A stretch of DNA of 63,358 bases, counting the filler, from Basidiobolus ranarum (lineage: Eukaryota): the NCBI GenBank assembly GCA_040143965.1. It is 12 parts of 12 records of this genome, joined end to end, with 100 filler letters (N's around TTAATTAATTAA, not from the genome) between each part and the next. Parts side by side here need not be neighbours in the genome. Positions count along the whole stretch, not along the records: positions 1 to 5,201 come from JASJQH010008546.1; 11 more parts are not named here. One strand, written 5' to 3'. Below, piece after piece: positions 1 to 63,358 of the stretch. The stretch's first letter is position 1. Each line of letters begins with the position of its first letter. The translations under genes were made by a program, and so were the position numbers. The notes beneath the pieces are model-generated. The model was not told where the DNA came from. It saw only the letters and a list, made by a program, of their open reading frames with translations, and made no database searches.

Positions 1-110
1 ACACTCTACTCTTGGCTCCATCCATTCTGGAAAACTCTACTTAGGCCCCATCCCTTCTGGAATTCTCTACACTTGGCTCCATCCTATCTGGAATACTCTT
101 AGGCCTAGCT
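1..110 (+). repeat. Imperfect ~30-bp tandem repeat (about 3 copies)
   Basis: ctctac(t/a)cttggctccatcc..tctggaa-like unit recurs at the contig start, within a CpG-free segment. Confidence 0.6.
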
Positions 111-896
111 TACTAGGAAACTCAGCTTTGTCAACTTCTTGACTTTATCTTTGAATATTATATTCTAACTTGGCTTATTTATTTATTGACTTTGTTTAAA
201 TTGATAAATAAATATTACACCTTCTGGTGTTTATCATCCCCCCTAAGTCAGAGATCTGACCTTTGGGAAATTTGGGCAAGCCCAATTCTTCCCATATACT
301 AGTGACTTGAGTATATTGTGAGAAGGGTGTACATGGGGGATTGCATCCTCCATACCCCCTGCTTTCTTTTTATACTGGGAGGACTGTGTCCCCCAGACCC
401 CCTCTTTTCATCCTTACCCTCCCTTACCCTTACCAGAACATCTATACCCTAACCCAACAAGCACCCAAATACTTTAACAGATTAGACAATGATCATGTGA
501 TTGGTCATATGATCTAACAGAAGGGATATGAGAATAGATTTTAGACATGTGATGAGTCACATGATAGGGTACCTAAATATGGTCAGGTGACTAGGTAGCA
601 ATGATGATAAACTACACAGATATTCATGCAAGTTGTCAAGATAAATTGTAGCTTTAAACAACTTTCAATGTTGGTGCACAACATGTGTCCTGGAGAGGTT
701 TGCACTTCTCTGATCCTTCTTCTTGCTGGAGAATACTGGTAGGAAATCCTGAAGTCAGAAAATTTGCTTCCTTTATAGAACAAGCTGAGAAGCTCTCCCT
801 TGCCTACAAGGAATATTTGGTGGACCTTTGGCAGAAATATCTTCAGAAGCATACTCCCTTTATGCTTTATTTTAATCCTAGTTTCATTCCACTAAT

Positions 897-1105
897 TTCT
901 ATTGTTGACAAACCATCTTTACCTTTGTTACTCCCTCCCACTCCACTTAATAGTGTCTTAGACTCTACTGACTTAACTTTTCTACTTTGTAAAATTCATG
1001 CTAATGCTCTGGAACTTCACAATTTAATTGAGAAACTGCAAAAGTAGTTATGGCTTCTTTGTTTTGCTTGAAATAAGGATTTCACCTGTTGGAGACTGTT
1101 GCCCT
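897..1105 (+). repeat. Dispersed repeat, probably TE-derived; inverted copy at 63150-63358
   Basis: ttctattgttgacaaaccat...ccacttaatagtgtcttagactctactgacttaacttttctactttg...gatttcacct aligns with the reverse complement of the window end on a different contig. Confidence 0.9.
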
Positions 1106-2105
1106 TAACCCTAAAAATGGGTATCTGGGCTAGCATTACTGAAATCATCATGCTAAAGGGCTATCTGGGCTAGTCTTTCTGCCCTAAAACAAAAAGTTTT
1201 ATCCTCACTGGTGTTACAGAAACTAGTAATAGTAATACTTGCATCATGTTTCATGAGTATCAACCTTATTGGCATGTTCCTGATGGAAGAACATACCTTT
1301 CTTTGATGTGTCATTACTTTGTTCTTTGCACTTTGCTTGTGTAACATTCTTACCACTGCAAGTGTTGCAAAAATGTTTTAACCATGAAAAAATATTTTTT
1401 GAAGATAGTTCCAATTCTCAAAGAATAATTTTCAATGGTGGTTATAACCCATGGTATACATGTATGCAGATGACCCTACTATTGCTTGCAAAGTATATAT
1501 ATTTGTGTGATGATCATCAGCCTTCATAAGCATGCTACTAGCCATATCACCATTAAGTGCATTAGTTGTGTGGACATGCATTCGTACATCTAGATATTTG
1601 AGCGGTAGACAAGAAGAACATCAGAGTTTACCCACTGACAGTGCACTCATGAACGTTTCTGTTTCGCACTTTCCACTAAAATATCCTGTTATTTTCTCTG
1701 CATATGGCGATCTAAATGTTGGGTTGATGCAAGTTATTTAGCTAAGCGCAAGGAGAGATCGGATAATTCTTGATTAATCCAGTGTCCTATGCATACATAA
1801 ATATGGTTTCAATTCAGTCATTGGCTGGCTTGAAGCAGGTGTCACAAGATGCTACATTTCTCATGAGATATAGCAGATCAGGGTAATGTTACCGATTACT
1901 GACTACCAATCAAGGCTACACTACCGAGCAAGGCTATATTACCGATACCGATTATCGATTCATGTGACACTTCGATCTCAGTCTTAGAATTAAGACAGCC
2001 TGATCATATAACTCCACCCCCATGTCCAGACATCATAAATACTCCAGTGCAAATGAGATTTAATAAAACTGTTTGCATGAACCATCCCTCTGCCAAAGGA
2101 AAGGA

Positions 2106-3983
2106 ATGACCGACGTTAAATGTTTAAATGCTACCCATAGTCGTTTGATTGATATCGGGAGGACGAGAGAAGATAGAACTTACAGATGTAGAGGGCTGAT
2201 GGCTATCATTACCAGTGTTTATGATAGTAACAAAATGGCCTGTATTGACACAGGCTTTTCGAAAACCACTATGCTAGATACGACATCTTGCCATATCAAC
2301 CCTGTCGGGGTTAACTCTCGAGCTTTAGATGCATATTCTATGGCACTTGTTGAGCATGCCCTTGCCAGTGGTGGATGGCGCGCTGGTTGGAAGACTCTGT
2401 GGAACATAACTGGACGCGATCCCACTTTGGAGAAGCTATATGACGAAGCAATGACATGCGTAGAGGTATATAGCAAGGTTGATATTCGCATAAACAGTGA
2501 TAGTAGGCCGTGGACGACGCGAATGAAAATCGTGAGGGAATGTGCCAGTTTATCATTGAATGAAATAGGGCCAAAAGGAAAAGGCGGCTCCGCTTGGAAA
2601 GAAAATGCAACGTACCAGTGTATACAATGTGAATGGAACTCAGAGGGCTATGAATTACTCAGTCCATGTGTGGCCTTCATCTGGTTGGGATTACAAAAGA
2701 AGATAGTCCATAGGGACGATTCAGATATATGTGCCAAGATGCAACTCCTGAGCACAGTCGATTATGATTATGATCTTAGTCCTGAAAGCAAGGATGGATT
2801 TTCATCTGCTTTAAGGGTTGCTGGAAACCTCTTTGTTGCGGACACCTCAGATGCTATGGGACGGGCTGCTAGCGCGGCCTTAATTAGTATGGATTTGCAA
2901 GCACAGGTAAGGGATGTGCAAAATTCGTGGCTTCTCCACGAAAAAAAACAGAGAGTTTACATGACTGGAGGAAATATAAGCCCAGGCGACTGGTACGATG
3001 CCACAGTCGCGGATTGTGCCGGTTTGTGTCCTTTTGGGTACGAAGGGACCGAGCGTCATGAAACAAGCAGGCCAGGGATGTTTATAGCTATGGTTCTTGC
3101 TAATTCGTATGATGTTGTGTACGATATTGGATGCTCAAACCGTATGTCCAGTATAACCTATGCGTATGAGAAGAGCAGAGTTATGGTAGATAAACTTTTA
3201 ACTCTGGTGGACACAGAGATGGAAGCAATAGCAGACCGTGTGTGTCATTCCGAAAGTGACATAGTACCATTGTACGGAGACAGTGCTGCTTTGGTGACAG
3301 GGGCTTGGGCCCCATTCAATTGTAGATATCGGAGTTGGGAGAGGTATGTCAAGTACATCCGACAGCAACGAAGTACCATAATGCATGTTGAAAATATCGA
3401 TGAATGTTTAGGCAGAGACAATGCGGTAGATTCAACAGTTAGCAACTGTGACTCCCTTAAAAACAGATGGATAAAGATGATTGATACGGGTGTGGAGACG
3501 GTGAACAAGCATAGGTCCGAAATTACGAGCGTCAGTTGGCCTATGATGACTCCTTGGACCGAAAATATACCTCTACCTCTATTATGTACACAATGTGCAC
3601 CACAGCTGAATGCTGTTGTATTTTGTGGAGAGAGAGAGGTATTGCTGATCCCTCCTGCAGTGGGGATGTGTAAAGATAGCAGTGCAGTATTTAGAGCGGC
3701 GGGACTAAGAGACATGGCAATGTGGGCAGCCGGTTCTGGTGCATGTGATTTGTGCGCCGTCAGAGTCTCACAGTGGATAGACGAAGCATCGCATATTGTA
3801 CTTGTGGACCTAATGAAGAGTGAACCCCGGCTTAACTCTCAACACTGGCTTGCTGAATGCTATGGTGTATGGGCAGTCGCAAAAAGTATAAAGATATCCT
3901 CCACACTGGTAGGATTCGAATTGGATGCAGAATTACTTCACGAAGAAGGGGCTATGGGTATTAGAGATGTGGAAGACTGCTGA
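2106..3983 (+). CDS. Intronless ~625-aa hypothetical protein; possible non-canonical class I terpene-synthase-fold enzyme
   Basis: Long open ORF with normal CpG content (first ATG 2106, alternative 2199). Motifs DYDYD (2760), NSYDVVYD (3102), WAPFNCRY = WxxxxxRY (3306), plus three CxxC pairs. The ORF is confident; the function is inference. Confidence 0.75.
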   Translation: MTDVKCLNATHSRLIDIGRTREDRTYRCRGLMAIITSVYDSNKMACIDTGFSKTTMLDTTSCHINPVGVNSRALDAYSMALVEHALASGGWRAGWKTLWNITGRDPTLEKLYDEAMTCVEVYSKVDIRINSDSRPWTTRMKIVRECASLSLNEIGPKGKGGSAWKENATYQCIQCEWNSEGYELLSPCVAFIWLGLQKKIVHRDDSDICAKMQLLSTVDYDYDLSPESKDGFSSALRVAGNLFVADTSDAMGRAASAALISMDLQAQVRDVQNSWLLHEKKQRVYMTGGNISPGDWYDATVADCAGLCPFGYEGTERHETSRPGMFIAMVLANSYDVVYDIGCSNRMSSITYAYEKSRVMVDKLLTLVDTEMEAIADRVCHSESDIVPLYGDSAALVTGAWAPFNCRYRSWERYVKYIRQQRSTIMHVENIDECLGRDNAVDSTVSNCDSLKNRWIKMIDTGVETVNKHRSEITSVSWPMMTPWTENIPLPLLCTQCAPQLNAVVFCGEREVLLIPPAVGMCKDSSAVFRAAGLRDMAMWAAGSGACDLCAVRVSQWIDEASHIVLVDLMKSEPRLNSQHWLAECYGVWAVAKSIKISSTLVGFELDAELLHEEGAMGIRDVEDC

Positions 3984-5201
3984 GTTATAGCTACGATATT
4001 CTTTTAATGTAAGCAATAGCTCAGGTACTATCATACCCACCAATGCATCATTGCTTAGCTTTTCTCTAATCGGTAGCTTGTAAGAACTTCTAACCATTTT
4101 TCTAAGTTGGCTAAAGTGGCACCGACCGATATACAAATAAATAACATCATTAACTTCGATGACACCAAACTAAAGACATCCTGTTGGTGCGGCATAGTTG
4201 CTATTAGTCTTGTGGATGTCAGAACCAAGTAACAGCTCTAGCATTAGTTGAATCATTCTGTCTAACATGACTAATCAACTAGATATGCTGTTGAATACAT
4301 AAGATCTGCAACACACGCAAATAGAGTTATATATCTTTGAATGTGAATAAAATTTGTAACAGTATATCAACAAAAATCTGCGGGTAAAATCAACATTGCC
4401 CCTAGGAAACGCATTTACTAAGCCAATAGAATCTTACATCTGTTTCACATATTCTGTATTTGATCGGCTAGTAGAATATGGCCCATACATACATGGAATT
4501 ATTTTAAGGTCTTAGTCTATGCACAATTGAATAGTCTACTTAGTCAACGCGAAATTAGCTCGCGTTTAGCCTGCTGATGTCAGCCGTCAGATATGCCCTG
4601 CCAAATGTTATGCTGTCGCCTGCATGGTGACTGCTATAGATCAATTGCATGTAATACAAACGGGATACTAAGCATGGATGAGTAACAATGCAGGCTTCTT
4701 TCACATCCCCTAACCCTAACCTTTTGCATAGAAGAATATATCGATCGAAGCCAACAAATCTCAATACATAATTATTATATTGCCTAGTCATTTGCAAACT
4801 AATCAAGTTAGTCACAGTGCACAGATATATTCCAATTGAGCAAATTATAACAAATTAGTATTATATAAGATTATTATTATTATATATTACCGATGCAAGT
4901 AAAACACATTCTACTACTCTTGCTACATTTATCATTTAGCAAGCACTACAATGATGTATTTGTTTCTCTTTCATTTATTATGGAGTTGACTTCATTCGGG
5001 TGCTGCATATCCCATATGTTAAAATCCAAATATCAACAATTACTTGCTATACTGTTAAATAACTACTTTTGTGAATAGACTAGAAAAGAACAGTATCTGC
5101 AATATACATGTTGTTATTTGGTCTCTACCACTAACTTTACTACAATGTATGAAGTATATGTTTGTGATACAGCTAGAGAACACATTTATAAACACTATTA
5201 A

Positions 5202-5301
5202 NNNNNNNNNNNNNNNNNNNNNNNNNNNNNNNNNNNNNNNNNNNNTTAATTAATTAANNNNNNNNNNNNNNNNNNNNNNNNNNNNNNNNNNNNNNNNNNN
5301 N
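5202..5301. other. Artificial contig linker N44-TTAATTAATTAA-N44 (stops in all six frames); also at 10499-10598, 15793-15892, 21085-21184, 26376-26475, 31666-31765, 36951-37050, 42235-42334, 47518-47617, 52799-52898, 58079-58178
   Basis: Identical 100-nt spacer occurs 11 times; the contigs between them shrink from 5201 to 5180 bp in order. Confidence 0.98.
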
Positions 5302-5824
5302 GCAACCTCAACTGGTACTTTTCAAAGTGTTGAAATTAGCTCCAAAGTTAGAGGCAAGCAAAAAGCCACACATACACCACAAAGCTCCATCAGTAGTCTC
5401 ACACTACAAGGAGGTACAAAAATAGTCAAAGTGCTTGCAGAGTATTTTCAAGAGTATGAAGGGAACAACACAGTGCAACTATGGAGAAAGTGGCTTCAGA
5501 AGAAGAATACTCAACTTGACATTAGGTCTGGTGTTGACCATGCAGATATCTGGGAAGAACTTAATACAGAGTGGCACAATATCACAGGGTATTTGCCAGA
5601 TAGCTGGAAGAATGTTGATTCAGCAACATTAATACAATGGTGGGCTTTGATGGAGATATTGATACAAACTCATGTTGGGTATGAGCTAAAACTTTGGTAT
5701 GAAGAACTCTAAATAAATATTCAGGAGAATATATCAAAGAGACTAGCAATTTCAAAGATGACACATTAGCATTTCAGTGTTAAATATGTAAAATTTGAGT
5801 TACATTTTTTGCACATGTGTTGAT

Positions 5825-7256
5825 CCATAGTTCTCTGAGATTGTAGCCAATCATGCACAACTATTTTGTGAGATCTTAGAATTTTACTCCTGAAACTGAG
5901 AAAATTGATTAAAATTGAATCTAACTTGACAATTTCATGACATTAAGTAAACAGTCAATGCCAAATGGATTAAAATTATGATGGTTTTCCTACAATAACA
6001 ATCCTCAAATTTCTGTTAGGGCTACTTGTAGAAAGATATTGGTTGAAAGCAAGTCAGAGATTCCTGGGCTGAATTCTTTGCAAAATTTTGCTAAAAACCA
6101 AGAGCTTGTCCTTATTGTCAAAGGTTACAAGATTCAGCTATTGGCCAAGTGTCAGTGCTACTCTAAATTTCAGATGTTTGGCAATTTTTCCACCATTAGT
6201 TTGCTGAAAAGTATGTAGATATTATTATGTTATGTTTGATCAGTAAATTATGTGCACATGTGGAGACAAAACATGAGATTCTTTTATTCTTGGATTTTCA
6301 ATATGGCTTGAATACAAAGCCTTAAGTATTTAAATAAAGGCATGCATACTGACTCAAATTCCTATAGTAGTAAACCCAGTGATATGCCATTTATAAGTGA
6401 GTTGTTTCCATTAATAGTTGGAAATTAAATAATTGTTGCACAATGTGATGATCAATATTTCATCATATATTATTACCATCATGATGCCATTAAGAGGTAA
6501 CCATATCACCATCAAAATCTCTTGCAGAATGCAAGCCACCAATATTGTGATGGTTCACTGATGGCTTTTTGCTGTAGGAGGATGGATCCAAACAGTTAAC
6601 TCAATCCTGCCAGGCTGCCATTGGCAAGGCATGAGTTAAGGCATAGATGCCCATTAACAGCTTGCACTACAAATATTGGAAAGTGTAGATATTGGCATCA
6701 CTGCCAATAAAAGTAATGCAACCACCAGTAAATTAAAAGTAACTATCAATTGTGTCAGTTTTCGGAATAGCAAAAAGTATTGAGAAGCTATACAGGAGTT
6801 TTCACTTACATAGTAGATCAGCAAGAAGAACCAGCCCATTTTGCTTTTTGCAGAAACTGGCAAGATTTGCACCAAGTACAACTGATGCAGGATTCTTTCA
6901 GGACAAACTGATTCAACAATGGCACATTGATGTAGCATTCCTTGTGCTTTGGAAAAGAAAACTCCAAGAGAGCACACCAATTAGATGGTGGATTCTTTTT
7001 GAGCTGCAAATACAGTGTTCAAGGGGTACATTGCTTGTGATACCCTAGCTGAAAATAATACCCTAACAGAAATTTGAGAATTGTTATTACAAGAAAACTT
7101 TCACAATTTTAATCCATTTTGGATTGACTGTTTATTTCCCATAAAAGAATTGTCATGTTCTATTTGATTTTAATCAATTTTTTCAGTTTCACAGGTATAT
7201 TGCAAGATCTTGCAACATAGTTCCACATGATTGGCTACAATCTCAGAGAACTCTGG
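5825..7256. mobile_element. Non-autonomous DNA transposon / MITE-like element with ~195-bp terminal inverted repeats
   Basis: 5825-6021 (ccatagttctctgagattgtagccaatcatg...ctcaaatttctgttaggg) is the diverged reverse complement of 7061-7256. No transposase is recognisable inside. Confidence 0.8.
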
Positions 7257-10029
7257 GGCTTATTCCAACACATTGAACTCTACCACTAGAGGTTGGAGAG
7301 CTGTGAGTTTACTAATTGGTGTTTTAGCTTGTTGAGAGATGTCAGGTGTTGGATAAACTAATGGCTTTAGCATTCTTTCAACTGGTTAACTTGGTTACAT
7401 GTGAAAATCAAGCCTTTGTGCAAGTATATTGGTCTTTAGTAATACAGATCTTTGTAATGCTGCAAAGAATTCAGTAAGTGGGACAGTAGAGCCAGAAATT
7501 GCTGGCTGCTTTGCTTTTCCCTTGGCTTTATTAGCTTCCTGTTCTTTGAGGAAATCTAAAGCTGCTTGTCTTACTTTTCCAAATCAGTAATTATGTACAT
7601 TTTTGTGATATTTTGTGAATAGGCCTATACTAGCTCAATTGCCATTTGCTTGCACAAACCCAGGATAAGCCACATGAAATGAGTCATGAATCTTCTGAGT
7701 AACATCTAGTCTTTGCTTTTTTCACAATTTGCTCAAATAAAGGGTTTTTTGAGCAAGATTCTATACAGTTTCCAAAATGTTAAACCATTTATCAACAGAT
7801 AGATTTACAGCAACTCTGACATTAAAAATATTTTGGTTTGCTGATGCTCATATGGGATTTCTACTTTCATAAGCCCTAACAATTTTTATTCATTGTGTAG
7901 GCTCAATGGTTTGACACATATTCTGTTCTGCTAGATTGTCACATTGATGTTCATGTGTGTGGTGTGGGTTTGATTGAAATCCCACATGAGAATGAATGGG
8001 GGGAGCAGCATGTTGCTATAGCCCAATATAGCATTCTGAAGGTCTTGAATTATTGCGAAGTGACTCTTTGGCTGATGACTAGTTTCTTCAGAATACTGGA
8101 TTAGTTGCAATATTTCTGCTTAGTGCTTGTCATTGTCTGAATAGCAACTTTGCAGTTTTTACTTATAACTGAACACACAGCATTATAATGTCCTGCCCAG
8201 ATTCCCTTGTTGTAATGATTGGATTCAAATTGTCTATGGAGAGGTGTTCAATAGTTGATAGAGTAGGCATCTTGGAAGTTGATGATCTTGATGGTGTTTC
8301 TATTGACCTTTACTCACTTATTGCTTTACTATGTAAATAGAGGTTGTAATATCTTCCCTTGCACTATTACTAGAGAGAAACACATCTGGTACATGGATCA
8401 ATGCTTCATTGCTACATGACTTGTTTCTCAGCATGTTAATGCCTTCCAGAGTAGAGAGTGGATTGATAGACTGCTGGTCAATTTAGTCTTTGTTTCTTGC
8501 TGGTTTTTTTCTCTCCCACCATCAGGTATTTGTTTGGAAGCTGACTTTGATTTAGATTTTGAATGCTTTTTCAAAGGCATTAAAATAAACTAATGGTGAA
8601 CTTGATGTAATGAAGTTGCTTAGAAACAACTTATCTTAGACCAAAATGGCCATTCTTTACCAGAAATATGTTGTAAATCCCTTGAAGACCCATCTGTAAC
8701 ATTGTCACAGAATCATCTGATGATTTTGATGTAATATACCTGAAGTACCATCCTGACATAGCAAATGTTTGGTATTCCACAATATCCTTCTCATACCTCA
8801 ACATAAATGTTCAAAATAGCCATGCTATTATTTAAAAAAATTCTTGTGCTATAAAAGCCACAGGCTTCATAGAAAGTAAGCACAATCATGGTCATTGTTC
8901 AAAACCACTAGCTACACAAAGCCTAGTGAGTAATAATAATAATGAGTATACCAGAACAACTTTGGTTTTACACACTGAGTCCATTGGGTATGCTTTATCT
9001 CAAAGTTTTGTCAACACTGCTCAAAGTCAAGATATTGTGGAATTATCACAGGTATATGACCAGAATGATGTAGACAGATGTTCAAGTTTGGTGAGCTAAC
9101 AAGCTCAGAAAACTTTGAGGACATGCTGGTAGAAGTTGACATTGGTTTTTCCAGTACTGATGGCATTATATCAGAAGAAGATCAAGAAGATGATGGTTTT
9201 GTTACAAACTCTTTGTTATTGGCAAGCATTAGTTCACTCATTACATTTGCAGTAAAGGAAGCAGCTTTGATTATTGCGGAGTGGAGAGTTCAATCTAATC
9301 TTAGCAACCAAGTGTTTGCTAGTTTTCTTATACTTTGACCACAGTTAATTGGCAAGTGTTGGTTGCCACAGACCTGGTACAAGTGGAAGACACTTGTCAA
9401 TTGCACAACTTACAATCCTTTGGTAATTAAAATACCTTCATGTCCTAATGGTTATTTGGCCTGCACAGGGGATCTAAAAAACCTGAAGTCATGTAGTATT
9501 TGTTCACAATTGGCAATGACTGATTATATATATGTTTCCTTCTATTATGAAATGGATTTTTCTAACTAATGAAATATAACTCTGATTTTCTAGAAATACT
9601 TTAGTTTATGAATTGTACAAATAGCCTAAATCTGTCAAGAGACTTGTTAACAATATTGCTTCTTTTGTTGCTTCACAGGGTGCAAACATATTCTGGTTCT
9701 GTTGCTGGAAATGTTACTGTAGACTGTTTCTTTGAGAACAAAGAAATAAGTCTATTGCAATGTAGAAATAAATATCTTATTGTAGAACTCCTGTCGACAG
9801 TGTCTCTATGCCAATCTGCATTCAAATATCTCATCAATTCAATTTTTCATTCAGAATGGGTCTATTTCAAGCACAGATCTATGAGACCCTACATTTTTAA
9901 ATGGCTGAATTGAGTGTGTAATAATTGAAGTATGAATAAACAAACTCTCAAATAACCAATTGCTAATTACCTAATTTTAACATGCCTACTCAAGTAATTA
10001 TTTTTTATCTCTCTTATACCTAACTTGCA

Positions 10030-10498
10030 TCTTGATAATTGAAATTGTTGTTGAGCTAAAGGTTTGGTTAAGATGTCAGCCATTATTCACTGAGAAGGGC
10101 AGTAGACAAGTTCAATAATATCAATTTCTATTGCTTCACTGGCAGATTCTTACTAAGTATTTAAAAGTTTTGTTGTGACATGAAATTTAGGGTTTTAACC
10201 TAATGAAATACAACTTTGGAGTATTTACAAATATAGTAGTAGTACACTTTTGCATGTATCTTAAGTCTGTAAATAGCTCCCTTAATCACATAGCTTCTTG
10301 TGTAGTGGTATAAGCAGCCATATACCCTGTTTCTATAGTGGGAAGTGCTGTGGTTGGTTGCTTCTTACTACCCCAAGATATAGCTCCATGACCATAGGGA
10401 AAATTGTGACCAGATGTTGATCATCTATCATCAAGGTTCCTTCTGCAGTGTGGGTAACTGTTGCCTTCTAAATTGCATGCTTCAAAAGCGCCAGAGTA
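10030..10498 (-). mobile_element. Degenerate Ty1/copia RNase H remnant
   Basis: Minus strand reads AISWGSKKQPTTALPTIETGYMAAYTTTQEAM*LRELFTDL...NPKFH...ADILTKPLA with stops and frameshifts. Confidence 0.85.
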
Positions 10499-10984
10499 NN
10501 NNNNNNNNNNNNNNNNNNNNNNNNNNNNNNNNNNNNNNNNNNTTAATTAATTAANNNNNNNNNNNNNNNNNNNNNNNNNNNNNNNNNNNNNNNNNNNNTA
10601 TTTCAATCTAGGTGTATTTCATTCTTGGCCAGGTTATCCTGCTAATTCATGCTCCTTTCTTAACAAAATCCTGTGTTACTATGATTTAAATAGGTCAATC
10701 CCACAGTACTTGTAAATCTTCTTTGCTTCTTAATCATTTTATCATCAATAATTGAAGACTGAATGAAAAAAGTAGTCTTACTAGGGTAAGGTTTTCAGTG
10801 ATAGTTGCTCTGAAGAGAAAGATCTCTATCCTCAATTATAGCTGCTCAGAAGGGTATCAAGTTCCCCTTCAGGCAAACCAATGCCACTCTTACCCTCCGC
10901 CTTGATGTTCGCATACCAACCATTCAATGAATTGGTCAGTGCTTTCTGATAACCTTTTATATCTGGCTTAACTTATTTACCGAC

Positions 10985-11671
10985 CTAAGAATCGAGCCCT
11001 TTAAGTATCAATAAATCTTCAACGCTACCACCGTCAGCACCATTGTCTTGGCATTTTCTAGTCCAACAGTTAACAGCTGATTCTACAGTAAGTCCCTTGT
11101 GTGCATTCTCTTTGATGCAGGTGCTTCTTGGGTGATTGTCACATAATTGCTTAATTCCACTATCGGTAATGCTTTGACAGTCATTCAGAGTAGGATAAGG
11201 CTTCTTCCAGTCACGGTTCAATCTTAAACCGCTTCCTAGGCACTCTACATCAGTTGGATCACAAGTAGACAGCAGTAGAGGATTCAGTATCATATTTATT
11301 GCTGAGTCTGGAGATTTAGGTCCAGGGGCAAGGTAGCTAACGTTTCTTGAACTAGTCTTGATATGCATAGAATCAATTTTTATGTAACCGCTATCAATTT
11401 CTTCCTTATAAGCAGCTTTCAGCATTTGTTGATTAAATTTAATTCTCTTGAAGTAGTACATCTCGCTATCTGGGGAAATAAGTAGCATAATACTCTCTAA
11501 GTAAGTGTTAACATACAGTCCAATGTTGTTGCCATACTCACCTTTCTTCACTGATATCTTGGAGAGGACCTCGTCACAGTGTAAGAAGTCATAAATATCA
11601 GACCATTGAGTAAATCCATCTTGGTTGCAAACTTGCATGCTTCCAAGATTACTGTTGTCAAGTTTTAGCAA
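10985..11671 (-). pseudogene. Fragment of a larger decayed gene of unknown family (228-codon open stretch, Cys-containing C-terminal half)
   Basis: The open stretch begins at TTG rather than ATG. The same frame stays protein-like beyond isolated TAA/TAG stops on both sides (*VGAAVLVLFWLKGVSYNK* upstream; *VKPDIKGYQKALTNSLNGWYANIKAEGKSGIGLPEGELDTLLSSYN* downstream). Confidence 0.45.
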
Positions 11672-12426
11672 GTGCTACTTATTATATGAGACGCCCTTTA
11701 ACCAGAACAGAACTAAGACAGCGGCTCCTACTTAATATACATCCATATATAATGCATGTTGGAATATGATTAGTAATGGTGAGAGATAAATGTGAGTGCC
11801 AAAGAGTAGATGATGAGTAGAAGGGTGAATAATAGTAGATGAATAGATGCTACACGTATATCCGAAAAGGACAAATAATTAAGACAAACTGTTTACCAGC
11901 TCTCAATCCTCTCACATGTATTCATCAGAAAATATTTTGCTGATCGAATCCCAAAACAGTAAGGGCTATAGAATAGAGCTATAGAATAGGGCAGCATTTT
12001 CTTTATGTGGAAATAGTTATCTCGAATATATTCTATATTAGGTAGTAATGTGACTGCTATCTTGGTTTTTGGAGAGGGTAGAAATGCAGGGTAGAAATTA
12101 CACTTGTGGGTATTGTTAACTCAAGCAGACAATCTTTATTCCTATGTAGCTCACACACAGTTATGAGCAACTACAGAGAGAGTAGCAGTAACTGTGGTCT
12201 CATTATGCAAAATAACTGAATAGATTTAGGGTATATTGCCATTATGCGAGTACCAGGAAAGCCTTTTAGAGCCCTGTTAATATAAGCAAGTTGCCCATCG
12301 TTGAAGTCTGATCTCAAGCGATATTCTAAATTTATTAAAAAAATCTAATTTAATAGGTCTATTCCTGCTCAGCAGTTTAGTCTCTATCTATTTTTATGCT
12401 TAGAATAAGCATATCTAAATCTCAAT

Positions 12427-12970
12427 CTATTGGTGCCAGATAAAGGTTACTCCACTTCCAGAGTTAAAGTTTCCATATGAGGTACTGTATCTGCCTCCTT
12501 GTCCGCTGAACTTGTAGTTCCAGTTACTGGTGTATACACTGCCATCATTACCGATACGCTCTACGACACCAACATGCCCGGTTGAGCCGCAACCTTGATA
12601 TCCAGGTTGAATAACAATGATAGAAGGTACGCGAGGCTTACTGGACACTACCCAGCCGTTAGCATTGCGAGCACTTCCCGACCAAGTGCGAGCATCACCT
12701 GACCAGGTGGTATGTTGACAGCTGAGCTGATAATAGCGAGCATCAGCCCAGTCAGTACATTCGCCGTTGTCAAAACGATGATCAAGAGAGCAGGAAGCAA
12801 AGTTTGTAATTCCAGCGAGTCTATTCTGCTCACCTGAAATTTCAGTATGATTAGCTGATGGAGAAACAATGTTCACACTTGGGGGCCGGAAGTGCAGCGG
12901 TTGTTGAGAGATGTATAGTGACAGTGCTAAGGATAATAGCAAATGGTAGCGCGGAGATAAGTTTAACCAT
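12427..12970 (-). CDS. Secreted CHAP-domain (cysteine/histidine amidohydrolase-peptidase) protein with an apparent 1-nt frameshift near the N-terminus
   Basis: GECTDWA (catalytic Cys), GDARTW, GHVGVVE (His/Glu) and SNWNY match CHAP. The ATG at 12970 gives signal peptide MVKLISALPFAIILSTVTIHLSTTAALP, which is out of frame by one base at the G5 run 12881-12885. Confidence 0.85.
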
Positions 12971-14441
12971 TTCAATATTGAGCAGTTGCTGATACTGTTG
13001 GAGTTTTAGCTGTCTCAATATTTATATATTTCTCCTTCATCCATTACGATATTTCAATCCAATCATTTTTGGATCTCGCTCGTATTATTTTTTTACAAAA
13101 AGGGCAATATCCTAGCCTAGGCCCGCTGGATATGGAAATAATAATTGATTTCAATCTGTTTGGATCAATACTACTATTGGGTCAATCCGATCCCAATCCA
13201 AATATTCCTTGTATGGCGTAAAATAAAAATGGTAGAAAAGTGAATGCATGCTTCATTGGATATCATGAACCTGCTTATGTCAAGATGATTGAAAGTTACC
13301 ACTAAGGAAGATTGAGATGTTGTCTAGTGAATGGCTACGGTGGAGTTAGTTGAGACGAATCATAATGAATTAAAAAAGACGCGATAGTTTAACCGCTTAG
13401 GCGTGGAGTATAAGCCAATACTATAGTTAGCTAAGATCAAAGTAATGAATGCGTTTCCAATGAGATGTCAGCGATGGAAGCAGAATTAGAAATGGTGGAG
13501 ATTATAATGGAGCTGATATTTACGACGCAAGACAGAGTATTTAATTTCTAAACTACGATTAGTTCATGTACACTTACTCTACATTAAAGACATATTCAGA
13601 GTTGCCCCAAGCACAGCAAATAAAATATGGATATTTATTCATTCTGTAATTTACTGGGTATTCTCGAAATTCAATCATTAATTCCGAAATCTACAAAGGA
13701 TATCGGTTTCGAGATTTACGAGTGATAACCGTTCTAAGAAAAAGATGATCCTCTATGTGAACCAAAACAATTTACGTCTTTGTTCCGATTAGATGAGCCG
13801 ATTAGAGGAGCCGATTAGATGAGCTACAAAGTAGAAGGAAGTTCCTCAAATTAGGAACTAGGCTAAAGTATGTGCATCAACTACGATATTGAGTGATTCA
13901 CTTCCACCTGTAGCAAAAGCAGGTTTCATAAGTTCCTCTTCAATATTCTAACCAGTAATTTACACCTTGAATCTTAAGCTTCTAACTAATTAACAAAACT
14001 CCTCCAAATATTCCCACTGTAACGAAAACTTGTACAAATAAACAGTCACCGCCAATATAGAAACCACCACCAATATAGAAACCATGAATTAAGGCCCCAT
14101 ATAGATGAATTAAGGCCCTATATAGAAAAGATCAGCAATGATGGCACCATATTGTTAAGCGGAGTACAGCCTCATTGAAAGTAGCACATACACTTTAGTA
14201 CATACGCATCTGGTGGTGCAAGGTCCAAAAGAAACTATTAACCGGAAAAAGGCTAAAATTAGGTAGCGTCTAGAGTTGACGGTGACTCATGTATTCTTCT
14301 CATGGGTGGCTCTATATGTGAATGTTTTTCTGTTTGCGACAGAACTCTATCTTGTATAAAAGACCAAGGAACAGTTCGAGAATCTACAATCCCATTCCAT
14401 ATCGTTTTATCTACCGAGTTATATCTTCCTTTGGGCCTAAA

Positions 14442-14687
14442 ATGTTTGTCAGAACTGTTGTACTTGCAATTACCCTCTGCGGACTGGCTCTCGGTGCTTC
14501 CCAAATATCACTTGAATGTGGATCCGCTGCCCAGAAGTGCGCAAGCGCTTACTCTCAGGGCACTAGAAGTTGCTATGTCTCTGGAACTACTGTTCAATGC
14601 ACCGATCAGAATGTGAAGTGCCAGTACCAAGGTTATTATAACTATACTAACTGCAAATCATGTTCTCTTATTCAGTGCCATGATTAA
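14442..14687 (+). CDS. Small secreted cysteine-rich protein (81 aa, 8 Cys in the mature part)
   Basis: Signal peptide MFVRTVVLAITLCGLALG; TATAAAA at 14355-14361; spacing C-x6-C-x10-C-x8-C-x6-C-x10-C-x2-C-x4-C. Confidence 0.8.
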   Translation: MFVRTVVLAITLCGLALGASQISLECGSAAQKCASAYSQGTRSCYVSGTTVQCTDQNVKCQYQGYYNYTNCKSCSLIQCHD

Positions 14688-15326
14688 TGCTATTAGTATA
14701 TTTACGCACTGAAATAGTAACTACTGTCTACCAACTCTGAATAAACCAAATTCCCCACCCTGATCACCAATGTGACACTTGTAATTGCACTAGTAAGTTG
14801 ACAATATAGATGCGAGTATGTGGAGTTCAATAGGTCTGTGATGAGCGCTTTAAAAATACTATCACAAATGTAATTTGGCCCCAAATATTTTTGGAAGTTC
14901 ATTTCAGCCACGTACATGATAATAGTAACCAGACAAAGGGGAGAAAATTGACATACCAAGCGCTTCCTGACGTCAACTGTAGATTAGACAAATATCCTTT
15001 TCAGCTACATTTTGCCATATTGTTTTCCTTTGTTTTCAACGTCGGTTCGCTTCTACTTATAGTATAATAATAGTAGGGAATTATTGCCCTAAATCTTTGT
15101 AATGTCTTTTCCCACAGTTTTGGTGATATTTACATTTTTGTTACGGTTTTGGTGATTATAGGGTGTGTAGGAGAGGTACAGACGCTAAACTTGGAAAGAA
15201 TTGAGGTTTGGCTATCAGCTATATACGTGCATATTATTCAGTTGACTGTGCCATTAAATTGCTAAGCTAAATATAGCTATATTGATGTGTAAGCTATAAT
15301 AACTTCAATGTATATATGGGGCCTTA

Positions 15327-15792
15327 TGTTGAAGTATTTGGGAGGCTGTTGGAAGTGGTTTGCAGAATTAGAGAAATTGGTGGTTTACACTTATTGAGCT
15401 GACATTTATAGTTTTGTCAAGAAGTAAACAAACTAATGTGTAGAATGTGTTAAGGAAGGTCCCAGGGACATGTGTGCAAAGTTTGTGGCTTCTAGCTCAA
15501 GTTTAAAAAAATCTATATATCTGAGAACTTCTAAGTTGGTAAAAATATTCTAAGTAAATTTCAACTGACAGTCATGGGTAATATCTTAGCAAAGTATAAA
15601 ATAACTAGATATTAAGCTATATATGACTATATAGATATTTAGGTAATGCTAATTCTAACACTCTTCCTCAACTAAATAGTCACATAAACCAATCCTAAGG
15701 AAGGTCTAAATTTCTCAAATTTCTGTCAGGCTAATGGTTTGGTTAATATATCAGCAATCATGTCTTCTGTAGAACCATAAGTTAAGTCTATA
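15327..15792 (-). mobile_element. 3' end of a Ty1/copia element: RNase H tail, polypurine tract and complete 334-bp LTR (family A, 15327-15660)
   Basis: Minus strand reads IDLTYGSTEDMIADILTKPLA*QKFEKF, then GAGGAAGAG directly followed by TGTTAGAATTAGC...TACTTCAACA. Confidence 0.9.
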
Positions 15793-15892
15793 NNNNNNNN
15801 NNNNNNNNNNNNNNNNNNNNNNNNNNNNNNNNNNNNTTAATTAATTAANNNNNNNNNNNNNNNNNNNNNNNNNNNNNNNNNNNNNNNNNNNN

Positions 15893-16291
15893 AGTAGTTG
15901 CTGTTGGTTGTTGGGGTGTACTTCCAGAGTTATTTTCATCACCACCTGGTTGAGTTGGTGCTAGACTTGGCTGAGAATTTGCAGGATTGGGTTGGTTCTG
16001 AGGTGTTTGGCCATCACGATTTGGGTTACTGGTACCATCACTGCTGCCGCCACCATTTCCATTACCATTATCATTACCGTTTCCATTTGCATTACCATCA
16101 CTGTTAGCGTTACCATTTCCTCCATTGCCACTACAGTGTGCCGGTCCAGTACCACAGAAGCCCCAAGTAGAACAGCAAGATCCGGTAGGACAATCGACTC
16201 CATTCCCACATCTACCGTCCAAACTGACAGCAGCTTGGTAAACTGGAGTCATACAGGCGATCAAAGCGACAGTTACAAGAGTAAATTTCAT
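15893..16291 (-). CDS. Secreted protein with hevein/CBM18 chitin-binding domain and Asn/Gly/Pro-rich linker; 3' end truncated by contig end
   Basis: Signal peptide MKFTLVTVALIACMTPVYQA, then DGRCGNGVDCPTGSCCSTWGFCGTGPAHC. Confidence 0.88.
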
Positions 16292-17477
16292 GGTTGTATT
16301 AAAGATTTAGTTTAAAGAATGAAGATCGGATTATGTGATATTGTTTGATATTCAAGGTTAATGAGTTTTCTTTAGACCTTGTGCTCTCTTATTTATACGT
16401 GCAAAGAGGTGATCAAGTTCTCATGCAAATGAATGTTACTTAAATTCCGTGACAGAATCTTAGAATTTAGGTCATCCATTCATAGGATTGGTGAATTTTG
16501 CATGATCATGGAAATATTTATCCAAGTTGCTCGGTCAACATTGCTCGGTCAACATCGCTACTAAAATACGTGATAACTCGTTCAATATTACTCAGCGAAT
16601 CTTAACCGCTGGGAAGTTATTTACCAGTACTACATCTAGTTCACGATGTATACAAATATTCAATACGACAAGCACTGCGTTTTACCATGAGATTTACCAC
16701 GTAAGCTATACAATCATCACGAACCGAATTCTGTAACATTTCAGATAGCCACGCTGGATTGCTCCAAGAGTAAAATGATGAATCTTACATTTTTCTCATC
16801 AGCGTTTCAGTCAACATATCCTATCACAAACATCAATGAATAAGTGTACTTTAGCAAGGAGCACGAGAGATGCTTCAACTTTCTCATTATATATATGCTA
16901 TTTGAAAAGTCCAATATATATATAAGGGTCACTATTATCTAGGATTACATAATGAGGAGTCAAATATCTAGTGAAATTTCAGAAGAGTAAGGCAGTGAAA
17001 GACAGTAACGGCATAGGAAGTTGAAGTACCAACATCATGAATGAATCTAAAGACAATAATTAAGTGGCAATTTGAACAACAGGAGAAAAATGTAAGAGCT
17101 CTCTGGAGTATACTATTTCATATTCTGGACTAAGGTTACTTGTATTCTGATCGTAGATACTGATACCAATAGCATTAAACAGGCACTGTTTGTTTATGTG
17201 ACTGCAGAAGAGAATCAATGTATTTGAATATCAAGTATCAATCAGCACAACTACAATGAAAAACTTGAGCTTAAGCGTAATGTAATTACTCCATATTTGA
17301 CCGTCTCAAGGTTGAGCTTAAAAGTCATTGTTGGGTATTCCATATCTATTGTGGTTAAGAGAAGCAAAGTAATGGCTATTCATAATTGAAAGCATGACTT
17401 TAATCTAACTTCTACTGATTGAGAGACTTTCAGGCCTAATGGCTGAAATTTAGATTGGTATTTTCTAATCAATGCAC

Positions 17478-17645
17478 AGTCCCAGGAACATATGTGCAAA
17501 GTTTGGGGCCTCTAGGATAAAGTTTCAAAATGTTCTAAGTAAATTCCTCTTTGGAATCATGAGTGATATCTTAGCGAAATATGAAATAATTAAATACTAA
17601 GCTATATACAACTATATAGATGTTTAGGCTAAGTTAATTTCAACA
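17478..17645 (-). mobile_element. Partial LTR, family A
   Basis: Reverse complement begins TGTTGAAATTAAC..CCTAAACATCTATATAG and aligns with the 5' half of the other family A LTRs. Confidence 0.75.
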
Positions 17646-17832
17646 GGTTTAACATATGACAATCACAAGAATAGCTTTCTGGGAGTAGTTGAAAATAACC
17701 AGCCCGTAATTGAGCAAATAAGACAGAAGATTAAATAGCGAGAGTGGAGATTCCTGAAAGCAGCTTGAGTGTTTTGGAAATGAGGCAGGAGCTTAAGTAT
17801 GAAGTTGTGAGGAAGCACAGCTAACTAAGGGC

Positions 17833-18140
17833 AAGTTCAGTGGATCTGGGGTGGTGGAATGTCCATGTCCCTGACAAAAGCTACACATGGCTGTAGCTCT
17901 TTCAATCATTTGGCAATCTCATATGATTACCATACAAATATGCAGCCAGTGTACGATTGAATTTTACAAATGGTTACCGAATAGATATTGGCTATATGTT
18001 CCATTGACATAAAGTAGATTTGATTTTGATCAAATGCTCTGGCTATCAATACATAGAATTGCCATTTATTCACTAAACATCACTAAATCTACAAAAATTA
18101 AGACTTCACCTACTCCAACGTGAATGAAGAGAATATCTGC
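17833..18140 (+). repeat. Diverged ~300-bp direct repeat; second copy at ~20386-20700
   Basis: Shared collinear blocks aagttcagtggat.tggggtgg, caaaagctac, ctttcaatc, ggcaat.tcatatg and gtgaatgaag; gttagtcttagataaa.cttatttt at ~18327 and ~20708. Confidence 0.75.
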
Positions 18141-18647
18141 AGTGGGTCCCCTAGATCATATATTTTGGTTTGGTACCCATCACACGTGCTCAATTGTTGG
18201 GTATTGCAAGATTCGGCAATGTAACTAGTAAATTAATAAATGGTTTTCTGGCAACCCCATTATTTAATAGTGCACAAATGCTGCTACCACGAAGATCTCA
18301 TTTTCACTGATAGGACTACTGATAGGGTTAGTCTTAGATAAATCTTATTTTATATAACACTTATATATTTATTACCTGAATACCTGTAGTTTACTAATGG
18401 ATCAGTCTATTTATCAACATATAATCGGTCATTAACTGTGAATGATCTGCCGAGATTGAGAACTATATTGCATTAGATTTGTTCTCTTCTGAAAGCAGAA
18501 GTTTGTGATTCTTTGCAGTGAATCGGTTTTTATTCTCTTGTGCTTATATATATGTGGGGAAACAAGAGATGTGATATTCAAAATATGTTCTTTTAACATT
18601 GTACTCAAACTATAGAATTAGGTCATACAGTTTTGGTATATGAACCA

Positions 18648-19187
18648 CTACAAAGGGTGTTGCTCTGAAAAAATCAACTGCTCCGAAAGCAGCAAAGGAT
18701 TTTGAACCCGCTGGTAGTCAAAGTGGGCATTATGGTACTTAAAATTCAACCTTGAATCGCTCCAATCTATTCCTACTCCAGAACAACCACTACACCCACT
18801 CGCCCAGCTTGTATATGCTGTCATCATTACCTTATTTCCGCCCATGTCAATCAGCTCCATAAAAGGAGGCGCAGATCGCCCATAAATAACGTCACAATTA
18901 AAGAAGCCTTTACCAGTAAGGTTGATCCAACGACCGTTTTTGAAGACAGAGATTAATGGATCAATATCTCTATGGTTGCGTTGTCTATCCCAAGCCCTAA
19001 AGACGGAGTAATGGTCAGATGAGAGGACGATATGGCCATCATCTGTAGCATATAGGCTTCTACCATTAGCACTCAGCTTGAAGAAGCCTGTCAACCTGTG
19101 ATCACCAGATTTTGCACATGGAGAGCGTTGTGCCTCAGCAACCAACAATACCCAGAGTAGATAAGCGCTAATCAGGAACTTGATCAT
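18648..19187 (-). CDS. Secreted hypothetical protein, 179 aa
   Basis: Intronless ORF with signal peptide MIKFLISAYLLWVLLVAEA and a TATA-like element ~95 nt upstream; no family recognised. Confidence 0.75.
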   Translation of the reverse strand: MIKFLISAYLLWVLLVAEAQRSPCAKSGDHRLTGFFKLSANGRSLYATDDGHIVLSSDHYSVFRAWDRQRNHRDIDPLISVFKNGRWINLTGKGFFNCDVIYGRSAPPFMELIDMGGNKVMMTAYTSWASGCSGCSGVGIDWSDSRLNFKYHNAHFDYQRVQNPLLLSEQLIFSEQHPL

Positions 19188-19845
19188 GCTATGTGTGTGT
19201 AGTCAGTGTTGTTACAAGTCAGGATTTTTGTGATGGGATGAGATGTGTGTTAGTGCAGAACAATGGGTAGGCGCAGTTTCTTTATATATGTGAAGAAGGT
19301 GAAAGGTATGCCGAGAAAAAGAGAAAGAGTAGTGAAACCAAATGAGGCGTCTGAAACATGATGTAGTGAAAAAGTGAGATGACGAAACTGTTTATTGCGT
19401 GTAGTTATCATTGCTCTATTTGGGAGAATACACTAAAGGGGCCCCTGAGCTTATGGAGAGCCTTCTCTCATATATAAAAGGTGCTTTCTCAAAATTCTGG
19501 GAAAGGATTCGGAAAAGCTCCAACTACATAACTTGCGCACTCTACACATTATGCAACCGAGAAATACAATTACTCTATATACTCAAGTAAGGGTTAGTAC
19601 TGGTTTTCATTTGAGGACATTTAAAATTTCTACAAAAAAAATAATAAAAAGTAAAATTTAAATTTCTTGAAAAAGCAAATAGTATATGCCTTAATATCGG
19701 CATTTCAATTTAATATACAATATTGAAATTATAATGCCATATTCAGAAACCGAAGGTATGATTTTTTATATTGTAGCATTTTGAACTTTTGCATGTTCAT
19801 ATTTGTTTTAGTAAGTATGCAATTTCCCTGAAACACAACGTGAAA

Positions 19846-19962
19846 ACATGCTATTGTCCTGTAATGCATTTCAACATATGCTATAGTCCTGTAATGCAGT
19901 TCAAGACATGTTATTATCCTGTATGGCAGTTCACATATACAAGTTATCCTGTAACGCAGCCC
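19846..19962 (+). repeat. ~30-bp tandem repeat, 4 diverged copies
   Basis: acatgctattgtcctgtaatgcatttcaac / atatgctatagtcctgtaatgcagttcaag / acatgttattatcctgtatggcagttcac / atatacaagttatcctgtaacgcag. Confidence 0.85.
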
Positions 19963-21730
19963 ATCTTGGTGGTTTTATCTACAAAATAGTAAAAAAATCT
20001 CACAAGCATATATATGTCCTTACGTTGGTTCATGATGCAGGTGCAATTCCGTGCAATACTTAATGCTAATAATATACGGCACAAGTACACTAGATTCACA
20101 ACCATTATATTACTCCAATCTGCTATCTATTATTCACTTTGCTTTTTAGAATACATTGCTACCGATAATTCATGCCAAGGACTTATTATTATATTCACTC
20201 ACTCTACGTTCATAATTACTGCTACATTCAAGTAAAGCCTCGACGATGTCAACCCATTTTTCAAGTTGAATTTGATCAACCTCTAGATACTTGATTCTCT
20301 CAGAGGAAGCCTTTGATCAAACGCAGTTGATTGTTCTACAATAATCAAAGGGCACAAATGAAAAATAACCTGCTTACCCTAGGATAAGTTCAGTGGATGT
20401 GGGGTGGGGTGGAATGCTTACTTGCACCACAAAAGCTACTCGTCAACATTGAACTTTCAATCGTATGGCAATTTCATATGTTACCACTCCGCTATATAAA
20501 TATTCATCCACAGCATAAGGTTGAGCTTTACGAGTGGTTACAGAATAGGTATCAGACATTTCTTCCATTAACTCTAAATAGGTTCAATTCTTATCAAATC
20601 TTCAAGATAGGCTAGGTGTTTGTTTACAAAATACTGGGCCAAATTTACAAAATTTAAAACTTTGCCCACTTCAGGGTGAATGAAGGAGATTCAGTGAGAT
20701 ACCTAGAGTTAGTCTTAGATAAACCTTATTTTTCTTTACCACTGTTTAATTGGGTAACGATCTGTCCCTCGATCAAGAAATCCAAGATTGATCAGATTTT
20801 AACGCATGAAGAATTAGTAAGAAACAGATGATGGCTCTAAATCTTCATATAATTGCAAAAGTGAAACAAATCCCATATTTGTAAAGAAAGTCAATATTAT
20901 AAAACCCGATGGTAAAAGAGTTGTCAAGTTTGTGGACAATAATGAGAAGGTGATATAATCAATTTTATATGAAAGCATTTTCTAAATATCACTGCAAATG
21001 AATCAAACAGAGTTTTGAATAGTAGCGCAGAACAGAGTAGTGGGGGGGGGGTAAGTCATGTTAATATGATATTTGAGAGCCGCTNNNNNNNNNNNNNNNN
21101 NNNNNNNNNNNNNNNNNNNNNNNNNNNNTTAATTAATTAANNNNNNNNNNNNNNNNNNNNNNNNNNNNNNNNNNNNNNNNNNNNTTCTCAGTGTTCCTCA
21201 ACAAATTCAATATTCCTCTCTCATTTCTATCCAAGCCTAGTATCCACTAGCACCTACAGAACACCAAGCCTAGCTGCCTAGCAAACCTACTCTCTGCCAT
21301 AACATAGCAACCCACTGCTATTCCCAAGACATATATTAGTTAGATCTGCTCTGCTGATATATCCTGCTTAAACAGTTCTAAGATTCTGCACTTAACTGTT
21401 TCTTTAGTTCAGTAAAGTTCAAGACTTTTTATCCACTTTTCTCTTGGACACAACAATACTGATGCTCTTTTTCAGTTCCATAGTCAAAAAGCACTAAAGT
21501 TAAGGCTGGCAGCCTTGATTTTGGCCATCAGACCTGAGTTGTTATGAATATTACATTGAAGTGTAAGTTTTATAAATCTATGAATTTCCCTTTCCGTATC
21601 AAGCTGTTTTCATGCAATTGACAAAAATTTGGCACATATATCCCCACAAGATTAATAGTTCTTTCCCTATATTAAATTTGTAAGCACAATATGATATTCC
21701 CAATAAAGATTCTGAAAGCCTAACCCTAAG

Positions 21731-21800
21731 GTCAATTCCAAATGGATTAAAATTGTGATGGTTTTCCTATGATAACAATCCTCAAATTTCTGTTAGGGTA
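21731..21800 (+). repeat. Fragment of the TIR of the 5825-7256 element
   Basis: gtcaattccaaatggattaaaattgtgatggttttcctatgataacaatcctcaaatttctgttaggg matches ~5954-6021. Confidence 0.85.
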
Positions 21801-23021
21801 TTGTATTTACTATTCCTATCTTTATTCACACAACCATTCCCTATATCACATCAAAGTTAGTGTTTGTTATTTAGTCAAATATCACTAAGCTGCAAATAGG
21901 AACATACATTCAGTATAAATCAATCACGCAGTTGGAATTTCAAAAGCATTCAAAATAACCCTAGATTGGCCTTCAAATGCTTCCAGTTCAATTTGGCCCG
22001 TTGGTTTCTTTTACTCCTCAGAGAAAACCACTTAAAGATACTATCATCTTACCATGTTCTCATTTTCAATTGGCTGAATTCTCACTCTTTATCGTTGACA
22101 TCTATCAAGTTTCATTATGACCAAGTCTCCATAATTCTCTATATACCTTTATCGTTGATAAATGTGTGGCTATATTGAACTAGATGACTTGCAGTGTCTC
22201 GAAAGTATCTTCCATAGAGCAATTAAAGAGTTATTATCTTCATGTGTCTTAGGTGCACCAAATATAAACTCACTAGAATTCATGTCTGGAATCATTTAAT
22301 AGTGAATACAATAACATAGAGTTAGACGATCTACAAACCCCACGATTGGTATATTACCAATTAATTGTTAACCGTAAATTGTTGATCGTTAACTGGAATT
22401 CATTCATATCCTAAAAGTGGCATTGTGCTTGCCTGACATTACCCAAAGTCTGGTTGAAAGAAAGGAAAAATAACTGGCAGCCTCGTGTGCCCAAAAACTT
22501 GGTGAGATCATTTCATGACCGTCCAAATTTTCAAGTGAAAGCTAGAAAGGCATATATAATACTCCGTATGTTTTACAATATTAGTGTTTAGTTCATTTCA
22601 CGAACACTAGAGAGCGTGTAATCTGGTATTTTTTAATACTGTAGGTCTACTTCTTCCTCAATGAACAACCACCCCACTTGTTGGCAACAAGAAACCTGTG
22701 TGAAAGCCTCTTGTCAAATTGAATACTGTGCTGCTACGAGCAACCAACAACTGGGTCTTTGGTGTGATGACTTACTGGGAGTGATGTTGAAAAAATCGAA
22801 GGTTAACTGTTCTTCCATCAAGTACTAACCACAGATGCCGTTATGCATTCTCTAATGCCTATGTTTATCTGTTAAGATATGGAAGTAAAAGGAAACAGAC
22901 CAAATAACTCGCACGTATATTACCTTCAGGTTCGTAAGACTACTCTGTTATGAAACAGTATGTTGTGAATGTTACATGTGGCACCAGATCCCTAGTTTCT
23001 GAGTGATCATTTCATCCTTTT

Positions 23022-23777
23022 TTAGGATAGGAATGTTTCTGGTAAGAAATCCATCAGTGCTCGATAAAGTGCTTGCAAATCACCGTTGCATGAAGATAAT
23101 ACTCCTAAATCTCTGTTATGGTGCGTAAGATCAATGGTTGGCACAGAAGAGTAATTATGTTCAATTCCCGTCTCACATAGCAGTTCAGCTGGCCCATCCT
23201 CATATGCAGAAGTTGAAACACATCCAAGCCAAGTACTTCGAAGGATATTCCTGCAGTTAGGTAGAGGAATAACTATTCAGCTCCGGTAAATTCCACAAGC
23301 ATTATCTAAATGGCCTACTGTTTCATTCTCTACATCAGGGATCGGATCAAGGTATAAGTGTAATCCGGGTTTGGCAAGTATATTTCTGTGAGAAGATGCG
23401 AGAGGGAGCACTCTATATAGATAGGGGCCGAGTGTTTTCTCAACTATCTCATCAAGAAATCCCCAGATGCCTGGTGAGAAAAGCATCAACTAAGCAAAGT
23501 CACTTCTGAAAATGATCTCCTGTTTATTATATGCATCTAACTTATTACATATAGTGCTGTTGATTAACAAATGTTCTAGCCATCTTCTCGTTTTCACCAA
23601 TCTTATCCCTGGCCTCTGGATCAGGAAGAAATCTATCAATTCAATGTAAGCACAACAGGTTGTGCTAATGTGGGGTGAAGGGGATCCGAATCCAATGCAA
23701 CAGGCACCTCGGCCAGAAATCCATATCCATCGGGCTATTAATAGTGATTTGCAGAAATAACGGCTACTTGGTCGCAC
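23022..23777 (-). pseudogene. Possible decayed gene of unknown family
   Basis: ORFs 23490-23777 and 23277-23489 and the stretch down to 23022 share one frame of about 250 codons broken by only two stops. Confidence 0.35.
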
Positions 23778-24730
23778 CTGTCTTTGCTTCGGTTTATATG
23801 GATCGTAATTTCACAGGCACATTAGTCATATTGACCCAACTAGTCATCCTGAAGGATCAGATACTTTGTTCCAATTTCACTTTAGATCGATCAACCTCCG
23901 AATCATTATGAGTCCTTGACTGAGCCACTGAGCAAATCGAAGTCAGGATGCCACTTCCTTATTGTGCTTAATACCAGACGCATCATTGTATGAACGCATT
24001 TCATATCGTGACCATAGCTGACTTGTTCCTAACAATATGGATATGGAGCTAGAAACGTAAGAATTAATCATCAAAATTATATCCCTGATCACGTGATATT
24101 AAATGAAACAACTAGCAACTCCGAAACGCTAACAAAACCATCAATAGCAACATCATGAAATACTGGCCTTCACGACGAAAATAGCTGAGGTACCGAGAGA
24201 AAGCCGGTACTTAGGTGTCACACTTTACTCGCCTGTCAAGTTTCTTGCTTGTGCTGATGCATCGTGAAAAGCCGGGCAATAATTCTCAAAACCCAAAGAG
24301 CCCTAGATTCTCTCAATTACGCTGTGGTACTCAACATTCGTATTATTAATTAGTCAGTATGTTTCAGCATTGCTGGATGAGTTTATTGTGTTTCTCATAT
24401 AGGTTAGAAATCTCCCAGAACTAGGAGTAAAAGGAGTTGACAACAGGCTGAGTAATTGATGGGGTTGGGATGACTCGAATCCCGGAATCAACGGCCTCTT
24501 CCTGCCTTGTAATAGAAATGTGGCATTTTGAAATTAAAAGTCACAAGTTAGCTTAATGTTTCTTTTTTTCAACACGTCAAGTCACATGTGACCCTGAACT
24601 AAATTGATTGCCCGTGGTGGTAATTCGATTTCATATTTAATGCCATCGAATCGTTCACATCTGCTGCACTATTTCTTAGCAGTACCTCCCTCTTGGATCT
24701 TTTTAATTAATTCGTTACTCCACTAGATTC

Positions 24731-26375
24731 ATGTCTATTCATTTCCGCAACTCTTCCGTTTGCCGTAACTTTACTTCAAGAGTCTCCCCAACTCTTTCCC
24801 GTCCATCGAATTTGGGGAGAAGCTCATCAGCTTTCCCCCGACTTGCTTCTTCCGCAAGTAAGCCTTTGCCCCCGCGATGCTTGTCCAATTATGGCATGCA
24901 ATATCGTAACTCTTCTACCACTGCCCAACTAGGTGAGCAAGCACACTCACGTATGTGGTCAGCCGCTTTATACGGCTCAGCTTTCGTTGCTGGTATTGGT
25001 ACATTGTCATTCATCTACTTGGCTCCCAACCCATCACACACCGACGCCGCTCTTCACGACATATCACTTGTGTGCTCCTCTCCATCCAGTGTCTTGAGTG
25101 CTGATCCCAGAATTGGTGTCAAAAATAAAACCACTTATGATCTCCTTGTATCACTGCTTGTCTACAAGATGTGCATGATATCTACACTGGTTGAATGGTC
25201 ACCTCATCTAATCGAGCTATGTGAAAAACTTCATCTCACTGGGCCTACATACTGGTTCATCAAAAAAACGTTCTTCAGTCATTTCTGTGGTGGCGAGACG
25301 CAAGATGAAATTGAATCCACCATTGAAGGTCTCAAATCTGCCGGTATTGGGTCTATACTAGACGTGTCTATTGAAGTGGACCTTGATAAGCTTCCTGAAG
25401 CGGATACGCCTGAGGCTATTCGTGTTCTTTGGAACGATCGAGCGGATCAGGTTATGTCTCTGCTGAAAGGTTCTGTACAGGCAGCTAGTGTTGAACCCAA
25501 TAGCTTCGCGGCTATCAAACTGACCCCTCTTATCTCGCCTCTTACACTTCAAAAAGTTTCCTATAACCTTTACAACTTAAGAGCTAGCTTTGTTCATGCT
25601 GACGTTGACAAAGATGGGAAACTCACCAAAGAGGAGTTTACTTCTGTCATTAAGCAGCTTCCTGGTGCTCATCATTCCAATATCGATTCGGTAGTGAATA
25701 CACTTTTTGAAAGAGCTGATACCAGCCATGATGGGTTAGTTGATTGGATTGAATTTTCCGCCTCTCTCGCCCTTAAAGACACTCTATCCCGAAACCTTTT
25801 CATGGGAACAGGTGATACAGATGATAATAATTCCAAAGATTCTGCAGCCTTCGTTCCCCTGAGCATGACTGATTTAGAAGATTTTGATTTATTTATGGGG
25901 CGTATCACATCCATTTGTGAATATGCGAAGCAAAGTAAAGTACGTCTCATGATCGATGCTGAGCAATCATACTTCCAAGATGCCATTGATTACGCCGCCA
26001 TGGAAGTCAGTCGGCGTTATAATCAACTTGGCGAAGAGACGGGTCCTCTAGTATTCAATACATACCAAATGTATCTTAAAGATAGTACTCGTAAACTGAT
26101 GAGTGACTATGAACGCTCCCAACGTCAAAATTTTACATTTGGTGCTAAACTTGTCAGAGGTGCCTACATGGTTACAGAGCGCAAGCGATGTGCCAAGCTT
26201 GGTATTTCAGATATCATTAATGACACCATTGAGGATACTCATCAATGCTATGACTCTGGGGTTGAGTTCTTACTGGATCAGATCAAGCCCACTGACACCC
26301 TATCAACTACCCATGCCGCTTTCATGGTCGCATCCCATAATAAGGACTCTGTGGATAAGACCTGCACTGGGTTAG
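24731..26375 (+). CDS. PUT1: Mitochondrial proline dehydrogenase with an EF-hand pair insert; 3' truncated
   Basis: Arg/Ser-rich transit peptide; HFCGGE, AIKLT, MIDAEQSYFQ, NTYQMYLKD, GAKLVRGAYM, VASHN. Confidence 0.95.
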
Positions 26376-26475
26376 NNNNNNNNNNNNNNNNNNNNNNNNN
26401 NNNNNNNNNNNNNNNNNNNTTAATTAATTAANNNNNNNNNNNNNNNNNNNNNNNNNNNNNNNNNNNNNNNNNNNN

Positions 26476-29400
26476 GGTATGCAACTTCATTACCAAAGAC
26501 CATGCCAAATTGACAATTGTGGCTATGGTTAGGTTATGCTTGGTTGTTATTGGAGTAAAGTCTACATCAAAGTTTTCACTAATGATGGAAGTTATCTTGT
26601 CCTCCGTGGAGGTTGATTGCTTTGCTAAGTATGTCACTTCAACATCTGCGAGTGCATTCTTCCAGTACGCAAGTGATTCTTCCTTCTTGACATCGCTGAT
26701 GTATTTGATAAAGTTGTTGTAAGAAGGTCTGGCGGGGAGTTCCTGAAGTTGATATGACTTAACCAAATCCGCAATCAAAAGGCTCATCGACCAACCATCA
26801 TACAAGGCATGATGAATGGTCCACACAAAGTATGCCATTGAGTTCTTGACACGGATAATCGTGAATCGAGTTAATAGTTGGCCAACATTGATTCCCTTCT
26901 TGATATCAGTATCTAGGATTTCTGCCAAATGGCTCTCTGATAAATCATCATTTTCAACGTCAACAATGTTCCAATCAATATTATCACTTCCAAGAACGAC
27001 TTGGAGACCACTCAAGTGAGAATAGCCGCTGTTTGAGAAGACGATCGTGGAGCGAAGGATGGGGTTAGCTTGAATCACCGATTTCCATGCACGTAGGAAA
27101 TTATCAGGGTCTATGATAGATTCGCAACGGTAAACTTGCTGAGTCAAATAACTCGAGTTATCTTGTAGACCTAAAGCGATGAGACCCTCCTGAAGCGGGG
27201 AGCATGGATAGACATCTTCTACATTGGCGAGAGAGATTCCATTCTGCTCAACATCGACATCCAATAAGTGGTCAAGTTCATCAGCCTCAAGCTTGAGGAG
27301 CTCATACTTTGGAATTATTCTGGTCTCTAAATCCTCACTGTTGATGATGACGGTGTTGTTGGCAAGTTCAGCGATAGTCAACTGCTCATAAAGCTGTTGA
27401 ACACTCAGCTCATAACCAAACTGACGGGCAGCACCCACCAGTCTAACAGCAATGATTGAGTCACCTCCAAGACTGAAGAACGAGTCATGGATGCCGATGC
27501 GTTTCTCGGATATGTTGAGAACCTTAGCCCATAGCTGAAGCCAATCTTCCTCTACTTGGGTACTGGCACCAACATAATCACTGTTATCAGAAGCACTGAA
27601 TGATAATAGTTCTTCCTTATTGGTCGATTCATATATGGTTGCCACCAACTTGCGATCAATTTTTCCACTCGAGTTGGTTGGCATCTTAGTGAGTGGTACC
27701 CATACTGTAGGCACCATATATGGTGGCAATCTCTTCTTTACAAGATTTCTGACCTCACCGGTGTATGTCACTGCCTGTGGAGTATCAGCAGCGTTAAGTA
27801 CTGCAAGCGGACAGTCATTGTCAATAAGATCATTGAATGTCATGAACGCCACTAGAGCCTTATGATTGGTTGATGAGTCAGTCACAAGAGGCAATACACA
27901 AGCTCTTCCAATTTCGAGGTGCTCGTATAAAGCATGCTCAATTTCATCCAGCTCAATGCGTAATCCGTGTAGTTTAATCTGGTTATCTTTTCTTCCGATT
28001 AATTCCACTGAGCCATCAATGTTAAAGCGCGCCAAATCACCAGTACGATATAAACGCTCTCCGGAAATGAAAGGGTTTGAAATGAAGGCGGCTTCAGTAA
28101 GGTCGGGGCGATTGAGATAACCACGAGCAAGTTGTGGGCCAGAAACACAAAGTTCTCCAACAACTCCCAGAGGCACAGGGTTCAAATCTAAGCCCAGAAT
28201 ATAAATTACGTTACTTCCCATGGTCCTGCCAATATTACTGCATAGAGATTTTTCGTCTATTTTATGGTTTACCAAGAATGCTACAGCTGCCTCAGTAGGC
28301 CCGTAAACATTATTCAACTCAATGAATGATGACCAGCTGTTACGAACTGCAGTAGTCATCATTTCACCTCCCACCATCATTCTTTTCAAAGTTGCAGCAT
28401 TGGAGGGATCGATGCAACTGGCTATTGTTGTCGTTAACATCGCAGAGGTAATATTCATTGTTGTAATGACATCACCTAGATCTGTGAGTAAGCGTTCTTT
28501 CGGCGCCATAGCAACGCGAGCTCCGAATGCTAGGGTAACAAATATCTCTACAACTGATACATCGAATGTATAGGTTGCAAATTGCAATACAGAGTCGCTT
28601 CCATCCAAATGCCACACTTCTTCATGAGCCCAGATAGAGTTGCATACAGCAGAGTGCTCCAACATCACACCCTTCGGTGTGCCTGTGGATCCAGACGTGA
28701 ACAGAATGTAACATAAGTTAGATGGGCTAAGTCCAACAACTTCTGGATTTTCTGTCGAGTATTGACTATAGAGTTCATCTTCCTTCTCAACAGGAATGAC
28801 CGTTTGATCTTGGAAAAAGTGTTGGTAGCAATCAGACGATATCACAATAGTCGATTTAGTTTCGTGAATGATGAACAGATTACGCTCGACTGGATTCTTG
28901 GGGTCCAAAGGAACGTAAGCACCACCTGCCTTGAGAACAGCCAGCATGGCCACTATCATAGCGATAGACTTGTCCATACAGAGTGGTACAACAACGTCAG
29001 GTCCAACACCATGCTTAATGAGATGATGAGCCAAGCGATTTGCTTTCTTGTTGAGCTCACCATAAGAAACAAACTCTGATGTTTCAAACTGAACTGCGAT
29101 ATTCTCAGGATTGCGCCTGACTTGTTCTTCAAACAAAGTGTGTATACAAAGATCTGTTGTACGCTCATGGTTTGCCAAGTATGGAAGATTTCGCGAGAAT
29201 GAATCATATTGGCTCGATTCAACGAACAAGTGTTCGAGTTTGGTATTGGCTGGTGCTTTCACAATCCTTTCGAAAATCGCCTTAAATTCGTTTGTCAAAG
29301 ACTGAGCATGCAACTCCGAAGCCATCGCTGTGTTTATATGCAAATTGTATGTCATTGTGGTATTATCGGATTCCACACTTAATCCAACCGGATACTAGTT

Positions 29401-31665
29401 TAACACATTAATAGTTAGTATATCGAAATAATTTGAATTGAGTTGCATCTAAACTGTGCTCGTAAATATTTACCTCAGTTGCCTCATCACCAGTAGTTTC
29501 AACGAATTGAAGCTTATTGCCATTCTCTCCTAGTAGTGTATCATCCTTGGGAAGAACAGAAACGGACTTGTAATCTATAATTGTATCGAATAATGGCGAT
29601 ACTCCTGCCCAACCTTGAATATCACGGAGACTACTTTGCTGATAAGAGAAAGCGGATATGTAACCTTCGTGGATTGACTCTAGCCACTTGATGATTGACA
29701 TATCATGAATGCAGCGAATACGAGAAGGTAATGTATTCAGGCAAGGACCAATCATGGTGGCGATACCCTCGAGCTCACTATTTCTACCACTCATAGTATA
29801 GCCAAAGATAACATCCTCACTCTGGGTGTATGCTCGAAGTAGCAGAGCCCACGCAGCCTTTACCAATGTGAAGATCGTTACCTTCGATTGCTGAGCAAAG
29901 TGTGTGATTTCTTGCATTGGTATGTCAATGGTGCCAGAATTATGCAGGATCGTGGATTCGACTTCCTTTGAAGTGGAAAGTTTGGGGAAAGGCAAGCTCT
30001 CCAGTAGAGAAATTTGACTTTGCCAATATTTCTTTTCCTCTTCAATGTTGGTATCTGATCTATTTCGTAAACTAGCGACAAAACTCTTGAAAGAGTGAGT
30101 CTTTGGACGTTCGGTTTGACTGTATACAGCGGATACGTCTTGCAAAACTAGATTCCATGAAGTGGCGTCCAATATCGCATGGTGCCAGCTGGTAACCATC
30201 AATCGTTTGTTACCTGATTCTAGTAGAGCAAATCGCATGGTGGGCTGTCCTAATTTGAAGTCATTCTTTTTATCGTTGATTAAGTAGGCATCGAGTTCAG
30301 CAGCTAAACTCTCTTCCCCACAAACTACGTGGGTCCACTGGGGAACACAGTTTTTGATGGCTACTTGTACGAAAGTAGAACCACGGTTATCTGTCGCTTC
30401 ATTTTGAACGAAAATGCTATGCAAATTAGCATGATCCTGAATCACAACATTCCAAGCATTTTTAAGCTTTTCAAAGTCGAAATCACCAACTAACTCAAAC
30501 GTTTGTTGGACGTGGTAATAGTTAGACGCCCTCAGTAGCCCAACAATAAGACCTTCTTGTAAATGAGTACAGGGTAAGATGTCCTCAATACGATCCGGAG
30601 TTATTCCAACTTCAGAAAGGGTTTTGTGGTAGAGCAGGTTGAATTCGCGTTCTGGTAACTTCAGTAATGGGAAATCGCTGCGCGTGTGTTCAACAGTCTG
30701 CAACTCAAGAGTTTGGTCAATCATGGTAACCAATGTCTTTTTCCAACTTTCTAACCATTTGGATACAACTTCCTCTGAGTGTAAAGCAGTACTAAAGACT
30801 ATTTCAGCTTCGAAACAGTTATGCTTCACGCCAGTGTTGATATCAAATACATGATTTCGCTTCCATTCTTCAGCAACTTCGCAGATATCAAAGTTAAATG
30901 GTGCTTCGAGGGTTTGGAAGAAGGAATTCTGATTTTCAAGTTGCTGGAAACGACCGAGATAGTTGAAACTAACTTGAATCTTATCATCTTTGAGGACATT
31001 TCCTGATTTCTTGCTAAGATGACGAAGAATTCCATAATCGATGCCGTTGTTTGGTGTCAGCTTTCTGAGATCTTTGACCTGCTTTAATACATCTAAGTCA
31101 CCTGGAGATTGCGATACTTCAATAGTTACGGGGAATAGGGAAGTAAACCATCCTACAGTTCTCGAAATATCGATATCCCCATTCCAAGGTTCTCTACCAT
31201 GCCCTTCAATACCGATGGTTATGTTATCCAAGTTGAAGGAGGAGCTGTATGCAAGAGCAAGAGAAGAAAGCATAAAATCGGTCGCTTCAGTCAAGAATGG
31301 TGAATTACACTTGCCAAACAATAGATCAGTCTGCTCTGAGCTAAGGGAGAAGGTGAGTGATTTTGCGGTTGCCATTGTATTCTGCTCTAGAAGAGAAAGA
31401 TCTTTTATAATTGGCTCCGCCGACTTCTGAGCTGGCCAGGATTTGAAATCGAGAGTTTGGGCATATTCAGTCATTAAGTTACTCCATCTTATAAATGACA
31501 TTGATTTGTAGCCACATTTTTTGCCTTGGAGTAACTGCTCAAGATCCTCCCAAATAATTCTCCATGATACCAGATCAATGGCATAGTGATGAACAGTCAT
31601 GAAAATCAACTGTTGCCCATTCCAGAGATCATAAAGTGAAAATTGGAAGAGTGGGCCTGTTTCAA
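26476..31665 (-). CDS. Internal fragment of a multimodular NRPS: E(partial)-C-A-T-C(partial); one intron at 29395-29473
   Basis: E domain HHYAIDLVSW, EGHGRE, RTVGWFTSLFP, FNYLGRF; C domains HHAILD and HHALYD; A domain FTSGSTGTPKG, YGPTE, YRTGD; T domain GGDSI. A phase-0 GTAAAT...CTAAC...CTAG intron joins the two ORFs (ATE|YPVGL). Open at both contig ends. Confidence 0.96.
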
Positions 31666-31765
31666 NNNNNNNNNNNNNNNNNNNNNNNNNNNNNNNNNNN
31701 NNNNNNNNNTTAATTAATTAANNNNNNNNNNNNNNNNNNNNNNNNNNNNNNNNNNNNNNNNNNNN

Positions 31766-31874
31766 TACTATATAAGTCACCATATACTCTTAAGAATAAA
31801 CTAACTAAAACACACTATCATAAGTTGCTTCTAATACTCAAAGTCTACCCCCATTATGTCAAGATCCTCCAACA
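31766..31874 (+). mobile_element. 3' part of a putative LTR, family B (ends TCCAACA)
   Basis: First 62 bp match 58017-58078 with 2 mismatches; ends in CAACA, complementary to the TGTTG start at 57809. Confidence 0.6.
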
Positions 31875-32097
31875 GTTACAAAATTCAATCTGTAAAAAAC
31901 AGAGTTCTACAAGTTGTGAGCAATTGCAACAACATGTCAAGGTATATTGACATGCAGCTCCATTATGTTGCACTTATAAATATTCCTAGTTATGTCAGAA
32001 CATCATATATGACACATGTAACAATAGAGTGAGCCAAAAAATAGAAATTTGGAAAAAAATATTTCAAGAAGAGAAAAACTGATTTAGCATTAATACC

Positions 32098-32482
32098 TGG
32101 TGAACTAAGCATAACATAAGCATCTATATAGTTATATATAGCTTAGTATTTAGTTATTCCACATTTAACTAAAATATCATCCATTATTCTGAATAGGAAT
32201 TTACTTGGAATATTGACACCAACTTAGAAATTCTCAGACATATAGATTTTTCAAACTTGTACTAGAAACCCCAAACATTGCACACATATCCCTGGGACTT
32301 TTCTTAACACATTCTACATGTTATTTGTTTACACCTTCCTTAACATATTCTATATGTTAGTTTGTTTACATCTTGACAAAACTATAAATGTCAACTTTCT
32401 ACTCAATAAATTAATAAGTGGAAACCACCAAGTTCTCTAGTTCTCCAATCCACATCGAACAGGCTCCTAAAATACTTCAACA
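32098..32482 (+). mobile_element. Solo LTR, family A, with a small internal duplication
   Basis: Aligns end to end with the reverse complement of 15327-15660; ends AATACTTCAACA; the cttaacacattctaca..tgtttaca block is duplicated. Confidence 0.88.
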
Positions 32483-34895
32483 AAACGAAATATAAGTGTA
32501 TGTATTAATCACTTTCACAATGGCAACAACTATTATCTAGACTCTGATTAAACTCTGCTTTAGATGCAAAATTGAGTTGTGTGGCAAATGCTTCGAAACT
32601 TTCCATTCAAAGTGCACTTCAAATATACATATTCTGTCTTGGACAGCAGTGTAATTATTGCTAATACTTCAATGGCTTTAATGAGTCAATGGAAGATAGG
32701 CAATGGGGATGTGATAGATAATGTCCATATTTTCAATTACTGTTGGGCTCAACAAGCTCAGAGAATTCTATCTTGTGTGTGCAACAGTGTTGAAATGAAC
32801 ATAGTGAAACATGGAATATCTAAATACTAAGTAATACATATCCACATATATACAACAGTAAATCTCCAACCTGAGAGAGTACAATAGCTAGAAGGATGAA
32901 AACAATGTTCCACCTGCTGATAGATTGGCAAAGATGTAGGAAATCCATATACTTTTAGTCATTATATTTATTTCAATCCTATCTTGAGGCAGTAAATATT
33001 AAGGATTAGCCTAAATAAGATTTACCAAAGTTCGAAATAATCATTATGTCGCTATAAGAATGCTTAAAGCATTGGACTGAATTGTCAGTGCTTAGAACGC
33101 GAATTACGTTTTCTTTGTTTGAGGTTTCATTTGATAAAAAATATTAGTATTTGTTGTTAGTATTTGGGATGAATTGCAAGCGTTTAGTGTAAGGAGAGTG
33201 ATATGTGATCTGCACTTGTAGCTTCATTGTATTCAAAATATGTACTCATACTTATCTGATATATAAAGAAAAATTACAACAGTGATACGCTTCCAGGACA
33301 CTAAAAGTATTGAGAGATTAGCTTGACGAGCTTTAGACTGGTTTGAAGCATTTAACATTTCTGAATTAGTCTGCGATATATCCTAAACATATATAATCAT
33401 TTCAAATTGAGAAATGATCGGTCAATAGTTAAATGAATATGTACGTGCCTATCTCTTCAATTTCATCCGCTTGATTATTGATGTCACTGACAATACAAAC
33501 AACAACCAGATTATGTTTCTTGAATGCTGAGAAAGTTTGAGAAATAACCTGAAGCGCATTTAACCCAGTTGAAAAATTTGTCTTTTCTCAACATTTTCAG
33601 ACATATGATATAAATGATAAAATTTTGACATCCAAAATACTCAGCAGAGAGACATTTAATATTTGAACATGATACATGAATACTCGGGTACTTCTGATAT
33701 TTCAACCGAAAGGAGATTCACATAAGTTACCAAGATTATGAAACGCACAATATTCAATAACAAAACTAGAAAGAAGTGTTGAATGTGAATATGAATATAC
33801 AGACTAATATTTACTGATCAGTTCTACGTAAAGATTCATGTTTGTGTATCAAATATGGGTGATGCAATACATTGAAGGAAATTGTCTTTGTACAGCGACA
33901 ATAGGTGCCATATTTCTTAGTAAGGATCCAATAAATTAGAGAAATAAAGGGCTAGGATTATTGGCGTAACAAGAATGGTAAAAAAAGTTGTGTTCAATCT
34001 GATTTGTCACTACTTCCCAACGAATATATCTGTGAGATACGTGATTTACTGTATTAACGTTCGCAACAAATATGGACTATATCTAAGAAGTTGCTCAGAA
34101 ACATTTTACTGGTTCAACCTAAGATCCAAATCTATTACGCTGCTCCCTAATATACTTGTACCTATGAAGATCATGTTACTCCTGTCTGTGTCTTCATTGA
34201 TCACCGACCAAATTCCTTCATTCTGGCCATCAAGTTGATCATTTAAACGACTTGGTCTGCACGAGCGTTCTATGTGTGTATATGAAATTCGAGTGATAAA
34301 CCTCATTAAGCAATCACTAATGGGCCAGTGGCTGGGAATGCTCGGATTCGACCAGTATGCTTAGCCACTCGGTTAATCCATAGCCGGTGATTTCTAGCGT
34401 ATAGGATTCAAGTATGCTGAATAAGAACTACTAAGTGGAACATATTCTACACGGGATTGAGGAAGTCGATACTGGATTAGGGAAAAAGCCATTACTAATC
34501 AAATCCCTGGAATAAATTCTTCGAATTAGCCACATTTTACTGGGCATAGGTTTGTTTGTACGTTGCTTACATCTGATAAAATACCCTGATTAGTTGGTCT
34601 AAACACATGATTTCGTAAAATTCACTCTTAATCTTTTCGATTGTGGAGACTAATCAATGAGCCCGTCCTATCCCATTACCATGAATAAGATAACCACAAA
34701 ACTTGGATTCCAGGAACTATATATTACCGGCACATCGATTTAGCTAAGCATGTGCAGCGTGGTGTAGCTCTTATAGTTGCATCACATGGGGCAATCGCAG
34801 GCATTATTCTGGCTCAAAAATGACATTGGTCATCCTGGTAAAAACAGAACTATATATAGTGGCTTATTCGAAGAGAGCTCAATAAACTTGCAAAT

Positions 34896-35837
34896 ATGAC
34901 TACTCCTAAACCACAGATACCTAACCAGAATCAGAAGCAAAATCCCACTCCACAGATAGTGCGTGAGCAACCAACTACTAGCACTATGGTAAAATCCTTC
35001 GCCAAGGAAATGCCAGTAGAGCCGGTGAGTGGATTCTATGGCACCGCCATGCAGTCCTTGGGAGAAATAATGGGTAGCCTTGGTTCAATTCCTGGTTGCT
35101 TCTGCTGTCCTAATCCCAACAAAGCGATAACTCAAGGCACTGTGGGCTTGGTGTCGAAATTCGGGCGTGTCTACAAATGTGTGGATCCTGGCCTAGTTAC
35201 CATCAATCCTTTGACAGAGACTCTAGATAAAGTGGACATTAGAATTCAGATTGCCTCCATTGGGGACATACGTATTATGACTAAAGATAACGTTAATATC
35301 AAGATTGATTCTGTGTTGTATTATCACGTGGTTGATCCTTATCAAGCACTATTTGGTGTCAGTGATGTTCATCAAGCTTTGATCGAACGCACTCAAACCA
35401 CTCTTCGTGGTGTACTAGGTACACGCGTACTTCAAGATTGTATCGAGAATCGTGAGACCATTGCTGATGATATCCGAGAGATGATTGACGTTCCAGCTAG
35501 AGAATGGGGCGTTACCATCGAGTCTATCTTGATTAAAGATCTCGAATTCTCTAAGGAGCTACAGGAATCACTTTCTAGTGCTGCAACGCAAAAGAGAATC
35601 GGAGAATCCAAGGTAATTTCAGCTCAAGCGGAGATTGATTCAGCTAAGTTGATGCGTGAGGCAGCAGATATTTTAAATACTCCAGCTGCCATGCAAATTC
35701 GGTACTTGGAGACCTTGAGCAGCATGAGCAAAAACAGTGGTTCCAAGATTATATTCATGCCATTGGAGCATAAGTATCAGTCGACCGATAGTATGATCCA
35801 GACCGCCGTAGCTGAAAATCAACTTGCTCAGCTGTAA
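34896..35837 (+). CDS. Stomatin / band-7 (SPFH) family membrane protein
   Basis: GCFCCPNP, MTKDNVNIKIDSVLYY, QTTLRGVLG, WGVTIESILIKD, AAMQIRYLETL; TATATA upstream. Confidence 0.95.
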   Translation: MTTPKPQIPNQNQKQNPTPQIVREQPTTSTMVKSFAKEMPVEPVSGFYGTAMQSLGEIMGSLGSIPGCFCCPNPNKAITQGTVGLVSKFGRVYKCVDPGLVTINPLTETLDKVDIRIQIASIGDIRIMTKDNVNIKIDSVLYYHVVDPYQALFGVSDVHQALIERTQTTLRGVLGTRVLQDCIENRETIADDIREMIDVPAREWGVTIESILIKDLEFSKELQESLSSAATQKRIGESKVISAQAEIDSAKLMREAADILNTPAAMQIRYLETLSSMSKNSGSKIIFMPLEHKYQSTDSMIQTAVAENQLAQL

Positions 35838-36536
35838 TTCAAATAACTGAAAATTTCATCACAATATGCATTAACTTCAGCCCGCGTCTTCGGGTGTATT
35901 TCAATCGATTTCCTACTCATTTAGTAAATTCCCTCAACTACCATAATCTTGTAGTTACCTTGTAACAAAGCCAAATAAAGTATCAGTTTCATAAGTACAA
36001 CCTGGAAGCATTTGAGATGTGTTGTTCACTATCAACGAGGATTCCAAGTCACCATATTGGATACTCCAGCTGCTTCTCGAGCTGTGATTTACTGGCCACG
36101 ACTATGAAGTCAACGTTCAATTAGTGCTTTAACTCATAATAAGAGTTTTTGCCATATAAATAGGCGTATATCAAAAGCTAGAGTAGTATAACCGGATGAT
36201 CGCAAGGTTCTACCTTGTGACGCTCGGCACTGAGCTTGTGGTGTGTAGAGTTGTCTGGCATCACTCGGGTAGAAAACCAGGAGGGGTATTTATCCTCTTA
36301 CCGGCACAGTGTACCAGCGAGTGCATTTAGTATTGCTGAGACTCAGTAAGCCTAAGTGGACCACTGACAGCTGGTTGTTAATTTTCAAGAATATATGAGA
36401 CTTGGATAAATTCCAATGCCATACGCGTTTATGAGTACCATGCCAGTAAGAAAATCAATTACTCGATTTATTAATCTTTATTTAAATCAGTAACAGATTT
36501 AAACAACGAAGCCATTAGTAGCTAACTAATCACTTC

Positions 36537-36730
36537 CTACCACTTATGACATGCTGTTCTTTTGGTAAGAGTACAGAATCTTGGCGATTTGATTGGTCAA
36601 ATGAGTTAGGGTTATCATGATTCCGGTAACAGTGCACTTTTCCTACTGCTTATACTACCTATTAGCCCATGCTACCACTTATGCCATGCTGCTCTTTTGG
36701 TAAGAGTGCAAAATCATAGCGATTCGATTA
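36537..36730 (+). repeat. Local ~60-bp direct duplication
   Basis: ctaccacttatg.catgctg.tcttttggtaagagt.ca.aatc.t.gcgatt.gatt occurs at 36537 and 36672. Confidence 0.8.
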
Positions 36731-38219
36731 GAAACGGAGGAGACAATTGCTATAGAAATAGCAGCACTGGAGCTGGTGCATATGGGTAAGGGGGATGAAA
36801 AGTGCCAGGTGGTGTGGACTTTATTTAGCTTATATACTTATCTAAACAAAGTGACAATCAAGATATCAATCTTTTAAGATATTATGACAATACTGGATCA
36901 TATCCATACTTGACTTGATGACTAATGTAATCAAGTTCAGAGGATGTAAANNNNNNNNNNNNNNNNNNNNNNNNNNNNNNNNNNNNNNNNNNNNTTAATT
37001 AATTAANNNNNNNNNNNNNNNNNNNNNNNNNNNNNNNNNNNNNNNNNNNNCAATCAATTCAAACCTTGATCCTATCTTAAATGGCTCATTCATATTGAAT
37101 TTTCCACTATATAGCTGCATAAGTAATATTCAACTATTGTTGAATAGTAAGTGCATAGTGCCTGCTGGAAAGCTCTGGCTTCAGCTGATCCCCTTTAGAA
37201 ATAGAATCTTTGGCTCATGGCCAGTTCCAAGTTTAGCATTAGATTGACTATTTGATTAACTTTATCAGTGAGCATGTTCAAATCTAACTAGGCTCTTGAT
37301 GGTAGAAACATGATGTTTAGCAATGTATTTGGATAGTAGTATTATGTATGCTTCTTTAGTGAGCTCCATTGATTTGCCAAAATTCACAGCAAGATAGTGC
37401 ATTATGCCTGCAAAACCCCCCATGTTTACTGATGGCTGGAGTGTCACCAAGTCATACAATCAAATTAGCTTTAAAGAAATATTCACACATCTGAATCCCA
37501 ATGATAAGATGGATAGTATCAAAATATTATTACTCTTTTACTGTTCAGAGGGAGGAAGATTCAAGTGAATTAAAATTATTGGCTAGCAAGCCTTTTCAAA
37601 AGTATATTGGTTTGGTGAGAAACCAACCAGAGCCATTACAAATGCTGATCATATTTGTTCTCAAAGAAACCTTGACTTTTCAGATTCTGGTAGTGCTATC
37701 CATTGGACTTGTTCTCTGTAATAGTGCCAGATTGTGCTGTTTATATCATATTGGATAGAGTGTTCTAAAATATATGTGACACAATTTGACACTATCCAGC
37801 ACTCTCTGGCATGATCAATTTCAATCACATTTACTCTAATATATTGATCCAAGGTCCAATAAATCATGGCACAATGCAACAAGTCCATCAAGTATATAAA
37901 AGTTCAAAATGGAAGAAGGCAATCCAGTATCTATCTCAATGGAGACAAATTCTAGCATGGCCAAATATGGCTCAGATAGGATTTGCTTGGATTGTAAAAA
38001 AGCCAGAAATTTACCTACTAATCTATTGAGGATAGTTTGTTATATATCATGATTAAAGCATGGCCAGATATTGCATATTCTGAGGGAGTCACCAGCTAAT
38101 ATATTCATAGTTAGGGATCTGAACAAATCAATATAGTTAAGTGTATCTTCAATTATTAGAAAGATATTATAGATCTATGCTCACAATGTATATATGTTTT
38201 CAATAAACCTTGATCTGAT

Positions 38220-38810
38220 GGGATATTCAGATGCAAGCTTAAGCAGAGATATTGACCACAGATGATCTAGAGCAGAAAACTGCATCTATTCTGTATTGAA
38301 GATATTTTTTGGAATTCCAAGATACAACCTACTGTAGCACTTCCACAACTCAAGTATAATACATTGCTGCTTCTGATGCAGTGGTAAAAGTAATATGAAT
38401 GAGAAAACTATTAATAGATATGAGCAATTCTTGAATTTTACAGGCCAATTTGGTTGAGGAAGAGTGTGGAAAAAAGCTTTGCCTAAGCACTTATAAAGTC
38501 AATATGGCTGATTATATACTTATCCTTCATCTCATCTAGATATTTCTAACTACTCTCAATCAGAAGTGACAGGAAATATCTCTACCAAATAAGAAGTTTT
38601 CAGACATTTTGATTTTTCAAACTTGTGCTAGAAACCCCAAGCCTTGCTCATATGTACCTGGATCCTTCCTTAACAAATTATACATGTTGATTTGCATACA
38701 TCTTGCAAAGAGTATATTTGTTTACTTCTGACTTAACAAATCAATATGTGAAAATGACCAAATTCTCTAATTCCCAAATCACTTCCTACAGGCTCCAAAA
38801 TACTTTCACA
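38220..38810 (+). mobile_element. Degenerate copia RNase H remnant, PPT and diverged family A LTR (38465-38810)
   Basis: SKIQPTVAL...YIAASDAV..VI*MRKLLIDM, then GAGGAAGAG-TGTGGAAA...AATACTTTCACA. Confidence 0.8.
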
Positions 38811-38985
38811 GAGAGTGGTCATCATTCTATTAGCAAAATTATAGAGAATCAGTATATTGACTCACCTTATTGCACTACAGCAGTCATGATTGCTGATTCA
38901 TTAATCAAACCATGAGGTGTGGAGAAAGTTTTGAAATTTAAACCATTGTTACAACTATAGTATATCACTATTTAGCAGAGAAAGA

Positions 38986-39180
38986 GTGTAGAAGTTAGCA
39001 TCTACAAATATTAATGTAATCATGAATAGTTTGGTACTTAGTTATAATATACTGCAGTATACTATTGTCAATCATTCTCAATCAGAATTTACTTTGAAAA
39101 TTTTGACAAAAGTATGTGTTCTCATTTACAGAGATTTTGCAAACTTGTGCCAGAAGTGACACACTTTGCATGTATGTTCA
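38986..39180 (+). mobile_element. Partial, old family A LTR preceded by a purine tract
   Basis: agagaaaagag-TGTAGAAGTTAGCAT...cattctcaatcagaatttact...caaacttgtgccagaa. Confidence 0.6.
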
Positions 39181-41379
39181 GTAAATGATGTTGAAGTATA
39201 TTCTCCTGATGTTTGTTCTAGTTGTAATATCCACAAGAGTCCTAGAACTTACCTAAAAAAAAGTTGATTCTTTTCTTTCCATAAATGGATCCCAGTGTAT
39301 CTTGAATAATCAGCAATAAAATGTTTATATATCTCTATCAGCCTAGAGATAAATTTTACATAGATCCACCTACATCTAACTTATCTATATGCAATTAATT
39401 GATAGATATAATTGAACCAGAGTTCTTGAAAAGTTGCCTGGCTTGTTTTCCATATCTAGAGCCCTGGTAATTTTCCATGGTGCTTGCAAGATTGATTTGA
39501 GGTCCAAAAATTTGGCAATTTTCAATCATTTTGCTCAAATAATCAAATTCTACTTGGACAAATATCTATTGCATGATTGAATAATTTCTTGATTAGAATA
39601 ACTTTGATTCAAACAGAAATCTCTTGGATTACAAGAAAATTTCGATAATCTATGAGCCCTTTCCTACAAAGCCATATCACTACCATTTTGATCCTTGATG
39701 ATGCAGCCTGACTTAATGAAATTAAGTTTTGGTCCTCCATAGGTAGCCTTGTGTCCAAAAATTCAATTCATATTAATACACATAACATAAAGTACATCCT
39801 TAACAGTAAGCACTTTCTCTTCAAAGGAGCACCAGTTAGGTTGATTTCAATTGTTCCCATTGGAATGGAATTCCACATATGGTCATCTTCTACAAAAACC
39901 TTTCTGTTTGAGATTTTTTCATATTTTTAAACCAAACTCTTGATATGGGAGATGTTTGGATGTTTTAGTATCAACATGAGAGTCCATGAAGGTAGTCATA
40001 GATAGGGCTGATATGAATGAGCAATCCTCCACTCCAACTATTTTTCCATATTCAACATGCTCTTCCACTTTGTAATTCTTTTGAAGAAATCTTATCTTAA
40101 ACAGCCTGTCCTTTTAAATAGATAGATCAGATCAGTAGTGGGTACTCCAAAGCATTCTGGTCATTAACTATAAATGTGATCTGGTTTATAACTGCCTTGA
40201 TATATTTTGCATGCATCTTCTTTTGCTAAAAAATTGTTGTTTTAGGAGCATCTAGTTGGCTGCAGAATATATTCTGTACCAGTTCTCCAGAGTGCACAAT
40301 CCAGGCAGATTTGACTCTTATTAATTTAATTATTTTTAATAGCATTGAAACTTGTAATTTTAAAGGAAATCTGTCTTTTTAAGATATTGTAAATATTAAT
40401 TTCAGAGAGTTTTATGTTGGTTTCTTCTCTTGCCAAAGTATCCCAAAAGCAATTTTCTGGCAGTAGCCTATTTAATTTTATTTCACAATATTATCAAACT
40501 CTGGATTTTGAAATATGCTTAGTTAAGTGAATAGGATCTCCATCAGAACTATATTTGGGTATGATTTGATCATACGTCTCTCTGGGTGATGAGTCAATAT
40601 ATTGAGTATAAACCACAGTCTAAATATGATATATTAATTAGTAATTAGATGTTAAGTAGTCTGCTGGTCTGATCAAAGAACTTTAGCATATACAGGGCAT
40701 CCCCACCAATCAAACTAGATAGCACCATCCACAGTGGAGTTCCATTACTACACTACCATTCTTATATCACTATGCATCCTACCTCTGATATTGCAAGGCT
40801 TATTGCATTTTGAAGTTTTTAGAGCTTATTAGAAGTGATTTGAAGAAACAGACAAATTGGTGGCATTCACCCATTGATTTATTGAGCCAACAATTGACAT
40901 TTATACTTTTGGCAAGATATGAGCATACTGAATTCAGAATGTCTCAAGAAGGATCCCAGGTGAATGTCTTCCAAGTTTGGCACAGATTAAAGTCTTTTGG
41001 AGTATTTGAAGTGTGCAGGTCAAGGTTTGGTTATGTGAAAGAGACACTTATGACTTATTGAATACATTATATTCAACTTTTAGCTTGCTACAAGATAAGA
41101 CTATTGTATGAGTTGAGATCTCAACAAACATGCCTGTAAAGCATGGATGAAAATTGTGATGATTTGGAGAGATTGTGCAAAATAGTAAAAATTATAAAAG
41201 TGCTCTAATTGATATGTATATCATTCAGAACAATAAGCACTCATTTTGAATGTCAGAACTGAGTGCTAAATAACCAGAACATGAATAAACTAACTACCAA
41301 TACTGAGCTGCTATTTACCTAATTTGAACATCCTCACTGAATCAATCATTTTGAATTTCTCTCAAATCCAACTCCTAAC

Positions 41380-42234
41380 TTAATATTTTAAACTATACTT
41401 TAGCTAAAGGTTTGGTTACAGTTACAGTAAACATTTCTTCAGTAGAGTAATAGACAATTTCAACTATGGCATTTTCTATTGATTCTTTAACCAGATGATG
41501 CCTAATGTATATGTTTTGTTCAAACATGAAATATGGGATTTTGAGCTAATGAAACCCATCTTAGATTCTCTGGAAACATAGTAATACTGGATTTTTGCAT
41601 ATTGCATAAGTTAGGAAATGACATTCTAGATCACATAGCATCTTTTGTAGTAGCAGGGGTAGCCAACTATCCTGCTTCTATGGAGGAAAGTCAAAAGGTT
41701 AGTTGATTCCTGCTGATTCAACTTAGTATTGCAGTTCCACGAACCAGCAAGCACTGTGGTTAATCTTGTATCATCAAGGTTGCATCCCCAATCTGTATGA
41801 CTATAACCTCCAAAAGACTGTGCATCAGCAGTGCATGAGTATTACAGAAACAGAACCACAACTTAACTCAAATACCTAAATAATTATTATGATGCTTTTT
41901 TGTGTTCTGATCCTGAATTTCTCAGATATTAAGCTGTGTGCTAACAGTTCACACTACTACAGCCATAACTGGAAATGTTCCAAGTGTTTTATACCTCAAA
42001 ATACCCATAATTGACTAATAATGGAGCCCTTGACTTTTTTTTGAGCCATTTTGGCACAAATTTGATGCATTTTTGATTTATTTCTCATTGGAATCAATTG
42101 ATCTTGACACACACTTGCTATTCACAGTGTTGGGTATTTTAGAATAGCCAAGTTGTATCTGTACTGTTTCTGCATATTCTTTTGATTAGGTTCACCACTC
42201 CTGCTTTTAACTCATACAAAGTCAAGCTTATTAG
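41380..42234 (-). mobile_element. Degenerate Ty1/copia RT/RNase H remnant
   Basis: Collinear with 10030-10498 (gctaaaggtttggtta, tagacaa.ttcaa, catgaaat, ctaatgaaa, atcacatagc, tatcatcaaggtt). Confidence 0.75.
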
Positions 42235-42970
42235 NNNNNNNNNNNNNNNNNNNNNNNNNNNNNNNNNNNNNNNNNNNNTTAATTAATTAANNNNNNNNNN
42301 NNNNNNNNNNNNNNNNNNNNNNNNNNNNNNNNNNCTAATTAATTACTCCATCAATGATAAAATTAATAGACGTTTGATCTTTCATTTTAGGCTAAAACGA
42401 AATAGTATAGTTTGCTATTTCCATGCACTTGGCTCCCAAATCAGTCAAGCTACGGTTTGGGCCATTTCATCATGTTAGCTAGTCCCCACGCCTTACCGTC
42501 AAACAATCATCAAGTACCCTATTTAGTTGCCTTTGTAGCGTAGCATACCCAAAACTCCAAGGTCTAGTCAAGAGTTTAAATTCAGGGTTACACAGAACAA
42601 AGGTAGGTTCGACATTTTGGGGACCCAAGTCTGCTCAAGTTGTCTATCAATCAGATTTATCGCAAACCTATGGCTAGAAGTCACCGATAATGTGAATCAT
42701 AGCGTTTTCGATTATTTCCATACACAAGATCAAGGCCCAGTTTTAAAACCAGATGATTTAGGACATATATTGTTGTCAAAATAAGCTTGCCAAGGAAACT
42801 ACCATTGTAAAAGTACCGTGATACATCCCAAAAATTGTTCCTCCTCAGTTATCGGTTTTCATTCTCGCTTTTTTTTGATCAACTTTGGATTAGCTTCAAC
42901 TGCTTAAACTCTGTCTTCCTCCCCTTTCTTAACTGAACTTGCAAATTAGTATTCTTTTTATATACTTTTG

Positions 42971-45723
42971 ATGACTCCGGAGAAGGGAGCGTCCCATTCT
43001 GTTGCGGTTGTAAAGGCTTCCGAGAAGTATTCTTTCATTTTCGCTCCAGGAAAGCAAGCGAGTAAAAATGGAAATGTCAAACTCAACCTATTTTTTGATA
43101 AACCTTTCTATAACGCAGCTGGTCACCTCAGTGGTAGATTAGAGCTGACTTGTGTATCAGAGGAATTACTTATGCTTGGTCAAGTTCTAATTGAAGTCAC
43201 TGGTTTTGAAGGTGGCGTTATTATCTTCCCCACTCTTTTAACTTTTTCAAGACTCACTTCAATATATACTAATGTTTGTATCGTTTACCTTCCCTTTTAG
43301 ACATAGAAAGAGACTCCAAAAATACTTCACTTCGCCATCGTATCTTTTACAAAACCAGACTAGTTTTACAGGACCAGAATACGCCTTCTGATGCGGTAAA
43401 GCCAAATTCTCTTCCTGGTAGATATTCTTCCTTGCTTGATATATCCAAAACTTTACTTATTTCTAACCTCTTCATATAGACGTTGATGGCTATTATCCAG
43501 CAAAAGCTGGTAAAACCAGTTTCCCTTTTGCCTTGGAGTTGTCTGGTACCCTTCCAAGTAGCTATGTTTCAAAAATTGGAGGTGTTCGATATGTTGTGTC
43601 TGGGTATGCAACTCAACATTCGTATTCTTTAATATTGACTAACTAACAAACTGTTGAATTTTAGGGCAGCGTTAATTAAATCTAATAAGAAAAAAGAAAA
43701 TCTAGCGCACAATAGATTTGCTCAAGTTTATGAGCGGTGGCCTCAATCAGAGGTAGAGTACGCACGTTTAGCTACAGTGTCCGCCGACAATAGCGAGGAG
43801 GTAAAAGGTGAAATAAAGGAGAAAATATCCATGTCCGCTGAGTTGACTAAAGCGATGGTAGCTGCTGGTGGCTTGATTTACGTTAAAGCATTTATTAATA
43901 ATCTGGGGAAAAAAGCAGTAGGAGTTTTTTTTTCATTCGTGTGAATTCTATTATCTTAATTTATCTAAACCGAACTGTCTTTAGGTATCAGGGCTTAAAC
44001 TATCCTTATGGCAGCAGATATCTGGAAACAACGACTTAACCAGAGCAGATTCTGGGGGACGATTGGCAGCAGTGGTGGATAATCGAGTACTTGTCACGGA
44101 GGCTGTTTATCGTGGACATGATTGGGTTATACCGTATGGTGAGAGTCGAGGGTTGGTAGTCGCCCTTGGTATCCCTGTAAGTACCTGTTATAGCTGCTTC
44201 GTTATTATCAATGACATTAACGTGAATCTACATAGCCATCATGTTATTCCCTTCGGAATACTGCTCTTATTCAAGTTTCTTACGAAGTCCAAATTGACTT
44301 GATTACTTCTTTTTGGTTGGTATTCAAGCAACACTTTGTTTGTTTCCCTCATTATCTCACATAAATGTTATTTATCCAGTAAATGGAAGCCGCTTCGCTT
44401 ACCTATATACATAGCGCATCCATCCTCGTGGAGTGATTCTGCTCCTAGTATATCATACAACGAGGTACAGAACTATACATTGCCCAAGAGCCCGACTCCA
44501 TCGGCGTTTCAGCTTTCCACAACTAGTAGTAGACCTAATTCTTCGCATATTCCATCCGTCATCTCTACACCAACACCAACGGTCACGTCTACACCAGTTC
44601 CTTCTCCAATCCCAACCCCAATGCCTTCACCCCCTCCTACTACCGAGATCAAAGTTATCGAATTCAAGGAATTTCCTCCAGTGTCCAAGAATCCTCGAAG
44701 AGGTAAACCCATGAAGTTATTCAATCTTTCAATATTTTGTGATAGTAACGAACATTTATACTAGTTTCCTTACTGTCTCGCAAGGATACAATTCGTCGTA
44801 AAACTCGACCAAGCTCAGTTGGAACTCTCTGTGAGCCTATAGAAGGCAATAAATTGATCTTGAGAGTTACCAATCCTGATGAAACTGAAGAACCAGAGAT
44901 GTTGTTCGAGCCGGATCAAAGAAGACGTGTGCCAGGCCCACGTAAACGTGCCTCTACTGTTGGAGGTGTTGCTTCTTACCCTTCTATTGCTCAAAATCTC
45001 CGCCAAAACACCGCAGGCGGGACCACTGCTTTTCAACGTAGTGGTTTACGTGTGGCTTCGGCACCATTGGGATACGTTAGTGACACTTCAAGTTTAATAG
45101 AGATCGGCGATCGAATTTTAACTCAACATGGACTCCGACCTAGTTTCGAGGAGCCCCAATGCACCTTAAACCCCGCATCAATGGTAACTCCACCCCGGCG
45201 TGGTGTGACCATTCAACAACTTGAGGAGCTCCAGGAACGAATTGAGCTTCCTGAAAATGTTGAATCGGAGTTAGAATCTAACTCAGATGATAGTCCTGAA
45301 AGCTTTCATGATGCAAGGGATGGTGAGGAAATTGACGACACAAAATCTGTAGATATAGCCATGCCTTTGGACGTTAAAGATGAATGGCAAGGCTGGGAAG
45401 ATAAAGATGGTCGTCCAGATCAGTATATGTATCCAACTGTAGCCCAAGAGGATTATTATCTAAGTGAAAATTCAGAATACGGCACATTAGCTGAAGAAGA
45501 TCAGAGCAATAAGTGGAAAGGAAAGCGAAACACTACAAGGCGATTATTAAAGAAAAATACCATGAGAGTCAGATTATCCAGATCAGATACAGTAGCTTCT
45601 ATTCAAAAGAAACTAGCCAGACTTCAGCATCAAATGGACACCGTTCTCACATTAATGGATACTGAGCCGCTGCCCACTTTAGGAAAGGTGAACCATGATC
45701 CTACTCGAACCCTAAGCACTTAA
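42971..45723 (+). CDS. Arrestin-fold (alpha-arrestin-like) protein with long disordered C-terminus; about 7 introns
   Basis: LSGRLELTC, VLIEVTGFE and FPFALELSGTLPSSYVSKIGGVRYVVSG are typical of Arrestin_N. Introns at 43212-43300, 43418-43479, ~43604-43664, ~43918-43984, ~44177-44234, ~44317-44379 and 44703-44764. Confidence 0.8.
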
Positions 45724-46964
45724 TTGAGGGACTTTTTCTCACCTTGGAACCATATTGTATTATGACTATCTATCACTTAGTTTTCGACTTCGATACATGT
45801 AATTATATGACCAACATTATTCCTCTATCACTTATTCGTCGTCCATATTTTACATTGTTCTTAATGTAAAAATGTCACCCTCACATAGTATCTCTTCACC
45901 TATGATTTTGACCAACAGTAGCCTTCTTAACTATCCGTGTAAAAATGAATAAAAATAAATTCGATTTTCTTCATTTTATTTTAATCTTACCTAGAGGAAT
46001 GGCTTGTGGACATTGTTCCTCAATTTGATCCATTCTATCGAAACAAGTTTGGTATAAGACAATATGTAGTAATGTATTTCTACATTGCATGTACAAGTAT
46101 TTTTGTGCTCTTCCAGGAGAATTCCTTTACTTATATCCTTTAGTCTAGCAGAGGATCAAGTAACCAATTAGCATGGGAGTCCTCTTCGATTCTTTACACA
46201 GTATTGATGGTTCATTATTATTAAACGTGCCAAAGCCAAGAACTATTCCTCTGAAATATAGTTACTTAACTGGCTTGAATTAGAGACCACATTAGCTATC
46301 AAGGATTATTAAATTAATCACCACTATTCAAAGTTTCCAAGATTTAGGCAGAACATAATTAGCATATGATTGGGGTATCTACTTCTTCAAGTGGACCATT
46401 AAAGAGGTATTTTAATGGCTGGTTTTCGGGATTTCTTCCTAGACAATGGGTGACCAAATTGAAACAGTTATGGAAGAAACATACTGACAGAATCAGGGGT
46501 CTTTTCGCGAAGTATTACTCAATATGGAGTAATTGGAAGTCAACAATATGGTTATTTCATATATAATGTGGAATTCACACTAATTACAATTGACAAATTA
46601 GGTAAGCGCACCTATTATTGATATAGTGTGATGGCATCAGAATTGGGCGATGATGTAATCCATAAGCATGTACTGTTTGGTTTCAATCGCTACGTACATC
46701 ATCATAAGTGTAATAGTTGTGTAATACAGATGGGTGGCTTAGCATGGTCTCCTGTAAGTATTGAACCATGGTGCAAATCGTGATACGAAGTCAGGTGATT
46801 AACGTTAACTGTAGATAATGACAAACAGGGTTGTTTATTATTTGTCCTTTCTTAAAATAAGTACAGGAAGAAAACAGCAACAGGAAAATGCGGATAGAAA
46901 GGGTTCAGCCTTAAATACGTTTCATATTTTACATTATAGTTTACAATGCTATCGCACGGATGAA

Positions 46965-47517
46965 TCAAGGTTCTTTCTTGAATGCAGTTGAGTTAGAGTT
47001 GGCTCGTTGATTTTTCGATTCTCTTCTACTTTTTTTGGACCACCTTAAGCCACACGCATTGCAAAGCCTAAAGAGCATCAAAGTTAGAAATACTGGTTCA
47101 TTAAGCTTTCAAAAGTTAGAGGAACTCTTACGTCTTAACTCCCAAGGGTCCTTTACGCCATTCTGGAGAGTCAGTGGTTCCACATTCGGTACATATACGT
47201 TCAATATCATCGATGGCTTTATGTTTGCGCTAGAGTAAGGTATAAATAATGCCATTCTAACCAATACAAGAGTGAAGAATGAGTGTACCTTCTTAGCCGA
47301 AATGTCTGGCATGAGTTGTGAATGATTGCTTTGCATGGAGCGGGTATCATCTGTATTAATTGACGAATGACAGCTAGCACTGCCACCTCCACGGAGATCA
47401 AGGGTGTTCCTTAGTTCATCGTCGGGTGCCGGTACGCTAGTATCAGGTTCTGATTGATTTTCACGAAGACATTCGTCATTGTTCTGTTCATCGTATTCGA
47501 CAATACCATCTTCTTCT
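46965..47517 (-). CDS. 3' part of a GATA zinc-finger transcription factor, White collar-2-like; 5' truncated (missed by the ORF track)
   Basis: Removing introns 47230-47288 and 47068-47131 gives [47 protein letters not shown] (C-x2-C-x18-C-x2-C); stop at 46965. Confidence 0.88.
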
Positions 47518-47782
47518 NNNNNNNNNNNNNNNNNNNNNNNNNNNNNNNNNNNNNNNNNNNNTTAATTAATTAANNNNNNNNNNNNNNNNNNNNNNNNNNN
47601 NNNNNNNNNNNNNNNNNTGATATAACCACAAGTACATGATATCCATTTTCATGGAGGTATTAATTAACGAATCAATCAACTAGTTATTACTGTTATGAAG
47701 TAACGTTTATTGTAGAAAACTTCACCCAGGAAATCAATCCATTGAAAGGTGAGAATGCACAATGGGAAATTAAAGAAGTAAT

Positions 47783-48112
47783 TTAATCGAAGAGACCGAA
47801 ACCCATATCATCATCAGATTCTTCCTTGGCCTCTTCCTTCTCCTCAGCGGCAGGGGCATCGGAGGCGGCGGCACCAGCAGCAGCAGCGCCTGAGGAGGCA
47901 GCGGCACCACCGGAAGGAACGGAAGCAAGCTTCTCCTTACCTTGAGCAATCAATTCTTCAACGTTCTTTCCTTCCAATTCGGAAATCAACTTGGAAAGAC
48001 GCTCAGAGTCGGCTTCAATACCGACAGATGAGAGAAGCTTCTCAACATCAGAGGCAGCGGGGGATTCGTTACCACCGAGGGTAAGAAGGAGGTAGGCAGC
48101 AATATAACGCAT
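47783..48112 (-). CDS. RPP2: 60S acidic ribosomal protein P2 (5'-UTR intron at 48123-48195)
   Basis: [10 protein letters not shown]...[13 protein letters not shown]. Confidence 0.98.
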
Positions 48113-48454
48113 CTCAAAGAACCTAATGAACAGTAATGATTGGAAAGGATGAATAAATGAATGGATGAATCCTCGAATAGGATGGATTTACTAACCTTTA
48201 CGTTACTTTGCAATTTTGTATGGGAAGGGAGTAATAGAATCACATAAATTCTCGCTTTTGTAACTTCATACAAAAAATTCTTGTGCCCCGGGTATTCCTA
48301 TTGATGAAAAAAAATCTAAACAAAAAAATATAACCAAACCATTTCATAAACGACGTTAACTTTAATCAATTTTTATGTAATATTTATTAATCTGTGCTGT
48401 AAATACACAATACAATACTATATATTGTCACTGTTCTCAGCTCCTGTGTTGTGT

Positions 48455-48724
48455 CTAATTCTCTTCTACGCGTAGTTTTTTCTTCTCAGGAGAAGAATCC
48501 TCTTCTTCATCTTCACCTTCACCTTCTTCACCCTCGTCAATTTCTTCCCCTTTTTCTTCAGGAACACCTACTTTTTTCATCAATGCGGTCAAATATTCGT
48601 TAGTCTCAGCTTGGAGTTTTTTAATTGAATCAGCTAAGCTAGGTAGATAGTTGGCTGCATCAAGTTCAATTGAAGTCTCTTTTTCAATCTTCCCTTGGAA
48701 TTTGTGTACACTGTGTATTTGCAT
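48455..48724 (-). CDS. Small acidic protein, probable EKC/KEOPS subunit Gon7
   Basis: 89 aa; YLPSLADSIKKLQAETNEYLTALM resembles the Gon7 helix (YL..LR......Q..IN.FLT..M), followed by an acidic tail and KKKLR. Confidence 0.55.
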   Translation of the reverse strand: MQIHSVHKFQGKIEKETSIELDAANYLPSLADSIKKLQAETNEYLTALMKKVGVPEEKGEEIDEGEEGEGEDEEEDSSPEKKKLRVEEN

Positions 48725-48984
48725 GGCGAAAGATATCTAAAACGATTAAAGTTTGTGTATGTTGCTGTCAAGCGTTAAAGGAATACAGTCAGAGATTGTA
48801 TTCGAATATAGGGTGAAAAAAAGTTATGCAAAATTTGGAGTTGTTTATTATTATTATTATTAGTATTAACTGATTTGATCAAGTCTATGTATAAATTAAA
48901 TAACATCAACATGGTGGCGTAGATTCTATTTACAGCGTTATAATACAATGGGACGGAATGTAAAAAAGGTCGATTGTCATTTCC

Positions 48985-49905
48985 TCAGCACTTCATTTGA
49001 CTTTGCTCATGACCTGTGATGGTAAATCCATATGCGTCCAGTTTAATATTAGAGCTCAGGGTGAAATCACCACGTTTAACGAGATCCATCAAGTCACTAG
49101 TACGATCGGCGGATTCTGGCCAGACATCATCTTCAGTACAACACAACATTTGCCAACGAGTATGCACAAATGCTTCAAGAAAATCTTCTTCACACATATT
49201 GCCCATAGGACCAGTCATACGAAGGATAGTTGGTAAACTAATACCATCGTCCTCTTCCCAACCATGCTGAATAGCAGTGTCATAGAAGATAGCTCTGCCT
49301 AATTCGGAACGAATCCCCACCTTTTTAGCGATCTTCAATGCCGGCTTATAATACATATTTTCGGCCGTATGATCCTGTAGTTTTACAAAGTCACTATCTT
49401 GACAAGCAGCTTTTTTCCAGTTCTGCGGGAATCCTTTCAAATTCTTGACGCTACCTCGGCCATTTGAATCCCAATCCAGGTTGCTAAGGCGTTTCAACTC
49501 TTTCCTATATTGATCCAAGTTATTACCTGGTTTTATCTTGTGATACTCCTCCACAACATGGTAAGCATCATTGGTCCCAGTGGTAAATCCTACAGAACCA
49601 CAAGTATAACCTCTTCCATCATACAAATTTTCGCATGAGGTATAACCAAAGTCAGTATTACCATGTTCAAATACATTGATCATGAGCTTTGCCTTTTGTC
49701 GTTTGAAACTATCGATTTCTTCATAATTCCAGCCCCTAATTTCACTCTCATAGTTTTTACCTGTGGGTTTGTATTTACGATATCGATTACAAGTACTCGA
49801 ATTAATAGCATACTTACCTTTGCAATATGGAAAACTTGCACCTTCCGTGTAAGTGAGTGATACCAGAAAAGCAACGGCCAGGCGACACTTCTTTGTAAGG
49901 AGCAT
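48985..49905 (-). CDS. Secreted GH46 chitosanase
   Basis: Signal peptide; NVFEHG (catalytic Glu), ENLYDGRGYTCGSVGFTTGT (catalytic Asp), YDTAIQHG; intronless. Confidence 0.93.
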   Translation of the reverse strand: MLLTKKCRLAVAFLVSLTYTEGASFPYCKGKYAINSSTCNRYRKYKPTGKNYESEIRGWNYEEIDSFKRQKAKLMINVFEHGNTDFGYTSCENLYDGRGYTCGSVGFTTGTNDAYHVVEEYHKIKPGNNLDQYRKELKRLSNLDWDSNGRGSVKNLKGFPQNWKKAACQDSDFVKLQDHTAENMYYKPALKIAKKVGIRSELGRAIFYDTAIQHGWEEDDGISLPTILRMTGPMGNMCEEDFLEAFVHTRWQMLCCTEDDVWPESADRTSDLMDLVKRGDFTLSSNIKLDAYGFTITGHEQSQMKC

Positions 49906-50978
49906 ATTCAGTGAAATTGATGTTTGAAGATATCTATGGATGATGTATTCTCAAATCGAATAAAGGTCATTATATACTTGGTCGCATTCACACTACCCCG
50001 TCTGACAAGACTGCTCTAACGATAGAATCGAGTAAGTAACAACAAACGTAAATTGTTTGATTTATATTTTATGGATACTGTGGTATTATTTGGGCAAACC
50101 TCCGCCGTCGAAGGGTACTTTCTGGACTGGATGTTGATCTATTTAGTACTGCTCTCTATTAACCGACCTTGATTTGGTGAACATCATAACAAAAAAACGA
50201 TCCATAGGAACGTTCTCCACACTCTAATAGGAAATTTTAATGATTATGTGTTTACGCGAATTCTCCCACATCTTCCCACTACATACCTTAATCAAATCAA
50301 AGTAGTGAGGATGACCAATCATCGTCCTCTTCCGCCTAGATCAACGTTTCCGTTCCCACTCCAATCCCTTAGTAACGGAACTCTGTAAAGATCAATCGAT
50401 CAAATGATCGGTAGATTCGGTCAAGAGTTAGATTCGGTCAAGAGTTAACCATCCTCATTCACTATCTTCACACCCAGACATTCTATGTGTGAAGAGAAAT
50501 CTAAGCGATTGATTGGTTTTAACAGTCGAAGTCATAGTTTATCTTGCCACACATCCATATCTGCACCTACTCGCCACGACATGACATGGTTACTTTGGAA
50601 TCATCTCTTAAATCATACTTTTTAATTGTGACGAATCCAGTGAGCTATTTTCTCGGCGATGTTCATCAAGAGCATGAAATGAGGATGACGACAAATCTCC
50701 GTTTATAAGTTGAATGAATGGTCACGATGATGTCAACCTGAGGCTTGGCCTGGTCAACAACGTACTCCTATCTTGGTATGAGTTTACTATACAGTCAGCA
50801 TGGATTGGTTCACTATAGATTTTTTAATATCTAGTGGATATTTGTTACTTGACACACGCATATTTAACACTGGTAATATCCGAATGTTTATCGTTTGGAA
50901 TTTTCTACCTAGTATATCCAATTATTCTCTAGCATAGTCTCTAACAAGCTTTAACTCAACTAAGTATTCTCGTCTAGT

Positions 50979-52798
50979 ATGATAGTTACTAGTAATCCCA
51001 TACCTAATTTAGAGAAAAATTTGAACCAAGAAATCCCTTCAAATACCCTTGATAATAGTTTTGAAAATGTATCTGAATTAAGTCCTGAACCTAACAACCC
51101 TTTACTATACAACTCCAAAGAAAGGTCACTTCAGGAAGAGTTCTCACTGGAAAGTAAGTCACCGACAAACACTCATACTGACCCCACTATAAGGAGTCCT
51201 CACATTGCGCCTAAACTCAACAACCCGACTTTCACTGGTGATAGCGATAGAATATTAAATGGAGATGGTTTGAAGGCTGACGGATTACTTGGAGATAAAG
51301 TACCAGTACGTGCGGCTGTGGAAACCAACCAAGGATTTAAAAATGACAAGTCAGCTACTTTTCGACCACTACCTTTGAAAACACCCACTCCTAAGCAAAT
51401 AACTGCTTCACTAGAACAGAATGGAACTAGAGTAATTCTTGGGTGTGGAATAACATGCTACATATGTGGTTGCCTCTTTGGAACCAAGATACTCTTTATT
51501 GTGGTGGTCATAATGTTCAGTTGTTCATGGGGATATCAACAATGTATCCGGCAAAGTAGACAAGGGGTTGAATGGATGCTTGAACGTGACAGAGCGAATG
51601 ATAAAGTAGGCCACTTTTATGAGATTTGTATGCTTCAAGGTATTAATCTGTAAGTCCTTAGCTTATTCAAAAACGTGGTGAATCTGTAGAGTGGATCAAT
51701 CACGTACTTGGTATACTTTGGCGTAGTTTAGAGCCTAGTTTATTTTCCGCTTTGATAGATATGATGGAAGATGCGATGGCAGAGCAGTTGAAAACCTTTG
51801 CAGTAATTAGATTTGAGTTTATTTTTAGAGAGATAGTTCATTAACCGATAAATTAATATATATAGAGACGAGTCAAGATTGTTGAATTTGATGTTGGTAT
51901 TCAAGCTCCACGTCTTTCGAAGTATGTTGATGATTCTTTACTCTTAATTGTTCGATATATTCATCCAAAATCCTTCGTAGCGTCCGAATCTTCCCATCCA
52001 ACGCTGAGGGATCCGAAGACATGGTGGTAAGCTTCACCTGGTTAACCTAAAATCATTGCACATCTAGCCAACACGTTGTTTATTTAGTATGGAGAAGCCA
52101 CTTTCAGTTTTCACGCATTTCCAATGGATACGCACATATTGGGTGTGCCAGAGAACAGAGCGACACCTCCTCACTTTACCTTGGAGTTACATACAGGTAT
52201 CAATGCTACCATTCCCGTTAGAGCTGAACTTCTAAGATGTGATGGCAGAGTATGTTCACCATTTCAGAGTGTTGAAGATCAATGGGTTGATTCTAAACTT
52301 CTATTTAGGTAAAATTTGATATTCGAACTATGTCGAATGCACCCTTCTTGCAAGAAGGGATATTTGCATTCGTAAGTATGCCCGTTATCGAGTGTGCAGT
52401 TCGTCCCTTGATCCAACACTTTAATTTAATGAAGGTACATATATTCATTCATCTGTTTAGTTATAATGTGTACTAAGTTTCTTTATATTAAGGTGCCAAT
52501 CTTCAAGGGATATATCGAGGACGCAATTAAAGCTACTCTGGCTGAAATGACCCAGCCGAAGTCTTTGACCTTGGACTTGGAAAGTTTCCTTACCGGCGAT
52601 GACGTCATCCATGGTTTGTACATCTTGTGTGGATTATTAGTAAGATATGTGAATATTTAACATGGTGACTTGGGTGTAGATACCAGATCCATCGGGGTAA
52701 TCAAAGTAGACATTTACGAAGGAGCGAACCTGGCCGATCTTGACCTTGGAGGTGATTAGATTTCATTACTTCGTTACTTCAATTCTTCTCCAACTAAG
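50979..52798 (+). CDS. TM-SMP-C2 membrane contact-site protein (tricalbin/Mug190-like); multi-exon, 3' truncated
   Basis: Hydrophobic hairpin, then GESVEWINHVLGILWRSL, FDVGIQAPRL, GYIEDAIKATLAEMTQPKSLTLDL and IGVIKVDIYEGANL across many short introns. Confidence 0.85.
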
Positions 52799-52951
52799 NN
52801 NNNNNNNNNNNNNNNNNNNNNNNNNNNNNNNNNNNNNNNNNNTTAATTAATTAANNNNNNNNNNNNNNNNNNNNNNNNNNNNNNNNNNNNNNNNNNNNGC
52901 CTCAGCCGCTGAAAATTGGGATATTCCACCTTTGAACTTTTGAAAATAACC

Positions 52952-54316
52952 ATGACTACAGGAACACAAAACACCAAGTGGAATATTCGCGCTTCCAAAG
53001 CTTCTCAACGTGCAGTTAACCCTATTCGTCGTATTGTCGATAACCTCAAAGTTGCTCCTCATCCCCAGAAAGCCGTTATCAGTTTGGCTCTTGGTACGTA
53101 CAGTTTTTGGCTTTCTTATTCTTCAATATAGTCCTTAACCTTTTGGCCTTCTCTACAGGTGATCCTACTATCTTTGGAAACTTTAAAATCGACGAGTCTT
53201 GCATTGACGCGGTGATTTCCAAGTTCCGTGCACATACTTCAAATGGTTATGGTCCATCAACTGGTGAGTTTATATGCCTCTCCCACTTAATTTACGAGAG
53301 TTTACTAAAAACAATTTTAATCCATAGGTTTACAAGTTGCTCGTGACGCTATTGCCCAAAAATATGCTACCAAAACGTCTCCTCTTACACCTGAGGATGT
53401 GATCATTGCCAGTGGTGCCTCTGGTGCTCTGGAATTGGCTATAGGAGCTATCGCCGACGAGGGTCAAAATATTTTATTACCATGCCCCGGATTCTCGGTT
53501 TACGAAACTTTGGCTGGTCCTAAGAAGATCCAGTGCCGTTACTACAATTTGAATCCTGAACGTTCCTGGGAGATTGATATCGAACATATGAAGAGTTTGA
53601 TTGATGAGAATACTGCTGCCATCATCATTAACAACCCATCCAACCCTTGTGGTTCGGTATTCTCCGAATCTCATCTAAAGGATATCCTCGCGGTCTGCGA
53701 TGAGTATCATCTACCCCTTATCTCTGATGAAATCTACGGAGATATGGTTTTCACCGGACATAAATTCACTCCTATCGCAGCCCTGACCGACTCTGTCCCA
53801 GTGCTCACAGTGGGTGGTCTGGCTAAACGTTACTTGGTTCCAGGTTGGAGAGTTGGATGGGTGCTCATTCATGATAGAAATGAGATTCTGAGCGATGTCC
53901 GTGAGGGATTAGTTTCTTTAAGTCAAATGATTATCGGAGCGAATACAGTGATACAAGCAGCCTTACCCGAAATCCTTCATAAGACACCTGAGAACTTCTA
54001 CGATGAGACCAACAAGCAAGTAGAGGAAAATGCTCTTCTTTGTGCGGAACTCCTCTCCAAGATCCCTGGTTTGCAAGTTGTAAAACCCCAAGGTGCTATG
54101 TATATGATGGTTGCCATTAAGCCAGAAGAATTCAAGGACATCAAGGATGATGTCGTGTTCTCAGAGAAACTTTTGGGAGAAGAGTCAGTAATTGTTCTCC
54201 CCGCTCAATGCTTCAAATACCCCAATTATATTCGTCTGGTTATCACCCCACCCAAGGAAAGATTGATCGAAGCATGCGAACGTATTGAGAACTTCTGTCG
54301 CAATCATCACGTATAA
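52952..54316 (+). CDS. TAT: Tyrosine aminotransferase (PLP class I); introns 53094-53158 and 53264-53327
   Basis: NPIRRIVD, SLALGDPT, NGYGPSTG, NNPSNPCGSVF, ISDEIY, GGLAKRYLVPGWRVGW. Confidence 0.95.
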
Positions 54317-54563
54317 TTTTGCATTCCTCCACATCACCTTCCTGTAGTATTGTTAACTATCATTAAAATCAACAACAAACTATCACACCTATATTACCAC
54401 ATGTTCTGAATGCTATTGTATGAATTTTGGAATGCACATACTAGTGACATTCACTATATAGTTCAAGGCGATTTCTAGTATACTGCTATTAATGATCATC
54501 ATATGATAACATCTTTTGACTTTATTTTGCGGTTTGAATTCTACATATTTACTACTAATGATG

Positions 54564-55760
54564 CTATTGACTAGCCTCGGCGATTTTGATGACCACCTTC
54601 CCAGGGTATTTTCCATTTAAGAGATCAACAAATGTCTGTGGCGCATTTTCAAGCCCATCAATGACGTTTTCACGATAAATAATTTCTCCGGACTTCAGCA
54701 TAGGTGCCACTTTCGTATCAAGATCATTCCAGTACTGGGTATGATACCAATAAATGAATCCTTGGAGACGAATATTTTTGGGAGCAATCAAGTGCAAATG
54801 CTTCAAGGGATAAGGCTTCTCACCATTCTCTTGGGATAGCATACCGACCGATACGATCCTACCATTGTCATTCATTTGATCCAGGACGATGTCTAATGTT
54901 TCTCCGCCTACAAGATCATAATACACATCGATTCCATTGGGTGCAAGTTTTGAGAGTTCTGTCTGCGTATTGTGCGTCTTGTAATTAAATGCTGCGTCGA
55001 ATTTCTGATGCTTGGTCAAGTAGTCCACTTTCTCGTCACTACCTGCACTGCCAATCACTCTCAGACCTTGATGCTTCGCAAGTTGTCCAACTAACTGACC
55101 CACTCCACTGGAGAGCAATCAACATCATATAGACATTCATGAGTTAGTAAAAATCCACCAAAATTAGATATACCAACGATGATTCTACATACCCAGCCGC
55201 AGAAGCAATGAAGATCGTCTCACCAGCTTTAATCTCTCCGATGGACTTCAATCCTGCGTAGGCAGTTAAACCTGGCATACCTAATGCACCTACATAGTGA
55301 GAAAGTGGTACCACAGATTGACGTGCGTTCTCCAGAACTCTAAAATCATTTTTCTCTTTTCCAATGGAATATGTCTCCCAACCAGTATTACCACTAACAA
55401 TAGTTCCCACTGGATATGTAGAATTCTTAGTTTCAATCACTTCCGATACACCTAAACCGATAATTGGAATATTAAGTTGCTTCAATTCTTCTGGGACTCT
55501 ATAATCCTTATTAAAGAAGTGTCGAATGTCTATTATGGGAATTTCTGTATGTTAGAGAAGGGACCGAAACAAAATGATTTGGTTTAAAATAACTTACAAA
55601 TATCTAGGGACATGTAGAGATTCTTCAACAGAAATTCTCCTTCATTCAGAGCCACTTTTATATCAACAGTCTCAACTCGAAAGTTGTCAACACTAATTTC
55701 CGACTCATTAACATAGGAAGTACGAATGACCCGTGTATTCTTCAAGGTGTTGGTTGCCAT
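54564..55760 (-). CDS. NADP-dependent alkenal/prostaglandin reductase-like oxidoreductase (MDR family); introns 55530-55597 and 55108-55192
   Basis: NLYMSLDIYIR, GALGMPGLTAYAGL, ASAAGGVGQLVGQLAK, GSAGSDEKV, AFNYK, DGLENAP, GKVVIKI. Confidence 0.93.
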
Positions 55761-56221
55761 GGTATTTGGATTAATTATAAGGTGAAGCTAAAGAAGTATT
55801 GATATAAAGTAACAATCTTTGTACTACGTTACAACATCGTTTCTATATATTGCGGAAAGTTAGATATTCATTTGAATTTGTATGGCTTGAGAAGCAAATC
55901 ATGCCACATATCAGTAGAATATTTTGTCTTAAGTCAATTATCCAATGGGCAATAACTTAGGTAATAATACAGTCGATTAGTAAGCAATCATGCATTGGTG
56001 ATTAGTAATTCTTTTAAAGTTGAGTTTCCAGTAGCTATAGCCTTCATATACATGTTTTTGCTGAGTTATCTGACTCATGTTATTATTGTCATTGGCATAA
56101 TATTATGAAATTTATAATTTTTGCTGTGTTTTGGTGAATTGCAAATAAGTATTTACACAGCACTTGTTCCATTTTGCTACCTTGGCTCATTATATTAGAG
56201 TGATATCAAATATCTATATGT

Positions 56222-57808
56222 TGTTGAAATTAGCATTGCCTGAACACCTATATAGTCATATATAGCTTAGTACTTAGTTATCTTATAATTCACTAAGATA
56301 TTATCCATTATTCTCAATCAGAAATTACTTCAAATATTTTTACCAACTTAGAAGTTCTCAGATATATAGATTTTTCAAAGAAGCCTCAAACTTTGCACAC
56401 ATGTTCCTGGGACCTTCCTTAACACATTCTACACATTAGTTTGTTTACATCTTGACAAAACTATAAATTTCAACTTTCTACTCAATAAACTAATAAGTGA
56501 AAACCACTAATATCCTCTATCTCTCTTAAGTATATACTTTTAAGGATGTACTACATATTCCAGATATTGCCAAGAATTTAATATCTGTATGCAAGGCCAC
56601 CTCAGAAGTGCTAAAATTCAATTTTGAAAAGTCAGGAAACACCATCACTGATCAAAATGGGAATTATTTAGCTTTGGGAGAAAAGGATCAGAACTTATAC
56701 AAACTTACATAACATCCAAGAGGTTTATATATAAATATAATTTATTCCAATCAAGAAACTATTCAATTATGGCATAAGAGATTTGACCATATTGGATTTG
56801 ATTATTTGAGCAAATGATCAAAAATTGCCTAATTTCTGGAATTCAAATTAACCTCCCCCAACCAAAATGGAAATATGTGAGGGTTGTATATATGAAAAAC
56901 AAGCCAGGCAACTATTCAAGAGCTTGGGTTTAATCAAATCTGTCAAAAAATTGGATCTAATTCATTCAGATTTGTCTGGACCTATGCAAAATTTATATTT
57001 AGGTGGAAAAAGATATTTAATCACATTTATTGATGATTATACAAGATACACTTGGGTCTACTTTATGGAAAGAAAAGAAGAAGCTCTCTCTATCTTTGGA
57101 GATTTTAAAACACTTGTAGAGACTGAAACTGGAATTAAAGTCAAGAAAAAACATATTGATAATGGTAGAGAATTTACTTCAACACTATTTAAGCACTTTT
57201 GCAAAGTTCTTGGAATTAAGCAAGAAATTACAGCCCCCTATTCATCTCAACACAATGGAGTTGCTGAAAGAGCCAACAGGACTATAATAGAAATGGCAAG
57301 ATCTATGATAAATGCACAAAATTTATCTCAACTTTTGGGCAGAATCTATTGCTGCAGCTGTATATCTGAAGAATAAGAGTTTTACTAGAAGTCTGTCTAA
57401 CTCTACACCATATCAAGCTTGGTTTGGAGTTAAACCTGATGTAAAACATTTGAGGATCTTTGGATGCATTGCCTGTGCCAAAAATTTGACCAAAAATCAG
57501 TCTAAATTTGATCCACAAAGTAGGAAATGCATATTTCTGGGTCATTGTACTCAAAATAAGGCCTACAGACTCTGTGATACCAAAATATCCAAGTTAATCA
57601 AGTCCAGGGATGTTTTGTTTGATGAAAATGAAAAATTTTCACCCAAATTCACCTCAGATGATGACCAAAATCATTTCTCCTGATCCAATCATTTAAATTG
57701 ATTCAAACCAAAACAATGAAGAAAATAGCAATCCTGTGGACCCTTCAATCAAAGTCTTGCCTACTGAAGTGCCCAATACAATGCCAGAAGTTGTAAAACC
57801 TTTATTGC
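56222..57808 (+). mobile_element. Internally deleted Ty1/copia element: family A LTR (56222-~56520) fused to a degenerate protease end, GAG-pre-integrase, rve integrase and SH3 region
   Basis: DVLHIPDIAKNLISV, LWHKRF.H, CEGC, LIHSDLSGP, FIDDYTRYTWVYF, DNGREF, PYSSQHNGVAERANRTI, LRIFGC, KFDPQSRKCIFLG, SRDVLFDE; contains frameshifts and stops. Confidence 0.93.
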
Positions 57809-58078
57809 TGTTGAATAATTAGTCTTTATTCAACATCATAGTTAACTTTAGTTATGATACATATATCAGAAACAGAGAGCAATGTATATATAGCCCCTAT
57901 ATTCTAAATAGGAATATCTCTATATCTATATAACAAGTGTGTCTTATAACCCCCACTTATCTATTACATCTTATTACACAAACTCCTGAATATCTCAAAC
58001 AATTGATTTACTTTTCTACTATATAAGTCACCATATACTCTTAAGAATAAAGCAACTAAAACACACTATCATAAGTTG
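57809..58078 (+). mobile_element. 5' part of a putative LTR, family B, interrupting the copia element
   Basis: Abrupt switch from pol-like sequence to TGTTGAATAA...; the 3' 62 bp are shared with 31766-31827. Confidence 0.6.
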
Positions 58079-58178
58079 NNNNNNNNNNNNNNNNNNNNNN
58101 NNNNNNNNNNNNNNNNNNNNNNTTAATTAATTAANNNNNNNNNNNNNNNNNNNNNNNNNNNNNNNNNNNNNNNNNNNN

Positions 58179-58643
58179 TGGATTAACAGAATTGGTAATC
58201 GTGAATATTACATGAATTGCGCCGATATTGAAATTCAAGGATCTACCAACGGTTATATTACCGGACCAAAGTTGTTGGTTGTCAATCTCTCTGGCTACCC
58301 AACTATACCTGAATTTTCTCAAGATGGTCCTAACGATGGTAGAGACTTGCTAGCAGCTCGCCCCATCATTACGATCCGTCCGGAGCAAGATACCTCAACT
58401 CCAACCACTACTACCAGTACCACACCCACTAAAACCCCTAGTACTACAACAACCACATCCTCTACAGCCACTCCTACTTCAGGAACCGGAGCTTGCAAAG
58501 ATGCACCTGCATGGAGCTCTGGAATTGCCTACAACGGAGCTCAAAAGGTTACTCATAAAGGTCATTTGTGGCAAGCAAAATGGTGGACTCAAAATGAATC
58601 ACCGGATACTAGCAGTGTTTGGACTGATTTAGGTGCTTGCTAA
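58179..58643 (+). CDS. C-terminal part of an AA11-like lytic chitin monooxygenase with Thr-rich linker and CBM5/12 chitin-binding module; 5' truncated
   Basis: WINRIGNREYYMNCADI matches the AA11 W.N.IGNRE.YMNCA motif; CKDAPAWSSGIAYNGAQKVTHKGHLWQAKWWTQ...VW is CBM5/12. Confidence 0.85.
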   Translation, partial: WINRIGNREYYMNCADIEIQGSTNGYITGPKLLVVNLSGYPTIPEFSQDGPNDGRDLLAARPIITIRPEQDTSTPTTTTSTTPTKTPSTTTTTSSTATPTSGTGACKDAPAWSSGIAYNGAQKVTHKGHLWQAKWWTQNESPDTSSVWTDLGAC

Positions 58644-59779
58644 ATCGGGTTCCTTATTGATCTATTTAAAAAATAAACTTTGCCAAATTGGTATAACTTC
58701 AATAGGATTTCAAGTGTGGATGAGTAGTATCAGGTTTATCAATCCGCTAGTATTATTTCGGATTTTATCAACCACCGGTTCAATGTAACATTGGCATCGC
58801 GTAGTAAAATTGAAGTAGTTTGTATTTTCCAAGTAGCATTCCCCCACTGCGTTTTGTTCTCCTGATCGTGAGAGTGTTCTCTAGCAGATTTAAATCCTTC
58901 AATCCCTACAACTCTAATTACTATTACCAATACTTGACGGACTGCAGCTTGCAACTATGAAGAACGACGCTTCTGATCTGATGTTAGCATCGAATATGAA
59001 AACATGTTACTAATCATTAACTGATGTAGAAATACTGATTGGTTATAATCAAAACCCAGTTGCTACGAACGTTCATAATTCTCCCAGACTTCTAATAGCT
59101 GTAAAGGTAAGTGATTAGCTCTGGGAAATTCGAGCAGCCAGGGACCAGTTACCTAGACCAGTTGTGTAATACTCTTATAAACTAGGAAGTACCAGGTAGG
59201 TTAGTCCAAAAAAATAATGTTAAATGCCTGCTTGCTAATAATACCAATTCAGCGGATATCTCCGATGCAAATTAGGTTCAATTATGCCAAATTGGACATC
59301 TCAAAATTCACACTAACTCCTACGGGTAATGAGATGCTCTATTGTCCCAGGGTTTCCGAAGTTTAAACGTAAGTACAGTTCCTTAATTTTCTGGAAATGT
59401 CCTTGAGTTATTTCCAATCTCCTACAGCTCTTCTGAGCCTTGCGGCGTTGACTGTTGCACTTCAAGTATAACCCAACTTTTCTGGTATCCCGACTTTAAT
59501 GTGGTGGGTCCACTGGGAGTATTTCCATGCAAAAGGTATGAGAAAAGTGGAATTGTTCAAATTGTCCAGGCTAAGTGTTAAACTTGGCGGTGTAGCTACT
59601 CATAGTGGAGGCTATTTTCATACGGTTCTATTGCCACTACAGTGGCGCTACTAAGAAATAGTTAGCAAAGTTATTTTTGGAGAGTCATGAAGTTATGTAA
59701 GGTACTAGGAAGGAGGTAGAAAGCAAAGATTTGCTCCATTTGGGACTTCTTTTGCTAGGTGGGATAAACAGGACAAATG

Positions 59780-60120
59780 AAGGAACCATCCCGTCTATAT
59801 TATGTAATACAGGCTCGAGTTCATTGCTGAGATAGTTTACACCACAAAGAATAACACTACCCTTAGTTCCTCCGGCAAGTTCCAGGAATCCATGGGCCCA
59901 ATTGACCATATCCCCCGTTATAAATCTTAATAAAAGCTTGTTCATTTAACCAGGATTGTTGCAGTAACCCTTGAATAGCTGAGGACATGATACCTGCAGA
60001 TTACCGTAAGAGCCAACTGGCAAAATTTGATTGTCATCACCGACGATTCTCAAACACACTTCGCTGGAAGGATACCCTAATGCTGTTACAATGAAGCTAT
60101 CAACTTCACTAACTGAGCTA
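59780..60120 (-). pseudogene. Decayed adenylation (AMP-binding) domain of NRPS-like type
   Basis: LGYPSSEVCLRIVGDDNQILPVGSYGNLQVSCPQLFKGYCNNP, frameshift, LNEQAF, frameshift, FITGD...GFLELAGGTKGSVILCGVNYLSNELE corresponds to cores A6-A8. Confidence 0.75.
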
Positions 60121-61381
60121 CTGATAGGGTTAAATTTAAGTCAAACATTATTTTTGTTTACAACAATTTTATTAGGTAACTGTCTGTCCTTCGATCAAAT
60201 AATCAATGATCGATCAGTTACTAACGTCTGAAACACTAACTAACTGACTTTGCCCACAACAGCTTCCAATAACAGCCACGTATTACAACTACCAATAATA
60301 GTATTACATGACTTGACAATTATCCCAGTTCTTTAGTCTAAATACATTTAAACATACTAGCCCTAACCCTAACCCTTAGTACTTCATTTAAGATGAGCAA
60401 ATATTAATAGCTATTGAAATATTTAAGCTAATCCTACGTATATAACCTAAATGAATTAACCCTAAGATAGTAACAATGCACGCAGGTGCCAAAATCTACA
60501 TTCAACACAAGATATATGCTACTTTCACTGAACATCCTTTGTCTTATAAATATAAGCAAACATTAATTGCGGTCATCATTATCTACTCGGTGTACTGGTT
60601 TAGAGATATATCTACAATCTATCCACATTCATTTTACACAAATAACTCTAATCCAAGATGGATTAATAAGGAATGTTTGCCTGACTAGTTGTTAGTCCAT
60701 CATATATACTACTACAACAAAATACTAATAGGCCTACTGATAAGGTTAGCATTGGGACACCTCCTGATTGATATCTGATTAGATCTGAAATAAAGAGCTA
60801 TGCAGAAACGTATAACAGTCAAGGATGTTATCACACTCTTGTATACCGCTAATTGTGAAAGCACCAAGATAGCGTCACCTGAGCTTATAGCGGGAGATCA
60901 TGTCACTTACTTGGCAAGATCTCCCAGTTAATGATTGGCTCAAGACTGTCACACCTATTTAAAACGAGTTAAGCTTTGCTGCCTCTAACATTACTGAAAG
61001 TCATCTATAGTGAGAAAATTTCTCTACTTCAGGTTGTAAAGCATCTTTCGATGCTTCCTATTGATCCACGGGGTTAGTGGATACGGAAATCCTAATAATT
61101 GGTAAGGTTATTTGTACCACTTCCAATTCCGTTCTCACTGTTTTATTCATTCGCTTCAATTTCAAATCTTCTATGTGAATTCTAACTTCAAGTAGTGCAG
61201 TGTCACCAAGGTGTCACACAATTGTCCAGTGACAATGAAGTACCAGAGAAAAATCAAGGCCACTAGGAAGTATTCATTAGATGAGACCATTTCTGAATTA
61301 AATGAGACAAGCAATGCACTCTTTAAACGGCAAATATAAATGAGAGAGTTGTCAACTGATAACTGAATCTTCACCAGTAAC

Positions 61382-62806
61382 ATGCAACTCAAAGCTAGCT
61401 TCACTCTACTCACCTTGGTTCTATCCTTGTTAGTAAATGCTAAGCAGGAATCTGAATGGCTGCAAAGTAAAATCACTACCAAAGGCTTGCTTCGTCACAC
61501 TGACAACTTCCAACGCTTCTCCAAGGTCTACAAAGGAACAAGGGTGTTTTCTACTCCAGGACACAAATTGACTTTGAGTTATCTTGAAACCAATCTCAAG
61601 CGAGCGGGTTTCCACGTGTCTCGTCATCCATTCCAATCCATTTATTCCGAAACTATACTTGCTAAAGCTACCGTCACCGTAAATGGCAAGAGAGAAAAAT
61701 TCCCAGTGTTTGGATTAGCTTACACCAAATCTACACCTAAAAATGGAATCCAATCCGAGCTTGTGCATATTCCAAATAAGGTCGGTCAAAACCTTTCATT
61801 TGGATGCGAACCTGAGGACTTCGAAGGAGTAGATGTCAAGGGAAAGATTGCTTTGATTTCACGTGGCGTATGCTCGGCAAATGTCAAATCCTCAAACGCA
61901 GCCAAAGCTAATGCTGCCGCGGTACTGATTTACAACGATGCCGATCAAGAGTTCCGTGGCCGCCTTGCCCTCACAAACACTTCTACGTTAATTACTGGTG
62001 GACTTAGTAAGACTTCTGGTAGTAGACTTGTGGAGTTGCTCAAACAAGGTCCTTTGAAGTTGGACCTCACAATCATTGAGAAAGTAGAGAACCGTACCAC
62101 TCATAACATCATTGCCGAGACCAAAACTGGTGATCCAAACCATGTTGTTTTCTTAGGTGCTCATAGTGATTCAGTATGGGCTGGCCCGGGTATTAACGAC
62201 AATGGGTCCGGTTCAGCAGCTCTACTAGAGGTAGCACTGAACTTGGGTCGTAAGTACCAAGCAAAAAATAAAGTGCGATTTGGCTGGTTCTCTGCAGAAG
62301 AGTACGGACTTCTTGGTTCCTACGCCTATGTAGACTCACTCAGTGAAGAAGAGCGCAAGAAGATAACTCTAATGTTAAATTTTGATATGATTGCAAGTCC
62401 TAATTATGTACTCCGTATATATAATCAGGATGCCAATGGCGGAGCAAGTCCTGCTGGCTCAGAGGTTATTACTAAAGATTTCGAGAAGGATTTCCAAGCC
62501 AAAGGAATTCCTTACGAAAGCATACCTTTCCCATATACCGGCTCAGATATTGGACCCTTTGCTGCCGCAGGGATTCCTTCCGGCGGATTAATCTCTGGTG
62601 TCTCGGGCATTAAAACCGAGGCCCAGGCCAAGATCTTTGGTGGTACTGTCGGAAAAGCGTTGGACGAGTGCTATCATCTTGAGTGTGATACTACCAAGAA
62701 CCTCAATCCAAAAGCATTTTTAATCAATGCTAGAAGTATTGCAGATGCTGTATATAGATACTCTCAGGACGTTTCGGAAGTAACGAAAGTCAGTGGACGT
62801 CCATAA
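61382..62806 (+). CDS. Secreted M28 aminopeptidase with PA domain (aminopeptidase Y / Lap2-like)
   Basis: Signal peptide; GKIALISRGVC; GAHSDSV, GINDNGSG, SAEEYGLLGS, NFDMIASPN, GSD, CYHLECD. Confidence 0.95.
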   Translation: MQLKASFTLLTLVLSLLVNAKQESEWLQSKITTKGLLRHTDNFQRFSKVYKGTRVFSTPGHKLTLSYLETNLKRAGFHVSRHPFQSIYSETILAKATVTVNGKREKFPVFGLAYTKSTPKNGIQSELVHIPNKVGQNLSFGCEPEDFEGVDVKGKIALISRGVCSANVKSSNAAKANAAAVLIYNDADQEFRGRLALTNTSTLITGGLSKTSGSRLVELLKQGPLKLDLTIIEKVENRTTHNIIAETKTGDPNHVVFLGAHSDSVWAGPGINDNGSGSAALLEVALNLGRKYQAKNKVRFGWFSAEEYGLLGSYAYVDSLSEEERKKITLMLNFDMIASPNYVLRIYNQDANGGASPAGSEVITKDFEKDFQAKGIPYESIPFPYTGSDIGPFAAAGIPSGGLISGVSGIKTEAQAKIFGGTVGKALDECYHLECDTTKNLNPKAFLINARSIADAVYRYSQDVSEVTKVSGRP

Positions 62807-63149
62807 AGTAACAATAGGAGAGTTGAGTCGTCATTCCCGCACTAAATATTGTTTAATCCCGATACTCTTTTACCATTTCTATGCATTATTTAATTCCATT
62901 CAAAACATTAACCAAAGTAGCCATACTGTCATGTTGACAATATCTATTAAAGTGAACTTAATTTCAAAGCTGTGCACGATTTTAAGTTTAATTCCCATGA
63001 TTTATTTTCATTGTCAGATTAAATTTGACTCACCAAGATTTATGATACCGATAGGTTTACTGAGAATTATACCTCTCACAGGTCTACTGAGACTCATAAT
63101 ACTGACAAGTCTACTCACAAATCTACCGAGGCTCACGCATCGAGTTAGG

Positions 63150-63358
63150 GGGGAGACAGTCACCAAGAGGTGAAATCTTTATTTCAAACAACACAAAGAA
63201 GCCATAACTACTTTTGTAGTTTCTTAATCAAAGTGTGAAGTTCTGGAGTATTGGTATCAATGTTGCAAAGTAGAAAAGTTAAGTCAGTAGAGTCTAAGAC
63301 ACTATTAAGTGGAGTGGGAGGGAGCAATAGAGGTAAAAATGGTTTGTCAACAATAGAA
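63150..63358 (-). repeat. Dispersed repeat, inverted copy of 897-1105
   Basis: Direct alignment of the reverse complement. Confidence 0.9.

Follow-up and report, generated by a model that had tools for sequence, protein, structure and literature searches.

Terpene cyclases set the carbon skeletons of the largest class of natural products. Cyclase families that are invisible to sequence profiles, such as ABA3, AsR6, VigB, TriDTC and classes IB-IF, are rarely found and, to our knowledge, every one found has opened new chemistry.

Among the ABA3-type cyclases (BcABA3, RuABA3 and SkABA3; PDB 8ZAC and 8ZAF), BcABA3 is an all-alpha enzyme with an RY pair and, past the core, a zinc site composed of two CxxC pairs (PMC11695735). 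VigB, a noncanonical diterpene cyclase from the vinigrol pathway of Virgaria nigra, has 589 aa. Its central class I-like core, the motifs D260YGT and N369DIQDYERD and an RY pair are accompanied by N- and C-terminal parts that are essential, and its gene cluster includes a P450 (PMC12703729). The TriDTC proteins, for example Tri4155, are diterpene cyclases of Trichoderma (PMC12370890).

Here, we describe a gene of Basidiobolus ranarum (assembly GCA_040143965.1) and the fungal protein family to which it belongs, and compare both with these systems. The family probably consists of noncanonical, Mg-dependent class I terpene cyclases or synthases with a C-terminal four-Cys zinc site, the catalytic activity being predicted.

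The gene and its family

The window, that is, the whole stretch of 63,358 nucleotides that was analyzed, consists of 12 small contigs with N spacers between them. Because these spacers join 12 contigs, the genuine context of the gene is positions 1-5201 only; its contig is closed by an artificial, strandless spacer at 5202..5301 (44 N, TTAATTAATTAA and 44 N). The NRPS, proline dehydrogenase, GH46 and other genes of the window were rejected as neighbours, given that the spacers separate their contigs.

ORF finding yielded 2073..3983 on the plus strand, to which all gene features below belong, with a TTG start and 636 aa. From the first ATG, at 2106, the whole gene occupies 2106..3983 and reads through 625 codons to the stop without interruption (P0001). 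Alternative starts of P0001 are M32 and M44, and the public gene call (P0002) begins at the latter. The alignments of relatives with the window protein run from residue 28-30 to its end, and residues 30-625 pair with residues 44-646 of P0012, an Aspergillus versicolor protein, in an end-to-end alignment. The original prediction of an intronless ORF of ~625 aa fits this unbroken reading frame and its full-length alignment with relatives.

The same prediction called the protein an orphan, which it is not: 69 cluster representatives, its own gene call among them, match it at E <= 0.001. The family comprises ~70 sequence clusters flagged by no annotation pipeline, and its named relatives, from Ascomycota and Basidiomycota, are all labelled hypothetical. 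A repeat word-index search with the profile of the family alignment (A2) recovered the same 8 proteins as before, and a narrow scan with one peptide pattern detected 0 prokaryotic relatives among 185,579 species genomes. No end branch of the tree is longer than that of the window protein (1.47); between two orthologous loci, dN/dS is 0.18.

That standard profiles would miss the protein had been anticipated correctly, as its sequence matched neither a Pfam family nor a solved structure. Pfam searches returned 0 families for the window protein at E <= 10 and, for 30 members, 13 weak families with no terpene synthase among them, the relevant families being found in 0 of the 30. PDB sequences were searched with four queries, namely the full-length protein, its core, its C-terminal part and the A2 profile; these detected no terpene synthase at E <= 10 and yielded chance antibody matches only; the ABA3 chains present in the PDB (8zaf_A and 8zac_A) had no sequence match by phmmer or with the A2 profile at the same threshold. 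A literature search that took in few subscription journals, with supplements outside its reach, found no paper describing the family, and the locus tags of relatives and the motif string turned up in no relevant paper. The papers on ABA3, VigB, TriDTC and classes ID-IF likewise describe no family to which the window protein belongs.

Parts of the protein and conserved motifs

Conservation was counted in alignment A2 (30 rows), with denominators that vary by position. The motif positions and spacings given in the original prediction are all exact (DYDYD at nt 2760, NSYDVVYD at nt 3102 and WAPFNCRY at nt 3306), and the motifs are kept in the relatives, namely the acidic motif, N..D...D, the RY pair and two CxxC pairs. 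The residues that it singled out as N344/D347/D351 are the right ones, but they were numbered from the TTG start; in the ATG-based numbering used here, they are N333/D336/D340.

The N-terminal helical part (approximately residues 25-160; 2178..2585) lies outside the canonical cyclase core according to the model and the structural alignments, which mostly begin no earlier than residue 163-173. It is modelled as helices 25-40, 52-59, 71-102 and 106-124, followed by two short strands. At its end lies a conserved glycine-lysine loop, GPKxxGGxxWK (residues 155-165; 2568..2600), with P156 and W164 each in 23 of 24 rows and K157, G160 and G161 in 24/24, which may be a phosphate-binding loop.

The class I terpene-cyclase-like helical core spans residues 163-421 (2592..3368). 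Near its start is the CxxC pair CIQC (aa 172, residues 172-175; 2619..2630), which alignment A2 does not identify as a family feature: only one of 25 rows has C172, and at position 175 Cys does not rank among the six commonest residues. The first acidic motif, DYDYD (aa 219, residues 219-223; 2760..2774; family consensus VDYDxD), is located at the C-terminal end of helix 203-220 and is well conserved (D219 21/26, D221 25/26, D223 26/27); we propose it as a putative Mg-binding counterpart of DDxxD. Further along the chain come SPGDWYDATVADCAG (aa 292, nt 2979) and DCAG (residues 303-306; 3012..3023), the latter in the break between helices 293-302 and 308-313, with D303 in 25 and C304 in 20 of 27 rows. 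We infer from this location that DCAG takes the topological place of the class I G1/G2 kink.

NSYDVVYD (aa 333, residues 333-340; 3102..3125; A2 consensus N-x-H-D-L-L-Y-D) follows 114 codons past DYDYD. D336 is invariant (30/30), D340 nearly so (29/30), and N333 and S344 occur in 21 and 23 of 30 rows, with Y352 in 30/30; the proposed role is that of a putative second metal-binding motif, possibly extended by S344. Another 68 codons on, WAPFNCRY (aa 401) opens the segment WAPFNCRYRSWERYVKY (residues 401-417; 3306..3356), whose RY pair, R407/Y408, falls within the loop that connects model helices 390-404 and 410-421. In A2, W401, F404 and R407 are present in all 30 rows and Y408, R409, E412, R413, K416 and Y417 in 28, and this segment is proposed to bind the diphosphate. 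When the protein was shuffled 20,000 times, the ordered triple of an acidic motif, N/D..D...D/E and W.....RY at such spacing came up once, a frequency that refers to patterns picked after the sequence was seen.

The C-terminal helical part (residues 451-612; 3456..3941) is confidently modelled, with pLDDT 88-98 across blocks 491-610, and some structural alignments extend to residues 596-625. It contains CTQC (aa 494, residues 494-497; 3585..3596) at a loop-to-helix junction of the model, with C494 in 26/27 and C497 in 24/25 rows, and CDLC (aa 547, residues 547-550; 3744..3755; A2 consensus CCDxCAC), with C547 and C550 each in 26/27. Most relatives possess extra Cys residues at 546 (21/27) and 552 (17/27), where the window protein has A546 and V552. 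Since at least three CxxC pairs occur in 5.3% of protein shuffles, the CxxC count by itself is unremarkable; of the three pairs originally pointed out, CTQC and CDLC are conserved in the family and are proposed as the two halves of a putative four-Cys zinc site, whereas CIQC is not conserved. Across 62 highly conserved positions, the window protein departs from the family residue at seven (114, 282, 287, 478, 555, 583 and 605), all of them outside the proposed catalytic motifs.

Predicted fold

Structure models were made without templates for the whole protein (pLDDT 83.7, pTM 0.89) and for residues 160-625 (pLDDT 86.4, pTM 0.91), and folds were searched against 48,161 chains. In each of two exhaustive searches, all 50 of the 50 matches listed had the isoprenoid-synthase fold, the majority of them being class I terpene cyclases, with SkABA3 and BcABA3 present. 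The predicted fold is thus the isoprenoid-synthase helical bundle that the original prediction had led us to look for. In the model, the acidic motif at its helix end is followed by four helices and the kink, the second motif closes the next long helix, and the RY pair comes three helices on, in a loop, such that the conserved motifs would sit topologically where class I motifs sit. Many alignments stop at residue 408-411, facing chain residues 312-338 near the C-termini of the cyclases. The additional N- and C-terminal parts and the possible four-Cys zinc site, also foreseen, would parallel published features of BcABA3 (PMC11695735) and VigB (PMC12703729). As regards fold and motif conservation, the original interpretation as a divergent terpene cyclase or prenyl-transfer enzyme is supported.

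Comparison with described cyclases

Canonical class I cyclases were represented by 1-epi-cubenol synthase (9HQ2), Cop4 (8GR5), epi-isozizaene synthase (3KB9) and selinadiene synthase (4OKM). The window family appears to share their alpha-helical isoprenoid-synthase fold, as judged from the models, and has an RY pair past the second motif (R407 30/30, Y408 28/30), 74 residues beyond N333, but differs from them in ~160 extra residues before the core, ~200 after it and the Cys4 cluster. Curated terpene-synthase profiles in Pfam do not recognize it. A canonical DDxxD is absent, DYDYD (consensus DYDxD) being acidic and at a helix end with other spacing. So is a canonical (N/D)Dxx(S/T)xxxE: V and I occupy i+4 and i+8 from N333, and the acids of the second motif stand at i+3 and i+7, versus i+4 and i+8 in canonical enzymes, so that D336/D340/S344 form a possible, non-canonical register.

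ABA3 binds Mg through one Glu, without Asp-rich or NSE motifs (PMC11695735), whereas the window family has two conserved acidic motifs and does not display the single-Glu feature. Both post-core CxxC pairs of the family are kept in 24-26 of 25-27 rows, but the starts of the two pairs are 53 residues apart in the window protein (C494, C547) and 23 in BcABA3 (C384, C407). ABA3 proteins are also shorter (~350-430 aa), lacking the N-terminal part of the window protein, and in one exhaustive fold search their structures ranked 13 and 34, under canonical cyclases.

VigB is similar in layout. Both are large fungal 'hypothetical proteins' (589 and 625 aa) in which essential or conserved parts flank a class I-like core, the size and plan of VigB (~590 aa, flanked core) being matched by the 625 aa of the window protein, its core at ~163-421 and its conserved flanks. 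In both, the first motif opens with D-Y (D260YGT; D219YDYD), the kink lies 30 residues ahead of motif 2 (R339 to N369; D303 to N333), the second motif starts with N and an RY pair comes later, with successive spacings of 109, 30 and ~67 residues in VigB and 114, 30 and 75 in the window protein; a P450 is the partner enzyme of VigB and of the window family alike. The kink residue itself differs (R339 versus D303). Over 125 aa, VigB is 30% identical to a canonical cyclase, and the window family has no such match; cysteine and zinc are mentioned 0 times in the VigB paper (PMC12703729), whereas the family has conserved CxxC pairs. Because the VigB patterns DYGT, NDIQD and ND..DY..D were found in 0 of the 79 proteins searched, VigB is outside sequence reach; the comparison with it is by description.

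TriDTC proteins, too, are fungal hypothetical proteins without a known domain, and by description their metal triad follows the same x2/x3 pattern on one helix (D445-x2-D448-x3-D452; N333-x2-D336-x3-D340 in the window protein). The RY pair, reported absent in TriDTC (PMC12370890), is invariant in the window family, which therefore does not have DxxDxxxD as its sole metal motif without RY. The first triad position is D in TriDTC but N in 21 of 30 rows of A2, with Asp outside the six commonest residues.

Association with cytochromes P450

In several relatives, the family domain is part of a P450 fusion. A Pfam p450 domain precedes it in the same polypeptide in 3 of 10 proteins scanned (P0003 of Aspergillus falconensis, P0029 and P0046) and in P0009, and P0005 begins within the C-terminal helix of a P450 and continues in frame. 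A P450 gene is found within ~2 kb at 6 of 7 metagenome loci, that is, at 5 of 6 distinct ones, L003 and L004 being identical. On the contig of the window gene, no P450 was detected in the 2105 nt upstream or the 1218 nt downstream, and across the window none was found by tblastn, the best six-frame hit of the P450 HMM having E = 1. The L007 ORFs of at least 120 aa and one L004 ORF, scanned for a prenyl diphosphate synthase, contained none.

Discussion

If the family acts as proposed, the helical core (approximately residues 163-421) would take up a prenyl diphosphate, for example FPP or GGPP, with Mg2+ held by DYDxD at the helix end and, further along the chain, by a helix bearing N333/D336/D340, to which S344 may contribute. 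The diphosphate would be gripped by R407/Y408 together with the basic residues R409, R413 and K416, and possibly K157 and R269, and its loss would generate a carbocation that cyclizes in a pocket of conserved aromatic residues. C494, C497, C547 and C550 may bind a structural zinc in the C-terminal helical part, as in BcABA3, and in relatives the fused or adjacent cytochrome P450 probably oxidizes the product.

Several other explanations were weighed against terpene cyclization. Foldseek produced no match to the PDB at E <= 0.001 with either model, and its weak rows were also mostly of the isoprenoid-synthase fold. A generic helical likeness, with a role unrelated to prenyl diphosphates, such as another conversion of the partner P450's substrate, scaffolding or regulation, is unlikely, although it retains some weight. 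Slightly less probable is an enzyme of terpene-synthase fold that does bind a prenyl diphosphate but performs prenyl transfer to an acceptor or forms a linear product, without cyclization, and would resemble DabA, an N-prenyltransferase, or else a chain-length prenyl diphosphate synthase: cyclases head both fold lists, in which the first prenyl diphosphate synthases appear at rank 23 and rank 40, DabA aligns with an rmsd of 7.6 A, and an RY pair past the second motif is a feature of cyclases (PMC11695735, PMC12703729). A relic or domesticated DNA transposase (Plavaka/KDZ, Tnp2 or RAG1-like), in which the acids would form a DDE-type site and a zinc finger would be made of the CxxC pairs, is highly improbable, as its language-model look-alikes (clusters with Plavaka in 38% and 37% of their members, and with Transposase_21 and RAG1 families; scores 0.84-0.90) are leads only, with nearly all scores below 0.9 (the best just 0.90) and few features in common (116-142 of 256). 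At E <= 10, Pfam detected no transposase family in any of 30 members, and the confident models, almost wholly helical, show no RNase H-like sheet. The gene does not recur within the window, an in-frame P450 fusion is not transposon-like, and the clusters looked up occur on one or two contigs each (one Logan member on 15), which does not suggest a multi-copy element. These look-alike hints, which came from the feature rows of the Atlas search, were rejected; the structure rows of that search are meaningless, since the Atlas's own model is poor (pLDDT 0.28).

Within the preferred reading of a noncanonical class I cyclase, the family might well constitute a new subclass, a proposal we put forward tentatively, at slightly less than even chances. 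Such a subclass would be defined by a metal-binding signature of VDYDxD and NxHDLLYD, the invariant segment W..F..RYR.WER..KY and a Cys4 zinc module, would extend over Ascomycota, Basidiomycota and an early-diverging Basidiobolus-type fungus, with P450 fusions in several lineages, and would make a terpenoid scaffold that no genome-mining tool predicts.

The gene is thus a good candidate for an undescribed, scaffold-forming natural-product enzyme. If the family is active, its conserved motifs would serve as ready beacons for genome mining, and the P450 fusions would offer a self-contained cyclase-oxidase pair for expression. The Basidiobolus-type lineage, in which secondary metabolism is under study, as excerpts of PMC7466969 indicate, would in that case gain a terpenoid route.

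Open reading frame, motif positions and contig of origin

The open reading frame at 2106-3983 (+) runs through 625 codons and a stop without interruption. A scripted motif search of the product, the window protein (residues counted from the first ATG), located DYDYD at nt 2760 (residue 219), NSYDVVYD at nt 3102 (residue 333) and WAPFNCRY at nt 3306 (residue 401), all on the + strand, as are the CxxC pairs CIQC, CTQC and CDLC at residues 172, 494 and 547. The search reproduced every motif position of the original prediction exactly; the residues N344/D347/D351 named there follow numbering from a TTG at 2073 and are N333/D336/D340 here. The ordered motif triple occurred at such spacing in 1 of 20,000 protein shuffles, with patterns picked post hoc from a sequence already seen, and at least three CxxC pairs were found in 5.3% of 20,000 protein shuffles.

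Palindromic N-rich repeats, one per 5.3 kb of the window, are inter-contig spacers of 100 bases each (44 N, TTAATTAATTAA, 44 N), located at 5202-5301, 10499-10598, 15793-15892, 21085-21184, 26376-26475, 31666-31765, 36951-37050, 42235-42334, 47518-47617, 52799-52898 and 58079-58178. They separate 12 small contigs sorted by decreasing length, from 5201 down to 5180 bases. Gene order and neighborhood across spacers are artificial, and ORFs reaching a spacer are cut genes. Because the window consists of 12 spacer-joined pieces, the true context of the gene is positions 1-5201 only, and no linkage can be claimed to the NRPS, proline dehydrogenase, GH46, aminotransferase or M28 genes, which lie on other contigs. 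The pieces appear to come from one genome, a common origin supported by a 203-nt dispersed repeat shared, at 90% identity and on opposite strands, by the gene's contig (897-1099, upstream of the gene) and the last contig (63156-63358). GC content points the same way, being 45% (GC3 42%) in the ORF and 44% (GC3 40-43%) in genes of the other pieces.

Among those other genes, and likewise in keeping with one source genome, the proline dehydrogenase (24731-26375, fifth piece) contains an EF-hand pair and is truncated by the contig end. Along its full length it shows 100% identity to a database protein named proline dehydrogenase of Basidiobolus ranarum, followed by other Basidiobolus matches (73-76%, and one partial at 88%) and Mortierellaceae (42-48%). 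The contig at 26476-31665 (minus) is entirely taken up by NRPS fragments, one ORF with an A-T-C arrangement (AMP-binding, PP-binding, Condensation) and one with condensation domains, probably truncated by the contig at both ends. A GH46 chitosanase-type gene lies at 48985-49905 (minus; Pfam Glyco_hydro_46, E 1.3e-42), and scanning prokaryotic genomes with a pattern from it gave no close relative.

Extent and conservation of the family

The window protein, originally regarded as an orphan, belongs to a family. A word-index search returned 8 proteins, and HMMER, run exhaustively over 1.84 billion representatives, gave 69 at E ≤ 0.001 (32 of these at E ≤ 1e-30), one being the window's own gene call. 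Organism names were obtained for seven of ten relatives looked up (Oculimacula, Cudoniella, Mollisia, Aspergillus versicolor, two Mycena and Gymnopus), every label being hypothetical or uncharacterised, and prokaryotic genomes scanned with one peptide pattern yielded no relatives. Relatives are encoded at seven metagenome loci, six of them distinct because L003 is identical to L004; dN/dS between two orthologous loci is 0.18. Maximum-likelihood analysis of 32 rows gives the window protein the longest end branch of the tree (1.47) and places it, without resolution, between clades containing P450-fused members.

Besides the window protein, the family alignment of 30 sequences holds 3 word-index proteins (of 8) and 26 HMMER matches (of 69), picked by length. 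Conservation of the predicted motifs was confirmed in the first acidic motif (D219 21/26, D221 25/26, D223 26/27), the second (N333 21/30, D336 30/30, D340 29/30) and around the RY pair (W401, F404 and R407 30/30 each; Y408, R409, E412, R413, K416 and Y417 28/30 each). Also conserved are D303 (25/27), Y352 (30/30) and a loop, GPKxxGGxxWK, at residues 155-165. The three CxxC pairs fared unevenly: the cysteines of CTQC (C494 26/27, C497 24/25) and CDLC (C547 and C550, 26/27 each) are conserved, but CIQC is not. Of 62 highly conserved positions, 7 carry a different residue in the window protein, all of them outside the conserved motifs and the GPKxxGGxxWK loop.

Association with cytochrome P450

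In three of ten relatives scanned (P0003, P0029 and P0046), and likewise in P0009, the polypeptide carries a Pfam p450 domain ahead of the family domain. The metagenome gene call P0005 starts within the C-terminal helix of the P450 and reads in frame into the family domain; such gene calls ignore introns. By tblastn with the P450 part, a P450 lies no more than about 2 kb from the relative at six of seven metagenome loci (L001, L002, the identical L003 and L004, L006 and L007), in divergent, tandem or convergent arrangement; L005 alone gave no match. Three stops interrupt the matched frame of the relative at L005:2821-4335, as introns or a pseudogene might explain. On the gene's own contig, flanks of 2105 and 1218 bases contain no P450. 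The gene models of two weak relatives include an additional domain, of the Beta-lactamase family in P0071 (E 1.1e-15) and, as a faint match, ankyrin in P0065; these may be gene-model mergers. Neither a description of the family nor a class I cyclase-like/P450 fusion of this kind was found in the literature searched, which consisted of main texts, mostly from non-subscription journals.

Predicted fold and relation to known cyclases

Neither the window protein nor any of 30 family members matches a relevant Pfam family, and sequence searches of the PDB matched no chain. Modelling in AlphaFold2 on the basis of the family alignment yielded confident, nearly all-helical structures for the whole protein (pLDDT 83.7, pTM 0.89) and for residues 160-625 (pLDDT 86.4, pTM 0.91). 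The proposed terpene-cyclase fold was supported by an exhaustive structural aligner, whose outcome against 48,161 chains was one-sided. Foldseek gave no PDB row at E ≤ 0.001 for either model. Weak Foldseek rows were mainly terpene cyclases and prenyl diphosphate synthases, with membrane proteins intermixed. A generic helical arrangement serving some other chemistry is given a minor share of belief, and an enzyme of terpene-cyclase fold that transfers a prenyl group or makes a linear product a somewhat smaller one; a transposase relic, hinted at by language-model look-alikes with scores mostly <0.9, is very improbable.

In the predicted model, DYDYD ends helix 203-220, and is followed by helices 226-245 and 250-278 and then by 293-302 and 308-313, with a break between these two at D303-C-A-G. 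NSYDVVYD, the second motif, closes helix 315-335 and continues into helix 337-342; helices 349-357, 361-381 and 390-404 follow, and the RY pair occupies the loop ahead of helix 410-421. Many structural alignments stop at residues 408-411, opposite chain residues 312-338. Class I cyclases have the helix order D, E, F, G1/G2, H, alpha-1, I, J, K, and the order of helices and motifs in the model would correspond to it.

Among published noncanonical cyclases, the fungal VigB (589 aa) is described as having D260YGT, R339/G340 at the kink, N369DIQDYERD and an RY pair, with required N- and C-terminal parts and unusual helix connectivity (PMC12703729). TriDTCs are reported to have a DxxDxxxD triad without RY (PMC12370890), and classes IB-IF are described as discovered through structure-model mining (PMC11234867). 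The VigB motifs are absent from the 79 proteins checked. The window-protein family has acidic motifs, whereas ABA3 lacks them; a Cys4 cluster, for which no counterpart is reported in VigB; and an RY pair, unlike TriDTC as described. It has features in common with each of these groups and is a member of none by sequence, VigB and TriDTC being compared by description. We consider it reasonably probable that the window protein is a class I terpene cyclase of noncanonical type carrying a structural zinc site, partnered by a P450 in its relatives.
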